A stretch of DNA of 35,967 bases from Candidatus Gastranaerophilales bacterium (GTDB taxonomy: Bacteria > Cyanobacteriota > Vampirovibrionia > Gastranaerophilales > Gastranaerophilaceae): the NCBI GenBank assembly GCA_905235825.1, contig CAJONH010000040.1, positions 1-35,967 on the forward strand, read 5' to 3'. A program made the position numbers and the translations under genes. The notes under the pieces are model-generated. The model was not told the DNA's origin and did no database searches. It saw only the letters and a program-made list of their open reading frames with translations. Each line of letters starts with the position of its first letter. Position 1 is the first letter of the stretch. Of this stretch, positions 1-35,967 are shown in pieces.

Positions 1-51
1 ACGGATAGCATCCGTAATTTCAATGTTGCGACCTGTAACAGTAATACGCAT
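1..51 (-). CDS. hpf: Ribosome hibernation promoting factor / RaiA family; only the N-terminal 17 codons are present because the gene runs off the window
   Basis: The reverse complement of 1-51 reads MRITVTGRNIEITDAIR. This is the characteristic HPF/RaiA N-terminus (compare E. coli HPF MQLNITGNNVEITEALR, from memory). GGAGG lies ~9 nt upstream of the ATG at 49-51. Confidence 0.7.
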   Translation of the reverse strand, partial: MRITVTGRNIEITDAIR

Positions 52-186
52 GTAGTTTTGCCTCCATAAAATATCTACTATGATATTATACCCTATTTAT
101 GGCATGTTTTAAACCCATAAAAATAATTAATTTAATAAATTATCAAAAAATGTTATAATAGGCAATATAGACTGGAATATATAAAT

Positions 187-1146
187 ATGGGCAGATATTC
201 TATAGGTATTGATTTAGGCGGTACAAAAATTCTTACTTCCGTTATAGATAAAGAAACGGGAGATGTTATTAATTCTGTTAAGAAAAAAACAAAAAAGGAA
301 AAAGGTTCAGAAAAAATAGTACGAAAGATTATCAGCTCTATTAACGAGGTTATAGACGAAAGTTCAATATCTCATCATGATATTGAAAATATAGGACTTG
401 GTGCGGCAGGACAAATAGATAGAGAACAAGGTATTATAATTAATGCTCCAAATTTGGAGCTGATTGATATCCCCATAAAAAATATTATAGAAAAAGAATT
501 TAATAAAAATGTATTTTTAGGGAATGATGTTGAAATAGCAACAATAGGAGAAATGTTTTTTGGAGCGGGAAAAAATGAAAATGATTTTGTTTGTGTATAT
601 GTAGGAACAGGTGTAGGTTCTTGTATTGTTCAAAACGGTAAAATAAGATATGGAGTGTCTGGAACGGCAGGAGAAATCGGTCATATCACGGTAGCTTATA
701 ACGGAAGGTTGTGCGGATGCGGTGCTTCAGGGTGCTTAGAAGCCTATGCATCAAGACTTGCTATTGAAAAAAGGATATTGGGCGAATTAAAAAAAGGAAA
801 AAAATCAGATATAGAAAATTATATAAAACAAGATAAACCTATAAAATCAGGCATGATAAAAAAAGCTATTGAATGTGATGATATTTTAGTTACTCATATT
901 ATAAATGAAGCTGCATCATATCTTGCCTCCGGCATTTCAAGTATAATTAATTTTTATAATCCTTCATTAATAATACTTGGCGGAGGCCTAATAAATGCAG
1001 TTGATTATTTTTATGATAAAACGGTTGAATATGCAAAACAGCAGGCATTACAGATTTCAACGGATAAAACAATATTTAAAAAATCAAAACTGGGTGATTA
1101 TTCAGGAGTTATAGGGGCGGCTATGCTTTGTGAGTATAGAAAATAA
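187..1146 (+). CDS. ROK family sugar kinase (glucokinase-like)
   Basis: N-terminal GIDLGGTK ATP-binding motif. ROK signature with a Zn-binding Cys cluster (GHITV...CGCGASGCLEAYAS). The 319-aa length is typical. Confidence 0.85.
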   Translation: MGRYSIGIDLGGTKILTSVIDKETGDVINSVKKKTKKEKGSEKIVRKIISSINEVIDESSISHHDIENIGLGAAGQIDREQGIIINAPNLELIDIPIKNIIEKEFNKNVFLGNDVEIATIGEMFFGAGKNENDFVCVYVGTGVGSCIVQNGKIRYGVSGTAGEIGHITVAYNGRLCGCGASGCLEAYASRLAIEKRILGELKKGKKSDIENYIKQDKPIKSGMIKKAIECDDILVTHIINEAASYLASGISSIINFYNPSLIILGGGLINAVDYFYDKTVEYAKQQALQISTDKTIFKKSKLGDYSGVIGAAMLCEYRK

Positions 1147-1152
1147 TTTTAT

Positions 1153-2472
1153 TTATGAAATCATTGTTTTTAATATGGCTGTCGTTTCAATTGCACGTTT
1201 TGACAGCATTTCATTTTTTAACTTTTTATTTTTTCGTGTTTTTCTATCCATTTCTATTTCATCTAAAATTCCCCAGTTTGAATTAACAGGTTGAAATGAT
1301 GTATGCCCGTCATATGATATATAATGAGTAAGTGCCCCCAATACAGTTTCAGATGGAATTTCTATTAAATTTTCATTATTTATGTATCTTCCTGCATTAA
1401 TGCCTGAAAGAAGCCCTGAAGCAATTGATTCGGTGTATCCTTCAGTTCCGGTTATTTGTCCTGCGAAAAATATATCGGGATTTTTTCTTGATTGAAGCGT
1501 TGCATACAAAACTTTAGGAGAATTTATAAAGGTATTTCTGTGCATAACCCCGTAACGTACTATATTTGCATTTTCCAACCCCGGTATTGAATGCAAAAGT
1601 TCTTTTTGAGCACCCCATTTTAAATTTGTCTGAAATCCGACTAAATTATACAATTCTGCTGCTTTATTATCTTGTCTTAATTGAACTACAGCATAGTTTT
1701 CAATGCCTGTTCTTTCATCAACAAGCCCTACAGGTTTCATCGGGCCAAATCTTAATGTATCAATACCACGTGAAGCCAAAACTTCAATTGGAAGGCAGGA
1801 TTCAAAAAATTTTGCGTTTTTTTCAAATGTTTTTAGTTCTATTTTGGGCGAATTTATTAATATATTATAAAAATTCTCATATTCCTCTTTATTCATCGGA
1901 CAATTTATATAATCTTTTCCGCCTTTATTATACCTGTTTAAATAAAATGCTTTGTCAAAATTTATCGAATTTTTTTCTACAATAGGTGCAATTGCATCAA
2001 AAAAGAAAAGATATTGTTCACCTAAAAATTCTTGAATTTTTTTAGATAGAAGTTCTGAGGTTAAAGGCCCTGATGCAATAATAACAGGCATTTCAAAATT
2101 TAAATCCGTAACTTCTTTTCTTATTACATTAATATTCGGATTATCAAGAATTTTTTTTGTTACAAGAGAAGAAAATAATTCACGGTCAATAGCAATCGCC
2201 CCGCCTGCAGGCACCTGTGAGTCCATAATCAATGGCATTAATTCGGAACCCAAAATTTCCATTTCATGTTTTAAAAGACCTGAAGCATTTGTTAAATCAT
2301 ACGAGCCGAGTGAGTTGGAACAAACAAATTCGGCAAACTTACCTGTTTTATGAGCTCCTGTTTCAACATTAGGACGCATTTCATATAAATCAACGCAAAT
2401 ATTTCGTTTAGCCAATTGCAGAGCAGCTTCACTTCCTGCAAGTCCCGCACCGATAACTGTTACCTTTTTCAT
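1153..2472 (-). CDS. trmFO: Methylenetetrahydrofolate--tRNA-(uracil54-C5)-methyltransferase, FAD-dependent
   Basis: N-terminal VTVIGAGLAGSEAA FAD fold. FAEFVCSNSLGS and GQITGTEGYTESIASG motifs are typical of the TrmFO/Gid family. 439 aa. Confidence 0.9.
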   Translation of the reverse strand: MKKVTVIGAGLAGSEAALQLAKRNICVDLYEMRPNVETGAHKTGKFAEFVCSNSLGSYDLTNASGLLKHEMEILGSELMPLIMDSQVPAGGAIAIDRELFSSLVTKKILDNPNINVIRKEVTDLNFEMPVIIASGPLTSELLSKKIQEFLGEQYLFFFDAIAPIVEKNSINFDKAFYLNRYNKGGKDYINCPMNKEEYENFYNILINSPKIELKTFEKNAKFFESCLPIEVLASRGIDTLRFGPMKPVGLVDERTGIENYAVVQLRQDNKAAELYNLVGFQTNLKWGAQKELLHSIPGLENANIVRYGVMHRNTFINSPKVLYATLQSRKNPDIFFAGQITGTEGYTESIASGLLSGINAGRYINNENLIEIPSETVLGALTHYISYDGHTSFQPVNSNWGILDEIEMDRKTRKNKKLKNEMLSKRAIETTAILKTMIS

Positions 2473-2553
2473 ATTTTCAACCTCTTCTCCTGATTATCGC
2501 ATAAAATAATAATAAAGGAAGCTGAAAAAATATTTATTTAATTTTAAAATTGA

Positions 2554-3558
2554 CTATTGTGCCGGAGGCTGATTTTGTTGTTCAACAGGCTCTTGTTCTT
2601 GAGGCTGCTCCTGCTTTTCATTTAATGCTTCTAATTCAGGTTGAATTGATCTAAATTCGGCAGCTAATGCTTTTTCATTACCTGTAAATGTCAATTTCTT
2701 TTCAAATGCAGCCGAAAGATTTTTTAAATATCCTTCTCTGTTTTCGGTTTGTTTATATATTTCAGCTAAAAGATAATATAAATCAGCTTCATCCGGCATT
2801 GTTTGGAGTGCTGATTGTAAATGATGTTCTGCTTTTTCATATTGATTTTGTTTACAAAGTAATTTTACAAGCATTTTTAATGCTTTTATATCACTCGGAT
2901 TTGTTTTAACAGTACTGTTTAAGCACATAATAGCTCTATGCTCATCTCCCTGTTCCGTGTATATTGCAGCTAAATTGTAGTATGCCCAGCTGTAATCGGG
3001 ACTCTGGCTTATAACCTGATCATACAAGCTGATTGCATCATCTATATATCCTGCTTCTTTGCATTGGTATGCCAAATAAAATTTTGCTATTGCATCATTA
3101 TTATCAAGCTGGACGGCTCTCGAAAGATATTTAATTGCATTTTGGGTATCTTTTTTTCTTGTATAAATTTCACCTAAATGAAAAAACGAGTTTTCATCTT
3201 CTTCGTCTGTTTCAACTACCTTTAAAAGCAGCTGCTCTGCTTCATCATGCCTGTTTGCTTTTATAAGTACAATAGCGAGATTATACATAAAATCGGTATC
3301 TTCACTATCTAATTCATGGGCTTTTTCGTAGGCTAAAATTGCATCATCATTCATTTTTAGTTTTTCTAAAATAATTCCGATATTATAATAATTCATGGCA
3401 TTATCGGGAAATTGATTTTTTAAGAAGACAAAATTTTTAAGAGCTTCTTGATTTTCTCCCATATCGGAAAGTGCCATGGCATAAGACTCTATTGCCTCAT
3501 AATCCTCCGGATTAGCTTCTATTCGTTGTTTTAGTGCAGTGATTTCGTCAGCATTCAT
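2554..3558 (-). CDS. Tetratricopeptide-repeat protein with a Q/E/P-rich C-terminal tail
   Basis: Repeated 34-aa A/Y/L-patterned units (e.g. AIKYLSRAVQLDNNDAIAKFYLAYQCKEAG, WAYYNLAAIYTEQGDEHRAI). The tail reads EQPQEQEPVEQQNQPPAQ. There is no signal peptide. Confidence 0.8.
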   Translation of the reverse strand: MNADEITALKQRIEANPEDYEAIESYAMALSDMGENQEALKNFVFLKNQFPDNAMNYYNIGIILEKLKMNDDAILAYEKAHELDSEDTDFMYNLAIVLIKANRHDEAEQLLLKVVETDEEDENSFFHLGEIYTRKKDTQNAIKYLSRAVQLDNNDAIAKFYLAYQCKEAGYIDDAISLYDQVISQSPDYSWAYYNLAAIYTEQGDEHRAIMCLNSTVKTNPSDIKALKMLVKLLCKQNQYEKAEHHLQSALQTMPDEADLYYLLAEIYKQTENREGYLKNLSAAFEKKLTFTGNEKALAAEFRSIQPELEALNEKQEQPQEQEPVEQQNQPPAQ

Positions 3559-3567
3559 TTTATGCCT

Positions 3568-4434
3568 CTATTCTTCTAATATTATTTGTTTAATTGCAAA
3601 AGGAAGGTAATCTATAATATCCGTAGCCATAACGCAATATTTTGTTAAATCGACAGAAGCAATATCACCGGATAATCCGTGTAAATATGTTCCTATAATT
3701 GCCGAATCAAACGGAGATAGTTTTTGTGCCAGTAATCCTGCTATTATTCCCGTCAATACATCTCCCGAACCGGCTTTCGCAAGAGCAGAAGAACCTGAAC
3801 AGTTGACAAACACCTTACTGCCGTTTGTAACTATACTGTTATGACCTTTTAAAACAGTTATACATTCATAAGTTTGTGAAGTTATACGTGCATATTTTTC
3901 TCTATTTGCCATTATTTCATCCGTATCAACTCCTAAAAGCCTTGAAAGTTCTTTCGGATGAGGTGTTATAACCGTATTTTTTAATGATATAACTTCTTTT
4001 TTTGATGCAAGAATATTTATTCCGTCTGCATCCAAAACAACATTGTGCATTGAACTTCTTTTTGTAAGCAAATTAAAAACAAAATCTCTTGTTTCTTCCG
4101 TATTTGTAATACCGCATCCTATTTCAAGAACATTGTATTTGCTTAAATCGCCCAAATCATTATCCGATGATATTGCCCCATTTTTGGATTTCAATCTCTT
4201 ATAGGTTATTTCGGGAGCCAAGGATGCAATGGCATTAACAATTTCATCCGGACAAGCAAGTGTCAAATATCCTGCACCTGCTTTTAAAGCCGCTATAGAC
4301 GACAAATAAGCAGCCCCGATATAATTCAATGAACCTGCAATATTTAAAATTCTGCCAAAAGTAGCTTTGTTTGATTCTTCGGGTCTTAACGGCATTTTGC
4401 CGAAAACAAGTTTTTTGTCTATATTTTTATGCAT
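3568..4434 (-). CDS. nnrD: ADP-dependent (S)-NAD(P)H-hydrate dehydratase (YjeF C-terminal / carbohydrate kinase family)
   Basis: VLKGHNSIV...GSSALAKAGSGDVLTGIIAGLLAQ matches the YjeF_C/Nnr2 signature. Its start overlaps the trmL stop by 8 nt. Confidence 0.85.
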   Translation of the reverse strand: MHKNIDKKLVFGKMPLRPEESNKATFGRILNIAGSLNYIGAAYLSSIAALKAGAGYLTLACPDEIVNAIASLAPEITYKRLKSKNGAISSDNDLGDLSKYNVLEIGCGITNTEETRDFVFNLLTKRSSMHNVVLDADGINILASKKEVISLKNTVITPHPKELSRLLGVDTDEIMANREKYARITSQTYECITVLKGHNSIVTNGSKVFVNCSGSSALAKAGSGDVLTGIIAGLLAQKLSPFDSAIIGTYLHGLSGDIASVDLTKYCVMATDIIDYLPFAIKQIILEE

Positions 4435-4888
4435 TCTGTCTTATTGCCTCATATACGACTATTGCTACAGAGTTAGAAAGATTTAAACTTCTTTGACCTT
4501 CCAACATTGGTATTGTTATTGCCGTTTTATCATTTTCTTTTAATATTTTTTCCGGAATACCTCTTGTTTCAGGTCCAAAAACAAAAAAATCACCTTCTTT
4601 AAATTTATAATCAGTATACAATTTTTTTGATTTAGTCGTCAAATAGTAAAAATTGGAATTAGGAAATTCTGCCTTTAATTCATCAAGATTGTCGTATTTT
4701 TTTATTTCCACACTGTTCCAATAATCCAAGCCTGCTCGTTTCATATATTTATCGGATAGTGAAAATCCCAATTTACCGACCAGAAATAATCGAGAACCCG
4801 TACAAGCACACAAACGGGCAATATTGCCGGTATTTTGAGGAATTTCAGGTTCATAAAGAACTACATTAAATTTACTTTTTATCATCAA
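4427..4888 (-). CDS. trmL: tRNA (cytidine/uridine34-2'-O)-methyltransferase, SpoU/TrmH family
   Basis: 153 aa. LYEPEIPQNTGNIARLCACTGSRLFLV...KRAGLDYW...LSNSVAIVVYEA is characteristic of YibK/TrmL. Confidence 0.85.
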   Translation of the reverse strand: MMIKSKFNVVLYEPEIPQNTGNIARLCACTGSRLFLVGKLGFSLSDKYMKRAGLDYWNSVEIKKYDNLDELKAEFPNSNFYYLTTKSKKLYTDYKFKEGDFFVFGPETRGIPEKILKENDKTAITIPMLEGQRSLNLSNSVAIVVYEAIRQNA

Positions 4889-5510
4889 TATATCTTTTAC
4901 TTTCTATTAATACGGGAATACCTCTTATTATACACATTGCGACCGTAATATAAACAAGAATATCCGCAAATAATATTAATTTAGGCTGAATAGCAATAAA
5001 AATCTGGTGTTGTTCAATTGTTAATATATCCAAAAATTCAACATTCGGAATATTTGCAATGATAACGGCAAGAAAAGCAAGGACTTTTGCTGTTCCGTAT
5101 ACGGCACGGGAAATCCTTGATGCGGTTAAAAAGTGCATAAATTTATTTTTCATCATTGAATGCTCTCCAAAAGCGGTAAAACCTTTAGATAAAGCAATAC
5201 TTCTTAACCCGTCGGTCAAAATACCTCGTGTTACAACAGCCATTGGAACCCAGATGCCAACCCAGCCCAAGCCGGCGAATGCAATCCAATATAGATTTTC
5301 AACAACCCTGTCGCCAATAATATCGAATACTGAACCAAATTCAGACTGTTCGTTTAATGCTCTCGCAACAACTCCGTCCAATCCGTCCAATATTACAACA
5401 AGCAGCGTTATGAAAAATGATGAAAGTGCCAATTCCGGTCGACCCGAAAATAAAAACTCCACTGCAATTATACATAAAATCATTCTTAAAATTGTTAATA
5501 AATTAGCCAT
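4872..5510 (-). CDS. CDP-alcohol phosphatidyltransferase family membrane protein; start moved to the internal Met (MANLLTIL...)
   Basis: Carries the canonical D(x)2DG(x)2AR(x)8G(x)3D(x)3D motif as LDGLDGVVARALNEQSEFGSVFDIIGD. Multiple TM segments. The ATG at 5508-5510 follows the upstream gene's stop (5527), so the 5' 18 codons of the tracked ORF would overlap that gene. Confidence 0.8.
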   Translation of the reverse strand: MANLLTILRMILCIIAVEFLFSGRPELALSSFFITLLVVILDGLDGVVARALNEQSEFGSVFDIIGDRVVENLYWIAFAGLGWVGIWVPMAVVTRGILTDGLRSIALSKGFTAFGEHSMMKNKFMHFLTASRISRAVYGTAKVLAFLAVIIANIPNVEFLDILTIEQHQIFIAIQPKLILFADILVYITVAMCIIRGIPVLIESKRYIDDKK

Positions 5511-5526
5511 TTTTAGCCCTTTTCCA

Positions 5527-6528
5527 TTATTGTTTTTTACTTCTGGATAACGCAAAATCAACATTATCCAAAGATTTTACTTTATCTCCAAGCATTATTT
5601 TTTCAGCTTCTTCCAAGACCTTTACGACATTAAATCCGTTATGTCCGTCGCTTCTTGCCTGTTTTCCCTGCTCTATGCAGGTTAAGAAGTGCTGGCATTC
5701 CAGTTTTAAAGGTTCAATTTCAATATAATCCAAAACCTCTGTTTTAGAAATTTTAGGAGAAGAACTTTCAAAAATTTGAAGTTTATTCTCTGTTAAAGTA
5801 TCATCAAATATTGCTGTGGCTTTAGTTCCACGAACGAGCAAATTAACTCTTTTAACCGGATGTATCCAGCTGTCGGATATATGAGCAATAATTCCGTCTT
5901 CATATTCTATTGTTACATGTGTTATATCCATAATATCGTTATTATCACTTGAAGCACCGACAGCACTGATTACTCTGACAGGTTCTTTACCGAGAATATA
6001 GCTTGTCATGGAAACATCGTGCGGTGCCAAATCCCACATAACGCTTCTGTCGTTTTTAAAGTGATTAATATTTAATCTGTCGCTTTGAACATATCGTATA
6101 TTACCCAGTACTCCTTCATTTATAAGCATTTTTAAACGATTTACCGCCGGATGATACATTAAAAGATGTCCAACCATAAGTACCATATTATTTTTATTCG
6201 CAATGTCTGTCAGAGCTTTTGCTTCTGCTGAAACGGTTGAAATAGGTTTTTCCACATAAACATGCTTGCCTGCTTCTATTGCTTTTCTTACTATTTTATA
6301 GTGAGTATGACTTGGTGTTACAACAGCAACTGCATCAATTTCAGGATTTGCAAGTACTTCATCCGAATTAGCAATGATATTGATATCAGGATACTGTAAT
6401 TTTAAATTTTTTCTGTTTTCTTCATCTAAATCGCAGACTGTATGAAGTGCATCCAAATTATAAAAATTTCTTACAACATTCTTTCCCCAGATTCCGCAGC
6501 CTATAACTGCAACCTTATGTGTTCTCAT
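5527..6528 (-). CDS. Gfo/Idh/MocA family NAD(P)-dependent oxidoreductase
   Basis: N-terminal Rossmann motif KVAVIGCGIWGKN. HVYVEKP (EKP motif) and the downstream alpha/beta domain are typical of the family. 333 aa. Confidence 0.8.
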   Translation of the reverse strand: MRTHKVAVIGCGIWGKNVVRNFYNLDALHTVCDLDEENRKNLKLQYPDINIIANSDEVLANPEIDAVAVVTPSHTHYKIVRKAIEAGKHVYVEKPISTVSAEAKALTDIANKNNMVLMVGHLLMYHPAVNRLKMLINEGVLGNIRYVQSDRLNINHFKNDRSVMWDLAPHDVSMTSYILGKEPVRVISAVGASSDNNDIMDITHVTIEYEDGIIAHISDSWIHPVKRVNLLVRGTKATAIFDDTLTENKLQIFESSSPKISKTEVLDYIEIEPLKLECQHFLTCIEQGKQARSDGHNGFNVVKVLEEAEKIMLGDKVKSLDNVDFALSRSKKQ

Positions 6529-6636
6529 TTTATCTCCAATAATATTTTCTTATTTGATTGTACAACATAAATTTTAAAAAATAAGAAAAAAAAGGTCAAA
6601 TTAAAGATTTATAAAGAATTCATCATTTGAAACAAT

Positions 6637-6666
6637 AAAAAAAGCGGATGACTTTTTAGTCACCCT
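6637..6666 (-). terminator. Rho-independent terminator of the 134-aa gene
   Basis: The minus strand reads GGTGACT-AAAA-AGTCATCC (a 7-bp stem including one G-U pair) followed by GCTTTTTTT. It begins ~25 nt after the stop at 6692. Confidence 0.55.
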
Positions 6667-6691
6667 CTTTATAATCTTATACATTTTATCG

Positions 6692-7096
6692 TTAAGCATA
6701 TAAATTTTTTGCAAGTAATTTTTGTGTATTATCTTTACCCATAATGTCAAAATGGTCTTTGCCGTATGCATCTTTGGTTCTTACCGCAAAAAGTTTATCA
6801 GAGAACAGAGAATGAACTTCCGTTTCTTTTATGCCGTCTTTTATTGTTGCACCTACAAATTTTGCAGATTCATTATTATCTGTTATAGCCATCAATGCCT
6901 TGTTTATATTTGCCTGTGCCGTTTCGGGGCTGACCGTATCAAGGCTTGATGTTTTTATTATAGGAGAAGAAATAACATTTTTACTGTAATTACCATCAGG
7001 TTTAATTTTATGTATTACACAGGTATAATTCTCTCCGGTTGCTTTACCTGTTTTAATACTCTCTTGAAATAAGAAACCAACAGCAGAAACTTTCAT
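6692..7096 (-). CDS. Hypothetical 134-aa soluble protein (orphan, monocistronic)
   Basis: Intact ORF with AAAGG ~9 nt upstream of the ATG. It has its own promoter-like element and terminator. I recognised no signal peptide, TM segment or family motif. Confidence 0.6.
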   Translation of the reverse strand: MKVSAVGFLFQESIKTGKATGENYTCVIHKIKPDGNYSKNVISSPIIKTSSLDTVSPETAQANINKALMAITDNNESAKFVGATIKDGIKETEVHSLFSDKLFAVRTKDAYGKDHFDIMGKDNTQKLLAKNLYA

Positions 7097-7212
7097 AACA
7101 CTTACCTTTCTTGGAACAAACAGACGTGAACTTCATTTTGTGCATATTTTTAGCACTCTTGCAGATTTCCCTTGTATCCTTCGTACCCGCCTGCCGCACC
7201 TTATCTTTCCAC
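7097..7212 (-). promoter_or_regulatory. Long GC/purine-rich 5' leader of the 134-aa gene (candidate cis-regulatory RNA, class unknown)
   Basis: The minus strand reads GGTGCGGCAGGCGGGTACGAAGGATACAAGGGAAATCTGCAAGAGTGCTAAAAATATGCAC. Possible helices are GTGC/GCAC and GCAG/CTGC. Hand count for 7151-7200 is ~56% G+C, against a ~30% background. Confidence 0.3.
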
Positions 7213-7218
7213 ATTTTT

Positions 7219-7247
7219 ATAATAACTCTTTAAATGTTATTTGTCCA
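7219..7247 (-). promoter_or_regulatory. Sigma70-type promoter for the 134-aa gene
   Basis: The minus strand reads TGGACA (7247-7242), a 17-nt spacer, then TATTAT (7224-7219). Confidence 0.45.
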
Positions 7248-7254
7248 GTGAATT

Positions 7255-7418
7255 TTTGTAAAAAATTCGATTTTTGAAGTCTTTTTTTGCAAAATCATAA
7301 TTTTTTTTATTCATTTTTAGTTTTTTTTAATAAAAAATTTAAAATTTGTAAAAAATACACTTAATTTTTGCAATTTTATCAATTTTTTGCTTGATTTTAC
7401 TCCAAAAAATTGTAAAAT
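7255..7418. repeat. Array of six TTTGYAA-type motifs in an extremely AT-rich spacer
   Basis: TTTGTAAAAAAT occurs at 7255 and 7345 (exact 12-mers). TTTGCAAAAT is at 7287, TTTGCAATTTT at 7367, TTTGCTTGATTTT at 7387 and ATTGTAAAAT at 7409. The last four are spaced ~20-22 bp apart. Confidence 0.4.
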
Positions 7419-7504
7419 AGATAAAATATATTTTCTTTTTATCTAATTTAATGATAAAAAAGATATATTTTTTATTTTGTTTATTATTTAAAAAGCTAAA
7501 AATT

Positions 7505-10129
7505 TTATAAAATACTTTTCATTTCAACATTAAGATCATTTTTATTTATGTTGCCTTTTAGTTTTACTCTGAAAGCGCTGATATCTTCTTCTTGATTTTT
7601 TTCAATGTTTGGCACAGATTTTAATTCATTTTTGTATTTATCTTTTGTTTTTTCCGGTCGAAAGAGTATTTTTATTACAAAAGAAAGGGGTACGTGAAAT
7701 ATTTTAATTTTAGATATTTTTTTATTATTATATTTTCCGAATAGGTGTATATCTGCATTTTGATATTCGGTGTCATAATCACCTTTAATTAATAAAGATA
7801 AATATTTTTGAGAAGATGTTATGTGTGCATTTTTTATTTTCCCGTTGTAAGAATCAAATGAACCGTTAATATCGGAAGCGAGTGCTTTCATATTTTTTAC
7901 GTCAATATTTACGGCATCTTGAAGTGTAAAGTTTTTTTTCTTTAATTTTGCATGTTTAAACATAAATTCGGTACTGCCTAATTTTGGCAAATAACCTTGT
8001 TTAATGGTAAAATCGATATGACTTATTTTATCATCTATTCCGTTTTTCGTTTTTGTTTTTAATACAGCATTTGCGGTTCCTTGAATTTGGTCTGTCAAAT
8101 TAAAAAGACCTTCCGCTACTATATTAGAATCAATATTTTTAGCTGAAAATAAAACATCCGAAGTTCTTTTATTAAAGTTATAATTTCCTTTTGCACAGAG
8201 TATTCCTTTTGCATAATCTGCGTGAGGCACATCAAAATTAAAAATATTATCTTTTATGCTGCCTGTAAGCAATATATTTATTATAATCGCATTTTTATAG
8301 TGTAATTTATTAAGTTTTACCTTATATAAATCAATGTCAAAATTATCGCTTTGTGATTTGATTGTTTTTTCATCAAATTTAATCCTGTTTGATGTTTTTT
8401 TATTTTTAGGAATAACTAAATTATCTAAAAATAAATATAAATCATAAATATGAATTTTATTGTTAAAATCATTTAAGCCTGATATATGTGCATTAAAAGG
8501 TGATTTCTTATAATCTCCGTTCACGTTTATGTTAACGATTGAATTATCTGCATTTATCATTGCTTCATGTATTTTATAGTCTTTATATACGGAATTTTTA
8601 ACATTAAAAGTTCCCGTAATTATATTTTTATGAAAATCATATTTTAGATTACCTTTAAAAACACCGCCTTCAAGATATTTATAAAATGATGCCGCAACTG
8701 AAACAGGAGCTTCATTTTCTGTTTTACAGGTAATATATGAAGGTGTAAAGTGCCCGTTTTGTTTTTTAAATAATCCTTTCCCCATTATAATCTTTTGAAT
8801 ATTGTCTTTATCTTTTATTAAATATTCATAATTTGTTATTTCGAGGTTGTCTTCATATTTTATTGTTTTAACTGTTATTTCACGCTCTTTATCTTTTAAG
8901 CCCAAATATGCATCCATATAATATATGTCAGAGTCTTTAGGTATTCTTATCAGGTATGTTATGTCAATTTTTTTATCTTGTATATGCCAATTAACAACAG
9001 TTTCGGTTTTTCCCGTTATTAATGCATTCGGAACATATTTACCAGCCGATTTATTCGTAAGAACGGATTGGACTGTTCCTTTTGTTTCTCTGTGTATTGA
9101 TGATATATTTGAAACCATAAAATCGGCATAGACTTTCTCCCCTCCAAGAATTCCGAAGGCACCTCCTGAAACTTCTTTTCCGTTGAATTTTACGGGAACA
9201 CTTTCAAAAATAATCGGAACATCAAATAATACGGACTTACCCGATAATTTATTTATATTACATTCTCCCGTTATGCCGTTATTTGTAACTCTCAAATCAG
9301 TCTTTAATTTACCTGAATAATCATAAAAGTTTTCCATAAACTTTTTTTCTTTATTATTTAATTTTTGAAAATATAATAAAGAAGCTGCAACATCAGATAT
9401 CGGAATATCTTCACCTCTTAATGTAAAATCATATTTATTTCTTTTATCGGTAAGTTTGCCGTTTATTTTCAAACTTGATACTCCGATTAAAATTTCTAAA
9501 TTATCAGCATATAGTTTATTATTTTCAATATAAATATATCCGTTTCTTCCTGCGTGAATTAAATTTCTGAATAATTTAGAAATTATTTCAGCCTGAAATG
9601 TACATTTTATTTTGCCGTTTTCATGTATAATATACACATTGTCAATATTTATAAACAGACTGTTTATATCTCCCTTATCTATCCAAATTTCCACATTTTT
9701 AACAGATAAAACAGGTAATTTTTCAGGTCTAAATGTCGAGTCTTTTTTATGTTTTGCCGTTTCAGCCGCATTTTTTATGTTCTGTTGATTTAAATATATA
9801 TAATCCGCATCAATTTTTTCTGCTTTTAATTTTTTTAAATCGTAAAACAATGATGCATTTTTTACTTTTAATAACTCATTTTTTTGCGATGTTAAAGTGA
9901 ATTTATCTACGAATATATTTACACAAAGAGAAGGATATGTTTTTACGTTAATATTTTCGGAATTTACGATAATGCCTGTCTTTTTTTCGATAATGGCATC
10001 AACTTTTTTTAAAAATTTCGGTGAACTCAATATTTGAGGCACTACCGTTAAAAATAATATATACAATATTACTGACAATATAAACGAAACAACTGATAAC
10101 TTTATGAGTATGTTTTTTATCTTTTTCAT
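7505..10129 (-). CDS. Large envelope protein with an N-terminal membrane anchor, AsmA/TamB-like (tentative); start moved to MKKIKNIL
   Basis: A single N-terminal TM (ILIKLSVVSFILSVILYILFLTVV) is followed by ~840 aa of beta-rich, N/K/G-rich sequence with recurrent (I/V)NG..K strand-like patterns, as in AsmA-family proteins. The ATG at 10127-10129 sits 1 nt after the dgkA stop. Confidence 0.5.
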   Translation of the reverse strand: MKKIKNILIKLSVVSFILSVILYILFLTVVPQILSSPKFLKKVDAIIEKKTGIIVNSENINVKTYPSLCVNIFVDKFTLTSQKNELLKVKNASLFYDLKKLKAEKIDADYIYLNQQNIKNAAETAKHKKDSTFRPEKLPVLSVKNVEIWIDKGDINSLFINIDNVYIIHENGKIKCTFQAEIISKLFRNLIHAGRNGYIYIENNKLYADNLEILIGVSSLKINGKLTDKRNKYDFTLRGEDIPISDVAASLLYFQKLNNKEKKFMENFYDYSGKLKTDLRVTNNGITGECNINKLSGKSVLFDVPIIFESVPVKFNGKEVSGGAFGILGGEKVYADFMVSNISSIHRETKGTVQSVLTNKSAGKYVPNALITGKTETVVNWHIQDKKIDITYLIRIPKDSDIYYMDAYLGLKDKEREITVKTIKYEDNLEITNYEYLIKDKDNIQKIIMGKGLFKKQNGHFTPSYITCKTENEAPVSVAASFYKYLEGGVFKGNLKYDFHKNIITGTFNVKNSVYKDYKIHEAMINADNSIVNINVNGDYKKSPFNAHISGLNDFNNKIHIYDLYLFLDNLVIPKNKKTSNRIKFDEKTIKSQSDNFDIDLYKVKLNKLHYKNAIIINILLTGSIKDNIFNFDVPHADYAKGILCAKGNYNFNKRTSDVLFSAKNIDSNIVAEGLFNLTDQIQGTANAVLKTKTKNGIDDKISHIDFTIKQGYLPKLGSTEFMFKHAKLKKKNFTLQDAVNIDVKNMKALASDINGSFDSYNGKIKNAHITSSQKYLSLLIKGDYDTEYQNADIHLFGKYNNKKISKIKIFHVPLSFVIKILFRPEKTKDKYKNELKSVPNIEKNQEEDISAFRVKLKGNINKNDLNVEMKSIL

Positions 10130-10130
10130 T

Positions 10131-10529
10131 TTATGCCGCACCAATAAATGCATCAGGATGTAATTTTAAAATATAACTTCCGAACAATATTGCTCCGAGT
10201 ATAAAACTTATAATGCAGGATAATAAAACCATGCCTGCAGATATATCTTTTGCCATTTCTACCAGTCTTGAATAATTATTTTTATAAACGGCATCCAAAG
10301 TAAATTCAATAACTGAATTTAATAATTCACAAATAAGTACCATCGAAGACATTATGATTAAAATACATATATCCGTAACCGTAAATTTTAGAATAAACCC
10401 TGAAATTACAACACATAGGGATATTATAATTTCAATTACAAAATTTCTTTGAGAAAAAAATGCAAGTTTTAGTCCGTGGATTGCATTTGTAAGACTCTGT
10501 ATAACTCCCTCTGACTTAAATTTGGTCAT
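10131..10529 (-). CDS. dgkA: Diacylglycerol / undecaprenol kinase (DgkA family)
   Basis: 132 aa with 3 TM segments. ELLNSVIEFTLDAV and AKDISAGMVLL match the DgkA signatures. It has an ATGA-type 4-nt overlap with ybeY. Confidence 0.8.
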   Translation of the reverse strand: MTKFKSEGVIQSLTNAIHGLKLAFFSQRNFVIEIIISLCVVISGFILKFTVTDICILIIMSSMVLICELLNSVIEFTLDAVYKNNYSRLVEMAKDISAGMVLLSCIISFILGAILFGSYILKLHPDAFIGAA

Positions 10530-11026
10530 AACACTATTGCCTTTGCTCTGTTTTGATGTTCAACCATAAAATTATAATCCTCCTGAGTTTGATGATCGAA
10601 CCCCAGAAGATGTAGTATTCCGTGTGAAATTATATAATACAATTCATCTCTAAAAGATACATTATTTTCATCAGCCTGAGTTTCTATTTTATCGAGCGAT
10701 ACAATAATTTCGCCAAGATTAATCTCGCCGTCTAAAATATAGCGTTCATTTTCGGGAGAATCGGCAAAAATAGCAAAAGTTATAACATCTGTTGGTTTAT
10801 CTTTATTTCTGTATTCGTTGTTAATATTTTGAATTTCTTCATTATTAACAAATACTATATCAAATGATACTGTTTTATATGTATATTCCGCTAAACAAGA
10901 CTTAGACAGTAAATTTGCATCATCAAATATAAAATCAGCAATTTTTATTACGTCATTATATACTGATACTTCATCAATTTCATAATTTTGATAAGTGTTT
11001 TCAATAAAGATATTAAGTTTTGTCAT
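10526..11026 (-). CDS. ybeY: rRNA maturation endoribonuclease YbeY
   Basis: Carries the zinc-binding motif HGILHLLGFDH. 166 aa. It occupies the conserved position between pgpH and dgkA. Confidence 0.9.
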   Translation of the reverse strand: MTKLNIFIENTYQNYEIDEVSVYNDVIKIADFIFDDANLLSKSCLAEYTYKTVSFDIVFVNNEEIQNINNEYRNKDKPTDVITFAIFADSPENERYILDGEINLGEIIVSLDKIETQADENNVSFRDELYYIISHGILHLLGFDHQTQEDYNFMVEHQNRAKAIVL

Positions 11027-13145
11027 CCTGTTCCTGTTTCAATTTTTCTGTTTCTTTATTTTTAATATCTTCAATCGTTTCCTGATATTTAATACGTTTA
11101 TGGAATACGCTTCTTAGAACCCTTGATAAAGTTGCAGCAATAATTTTTATATCCTTTAGCGTTAAAGGACTTTCATCCAGCTGATTATCGTTTAATATGT
11201 CTTTAATAATTTTATTTATTAAGGCATCAAGTTCTTCCTGTGTATGATCTTTTAGAGTTCTTGATGCAGCTTCAACAGCATCGGCAATCATAAGGATAGC
11301 TGTTTCTTTTGAATTCGGTTTCGGGCCTGTATATCGGAATTGTTCTTCCTGAACATTTGCCGCACCTTCCTGTGCTACAGCCTGATTATAAAAGTAACTT
11401 GTAAGAGAATCTCCGTGGTGACGGGCAATAAACTCCTGTATAGCTTCCGGAATATGATATTCTTTTGCTAAAGCTACACCGTCTTTTGTGTGAGATGTAA
11501 TAACCATTTTGCTTGAACGGGGTGTTAACTTATCATGCGGATTTTCTATTCCTGTATAAGTTTGATTTTCTACGAAAAATAAAGGACGAACCATTTTTCC
11601 TACATCGTGGTATAAAGCCCCGACTCTTGCCAGTATAGGATCGGCTCCGATTGCTTCTGCCGCTGTTTCAGCTAAATTTGAAACTCTCAAACTGTGTTCA
11701 AATGTACCCGGAGCCGTTTCGTGCAATCGTCTTAATAAAGGCTGATTATAATCGCCCAGTTCGGCTAAACCGAAGGCTGTAATAACTTTAAATGTATTTT
11801 CAATAACAGGAATCATGCCGAGTGCAAATATCCCCGAAATTATACCGTTTACGACACCGGCTGTAATATCCTTACTCAACCTGTCGAAACCTAAGTCGTA
11901 GTATACGCATAAGATAACAACAGCCATTGCTATTGATGTATATGCACCTACTTTGATTAATCCAAATCTTCTTGAGTATCTTACACCGTTCATACCAACA
12001 ATAGATATCACAACAGATAACAAAAATACGGACATGGCTAATGCCGAAAATTGCAGAGATAACGTAATTATGGCAAGTATTGTAACCGTAATGAAGAATG
12101 AACTTCTCGGATTAAGAAAGACAGACAGCATTATTGAAAAGAACGGAATCGGAAGTGCAAATACCGACCATTTATCGGGCAAAAGCACCGACATCAATGC
12201 AATTAAAATGCATAATGATGCAACTATCGAAAGGTGCCGCCTGTTTAAAAGTTTTGGTTCAAAAAATTTCAAGTAAAATATAACAGAAAATATTCCAATT
12301 CCTACAAGACATAATATACATAATATTCCGGCATAATTTATTCTCAGAATATTATATCCCGAACTTAAAAGAGCTTCTCTTTTAACCTGAGTAATTAATT
12401 CGCCTTCATTAACTATAACCTGACCTTTTTTAAATGATATCATTACAGGCTTTACTTTATCTCTTTCATTCTTTTTTGCAAGTTCCGTTGCTTCTTCATC
12501 AACTATCATGTTTGAAATTATTACATTTTCCAATAGAGCTGCTATAACTTCAGCGTGACTGTTTGATATAGAAACATCAATATTTTTCCTTATGATTTTT
12601 GCAATGCCGTTTGTATTGTCTTCAAAGTCTTTTTCTGTAATACCTTCATCCAATATGGATTTTAAAGTTTTTTGTGCCAAATGGAAAACTTTTTTTATTT
12701 CTTCTTCATTTGCCGTTGTAATAAATGAAAATATAACAGGATTTGATAAAAAGTCGGATATTTCAACGAATGTATCATCTATATCTTTATTTCTATTTTT
12801 ATCATCTTTAATTTCATGTCTTTTTTTGTTTAATGTTTTTAAAATTTCATTTAAGTTATTTTTTATATATATATCGTCTGCCAAAATATACACGGGAGAA
12901 ACATTATTTGCCGCATCTCTTTTGCATTTCTCTGTTTTAACAGAATCTGTTACTTTTATGTCCTTCGTTGCCGTAAATGTGCTTTTACTCGTATAATCAT
13001 CATTTATAATTGATTGGAAAAAGAAATATTTTGAAACTAATATGCCCGTAAGTATAATTGCAAATAAAAAAATAAAACCGATATTTGCCAAAACTTTCGG
13101 AGATTTTAATTCCTGTATTTTATTAATTATATCAGCTTTTTTCAT
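11013..13145 (-). CDS. pgpH: 7TM-HD membrane phosphohydrolase (PgpH/YqfF family, putative cyclic-di-AMP phosphodiesterase)
   Basis: An extracellular N-domain is followed by 7 TM segments and a C-terminal HD domain (FEHSLRVSNL...LYHDVGK...HHGDS). 710 aa. It overlaps ybeY by 14 nt. Confidence 0.8.
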   Translation of the reverse strand: MKKADIINKIQELKSPKVLANIGFIFLFAIILTGILVSKYFFFQSIINDDYTSKSTFTATKDIKVTDSVKTEKCKRDAANNVSPVYILADDIYIKNNLNEILKTLNKKRHEIKDDKNRNKDIDDTFVEISDFLSNPVIFSFITTANEEEIKKVFHLAQKTLKSILDEGITEKDFEDNTNGIAKIIRKNIDVSISNSHAEVIAALLENVIISNMIVDEEATELAKKNERDKVKPVMISFKKGQVIVNEGELITQVKREALLSSGYNILRINYAGILCILCLVGIGIFSVIFYLKFFEPKLLNRRHLSIVASLCILIALMSVLLPDKWSVFALPIPFFSIMLSVFLNPRSSFFITVTILAIITLSLQFSALAMSVFLLSVVISIVGMNGVRYSRRFGLIKVGAYTSIAMAVVILCVYYDLGFDRLSKDITAGVVNGIISGIFALGMIPVIENTFKVITAFGLAELGDYNQPLLRRLHETAPGTFEHSLRVSNLAETAAEAIGADPILARVGALYHDVGKMVRPLFFVENQTYTGIENPHDKLTPRSSKMVITSHTKDGVALAKEYHIPEAIQEFIARHHGDSLTSYFYNQAVAQEGAANVQEEQFRYTGPKPNSKETAILMIADAVEAASRTLKDHTQEELDALINKIIKDILNDNQLDESPLTLKDIKIIAATLSRVLRSVFHKRIKYQETIEDIKNKETEKLKQEQDDKT

Positions 13146-13247
13146 GATACCCCTAGTCTTATAAATTATTTATCCTTCTATTTTACAACAACTCACAATT
13201 TTTGCAATGTTATAACATTTTACTTAATTAGTGTGGATATTTACTGG

Positions 13248-13469
13248 AGTGTGTTCACACTATCAATAGTGTTCCAATGAAGTAAATACAAATAAACGGC
13301 CCCTTGACGAAAATATTTAAAAATTCTTAGTGAAACAACAGCAAGTCGTCGTCTGTCTGAGTGAAGCGAGTTAAGACGACTTAGGTTGAACTTAGAATTT
13401 TAATATTAGAGGAAGCAGGGCAGTGTTTTGTATTTATTTCGACAAGATATGAATAGTGTGTTCACACTC
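13248..13469 (+). ncRNA. Candidate structured ncRNA: a ~222-nt extended imperfect hairpin (possibly 6S-like; strand tentative)
   Basis: Nested complementary segments run as follows. 13248-13264 pairs with 13453-13469 (15/17). TAAATACAAA 13283-13292 pairs with TTTGTATTTA 13427-13436. GCCC 13299-13302 pairs with GGGC 13418-13421. AAAATTCTTAG 13320-13330 pairs with CTTAGAATTTT 13391-13401. CAAC 13336-13339 pairs with GTTG 13385-13388. AAGTCGTC 13343-13350 pairs with GACGACTT 13375-13382. Local G+C is ~48% over 13341-13390 by hand count. No ORF is present. Confidence 0.4.
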
Positions 13470-13534
13470 TAAATAATAAAATTGAAAATAAAAAAATATT
13501 ACTTAATTTTCCCGAATTAGTATGGGACTTGCAC

Positions 13535-13542
13535 TGTATAAT
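13535..13542 (+). promoter_or_regulatory. Putative -10 element (TG-TATAAT) for the glycan-modification operon
   Basis: A perfect TATAAT at 13537-13542 is immediately preceded by TG, 38 nt upstream of the ATG at 13580. No good -35 element is present. Confidence 0.35.
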
Positions 13543-13579
13543 TCTTTAAAGTAAAATAGTTTCGGGAATAATAGTAATT

Positions 13580-14731
13580 ATGATTTCTGATAATATTTCA
13601 AAAAAGTTTATTTCTGAAGCTGAAAAAATATATGTTACTCAGCCGCTTTTACCTGAGTTAAAGGATGTTTTTTCCGAAATTGCCGATATTTGGCAATCGA
13701 AATGGATAACAAATATGGGAGTAAAACATAATGAGCTTGAAATTGTTCTTAAAAATATTTTAAAAGTTCCTTATGGTTCACTTTTTAACAATGGTACTAT
13801 CGCTCTGTTAACGGCAGTTAAAGCAATGGACTTTCATTCAGGTGGTGAAATTATTACTACGCCTTTTACTTTCGCTGCTACTCCGCACTGTATTTCTTGG
13901 AATGGTCTTAAACCTGTATTTTGTGATATAGAACCTGATACACTAACAATTGATGCCGATAAAATAGAAGACTATATTACACCTAATACGGTTGCTATTT
14001 TAGGGGTTCATGTTTATGGTTTTCCCTGTAATGTCGAAAAAATTGACAGAATAGCAAAAAAATACAATTTAAAAGTTATTTACGACGGGGCACACGCTTT
14101 TTCTACAGAAATAAACGGAAAAGGAATTGGTACTTATGGCGACATTACGATGTTCTCTTTTCATGCAACAAAGTTGTTTAATACGCTTGAAGGCGGTTAT
14201 TTATCCTATAATTCACCGGAACTTGTAAAAAAAATTTATAATCTTAGAAATTTCGGCATCCAAAATGAAGAATTGGTTGAAGACATCGGAATTAATGGTA
14301 AAATGAATGAAATTCAAGCCGCAATCGGTCTTTTGAATTTAAAATTATATAAAAAAGAACAGGAAAAACGTAAAAAAGTTAAAGCTCTCTATGATGAAAA
14401 TTTATTTGGAATAAAAGGTATAAGAATACCTAAAATGCCTGATAATACAACTAATTCTTATCAATATTATCCGATAATAATTGAAAATGATTATCCTTTA
14501 ACTCGTAATGAAATTTATGATAATTTCAAAAAAATGAATATTTATACAAGAAAATATTTTTATCCTGCTTGTCATGACTATGAATGTTATAAGAACGATT
14601 TATCTGTTAAACTTGCTAATCTTAAAGTAGTTAATGATATTAAACATAAAGTCTTGTGTCTGCCCTATTATGGAGATTTAGAAACAGAAAATATTATTAA
14701 AATTTGCAAGGTTCTAAAAAATGCAAGATGA
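13580..14731 (+). CDS. DegT/DnrJ/EryC1/StrS family PLP-dependent sugar aminotransferase
   Basis: YGFPCN...VIYDGAHAF...GDITMFSFHATKLFNTLEGG carries the PLP-lysine motif of the family. 383 aa. Confidence 0.85.
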   Translation: MISDNISKKFISEAEKIYVTQPLLPELKDVFSEIADIWQSKWITNMGVKHNELEIVLKNILKVPYGSLFNNGTIALLTAVKAMDFHSGGEIITTPFTFAATPHCISWNGLKPVFCDIEPDTLTIDADKIEDYITPNTVAILGVHVYGFPCNVEKIDRIAKKYNLKVIYDGAHAFSTEINGKGIGTYGDITMFSFHATKLFNTLEGGYLSYNSPELVKKIYNLRNFGIQNEELVEDIGINGKMNEIQAAIGLLNLKLYKKEQEKRKKVKALYDENLFGIKGIRIPKMPDNTTNSYQYYPIIIENDYPLTRNEIYDNFKKMNIYTRKYFYPACHDYECYKNDLSVKLANLKVVNDIKHKVLCLPYYGDLETENIIKICKVLKNAR

Positions 14732-16292
14732 GCTTTTAACTGTAATACTAATTACCTATAATCATAGAAAATATTTCAGAAAATGTATAGATAGTGCACT
14801 TTCGCAAAAAACTAATTTTAAGTTTAAGATAGAAGTATATGACGATGCATCAACTGACGGCACTTCAGATATAGTTAGAGAATATGCCCGGAAATATCCC
14901 GATAAAGTTATTGCAAATATAAACGAAAAAAATAAAGGCAGTGCAGAAAATATTCTCCAATCACTTAAAAATTTAAATACGAAATATTTTGCATTGTGTG
15001 AATCGGATGATTATTGGTGCGATGATACAAAATTGCAAAAACAAATTGATGCCTTAGAAAAAAATCCTGATTGTTCATTCTCAGGACACAATACAAAGCA
15101 GTATAATTGTTCAGATGGTACTTATTCACCACCCTTTTTCAATATAAAAACAAAAAAAATTAAACTAAGTAAAAATTTTAAATGGAAAGACTTTATTAAA
15201 GTTCATATATCATCAAGAGTATGCAGGACTGATTGTCTTGATTTAAACAATTTAAAAAACAAGTTAATAGCAACCTGGGATTCAACAGCCTTTTGGTATT
15301 TTCTGACAAAAGGAAATTTGTATTATATTGATGAAGTAATGAGCATATATAATTATACAGAAGAAGGTATTTATTCGGGAGCCTCCGAAACCAAAAAGAA
15401 AAAAATGGGATTGGACAATGTAATTGCGATAAACAAAGAGCTTGATTATGAATACAATTTCATATTTCTTGATTTATTTAAACGGTATATTAAACTTTCT
15501 CTTTTTGATTACATAAAAGCTAAATATTTTTTGAATAAAAGAGAACTCGATAATTTCTATACGGAAAAAAGTGCAAATTTAATAAATTCCAAACAAAAAA
15601 TAAAAAAGGAGAAATCTATGAGAATACAATTTGTACAGGATATTATTAATATATTGAGAGGGAAAAAGAAAATAAAACTGCTTGAAAAATCAGATTTAAA
15701 AGTTAAATATAAAAACATAAAAGATATTATAAAGAATAACAAAGTTTTAAAACTTCATCTCGGCTGCGGCAGACAATACAAAGAAGGCTGGATAAATATA
15801 GATGATAATGTTTTGAAAAATATAAAAATACTTGACTATAAATGCAACATACTAAAAGGGCTTCCATTTGAAGATAACAGTGTAGATTACATATATCACG
15901 AACATTTAATGGAACATTTAACTGTTGAGCAAGGTTTAAATTTTACAAAGGAATGCATGAGAGTTCTGAAAAAAGGCGGAGTATTAAGAATAGCCATGCC
16001 CGATTTGGAGTGGTGTGTAAAAGCATATTTAAATCAAAATTGGAAAGAAGATGATAAAGAATTTTTACGAAAATTTGAGTTGGATTTTGTAAAAACAAGA
16101 GCGGAAAGATTGAATCTTGATTTCAGATGCGGTCATGAATGGCTTTATGATAAAGAAGAACTGGATAGACGTTTAAAAGAAGCCGGTTGTGAGAATATAG
16201 TTTATTGTGAAAATCGCAAAAGTTCTCACTCTGAACTTTGCAATCTGGAAACAAGAGATGAATCAATATTAATTGCAGAGGTTACTAAATGA
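14721..16292 (+). CDS. Bifunctional family-2 glycosyltransferase / class I SAM-dependent methyltransferase fusion
   Basis: The N-terminal part matches GT2 (LTVILITYNHRKYFRKCIDSALSQ...VYDDASTDGTSDIV...ESDDYW). The C-terminal part matches a methyltransferase (LHLGCGRQYKEGWINIDD...LPFEDNSVDYIYHEHLMEHL...VLKKGGVLRIAMPD). It overlaps the upstream gene by 11 nt. Confidence 0.8.
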   Translation: MQDELLTVILITYNHRKYFRKCIDSALSQKTNFKFKIEVYDDASTDGTSDIVREYARKYPDKVIANINEKNKGSAENILQSLKNLNTKYFALCESDDYWCDDTKLQKQIDALEKNPDCSFSGHNTKQYNCSDGTYSPPFFNIKTKKIKLSKNFKWKDFIKVHISSRVCRTDCLDLNNLKNKLIATWDSTAFWYFLTKGNLYYIDEVMSIYNYTEEGIYSGASETKKKKMGLDNVIAINKELDYEYNFIFLDLFKRYIKLSLFDYIKAKYFLNKRELDNFYTEKSANLINSKQKIKKEKSMRIQFVQDIINILRGKKKIKLLEKSDLKVKYKNIKDIIKNNKVLKLHLGCGRQYKEGWINIDDNVLKNIKILDYKCNILKGLPFEDNSVDYIYHEHLMEHLTVEQGLNFTKECMRVLKKGGVLRIAMPDLEWCVKAYLNQNWKEDDKEFLRKFELDFVKTRAERLNLDFRCGHEWLYDKEELDRRLKEAGCENIVYCENRKSSHSELCNLETRDESILIAEVTK

Positions 16293-16331
16293 AACTTGCA
16301 AAAATGAAGCCGTATTTGAAAGAAAATTTGA

Positions 16332-17219
16332 ATGAAAAATATAAAACTGTTTTACTTTGAAAGTGATAGTATAAAAAATTTTGGCGATATGTTAAACATT
16401 GATATTTGTCGTAAATTGTTTAATGTAAATCCTGTTTTTTCTCCGCCGTTAGAATGTGAAGCTGCTTTTATCGGCAGTCTTTTGGATGATTTTTTATATG
16501 GTAAGACGAAAAAATTAAGTATGAAATTTTTTCGTCCGTATTTCAAAACACCTGTTCAAATATGGGGAAGTGGATTTATTGCAGATGAAAATCAATATAT
16601 AAAAAGAAAATATAATTTAAAAGAAACATTTAACCGCAGATTTAATTGCCATGCGGTACGGGGTAAATTGTCACTTGAAAGATTAAAAAAAATAGATAAA
16701 TTACAGAACTTTAATAAAACAATAATTGGCGATTCGGGGCTGCTTATATCTTTTTTGCTGAAAAAGCAGCCTTCTAAACAATATAGTGCCGGAATTATTC
16801 CGCATCATAATGAAATGGATATGCCTATTTGGAAGGAAATTCAAAATAATATAAAAAATTCAACAATTATATATGTTAATGATACAGTTGAAAATGTTAT
16901 TAACAAAGTTGCACAGTGTGATTGTATATTATCATCTGCTATGCATGGATTAATAGCCGCAGATTCATTAAATATTCCAAACAAAAGAATAATTGCATCT
17001 AATTTAATTATTGGCGGTAATTATAAATTTAATGATTATTATTCGGCTTTTGATATTAATAATCACCAATTTTTGGATATACGAAAAAATTCGCCTATGG
17101 GACAAAAGTTAATTGATTTAACAACTATATCGTCAATTATTGATGAATATAAAATTGATAAAAAACTTGTTGAAACTATAAGAGATAATCTTTATAATGC
17201 ATTTCCATACAGAAATTAA
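16332..17219 (+). CDS. Polysaccharide pyruvyl transferase family protein (CsaB/WcaK-like)
   Basis: NFGDMLN near the N-terminus, then WGSGFI, IGDSGLL and the C-terminal SSAMHGLIAADSLNIP motif are typical of PS_pyruv_trans. 295 aa. Confidence 0.75.
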   Translation: MKNIKLFYFESDSIKNFGDMLNIDICRKLFNVNPVFSPPLECEAAFIGSLLDDFLYGKTKKLSMKFFRPYFKTPVQIWGSGFIADENQYIKRKYNLKETFNRRFNCHAVRGKLSLERLKKIDKLQNFNKTIIGDSGLLISFLLKKQPSKQYSAGIIPHHNEMDMPIWKEIQNNIKNSTIIYVNDTVENVINKVAQCDCILSSAMHGLIAADSLNIPNKRIIASNLIIGGNYKFNDYYSAFDINNHQFLDIRKNSPMGQKLIDLTTISSIIDEYKIDKKLVETIRDNLYNAFPYRN

Positions 17220-17292
17220 TTATTCATGAACCAAAATAAAATTTGCTTCTTCTATTTTTACTTTTCAGCCCTTTCGTAACAAAATCTTTATT

Positions 17293-20200
17293 TTATTTAT
17301 TCTCTTTATATAAAATTAATGAATTTAAATCATCAGGTGTTATTTTAATCGGTTCTTCCTCCATTGTATCAGCGTTAAAACGTTTTAAACAATAATATTC
17401 TTTTTCATCCAATTTTTCTTCTGATTCTTTTCCTTCCAATTTTTCATCGGAATTTTTATCGGCTTTTTTACCTTGCAATTCGCTTTCGGTTATTTTTACA
17501 AATTTGTATATGCTTGTATCAACAGGATGTTCTTTATCGTCCAGGTTCATTGCATTTTTAAATACAGCGTTTAAATCAATACCGTGCTTTAAGCCTTCTT
17601 TTATACTTGCACTGTTTGGGTTTAAAATAATATGATTATATAATTCGTTTGCAGTCGAGGTTTTAACTTCCTTTTTAACAAGATGTTTTGTGTTAAATTT
17701 TGCCAAATCATTATCGGGAGAAACTTGTGCACCAGCATTTGTATGAAGTGAAATTACTACAGAGCCTTCACCGTTATATCTTACAAGACCTTGAATTTTT
17801 GTACCCTTTGTGTCAACAGGAAGTGAAACTGTTGCTCCGTTGTTTAATGCACTTAGTTCTTTGTGGCTTCTTAAATTAGAAACTTTATTCATATCATTAT
17901 AAAAATCTTTAATAAATTTATATCTTTTTTCATTTTCAGGTTTCAAATATTCCCAAGGGATTACATTTCTGTTTTGCTGATGATAATTCTTCGCTTTTGA
18001 TTCGTATCCTGAAAGTCCCAGTTTATCTCCCGCAAAATCAGTAGGACTGCCCGGAAGTGTAATAAGAAGTTTATACATGTTTAAAAACTTTTCACATGCA
18101 GGTGATAATATATTTTGAAGCAATTCAGCTTCTAAATCAGCTCTGTTGGCTATCGGTTGTGATTTTTCTTTATACTCAACCTGATCAAATACTGACTTTA
18201 TTGCTGTTTCAAAAGTTCTTGTCCCGAAAGCATCCGAATGGAATTTTTTACCTTTGAAATTACCCTGTGCTAAATCGCTGATTGCTTTTCGCAAAAGCGG
18301 TTCTAACGGAGTATCTTTAATTGATGATTCATCTATTGCCTGATTTATTCTATATCCCATAGCAATTGATTTGGAATCAAGTTTATCATAGTCCTGATTT
18401 TTTGCCATAATTACTTTATCAGCGATTTCTCTGTGTTCGGGAGTTTTTAAACCGCCGTGAAATAAATTCATATTCATTGCAAGACAGTGTAAAACCCTTG
18501 GTTTATCGTGATTACCGATAAATGTGTATGAGTTAGCAACACCGTCTTCAGGACTTTGGAACAAAAATCCGGGATTATCATCCCAGCCTTCGGTTAACTT
18601 TTTCCTTAGTTCATACATATTTTCTTCTTTACTCATCCAGTCTGTTTCCCTTGTATCTCCGTCTTCAAATTTAAAAGGAGAATATAATGCCGGCATTAAA
18701 GAGAAGAAATATGTATAATTTGCAACAGAAGTAATTCCTGTCTGTTCAAGAAATTTTCTTTGGGCATCGTCACTGCTTATATATTTTTTTTCAATTTTAT
18801 CTTTATTTTCAGAATCAAACTTTATGAATTGTTCAAGGTCAGTAATTTCAGCAGTAGTATATGCGTGCGGATTTTCTTTTAATACTGTTTGATTATATAC
18901 CTTCCAGAACTCTATTACTTTACTCCATGCATTTTCCATTGTATCTATTCCGGCACGAACATCATCAATTGATGCAACGTCTTTTGCAGCATCAATTCTC
19001 CAGCCGAGTCCGGATTCTGTTCTGTCGTGTACCATTTCGGCAACTTTATAATCGTTTAGTCTTCTGTCTTTAAATCTTTCTTTTAGCATTTCTTTTATTT
19101 GATTTAAATCATCAGTATCATTTAAACGCATTAAGCCTTTTTTCAATTCATCCAATACAATCTGTGATTCTTGAGTTTCTTTACCGCTGTACGGTATTCC
19201 CAGTGATTGCATTGTTATGCTTTCTTCATCTGCTTTTGAAAAATCAAAATGTCCGTCCTTTGAAACAATATCATTCATATTAAATATCTCGTTCTTGTCT
19301 TCATCTTCTCTTTCGGAAGCAAGAACAAGTGATTTTGTTATGATATATCTTGTTAAGTCAGGTACTATTTCTGAAAGCACATATCGTCCGTATTCGCTTA
19401 TATTTCCGTCTTTATCGGAAATTCCGTTTTCTCTGCCTTCTGCATCGGTATATGTTATATCATTAACAACATCTTTTATCATAGGTACTATACTTTTTTC
19501 ATAAATGTTGGTCATTTGTGATGTTGTTTTATTGTATTTTGCATCAGGTTCATTTTGGCGTATTCTTGTTAAATCATACTTAGAAAGTCCAAGTTCCTCT
19601 TTATTTACGGGTCTTTGTGTTATGAACGGAGATGTTATTATACTCATAAGGTTATTAGAAACAGGTAATGTTTCTAACGGAGTATCTACAGCCTTTTTCA
19701 TTATATAATCGTCTACGGTATAATCATTTGGTTTTGTTGTTTTTGTTTCAGGGTTCATCAGGCTTCTTTCATCCGCTTCGTTTAATTTCCTTAAATAATA
19801 GCTTCCGTCTAAAACATTAACAATTACATCTTCATCAATATCTTTTGCATTTTCGGGGAATAATCCCGCATCTGCCATTGACTGAATTGAACTTTTGTAA
19901 TTTTCCGGATCCTCAAGACATTTGCTTAATTCTGTTGTTATATATTCCAGCTGTGTATTTGCAGTTAATTGAGTCCAATATCTTCCCGAATTAATTGCAT
20001 AATCTTTTACTGCTAATGCACCTCTTTCAAAATCTTCCAGTTGTTTTATAGAAAGATTGCTGTTAGCATCTTTATCTGTTACAAAGAAATTTAGTTTGGC
20101 TATATCAACATTTCCGTCCCATAATTCCATTCCACCGGCAGAACGTTTTTCAACAACCTGAAAATTTTTAAAGTTAGTTAAACTTTCAATATCTTTATAA

Positions 20201-21657
20201 TCAAGATGTTTTATGTCATTGAGCTTACCGTCATTTTTCCACATTGTATCTCTCAGTGTTTTTATTAATGACTTAGGATCAACTTCAAGTGCAAACGGAT
20301 ATACAGCATCATCATGTCTTGTTATATCATATATATTATCGGTATTTTTCTTTGCATAAGTTTTCATTGCCGATGGCGATTCCGAATTTATTTGTTCTTC
20401 GCTTGCAAGTCTGTCGTCATAAAATTGTATATATGTCGGCTTCATTTTATCAAAATTTTTATTTGTGGTTAATAATGTCATTCCCCATCTGTTTTTTTCA
20501 ACTAAGAACGGAGAATTCATAATTTTCATTTTTGTATGTTCTTGAATTGTCTTGGTTTTTGCCGGCAAAATTCCTAATTTCTTTTTGTCTTTACCGTGAA
20601 ACATATTTACTGCATAAGAATCCTGACCGTTTCTTAAAACGGCATTAAGATGAACTCCGCCCAAACCTTCGTTAACCAGAGCAGCATCGGCAATCCAGTT
20701 AATTCCGTTCATAAATAAATTCTTTTGTAATTCTTTAAAATCATTTTCCGTACCTAAGTCAGGTGCAACCTGATATGCATTTTCAGTCCAATACAAGTGT
20801 GATGAAACAGAATCTCTTGTGTATGGTGTGCCTACTATTCTTGATACACCTTCTTTTTTTATTTCGGGTAATCTTGCAATAATACCGTCAAAGTTACCGC
20901 CTAATTTATTTGCATGTGTTCTTACGCTGGAAAGAGCTTCTTTTCTCTTATAATCGGCCAATTCCTTTTTCGTTTTTACATCGGCAAGTGATTTCGCTTT
21001 TAATGCATCACCTATTGTAATTTTACCATTTTCATCTTTTATTACACCCGGATAATATTCATCAGGCATAATAAGCTGCATAGGGCCGTTTTTGTTTATT
21101 GTTGCACGGTTCGCAAGTACTACGTTAAACTTATTATTTGTATTTTGTTTATCTCTTATTCCTATAACATCACCGTTATCAAATGCATAAGAAACAATCG
21201 GCTGACCGTTTTTATCTTTTTTTAGTATGTGATTTCCGTTTTCATCAACTAAAGGAACACCGTTTTTATCTCTTTCCAATTCGCTTAATTTAAATCTGTA
21301 TGCAAATCCCAAACCGTCTTTTGAGTTCGTTTTTATTTCTTTTGGAATTTCTATAATACCGTCGGGAGTCATCGCTTTTGTCTTTGCCGGCCCGTTTTTA
21401 TCCATTATGTTTATATTTCCGCCGATATTTTTTATATTATAAAATTCAACTTCGCAATCGTACTTTTGAGAATCGTATATGTAATAAAATTTATGCTGGA
21501 TTTTACCTTCTTTGCTTAATGACTTTTCATGCCCTGAAAACGATACTCCGTTTAGTTTAGAATTACTGTTTTGAATATTCACGATTAACTCCTTTTTATG
21601 CAGAAAATTATATTGTTTTAATACTTCTAAATGTTCTTTTTTGCTCTTATTATACAT
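17293..21657 (-). CDS. Giant (1454 aa) divergent GH13 (alpha-amylase superfamily)-like protein
   Basis: GGNFDGIIARLPEIKKEGVSRI...APDLGTENDFKELQKNLFMNGINWIADAALVNEG matches the GH13 beta1-beta3 region (region I). GWRIDAAKD (res 885-893) matches region II, TTAEITD (~937) region III and TFIGNHDKPR (1045-1054) region IV. The N-terminal beta-rich module (HKFYYIY...GFAYRFKL) resembles E-set/CBM48. No signal peptide. Confidence 0.65.
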   Translation of the reverse strand: MYNKSKKEHLEVLKQYNFLHKKELIVNIQNSNSKLNGVSFSGHEKSLSKEGKIQHKFYYIYDSQKYDCEVEFYNIKNIGGNINIMDKNGPAKTKAMTPDGIIEIPKEIKTNSKDGLGFAYRFKLSELERDKNGVPLVDENGNHILKKDKNGQPIVSYAFDNGDVIGIRDKQNTNNKFNVVLANRATINKNGPMQLIMPDEYYPGVIKDENGKITIGDALKAKSLADVKTKKELADYKRKEALSSVRTHANKLGGNFDGIIARLPEIKKEGVSRIVGTPYTRDSVSSHLYWTENAYQVAPDLGTENDFKELQKNLFMNGINWIADAALVNEGLGGVHLNAVLRNGQDSYAVNMFHGKDKKKLGILPAKTKTIQEHTKMKIMNSPFLVEKNRWGMTLLTTNKNFDKMKPTYIQFYDDRLASEEQINSESPSAMKTYAKKNTDNIYDITRHDDAVYPFALEVDPKSLIKTLRDTMWKNDGKLNDIKHLDYKDIESLTNFKNFQVVEKRSAGGMELWDGNVDIAKLNFFVTDKDANSNLSIKQLEDFERGALAVKDYAINSGRYWTQLTANTQLEYITTELSKCLEDPENYKSSIQSMADAGLFPENAKDIDEDVIVNVLDGSYYLRKLNEADERSLMNPETKTTKPNDYTVDDYIMKKAVDTPLETLPVSNNLMSIITSPFITQRPVNKEELGLSKYDLTRIRQNEPDAKYNKTTSQMTNIYEKSIVPMIKDVVNDITYTDAEGRENGISDKDGNISEYGRYVLSEIVPDLTRYIITKSLVLASEREDEDKNEIFNMNDIVSKDGHFDFSKADEESITMQSLGIPYSGKETQESQIVLDELKKGLMRLNDTDDLNQIKEMLKERFKDRRLNDYKVAEMVHDRTESGLGWRIDAAKDVASIDDVRAGIDTMENAWSKVIEFWKVYNQTVLKENPHAYTTAEITDLEQFIKFDSENKDKIEKKYISSDDAQRKFLEQTGITSVANYTYFFSLMPALYSPFKFEDGDTRETDWMSKEENMYELRKKLTEGWDDNPGFLFQSPEDGVANSYTFIGNHDKPRVLHCLAMNMNLFHGGLKTPEHREIADKVIMAKNQDYDKLDSKSIAMGYRINQAIDESSIKDTPLEPLLRKAISDLAQGNFKGKKFHSDAFGTRTFETAIKSVFDQVEYKEKSQPIANRADLEAELLQNILSPACEKFLNMYKLLITLPGSPTDFAGDKLGLSGYESKAKNYHQQNRNVIPWEYLKPENEKRYKFIKDFYNDMNKVSNLRSHKELSALNNGATVSLPVDTKGTKIQGLVRYNGEGSVVISLHTNAGAQVSPDNDLAKFNTKHLVKKEVKTSTANELYNHIILNPNSASIKEGLKHGIDLNAVFKNAMNLDDKEHPVDTSIYKFVKITESELQGKKADKNSDEKLEGKESEEKLDEKEYYCLKRFNADTMEEEPIKITPDDLNSLILYKENK

Positions 21658-21661
21658 TCTA

Positions 21662-21700
21662 TTTACAAATGTTTACAGTATTTGTGTTAATATTTGTAAA
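21662..21700. promoter_or_regulatory. 9-bp inverted repeat TTTACAAAT-N21-ATTTGTAAA in the divergent promoter / 5' UTR region
   Basis: Left arm 21662-21670 and right arm 21692-21700 are perfectly complementary. The left arm ends 4 nt from the GH13 start codon. The right arm is part of the 12-mer TTTGTAAAAAAT (21693-21704), which also occurs at 7255 and 7345. Confidence 0.35.
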
Positions 21701-21770
21701 AAATATATTTTTATAGAGTTTTTTATAACAATTAATTAAATTTACGGACATTATATTAAGTGGAGAAATT

Positions 21771-22055
21771 ATGTCTAATATAATAAATACCCAAAATAAC
21801 GACAGCGAAAACCCTGTATATTCGAGAAGAATATTAAATGAAAATACTTCCCGTTTTTCTCAGGCTCCTTTGAAACTGCCAAAATATTCTTTAAATAAAG
21901 CATTAAAAGAAAAAGATGAATTTCGCCTGAGGGCTGAAAATAATCTTTATACAAGTGAAAAATCACATGAAAAAATGAGTTTATTTAAAAAGATACTGCT
22001 CGCAGGCAGTGCTGTTGCCGCATTTATTATACTGGAAGCAAAAAAAATAATTTAA
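21771..22055 (+). CDS. Small (94 aa) C-terminally membrane-anchored hypothetical protein
   Basis: GGAG lies 7 nt upstream of the ATG. A polar N-terminal ~70 aa is followed by a single C-terminal TM (LFKKILLAGSAVAAFIILEAKKII). It ends 23 nt before the next gene. Confidence 0.5.
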   Translation: MSNIINTQNNDSENPVYSRRILNENTSRFSQAPLKLPKYSLNKALKEKDEFRLRAENNLYTSEKSHEKMSLFKKILLAGSAVAAFIILEAKKII

Positions 22056-22078
22056 TTTGATAAATGTAAGGTAAATTA

Positions 22079-23557
22079 ATGTATATTACAACTTCTCAAT
22101 GTGTTTCATATAAAAATGATTCACTCATAAGTCCGCAGGTAAACGATAATATAAAAAAACATAACAGCAATTCTTTTAACAATGATTTATTTATACCCCA
22201 AAATAATAATTCCAAACAAGTGTCATTTAACGGAATATTTAGTTTCGTATCAAAAATTCTGGGTTTTGATGGGCCTAAACTTCCGGATGATACCGATCCG
22301 TCATTATCATTGCATGAAAAGTTATCTATAGGAGTTAAAAAAGAATGGGATGAAGATATTCCACCTGAAAAATTTAAAGGTATTATGAGTCCTGCTAAGC
22401 TAAAAGCACATCTTAAAAATCTAACAACCGAAAACTTTATTTGTACCGAAGAAAATAAGGACAACTGTATTTATAATACAGATTTGGATTGTATTACAAC
22501 TTTTTCTTATAACGGAAGGGAATGTATTCAAGATATTCTTGACGAAGTTGCAAAATATGCAAATTATTATAAAAAGAAAACAGGTAAAAATTTTGTTCTT
22601 GCTTTTACCGATAATGATTCAATTGAGGGCTTAAAACATGCCGTAAGACGTGTAGCTAATAATAACGATAGATATAAAAATATAGACTTTGTTCCGGGCA
22701 TGAAAATATCTTTTATATATAAAGTGTCTGATAAAAGGTGTGAAAACGGCAAATTGCTTGTATACGGCGTAAACCCTTTTTCTGATAATGTTAATGATTT
22801 TGTTCTGAATACTTTGGCACGCAGACAGGATATGATTGTTGATTTTATTTCAGGTGCAGCTGAACTATACAGAGATGCTCATTTTACTGAACATGAATTC
22901 TATTCGAATAATAATATGTATTTTTCAAAAGATTTGGGTCAATCCAATTTATATAGTAAAATTCGTGAATACATGATGTCTAAAAGAGATAAAGATCTTC
23001 TAGGTTTACAAATACCGCCCGATGAAATTTATAAATTATCGGAAGGTATATTCTCAAGTATGGATACTATTTTTAACGGTTCTAACGATTTTGAAAATTT
23101 TTGTATACTGATTGCCGGTAGTAAAGAAAATGCAAATTCCTTCGTTAACAAGGTACTTGATAAATATTCTACCCGGTATGACCCTGAAACCAATGAAATA
23201 TTTTCTGCCTCTGAAAATATATATTCTGATTTTATAAATTGTATGAAGCTGGAAACACCGAGGCCGATTATGGCTTTATCTGCTCCTTATTATTTATCGC
23301 ATCATTTTGAACATTCAGGCGACAAAATATTTCCTAATGTTGTAAATTTTATGAAAAGTCTGCAAAAATATTCGGCAGGCATGCTTCTGGGATTTGAATC
23401 GGCTTCACCTGCTTACGATTTGGATAAAGAGCTGACAGCTAACAAAGATGCACTATATAATTTTAATACTTATATAAAAGAAAATACCAATTTACAAGAA
23501 GTGGGCGGCAGTTTTGTAACCAGAAATATTATAAACTTACCTGTTGATGTTGACTAG
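22079..23557 (+). CDS. TrpH/YciV-like PHP-domain protein with degenerate metal-binding motifs, plus a ~130-aa N-terminal extension
   Basis: The order and spacing of the PHP motifs are conserved, but the ligand residues are replaced. DLHxHT becomes TDLDCITTFSYNG. AxTDHD becomes LAFTDND. PGxE becomes VPGMKIS. AHP becomes LSAPYY. GGSDxH becomes VGGSFV. Confidence 0.6.
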   Translation: MYITTSQCVSYKNDSLISPQVNDNIKKHNSNSFNNDLFIPQNNNSKQVSFNGIFSFVSKILGFDGPKLPDDTDPSLSLHEKLSIGVKKEWDEDIPPEKFKGIMSPAKLKAHLKNLTTENFICTEENKDNCIYNTDLDCITTFSYNGRECIQDILDEVAKYANYYKKKTGKNFVLAFTDNDSIEGLKHAVRRVANNNDRYKNIDFVPGMKISFIYKVSDKRCENGKLLVYGVNPFSDNVNDFVLNTLARRQDMIVDFISGAAELYRDAHFTEHEFYSNNNMYFSKDLGQSNLYSKIREYMMSKRDKDLLGLQIPPDEIYKLSEGIFSSMDTIFNGSNDFENFCILIAGSKENANSFVNKVLDKYSTRYDPETNEIFSASENIYSDFINCMKLETPRPIMALSAPYYLSHHFEHSGDKIFPNVVNFMKSLQKYSAGMLLGFESASPAYDLDKELTANKDALYNFNTYIKENTNLQEVGGSFVTRNIINLPVDVD

Positions 23558-24454
23558 GTTATATGTAAGCACAACATCGTTGCCTTGTTCTGATATATAT
23601 AAAACATCATTTTTTATATACAGAAAATACGGTTTTGAAACTCTATCCATAAAGACACTGACATTACCGCCTTTTGTAATTTTTAATATATTATTTGCAT
23701 CAAAGTTTGCTACATATAAATTATCATAAGCATCTATAGCAATACCTACAGGGCCTTCTATTAAATATCCGCTTACAAAATTTGTTCTTTTTTTATTTTT
23801 ATCAATTTTTACTATAGAATTATCAGCATAGCAGGCAACATACATATTCCCCTCTGAATCAACAGCCATGCCTGCCGGCGAACTGAATTTATCTATTAAT
23901 ACTTTTTTTGTTTCGGTTGCTGTAGTTACCTTTGCACGTTCTATTGTTCCCTTTTGCTTATTAAACATTTCGTTTGCATCCGCTGTTAATTGTCGGACAA
24001 GTTCGTAATTATAATAATCTTCGGGAATATGCTTTAAATATCTTAGTGCCAGTGAATAATTTTTTCTGTTATATGAAATTTTTGCAGCCTGCAAAATTGA
24101 ATCATAGTCATAAGGATCTGTTTTTATTATTTTTAAATATATATTATACGCTTCATCGTACTTTTTTTGTTCTATATATATGGCTGCAATATTATAATAG
24201 GCATCAGTAAACTCAGGATTAAATGAAAGTGCTTTATTAAAATATTCTATTGCCGTATTATAAGCATGCGAACGCACAAGCTCAACACCCTGCTGATATG
24301 CTTTAGCTGCCTGTTCCATATTATCATTATACGTATCGTCCTGATATTCGTAACCGTAATCGTAATAATCATCGTCATTACAAAAAGCAGGCAGAGCCGT
24401 ATTAGAAATTATTTGTAATAATATTATTAATAATAAAAATAAAATTTTTTTCAT
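23537..24454 (-). CDS. Secreted TPR + NHL-repeat (beta-propeller) protein
   Basis: Signal peptide MKKILFLLLIILLQIISNTALPAFC. TPR units (YNTAIEYFNKALSFNPEFTDAYYNIAAIYIEQKKYDEA). C-terminal NHL repeats (PAGMAVDSEGNMYVACYADNSIVKI; PVGIAIDAYDNLYVANFDANNILKI). Confidence 0.75.
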   Translation of the reverse strand: MKKILFLLLIILLQIISNTALPAFCNDDDYYDYGYEYQDDTYNDNMEQAAKAYQQGVELVRSHAYNTAIEYFNKALSFNPEFTDAYYNIAAIYIEQKKYDEAYNIYLKIIKTDPYDYDSILQAAKISYNRKNYSLALRYLKHIPEDYYNYELVRQLTADANEMFNKQKGTIERAKVTTATETKKVLIDKFSSPAGMAVDSEGNMYVACYADNSIVKIDKNKKRTNFVSGYLIEGPVGIAIDAYDNLYVANFDANNILKITKGGNVSVFMDRVSKPYFLYIKNDVLYISEQGNDVVLTYNLVNINR

Positions 24455-25941
24455 TATACCAAAATCTTTGAAGGAATACTATAATCAAATTGTACAGCTT
24501 CTTCCATCTTGAAGGCAGCATTAAATAATTTTGATTCTTGTAAGCAGTCGGCTTGAAGTTGAATACCAATCGGCATGCCCGATTTATCAAGACCAACAGG
24601 TAAACTCATAGCCGGAATACCTGCTAAATTTGCCGTAATAGTTGCAATATCGGTTAAATACATGCTTAACGGATCATCAATTTTTGAGCCTAAATCAAAA
24701 GCTGTATAAGGACATGTCGGCGATAATAAGACATCCGCCTTTTTAAATGCATTGTCAAAATCGTTCTTAATAAGTCTTCTGACCTGTTGAGCTTTTTTAT
24801 AGTATGCATCATAATAACCTGAACTTAAAGCATAAGTTCCAAGCATTATTCTTCTTTTAACTTCATCACCAAAACCTTGAGCTCTTGTTTTCACATACAT
24901 ATCATAAAGATTTTCTGCATCTTTTGCTCTGAAACCGTATTTTACACCGTCAAACCTTGCCAAATTTGAACTTGCTTCTGCCGTAGCAACGATGTAATAA
25001 ACACTTACCGCATATTTTATAAGCGGTAATGATATTTCAATAACTTCCGCACCAAGCTCTTTATAAGTTTTTATTGCATTTTGAACGGCATCTGAAACTT
25101 CATCCTGCAAGCCGTTTGTGCATAATTCTTTAATATATCCTATTTTTATTCCTTTTAAGTCGTTTCTTAAATTTTTTGTATAGTCATCAACGGGTGCAGG
25201 CAGAGAAGTCGAATCTTTTTCATCATGCCCTGCTATTGCTTGCAGCAATAATGCCATGTCTTCAACATTTCTTGCTATTGGACCTATTTGGTCTAAAGAT
25301 GAAGCAAAAGCTATTAAACCGTACCTTGATACCCTTCCGTATGTAGGTTTTAAACCTACCAACCCGCAAAAACTTGCAGGAAGTCTTACGCTTCCGCCTG
25401 TTTCACTTCCGAGAGAAATTGTTGCTTCGCCTGCTGCAACAGCTGCAGCACTTCCGCCTGAACTTCCGCCGGGTACCTTATTTAAATTCCAAGGATTTCT
25501 GGTTATTTTTGTTGCCGAATTTTCGGTGCTTGAACCCATTGCAAATTCATCCATGTTTGCTTTACCGATTATCGGTATTAAATTTTCTTTTAATTTTTTA
25601 GATACTGTTGCATCATAAGGGGAAACAAAATTAGACAAAATTTTGCTTGATGCGGTAGTTAAAGAATTTTTCAGATTAATATTATCTTTCAATGCAAGAG
25701 GAATACCGGCTAATGGAGGTAATTCTTCGCCGTTTTTTATTTTTTCGTCGACCTTTTTTGCAGTATCCAATGCAAATTCTTGTGTTAAAGAATTATATGC
25801 ACCTATTTTTTCATCACGTTCTTCTATGTTTTTATATATGGCTTGCGTTAATTCAACTGCACTTACTTCTTTGTTTAATAATGCTTTTCTTTGTTCCGAT
25901 GCCGATTTTGCCGTTAATTCAATAATATTCAATTCTACCAC
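24454..25941 (-). CDS. gatA: Asp-tRNA(Asn)/Glu-tRNA(Gln) amidotransferase subunit A
   Basis: Amidase signature GGSSGGSAAAVAAGEATISLGSETGGSVRLPASFCGLVGLKPTYGRVSRYG. The length (495 aa) and N-terminus are typical of GatA. Confidence 0.9.
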   Translation of the reverse strand: MVELNIIELTAKSASEQRKALLNKEVSAVELTQAIYKNIEERDEKIGAYNSLTQEFALDTAKKVDEKIKNGEELPPLAGIPLALKDNINLKNSLTTASSKILSNFVSPYDATVSKKLKENLIPIIGKANMDEFAMGSSTENSATKITRNPWNLNKVPGGSSGGSAAAVAAGEATISLGSETGGSVRLPASFCGLVGLKPTYGRVSRYGLIAFASSLDQIGPIARNVEDMALLLQAIAGHDEKDSTSLPAPVDDYTKNLRNDLKGIKIGYIKELCTNGLQDEVSDAVQNAIKTYKELGAEVIEISLPLIKYAVSVYYIVATAEASSNLARFDGVKYGFRAKDAENLYDMYVKTRAQGFGDEVKRRIMLGTYALSSGYYDAYYKKAQQVRRLIKNDFDNAFKKADVLLSPTCPYTAFDLGSKIDDPLSMYLTDIATITANLAGIPAMSLPVGLDKSGMPIGIQLQADCLQESKLFNAAFKMEEAVQFDYSIPSKILV

Positions 25942-26029
25942 CTCTCATGCCGCTTTATATATATTATATATTATAAAATATTTTATTCCATATAAATTAT
26001 AATATGCAAAAGAGCATTTTAGTACTATG

Positions 26030-28414
26030 TTACAAAGAATGATTAATTATTCTGTTATAAAATTTAACATCAGGTGATTTTATATTAATATCCGATATTA
26101 TTTTTATTTCCTCTAATTTGTTATTTAAAAGCCATGAAGGAAAATTATCCAATGGAATAAGTATTTTTCCTGATTTTGATTTACATTTAATTTTTGACTG
26201 TGAACCGTTTATTGAAATAGTAAAGTCTGACGGAGATTTTTTTTCATTTGTATTAAAAAATAATAAATCTGTATTTTCAATTTTTTGAGGTTCTGTAAAT
26301 CTGATTTTAATTTCGTTTCCGAATATTTCAACTGAATAATTTGTTATTATTTCTGTTACAGGTAATGTTTTTAATGAAGCTGCCCATGCTTCGGGTAAAA
26401 ATTTAAGATTTTTTGCACCGAAATAATAATCTAAATCTTTTAATTGTTCATTTGTAAATATTGATTTATTATTTGTTTTAACCAAAAAAACATTATTCCC
26501 CGATTTTTCGTATTTATATTTTTGTTTTAGGAAAATCCATCGGTATAGTCCGTTTATGCGAAGTGAAGGAAATACATTATCATGAAGAATGTTATTTGAA
26601 TATACGAGTATAATATCGGGTATTTTGTTTCGCAGCCGCTCAACGGTATCAACGGATTGTTTAGAAGATACAATATTATAAAAAGATGTGTATTGTATTG
26701 GTATTTCCTTATTTAAATATAAATAGTGCATACCTCTGTTTGTTAAATCCAAGAATATTGTATTTTCGCCTTTTTCTTCTATATAATTTTTTATTTCAGT
26801 TAAGCGTTTTTCTTCAGCAATATCTATATTTATATTTCCGACATTATATAATTGAGTATTATTTTTTATATCAGATTTTTCCATTTTCTTTATTTTATCC
26901 GGCAGTTTATAAAATAGAGAAAATGGCATCATTATGCAAAGTATTAATATTAATATTTTTTCTGCCTTTAATTTTTGTTTTATATCGGCATATTTATAAA
27001 ACCAATACGGCATAATTGTACATAAAAAAGTAAATGAAATATATTCCATACGTAAAAAATGCCCGTTATCCAATCTTCCCATGGTATATGGCAGAGATAC
27101 AAAAACAAAAAGCAGAGAAAATACGGTGAAAAAAACACTGCTTATATCTTTTGATTTATTTTTAAATTGTTTTATTGCCTCCAATATAACAATAGGTGTA
27201 AAAAAGAGAGCAAACATTTTATAACACCATTCAAATGCTGTTTGAGAAGGCATTTTACTTTCTATATACTTAAAGTCATTTCCAAATGATGCTAAATTTC
27301 CTTCTATATAATATTTCGCAATATTTAAATATTCAAAAAAACTGTTTCTGAATATTATTGAAAGCATTAAAATAAATATTCCCGCTGACCAAAAATTAAG
27401 TTTTTTATTTGGAAGTTTTATACATATATAAATGAATGCGGGTAATGATGCTATAATCCAAAAACTTCCGATTGTTGTCCAATAACTTGCAAACCCGATT
27501 GAAAAGATAATATAAAACCAAAACCAAAATACGGGCTTTTTTATCATTTTTTCTTGTATTAATGAAATATAAACGCAAACAGCCATTGTACCGGCCGATG
27601 GAACTTTTAACAAAAAAAGGGGGATTGTATATAAAATATTGTTATTAAATATTAATAAGGTTAAAAGAGTTGTAATTATAAAAATCAAATTTCTGTGAAG
27701 AGCTTCGCCCAAACAATACCCGTATATATTGTTCCCGTTAAAGAAAAAATTGCCGAGCCATGCCGATGTTACATCGCATCTTCCGTGTACAAGCATTATA
27801 TCTTTGTAATATTCAAGATTAAAATTATTATGCATTAAATATGCACAGAATTTTTCACCGAAATGATGATCGTCAACAGGGGCAGTTCCCGTTGTATATG
27901 ATGTGAAAAATAATATGAAAAATAATGCACATATCGAAAACGGAGAAAATCCCTTATCATTTTTATTATTTATATATATGCTTATAATGGAAAGAATTAT
28001 TAACAGAACAGTCAAAACAATTATTTTAGGATATATTTCTCCGTTAAAAGGATGTAAAAATATATAACCGAATACAATTAAGTATTGCAGTTTTTTTAGC
28101 TTTGGTAAAAAACTTTTTATTTTTTCAACTGCTTCATTATTCTGTTGTTTTTCTTTGTTTGAGTTGAAAAATTTATTTGTAACAGTAGAAATTAACGGTA
28201 AAATACAAAAAAATATAATCAGATAAATGAAATAAATATAAATATCCAAATATTTGTTGTGATTATTGTATATTGATACTCCGACAAAAAAATCTTTTAA
28301 AGAATGCCATTGCACATTATCATACAAAAAATTATATATAATGATTGTAAGAAAAAGACTTATTAATGTAGTTATAAATATATCCCAAAATCTGATTTTT
28401 AAACTGATTTTCAT
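26030..28414 (-). CDS. Large polytopic membrane protein (~15 TM) with a ~270-aa C-terminal soluble domain; function unknown (GT-C / polymerase-like architecture)
   Basis: Hydrophobic segments run through residues ~10-510 and are followed by a polar beta-rich C-terminal domain. I recognised no catalytic motif. Confidence 0.55.
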   Translation of the reverse strand: MKISLKIRFWDIFITTLISLFLTIIIYNFLYDNVQWHSLKDFFVGVSIYNNHNKYLDIYIYFIYLIIFFCILPLISTVTNKFFNSNKEKQQNNEAVEKIKSFLPKLKKLQYLIVFGYIFLHPFNGEIYPKIIVLTVLLIILSIISIYINNKNDKGFSPFSICALFFILFFTSYTTGTAPVDDHHFGEKFCAYLMHNNFNLEYYKDIMLVHGRCDVTSAWLGNFFFNGNNIYGYCLGEALHRNLIFIITTLLTLLIFNNNILYTIPLFLLKVPSAGTMAVCVYISLIQEKMIKKPVFWFWFYIIFSIGFASYWTTIGSFWIIASLPAFIYICIKLPNKKLNFWSAGIFILMLSIIFRNSFFEYLNIAKYYIEGNLASFGNDFKYIESKMPSQTAFEWCYKMFALFFTPIVILEAIKQFKNKSKDISSVFFTVFSLLFVFVSLPYTMGRLDNGHFLRMEYISFTFLCTIMPYWFYKYADIKQKLKAEKILILILCIMMPFSLFYKLPDKIKKMEKSDIKNNTQLYNVGNINIDIAEEKRLTEIKNYIEEKGENTIFLDLTNRGMHYLYLNKEIPIQYTSFYNIVSSKQSVDTVERLRNKIPDIILVYSNNILHDNVFPSLRINGLYRWIFLKQKYKYEKSGNNVFLVKTNNKSIFTNEQLKDLDYYFGAKNLKFLPEAWAASLKTLPVTEIITNYSVEIFGNEIKIRFTEPQKIENTDLLFFNTNEKKSPSDFTISINGSQSKIKCKSKSGKILIPLDNFPSWLLNNKLEEIKIISDINIKSPDVKFYNRIINHSL

Positions 28415-28432
28415 ATATACATTATATCAAAT

Positions 28433-28464
28433 AAAAAAATGACCGAACGAATAAAATTCGGTCA
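28433..28464 (-). terminator. Rho-independent terminator-like hairpin with no annotated gene upstream
   Basis: The minus strand reads TGACCGAA-TTTTATTCG-TTCGGTCA (8-bp stem, 28440-28447/28457-28464) followed by a T7 run. It lies ~25 nt upstream of the 794-aa gene's start. Confidence 0.45.
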
Positions 28465-28594
28465 AACAGTTTACGAGTGAGAGTGGAATATGTATAGTTT
28501 TATAATAAAGTTTTGAATTGCATACGTATATTAATCTGTTGTATAAACATAAGCCAATATTTATTTAGTCTTTTGTTTAATTGAAATTTTTTAT

Positions 28595-28628
28595 AAAAAA
28601 AAAAATAGGCTGTTTTTTAACAGCCTAT
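28595..28628 (-). terminator. Rho-independent terminator of the symporter gene
   Basis: The minus strand reads ATAGGCTGTT-AAAA-AACAGCCTAT (10-bp stem, 28605-28614/28619-28628) followed by a T10-11 run. It begins 20 nt after the stop at 28648. Confidence 0.6.
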
Positions 28629-28647
28629 TAAAATTTTTCAATTGTAT

Positions 28648-29979
28648 TTAAATAATTTCTTTGTATTGCTCTGTATTGTTTAACAGGTCATAATCGATTT
28701 CATTTTCGTTATCGGCAATAACTGCGGCAACAACGGCATCACTTGCTACGTTAACTGTTGTTCTGAGCATATCCGCAACACGCTCTATCGCAAATAAGAA
28801 GGCAAATCCTTCAATTAATTGAGCCGGTGTAAGACCAAAATTATTCAATACCAACGCAATTGTAATAAGTCCGCCTCCCGGTATACCTGCCGCCGTACTT
28901 GATGAAATAATAACCAATGCCATTATTAAAATTACTTCGGGTAAATCATAAGGAACACCATAAGCCTGCATTAAGAAAAGAACGCAGACAACCTGAAATA
29001 ATGCCGTGCCATCCATATTAAGCGTAGCACCAAGCGGAAGAACAAAACTGCAAACTTTATGGGATATTCCTCTTTTTTCACAGCACGCAATCGTTAACGG
29101 CAGTGTAGCACTGCTTGAAGCTGTACCAAAAGCAACCAATAATGCTTCTATAATTGCTATATAAAATGTTGTAACGGGTACTTTACTGAATATTCTGAGT
29201 ACTAAAGGATATACAATAAAGAATTGAATTAAAAATCCTACCAATATAACCCCTAAAAATTTTGAAATTGTATTAAATATACCAAGTCCGAACTGAGAAA
29301 CAGCAACCGTTGTTAATGAAAAAATACCGGGGGCTGCAAATACCATAATCCAGTCTGTAATTTTCATTGTTGCGGCAAAAACCGATTCAAAAAATGATAC
29401 AATCGGTCTGTTTATTTCTCCTACCTTAGACAGTGCAAGTGAGAAAATAAGTGCAAAGAATATAATAGGAATCATTTCCCCTCTGGCGAGTGATTCAAGC
29501 GGATTTTGCGGAATCATATTTAAAAATAAAGTCCCGACATGTCCTTGCTGTTCAGCTATCGCTGTTTGTACATGGTTTTGGATTTCCAAAGCTGCTGTTT
29601 GACTTATAAATCCTTGTATTCCTATTCCGGGTTTAATTGTTGATACGAGTAACGCACCTGTTAAAACAGCTGCAAGTGTTATTATTCCATAATAGATAAG
29701 CATTTTTTTCCCGAATTTGCCTATCTGTTTGCTGTCGCCGATACTTGAAATTCCGACAACAATTGCCGAACAAACAAGCGGAATAACAACCATTTGAATT
29801 AATCTTATAAATGCCTGTCCTATAAATTCAAGCAATTTCACGAATGTATTAAAAGAATTCGGATTTTCATGGATATAGTTGCCGAACAATATACCGGCGA
29901 TTATAGCAAGAAATATATGCCAATTTCGTTTAATACCCAAACCTATTGCAACAAACAAAGTCTGCACATGTAGTTTCAT
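28648..29979 (-). CDS. Dicarboxylate/amino acid:cation symporter (DAACS, GltP/SstT-like); start moved to MKLHVQT
   Basis: Family hallmarks are ~8 TM plus re-entrant loops, and TASSSATLP and GATLNMDGTALFQ motifs. The ATG at 29977-29979 is preceded by AGAGG. The upstream 39 codons of the tracked ORF are AT-rich and look like spurious read-through. Confidence 0.85.
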   Translation of the reverse strand: MKLHVQTLFVAIGLGIKRNWHIFLAIIAGILFGNYIHENPNSFNTFVKLLEFIGQAFIRLIQMVVIPLVCSAIVVGISSIGDSKQIGKFGKKMLIYYGIITLAAVLTGALLVSTIKPGIGIQGFISQTAALEIQNHVQTAIAEQQGHVGTLFLNMIPQNPLESLARGEMIPIIFFALIFSLALSKVGEINRPIVSFFESVFAATMKITDWIMVFAAPGIFSLTTVAVSQFGLGIFNTISKFLGVILVGFLIQFFIVYPLVLRIFSKVPVTTFYIAIIEALLVAFGTASSSATLPLTIACCEKRGISHKVCSFVLPLGATLNMDGTALFQVVCVLFLMQAYGVPYDLPEVILIMALVIISSSTAAGIPGGGLITIALVLNNFGLTPAQLIEGFAFLFAIERVADMLRTTVNVASDAVVAAVIADNENEIDYDLLNNTEQYKEII

Positions 29980-30141
29980 ATATACCTCTGATTTTATTAA
30001 TATAATTATAATAATTGTACACTTATCAGCATTATAATTCAATAAAAAAATAAATATGAGTATTTTTTTGAAACAGGTATTAAAAAAACTTAACATTTGT
30101 AATATAATGTTTAGTGTAAATTTTAACTAAGAGTTATATGC

Positions 30142-31533
30142 ATGGATACTAAGAACAAAAAATTTCATTTTATAGCAATTGGCGGAGTCGGAATGAGTGC
30201 ATTAGCAAAGTTTCTTTCCGAAAACGGAGCAATTGTTTCAGGAAGTGATATATCAGAGAGCAAGTATACTTCTCTGCTAAGAAAAATAGGTGTAAAAATA
30301 AATATTGGTCATAATGCCGATTTAATTTCAGATGATATGATTATTGTTGCAAGCAGTGCAATTAAAGATAATAATCCTGAAATAATCAGAGCAAAAGAGT
30401 TGGGACTTAAAGTTAATCATCGTTCCGATGTCTTAAAAATGATTTCCGATGAGTTTGCGAACAGTTCAAATTCGTTATTTATAGGATTTTCCGGAACACA
30501 CGGAAAAACAACAACTTCGGGACTTGCTTCTTATCTCCTTGAAAAAGCTGGATATCTTCCTTCTTATGTTGTCGGCGGTATAATACCCGAAATTAACACA
30601 AACGGCAAATGTGCGGGTAAAAATTATTTTTGTGCCGAATTGGATGAGTCTGACGGAACTATCACTAAATATTCAACTGATATTGCAGTTATAAACAATA
30701 TGGAAGAAGACCATTTGGATTATTATGTTAACGGTTTTTCCGATATTGCAAAAACATTTAACAAATATTTAAGCAACAAACCAAATCAAAAAGTTATTAT
30801 TAATTCTGATGATACCGGCAATAAAAATTTTATGAAACTTTACCCTTCATACAATTTTATAACCTTCGGATTTGATGATGCTCAATATTCTGTTAAAAAT
30901 GTTAAAACAGAGGGATTATCTTCCTCTTTTGATATTTTTAAAAATAACGAATTTCTTACCGATATCAAATTAACAATTCCGGGCAGACATAATATTTATA
31001 ACGCACTTGCAGTCAGTGCCGCATTAACCGAAGCCGGTGTTAATATTTCAGAATTAAAAGAGTATTTTACTTCATTTTCGGGAATGGGCAGACGTTTTCA
31101 GAAAGCGGGTGAATTCAATGGTATTAAGATATATGATGATTATGCTCATCATCCGGGCGAAATAAAAACAACACTTCGTGCTTTAAAAGAAGCCGTAAAT
31201 GATAATAACAGAGTTGTTGCAGTTTTTCAGCCGCATAGATATTCAAGATTAAAAGGATTATGGAACGAATTTAAAACTTCTTTTGATTATGCTGATTTAC
31301 TTATTGTTACGGATGTTTATTCTGCAGGAGAAGATGCAATTGAAAATATTAATTCTCAAAATTTTGTTTCACAGTTAAATCGAAATAATGCAGTCTATGT
31401 TTCAGGCAGTATTAAACAAGCATCTGATTTTATTTTACCGCTTTTAAAAAAAGATGATATTATAATTACACTGGGAGCAGGTTCAGTAACCGATATCGGT
31501 AAATATCTGCTTCAATCTGCGAGTGAAAAATGA
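30142..31533 (+). CDS. murC: UDP-N-acetylmuramate--L-alanine ligase
   Basis: HFIAIGGVGMSALA N-terminus, the GTHGKTTT P-loop and DDYAHHP motifs. 463 aa. ATGA overlap with murB. Confidence 0.9.
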   Translation: MDTKNKKFHFIAIGGVGMSALAKFLSENGAIVSGSDISESKYTSLLRKIGVKINIGHNADLISDDMIIVASSAIKDNNPEIIRAKELGLKVNHRSDVLKMISDEFANSSNSLFIGFSGTHGKTTTSGLASYLLEKAGYLPSYVVGGIIPEINTNGKCAGKNYFCAELDESDGTITKYSTDIAVINNMEEDHLDYYVNGFSDIAKTFNKYLSNKPNQKVIINSDDTGNKNFMKLYPSYNFITFGFDDAQYSVKNVKTEGLSSSFDIFKNNEFLTDIKLTIPGRHNIYNALAVSAALTEAGVNISELKEYFTSFSGMGRRFQKAGEFNGIKIYDDYAHHPGEIKTTLRALKEAVNDNNRVVAVFQPHRYSRLKGLWNEFKTSFDYADLLIVTDVYSAGEDAIENINSQNFVSQLNRNNAVYVSGSIKQASDFILPLLKKDDIIITLGAGSVTDIGKYLLQSASEK

Positions 31534-32432
31534 TGGAAATTTTTGAAAACTATGATGTAAAAAAACATACCACTTTTAAAATAGGAGGCAGAGTCAGAAA
31601 GGCTGCTTTTCCTTCTGATATAAAAGAATTGATTACGCTTTTGACAACTGATGAATATGATTATGTTCTGGGGAATTGTTCCAATGTTTTATTTTCATCT
31701 GAGGATATAAATAAAAGTATTATTTTTACTGAAAAAATAAACTCTTATTTTATAAACGGATGTAAAGTCCATGTTTCGTGCGGAACAAAAGGACCTGTTG
31801 TTTCTTCTGAGTGCCAAAAAAATTCACTTTCGGGATTTGAATTCTTAATAGGTTTCCCCGGCAGTTTCGGCGGTATGATTAGTATGAATTCATCAGCCCA
31901 TAATCAGTCTATTTCCGATTGTTTTATTTCTGCTGATGTTTATAGTCTGAAAGATAAAAATATTCTTCATCTGAAAAAAGATGAACTTGGTTTTAAATAC
32001 AGAACTTCAAATATTGCAAAGAAAAATTACATTGTTTTAAGTGCCGAGTTTGAACTGAAAAAAAGTCCGTCAGAACAAATAGATGAAATGATGCAGAGAA
32101 ATATAGATTTTAGAAAAACACATCAGCCTTCTTTAACATATCCTAATGCGGGAAGTATTTTTAAAAATCCCGAAAATGATTCAGCCGGAAGGCTTTTGGA
32201 TTTATGCGAGTTAAAAGGAGCAAAAGAAGGCGGTGCAGAAGTCTTTAAAAACCATGCTAATTTTATCATTAATACAGGTGAAGCATCTTCAATTGATGTA
32301 ATAAATTTGATGTATAAAATGTATTCTAAAGTACTTGAAAAATATACAATAAAATTAAATCCGGAAATAAAGTATATAGGTAATGAAGGAACAAACGAGT
32401 CAAAATTATGGAAAATAATGACAGAAAATTAA
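31530..32432 (+). CDS. murB: UDP-N-acetylenolpyruvoylglucosamine reductase
   Basis: HTTFKIGG, the FAD-binding domain, and the GSIFKNP and HANFIIN motifs. 300 aa. Confidence 0.9.
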   Translation: MMEIFENYDVKKHTTFKIGGRVRKAAFPSDIKELITLLTTDEYDYVLGNCSNVLFSSEDINKSIIFTEKINSYFINGCKVHVSCGTKGPVVSSECQKNSLSGFEFLIGFPGSFGGMISMNSSAHNQSISDCFISADVYSLKDKNILHLKKDELGFKYRTSNIAKKNYIVLSAEFELKKSPSEQIDEMMQRNIDFRKTHQPSLTYPNAGSIFKNPENDSAGRLLDLCELKGAKEGGAEVFKNHANFIINTGEASSIDVINLMYKMYSKVLEKYTIKLNPEIKYIGNEGTNESKLWKIMTEN

Positions 32433-33361
32433 ATATCGATGCAAGGATAGCGGTTCTTGCTCTTGGTCTATCAAGTGAACGGGAAGTTTCGATGCGTTCA
32501 GGAAAGAATGTTCTTGCCGCACTGAAAAGATTGGGCTACAAAAATGCCGAATTAATAGAAGTTGATGAACATATTGCGGAAAAACTTGCGAAAGGGAAAT
32601 ATGATGCGGCATATAACGCACTTCACGGTAAATATGGTGAAGATGGCTGCATTCAAGGAATTTTAGAAATGTTAAAAATTCCTTATACCGGCTCGGGTGT
32701 TATGGCAAGTGCAATTTGTATGAACAAGGAATATACAAAAAGAGTTTTATCAACTTGCAAGGATATTCCGCTTATTAAATCAGTTTTTGTGAAAAAAGGT
32801 GATGACGTAAAAAATGCTTGTAAAAACTTAAAATATCCTTTAATAACAAAACCTGTCAGTGAAGGTTCCAGCTTTGGAATGACAAAAGTAAATACGGAAG
32901 CTGAATTGGAATCGGCTTATAAGGAAGCGTTAAAATTTAATGATGATGTTCTTATTGAAGAATTTATAAACGGATTTTTTATAACTGTCGGTGTTTTGGA
33001 AAAAGACGGGAAATCTTTTGCAACCGAAATACTTGAAATAAGACCTAAGAATGAATGGTATGATTTTGAAGCAAAATATACAAAAGGAATGTCTGATTTC
33101 ATAGTTCCATCTGCTTCATTGTCAGATGCGGCAACTGAAAAAATAAAAAATCTCGCTGTTAAAGCACATGAAACAGCCGGATGCAGAGGTGTTTCAAGAG
33201 TAGATTTCATGGTCAAGAATGATAATCCGTATTTTCTTGAAATTAATACAAGTCCCGGAATGACGGATACAAGCGATTTACCTGCTCAATCAGCTGTAAT
33301 GGGTATAGATTATGATAATTTGGTATTATTAATATTAAATAGTGCGGGTTTAAATAAATAA
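32408..33361 (+). CDS. ddl: D-alanine--D-alanine ligase
   Basis: LSSEREVS...ALHGKYGEDGCIQGILE...KPVSEGSSFG...FLEINTSPGMT are classic Ddl ATP-grasp motifs. It overlaps murB by 25 nt. Confidence 0.9.
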   Translation: MENNDRKLNIDARIAVLALGLSSEREVSMRSGKNVLAALKRLGYKNAELIEVDEHIAEKLAKGKYDAAYNALHGKYGEDGCIQGILEMLKIPYTGSGVMASAICMNKEYTKRVLSTCKDIPLIKSVFVKKGDDVKNACKNLKYPLITKPVSEGSSFGMTKVNTEAELESAYKEALKFNDDVLIEEFINGFFITVGVLEKDGKSFATEILEIRPKNEWYDFEAKYTKGMSDFIVPSASLSDAATEKIKNLAVKAHETAGCRGVSRVDFMVKNDNPYFLEINTSPGMTDTSDLPAQSAVMGIDYDNLVLLILNSAGLNK

Positions 33362-34212
33362 TGACGGATGAGCAGCATTTAATAAAACGCCGAATAAAGC
33401 AAAATCAGCTTCGCAGAAAAGCACGCAGAGTTGAAATTATAGTAAGAAGATTATATAAAATTACAAGATTTTTACTTATTGTACTCTTGATTTATTTTGT
33501 ATACAGAGTTGCGAATGCTCACTACTGGTATTTGCCTAAAGATATTTTTATTACGGGAAAAAATGTCGAAATATCAGGTAATTCGATTGTTTCTGATAAA
33601 AAGATATTATCGGAAATAAGAAAAATTCATTTGGACAACGAGCCTTTATATAAAATTAACCCTGATGATATGGTTAAAGAATTGGAAATGCTTCCTCCCG
33701 TTCATAAGGCATATATCAGAAGATTTTGGCTTCCTGCAAGACTTGTAATAATGATACAGGAAGTTATTCCCGCAATAGTTATTTCACCTTCCGAGAATAC
33801 ACCCGAGGTTGCTGCTTATTCTTTTGACGGAGTTTTTATAAGCAGAGAATATCTTCCTCTGAACGATAAATCTCATGCCGTAAAAATATTAAGTTACGGT
33901 ACAAGTGAAGATGATTATGAAAAGTGGAATTTGAAAAAAATAATGAATTTGTACAGACTCGTAAAAGAAACAGAGCATTATTCGGGTGAAAAGGTTCAAT
34001 ATTTGGATTTAAGAATACCGAATAATGCATTTATTCAGCTTGAAACAGTTAAAATAAGACTTGGAATTTTGGACTTGACTGTATTTGAACGAATAAAAGA
34101 ACTTTCAAGTATGATGGTATCCGAAGATATTAAGCGTTTGGCAAGTGATACAAAATATATTGATTTATCTTGGAGTGATGTCAGATATATTAATGTTAAA
34201 GAGGAAGAATAG
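33361..34212 (+). CDS. ftsQ: Cell division protein FtsQ/DivIB-like (POTRA domain)
   Basis: Basic N-terminus, a single TM (ITRFLLIVLLIYFVY), then a POTRA-like region (ISGNSIVSDKKILSEI...). It sits in the conserved position after ddl, with a TAATG overlap. Confidence 0.7.
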   Translation: MTDEQHLIKRRIKQNQLRRKARRVEIIVRRLYKITRFLLIVLLIYFVYRVANAHYWYLPKDIFITGKNVEISGNSIVSDKKILSEIRKIHLDNEPLYKINPDDMVKELEMLPPVHKAYIRRFWLPARLVIMIQEVIPAIVISPSENTPEVAAYSFDGVFISREYLPLNDKSHAVKILSYGTSEDDYEKWNLKKIMNLYRLVKETEHYSGEKVQYLDLRIPNNAFIQLETVKIRLGILDLTVFERIKELSSMMVSEDIKRLASDTKYIDLSWSDVRYINVKEEE

Positions 34213-34250
34213 TCTGTTTTTAAAAATTAATCATTGTAATCCTAATTAAG

Positions 34251-34259
34251 TGCTATAAT
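34251..34259 (+). promoter_or_regulatory. Extended -10 promoter element (TGcTATAAT) upstream of adk
   Basis: TGCTATAAT at 34251-34259 lies 30 nt upstream of the adk ATG. The RBS AAGGGG is at 34276-34281. Confidence 0.4.
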
Positions 34260-34288
34260 GTAAATGCAAAGTAGAAAAGGGGATAAAC

Positions 34289-34945
34289 ATGAAGAAAGAG
34301 TTTATATTTGTAGGTCCGCCAGGAAGCGGAAAGGGTACGCAGACAAAAATGCTGTCAAAGGAATTTAATTTACCACATATAGATACCGGCTCTTTATTAA
34401 GGGAAGAAGTTGCCTCCGGCAGTGAAGAAGGCAGGCTTGCCGCAAGTTTTATGGATAACGGAAACCTTGTTCCTATTGATTTGGTTTCTAAAATTATAAA
34501 AAACAGATTATCAAAAAAAGATTGCGAAAACGGTTTTATACTTGACGGTTATCCCAGAAGCAGCGAGCAGGCACTTGCTCTTGATGAAATATTAAAAGAG
34601 ATTGATAAAGAAGAAAAAATTACGCCTCAAGTATTTTATTTTGAAGTCAATCAGGATAAACTTGTTGAAAGACTTGTTAACAGGCGTTCTTGCTCAAAAT
34701 GCGGTGCAATTTATAACTTAAAAACAATGAAATTAAAAGATGAAACAAAATGTGAAAAATGCGGCGGCGACTTGAAAAGACGGGATGATGATACAGAAGA
34801 AGTTGCAGTTAAAAGATTTACTACATATTTTAAAGAAACGGCACCAATAATCGATATGTATAAAAAACGAGGCTGGCTCTCATCAATAGATGCAAGTTTG
34901 GATATTGATACCATATATAAAAATTTAAAAGGAGCAATAAAATAA
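34289..34945 (+). CDS. adk: Adenylate kinase (long form with a Zn-binding lid)
   Basis: GPPGSGKGTQ P-loop, LDGYPR, and the lid cysteines CSKCG...CEKCGG. 218 aa. Confidence 0.9.
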   Translation: MKKEFIFVGPPGSGKGTQTKMLSKEFNLPHIDTGSLLREEVASGSEEGRLAASFMDNGNLVPIDLVSKIIKNRLSKKDCENGFILDGYPRSSEQALALDEILKEIDKEEKITPQVFYFEVNQDKLVERLVNRRSCSKCGAIYNLKTMKLKDETKCEKCGGDLKRRDDDTEEVAVKRFTTYFKETAPIIDMYKKRGWLSSIDASLDIDTIYKNLKGAIK

Positions 34946-34946
34946 A

Positions 34947-35699
34947 ATGTCCATACACAGAAAATCTAAGCATGAAATAAATATAATGAAACAGGCGGGA
35001 AATATTGTTGCACTCGTTCATGCAGCAATGAAAGATGCTGTTAAAGAAGGTGTTACAACAAAAGAACTTGATGAACTTGCCGCAAAAATAATAAAAGAAA
35101 ATAAAGCAGATCCTACATTTCTCGGATACAACGGTTTTCCTGCAACAATCTGTACTTCTGTTAATGAACAAATCGTTCATGGAATACCGTCAAATGATGT
35201 AGTATTAAAAAGCGGCGATATAATAAGTATTGACGTTGGTGCAACTTATAAGGGCTATGTAGGTGACAGTGCTTGGACGTATCCCGTTGGTGATATTTCC
35301 GATGATAAAAAATTGCTGTTAAAAGCAACAGAAGAAGCATTGTTTGCCGGTTTAGAACACATGAAAACAAATGACAAACTTGAAAATGTTGCAGGTGCTA
35401 TTGAAGATGTTGCAAAAAAATATAAAATGGGAATAGTAAGACAGTACGGCGGTCATGGTGTCGGCAGAGTTATGCACGAAGAACCGTTTGTATTTAATTA
35501 CAGAACAAATAATCCGCTTGTATTGATGCACGGTATGACAATAGCCATAGAGCCGATGTTGAATCTCGGCTGTGATGATGTTATTGTATTGGATGATAAC
35601 TGGACTGTAGTTACAAAAGATAAAAAAGCATCGGGACATTTCGAACATACCGTTCACGTTACTGATGACGGTCCTGAAATATTAACAAAACTTCTATAA
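34947..35699 (+). CDS. map: Type I methionine aminopeptidase
   Basis: VHGIP, the DVGATYKGYVGDSAWT metal ligands, HGVG and the EP...EHTV motifs. 250 aa. It starts 1 nt after the adk stop. Confidence 0.9.
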   Translation: MSIHRKSKHEINIMKQAGNIVALVHAAMKDAVKEGVTTKELDELAAKIIKENKADPTFLGYNGFPATICTSVNEQIVHGIPSNDVVLKSGDIISIDVGATYKGYVGDSAWTYPVGDISDDKKLLLKATEEALFAGLEHMKTNDKLENVAGAIEDVAKKYKMGIVRQYGGHGVGRVMHEEPFVFNYRTNNPLVLMHGMTIAIEPMLNLGCDDVIVLDDNWTVVTKDKKASGHFEHTVHVTDDGPEILTKLL

Positions 35700-35709
35700 G
35701 GAAAATTTT

Positions 35710-35967
35710 ATGATAGAAATGCGAGTAATGGGTATAGCTATTGATACGGCGACAGGTTCTCCCATAATAGTTTTAAATGATTTAGATAACAGAAAGGCAT
35801 TACCGATATGGATTGGCAGCGCAGAAGCAGGCGCAATTATAAGAAAAATTGAAAACATAAAAATGGCAAGACCGATGACTCACGATTTATTAATAGATAT
35901 CATCAATAAAACAGGCTACCACGTTGACAGAGTAGAAATAAACGATGTTGAAAACGACACCTATTAT
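35710..35967 (+). CDS. Bifunctional nuclease family protein (DUF151/BFN); 5' part only because the gene runs off the window
   Basis: Translation MIEMRVMGIAIDTATGSPIIVLNDLDNRKALPIWIGSAEAGAIIRKIENIKMARPMTHDLL matches the BFN signature (PIWIG..EA..I.....RP.THDL). AAGGAAA lies upstream of the ATG. Confidence 0.7.
   Translation, partial: MIEMRVMGIAIDTATGSPIIVLNDLDNRKALPIWIGSAEAGAIIRKIENIKMARPMTHDLLIDIINKTGYHVDRVEINDVENDTYY

Follow-up and report, generated by a model that had tools for sequence, protein, structure and literature searches.

The window, i.e., the whole 35,967-nt stretch of DNA that was analyzed, contains the divergently transcribed genes pgpH and degT, separated by a spacer that harbors a long hairpin. 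The flanking proteins have their best relatives in Gastranaerophilales/Melainabacteria genomes from animal-gut metagenomes. The degT gene opens a polysaccharide operon, further members of which encode a GT2/methyltransferase and a pyruvyl transferase. Outside the hairpin, the locus has the following features.

11013-13145, − strand: pgpH, encoding a 7TM-HD phosphohydrolase
13146-13579: spacer between pgpH and degT, 434 bp
13180-13207, − strand: pgpH promoter, TTGCAA, 16-nt spacer, TAAAAT (promoter scan); not part of the element
13537-13542, + strand: perfect TATAAT, putative degT −10 hexamer, outside the hairpin and 38 nt upstream of the degT start codon (read from the sequence)
13580-14731, + strand: degT, encoding a DegT-family aminotransferase, first gene of its operon

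The only open reading frame of at least 30 aa in the spacer is 13042-13164 (+), which overlaps the pgpH start. Both the size of this gap between divergent operons and its GC island at 13341-13390, as given by an earlier note on this DNA, are confirmed by measurement: the spacer is 434 bp long and the island has a GC content of 0.48, compared with 0.31 for the whole window and 0.23 for those parts of the spacer that lie beyond the element. The pgpH promoter lies 30 nt from the hairpin and outside it, and its sequence block is kept upstream of pgpH in the related loci L085, L087, and L088, with or without a hairpin. On the other side, TATAAT would serve as a promoter element of degT; the consensus promoter scan omits it on account of a weak −35. 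The hairpin is thus placed between two separate promoters and is part of neither. Since the spacer is identical across contigs from two independent samples, an assembly artifact is ruled out.

Several further observations were made in the surroundings. Direct repeats of approximately 20 nt lie directly outside the hairpin region in the window (13206-13236 and 13495-13525, TTACTTAATT..AGTrTGG) and flank that of L085 (about 3471-3491 and 3915-3936, TATGAACCnnCACATAAC), the sequences being unlike each other. To the left of the hairpin, TGTGGATAT (13232-13240) agrees with the DnaA-box consensus TGTGGATAA at 8 of 9 positions; it occurs once and is probably due to chance. Open reading frames of the window without a Pfam match are 7505-10153 (−, 882 aa), 26030-28414 (−, 794 aa), 22079-23557 (+, 492 aa), and 6692-7096 (−, 134 aa). 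The 882-aa frame is kept downstream of the pgpH-ybeY-dgkA cluster in L085. The 408-bp spacer at 7097-7504 is very AT-rich and has no strong hairpin; its L085 counterpart measures 106 bp, and the next gene there encodes a histidine kinase and is not found at this position in the window.

The hairpin consists of a core, designated type A, between two arms.

13238-13268: outermost inverted repeat, left; 31 nt, 74% complementary to 13448-13478 (repeat search)
13247-13298: left arm, including the 17-mer 13247-13263 and the 14-nt block 13279-13292 (repeat search, outward extension from the core)
13299-13421, + strand: type-A core, conserved and asymmetric, ~123 nt (model R2 match and minimum-free-energy fold)
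13299-13302/13418-13421, + strand: core helix P1
13312-13317/13402-13407, + strand: core helix P2
13320-13327/13394-13401, + strand: core helix P3
13329-13331/13390-13392, + strand: core helix P4
13336-13339/13385-13388, + strand: core helix P5
13343-13350/13375-13382, + strand: core helix P6
13351-13374: apical loop of the core
13422-13469: right arm, inverted-repeat partner of the left arm, including the 17-mer 13453-13469 and the block 13427-13440
13448-13478: outermost inverted repeat, right (repeat search)

The terminal 17-mers, GAGTGTGTTCACACTAT (13247-13263) and ATAGTGTGTTCACACTC (13453-13469), pair at 15 of 17 positions. A perfect 10-bp helix (13283-13292/13427-13436), 93% complementary when lengthened to 14 nt, is followed inward by GCCC/GGGC (13299-13302/13418-13421), CAAC/GTTG (13336-13339/13385-13388), and the apical stem AAGTCGTC/GACGACTT (13343-13350/13375-13382), which closes a 24-nt loop. 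All of these helices had been listed in the earlier note and are present in the sequence as well as in the RNAfold minimum-free-energy (MFE) structure. Where they were described as enclosing a large central bubble, the MFE structure has an internal loop of roughly 9x10 nt that contains a few weak pairs and is smaller than the bubble of 6S RNA. The 5′ strand of this loop is conserved across the type-A family. The arms, extended outward from the core, measure 52 and 48 nt with several mismatches and indels, and toward the core they show homology to the arms of the L085 ortholog. The 14-mer AGTGTGTTCACACT occurs twice in the window (0.06 expected), each time at a hairpin end. A resemblance of CUGUUUGAG...CGAAGAAAC to core motifs of the hammerhead ribozyme was rejected, as CUGANGA lacks its invariant A and none of the ribozyme models gives a match.

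On both strands, the element folds far better than the shuffled controls called for by the earlier note. The + strand folds with an MFE of −69.5 kcal/mol, compared with −42.9 ± 3.8 kcal/mol for shuffled sequences (z = −7.0; none of 200 shuffles is as good), and the − strand with −62.4 kcal/mol (z = −6.5). Both strands thus fold nearly equally well, as a DNA palindrome would.

Searches against known families return nothing of the kind. At the gathering score, neither the window nor 96 kb of related loci contains a match to any Rfam family. When the threshold is relaxed to E ≤ 10 for 13100-13620, the output comprises three chance hits (E ≥ 1.5) and neither 6S RNA (RF00013), the earlier note's suggestion, nor anything 6S-like. 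The L217 hairpins at E ≤ 10 give chance hits and sub-threshold plant miRNA-precursor hits, the latter reflecting any long hairpin. BLASTN with the spacer finds no copy elsewhere in the window or in 80 degT-related loci; degT moves between lineages, and a degT-based contig scan yielded no syntenic spacers. The element has no BLASTN match among plasmids and phages, and viral contigs scanned with three patterns give chance matches or none. A parent insertion sequence with matching ends was not found in about 130 kb of clade loci, and genes for a recombinase, transposase, or reverse transcriptase are absent from the window, where the genes are ordinary housekeeping ones, and from the positions adjoining the other copies. 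A literature search on 6S RNA, invertons, and repeat elements of Melainabacteria found nothing relevant.

Further members of the family were discovered by scanning a metagenome collection with a degenerate pattern derived from the block common to the window and L085. Apart from about 100 chance matches, two real ones were obtained, both on contig JAAGKN010000278.1, which comes from a related genome whose GC content is 31% and whose histidine kinase is 83% identical to the L085 protein. By way of the neighboring genes, orthologous loci were then located that hold two copies, 5 kb apart, on JGI contig L246 and a truncated copy in the sister species L248, the fifth genome. Full cores of ~123 nt number six, in four related Gastranaerophilales genomes.

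Full copy 1: window
Full copy 2: L085
Full copy 3: L176 (= L247 10671-10855)
Full copy 4: L217
Full copy 5: L246 9692-9818
Full copy 6: L246 14753-14880

A covariance model, R1, whose training set included the window, scores the six full copies at 54-121 bits (window, 103 bits) and finds no further hits in 516 kb, including 16 other Gastranaerophilales/Campylobacter-labeled loci and 45 loci from other phyla. A second model, R2, was trained on four copies from two other genomes, with the window and L085 left out. R2 recovers the window at full length (13299-13423, +; 55.8 bits, E = 2.3e-11) as its only match there, as well as L085 3680-3828 (+; 50.3 bits), with nothing further in 103 kb. The sample of copies is biased, in that four loci were fetched because they hold one.

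The copies occupy non-orthologous sites of four kinds, being located upstream of either pgpH or a TrbI-like gene, downstream of a DUF1796 gene, or in the gap that separates an SMC-like gene from rplR. The cores of L176 and L217 are 98.6% identical over 69 nt, and their arms are unrelated. The equivalent spacers of pgpH relatives, to which the earlier note had pointed as a source of evidence, give a divided answer. L085 has a homologous hairpin, but in relatives at 70-78% identity the spacer upstream of pgpH measures only 66-156 bp and gives no hit with the models; the models likewise find nothing in the 202 bp lying upstream of pgpH on the contig of L088, a 74% relative. Synteny thus allows compensatory changes to be read in L085 and no further. 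The core is therefore dispersed at non-orthologous intergenic sites and missing from the equivalent spacer of more distant relatives, and these six copies at four kinds of sites, absent from the relatives' pgpH spacers, are what is expected of a MITE. The near-identical copies that the earlier note associated with a mobile repeat are matched only loosely: there are multiple copies elsewhere, but they are diverged and reside in related genomes, with no second one in the 36-kb window.

In every copy, the arms pair over 15-55 nt, and they are unrelated in sequence between loci. Near-perfect pairing is seen in L217 (45 bp; z = −16.8) and L176, whereas the window arms are worn. Direct repeats that would indicate a target-site duplication do not abut the arms in any of the six copies. 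In L217, the right arm contains TAAATTTC.C.TTTTTGAAAA, a block that comprises sequence upstream of the TrbI-like gene's promoter along with its −35 element. L245 and L246 each have this block once; the left arm of L217 thus repeats host sequence in inverted form. As another proof of a host-derived arm, the C-terminus of the DUF1796 protein was considered and dropped, since 12 nt are weak evidence.

The orientation of the hairpin can be compared at two orthologous sites. L085 comes from a close relative (PgpH 89% identical), and its 531-bp spacer likewise forms a long hairpin (z = −9). The window (+) and L085 (+) hairpins match with a score of 85, compared with 37 for the opposite strand. The pgpH genes lie on opposite strands in the two loci, and the promoter was aligned collinearly. 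Thus, the hairpin is inverted relative to pgpH between the two species. At the second site, L248 matches the reverse complement of L247 with a score of 98, compared with 50 for the other strand; the two are collinear over 20 kb, with DUF1796 proteins 80% identical. Sister species therefore carry the hairpin in opposite orientations at both comparable orthologous sites, as expected if the arms recombine with each other. In the window, the outermost repeat (13238-13268/13448-13478) is where recombination probably took place to reverse the hairpin with respect to pgpH, and the same-strand asymmetry shared with L085 suggests an inversion boundary outside the inner arms.

Hairpins outside the type-A family add two informative comparisons. 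The hairpins L247 11888-12003 and L248 12340-12677, located in an orthologous spacer, have homologous arms that are near-perfect within each species and different between them, and what the arms enclose is not the same in the two species. Arm growth into host DNA (L217) and concerted arms (this pair) have each been shown once. A filled/empty pair is found between convergent phosphoribosyltransferase and dnaA genes, where L248 has a 93-nt hairpin with 42-nt arms (5604-5696) and L247 has a 7-nt spacer (5711-5717). Here, arms and core are present or absent together, and the arms do not derive from the local flanks, a pattern that counts against any simple rule for the origin of the arms.

Additional observations concern the hairpins of related loci, the density of which reaches eight per 21 kb, including two type-A copies. 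Type B has the core ATCTTCAACCGGTGTTTTT-loop-AAAAACAATGGTyTCAGAT, with conserved mismatches and variable outer arms. Its six copies in 21 kb (L246 4424-4531, 6163-6285, 6273-6378, 7931-8034, 9853-9935, and 14634-14715) are mostly placed between convergent genes, like bidirectional terminators. Type C has the core GAAGTCCATTGATTTTAGGTATCGCGAAATCACAGGAC and near-perfect, locus-specific arms of 38-46 nt (L217 149-314, 239-368, and 6964-7095; L247 11888-12003 and 20513-20627); in L217, one type-C copy adjoins the type-A copy at a distance of 4 nt. Neither type B nor type C is found in the window. Extra sequence is present in the apical loop of two type-A copies, L176 (about 152-218, − strand, ~65 nt) and L085 (about 3735-3780, ~45 nt), and hairpins nested within hairpins are seen at L248 12340-12677 and 10779-11285. 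The hairpin apex appears to be a preferred site of further insertions.

Hairpin spacers also coincide with breaks in gene order, both around pgpH (window, L085, L087, L140, and L141) and in the TrbI/GatB region (L217, L245, and L246). No two of these pgpH loci share the same upstream gene (degT, PHP, PTPS, AsmA-like, or NeuB), and the position and orientation of GatB vary among the three close relatives L217, L245, and L246. Contigs end in or beside hairpins: L086 starts at the apex of an L085-type hairpin, and L245 stops 86 nt upstream of the TrbI-like gene. This suggests that the palindromes break assemblies.

The type-A core is an imperfect palindrome of 123 nt with conserved mismatches. 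Folded independently, the six cores show the same order of P1-P6 and the same asymmetric loops, AUUGCrnAG, CGAAgAAACAG, and CUGUyUGAG..GCGAGUU. Covariation, the lack of which the earlier note would have counted against an RNA, is present. In a model-fitted alignment, pairing is kept in 79% of cells. Compensatory changes on both sides are seen in 22 of 36 pairs, a number reached by none of 500 shuffles; when partners are slid by 1-3 columns, 3-9 remain. These numbers come from a small sample and from an alignment that was itself fitted to the structure. Five different sequences occur in the apical helix, each with its complement (GTCGTC, ACGCGTG, GTGCGCA, AGAC..GCA, and TCAGGGCTTCGT). Covariation is not by itself evidence for an RNA, since the arms of an inverted repeat can recombine. 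Moreover, G-T cells (6) do not exceed A-C cells (10), and there is thus no pointer to one transcribed strand.

Sequence conservation was compared between the window and L085. The core halves are 76-79% identical and the inner arms 68%, while four-fold sites of pgpH are 44% identical (n = 227), near saturation, and the remainder of the spacer is unalignable except for the promoter. With its core far above four-fold-site identity, the window copy is not simply decaying or drifting freely. The excess could reflect constraint, related either to the element's own spread or to the host, or conversion from other copies.

Taken together, the hairpin is probably one copy of a dispersed, non-coding palindromic DNA repeat family of the MITE/REPIN kind, known so far from a small clade of Gastranaerophilales, which are gut-dwelling relatives of cyanobacteria, rather than an RNA gene. 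A MITE-like palindromic repeat was one of three suggestions in the earlier note and comes closest. The window copy is best read as single, old, and partly decayed, and the element most likely acts at the DNA level. The absence of terminal repeats common to the copies, of a target-site duplication, and of a partner transposase at the loci counts against this assignment, as do the small sample of six copies and the conservation of the window and L085 copies above neighboring neutral sites. Mechanistically, the arms would recombine and undergo gene conversion, such that the segment flips and the arms stay matched, while the boundary of the repeat would creep into flanking DNA. Conversion between arms may explain at least part of the compensatory changes without an RNA. 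The cores may reach new sites by means of a trans-acting enzyme or by recombination, and any effect on the neighbors (a cruciform, insulation, or termination of stray transcripts) would be incidental.

An alternative, to which a minor share of the probability is given, is that the family represents a multi-copy structured RNA or a single-stranded nucleic-acid element with a host function, in which the conserved loops would be the functional part. Such an element could be a protein-binding module or a processing, termination, or stabilizing module, transcribed from a neighboring gene or its own promoter. One architecture kept in six copies with 22 of 36 pairs covarying is consistent with this, as are the conserved asymmetric loops. 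Conservation of orthologous copies far above four-fold sites is the main reason to retain it. In addition, the core + orientation folds better than its complement by 9.5 kcal/mol (window, full hairpin) and 12.3 kcal/mol (L085, inner hairpin), and in most copies, read in this orientation, the 5′ arm is A-rich and the 3′ arm T-rich, as in a terminator. However, the orientation flips relative to the flanking genes between sister species at both comparable sites, such that read-through transcripts would be of opposite strands. There is no conserved promoter inside the core: T is missing from position 6 of the candidate −10 hexamers, and the TTAAGA-16-TAGAAT of the window is not conserved. Near-perfect, locus-specific arms of up to 55 nt are also unlike known RNA genes, G-U pairs are not in excess over A-C, and Rfam offers no match in the window or 96 kb of related loci. 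The dedicated structured non-coding RNA favored by the earlier note is at odds with a core that is present in multiple copies within genomes, at unrelated loci, and in an orientation to its neighbors that varies between sister species.

An invertible regulatory switch (inverton), in which the segment would flip within populations and alter expression of the degT operon or pgpH, is improbable. The segment is flanked by the outer inverted repeats 13238-13268/13448-13478, lies upstream of a polysaccharide operon (DegT aminotransferase, GT2, pyruvyl transferase), has opposite orientations in sister species at both comparable sites, and contains a promoter-like TTAAGA-16-TAGAAT (13371-13398) directed at degT. 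Nevertheless, this promoter-like sequence is not conserved among the other cores, both neighbors have promoter elements of their own outside the hairpin, and the window has no recombinase gene. The repeats vary by locus, unlike dedicated invertase sites, and other copies follow gene ends, where a promoter switch would be senseless. A single orientation is seen in the contigs of two samples, a comparison at the contig level that is compatible with a minority orientation.

The earlier note also raised the possibility of paired operator sites, in which a dimeric regulator of the divergent promoters would bind AGTGTG-TT-CACACT twice, 207 bp apart. Each 14-mer is nearly palindromic and found only here in the window, and the two are identical as direct repeats. 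This proposal leaves unexplained both the nested complementarity of the intervening 190 nt and the homologous cores elsewhere; the 14-mer is missing from the other family members, whose outer arms are unrelated, and motif pairs were not found in viral contigs or related loci. It is accordingly very improbable.

A 6S RNA gene, i.e., one regulatory RNA that ties up RNA polymerase by imitating an open promoter, is effectively refuted: the rod-like fold of about 200 nt, its internal loop flanked by G-C pairs, and the suggested resemblance of CCCCUUGACGAAAAUAUUU to the bubble strand of E. coli 6S are outweighed by the lack of an RF00013 or 6S-like match even at E ≤ 10, by multiple copies per genome (two on L246, 5 kb apart, and two on JAAGKN010000278.1) where one or rarely two dedicated genes are expected, by the locus-specific arms, by absence upstream of pgpH in relatives, and by an internal loop that is small and partly paired in the MFE structure.

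A dispersed palindromic repeat can be compared with several known systems. Like the REP, BIME, and REPIN elements of proteobacteria, which are mobilized by RAYT transposases, the family is non-coding, intergenic, and multi-copy, and consists of imperfect palindromes with conserved mismatches and long hairpins. It also shares with them a long persistence at orthologous sites and a frequent position at gene ends and in gaps of convergent gene pairs. In contrast, REP units of 20-40 nt and REPINs of about 100 nt are conserved over their full length, whereas only the central ~123 nt are common to type-A copies and the arms are locus-specific. REP and REPIN elements have a RAYT partner and tens to hundreds of copies; here, no RAYT gene or GTAG-type motif is found at the level of the window and the loci.

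MITEs, such as Correia/NEMIS in Neisseria, RUP in Streptococcus, and Nezha in cyanobacteria, are likewise small, non-coding, and dispersed between genes, form long hairpins, and are present or absent among relatives. A classical MITE has common terminal inverted repeats and a target-site duplication, neither of which is found for type A, in which the center is conserved and not the ends. Like 6S RNA (RF00013), the hairpin forms a rod of about 200 nt that contains an internal loop; it differs in having no covariance-model match, multiple copies, locus-specific arms, and variable orientation and location. Invertons, e.g., those of Bacteroides capsule loci, resemble the element in having ~200 bp between inverted repeats, a location upstream of a polysaccharide operon, and an orientation that varies among close relatives. 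Unlike them, type A has no conserved internal promoter, nearby recombinase, or common recombinase site, and its interior is itself palindromic.

Large inverted repeats, of which the plastid IR is an example, undergo expansion, contraction, and concerted evolution. The "ebb and flow" of the plastid IR is similar to what is seen here, in that the arms are alike yet diverge between lineages, the boundary moves, and the segment flips. The plastid IR spans kilobases, whereas the type-A arms comprise tens of bases in bacterial spacers, where such a mechanism is putative.

A further, speculative extension of the repeat interpretation, itself unlikely, is that the type-A core is the seed of an undescribed mobile hairpin, in which a protein-recognized center inserts between genes and then builds or occupies a palindrome, or, in view of its conservation above neutral sites, that it is a core with a host function. 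The arms of the mobile hairpin would take up neighboring host sequence, including promoters; gene conversion would keep them matched, and they would flip the center. Spacers and gene order in Gastranaerophilales would be remodeled in this way. No prior description of such elements was found for Melainabacteria, and Rfam contains nothing alike.

For this uncultured phylum, a false candidate for 6S RNA has been removed. The spacers of the clade instead hold several families of long hairpins with a conserved center and locus-specific arms, unlike classical MITEs and REPINs. As these hairpins coincide with gene-order changes and contig breaks, they matter for assembling and annotating Melainabacteria genomes. 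In addition, they are a natural example of hairpin covariation that does not necessarily imply an RNA, as the two arms of an inverted repeat can evolve in concert. If the cores turn out to move by a new route or to serve the host, the family would be of higher interest and would deserve experiments.
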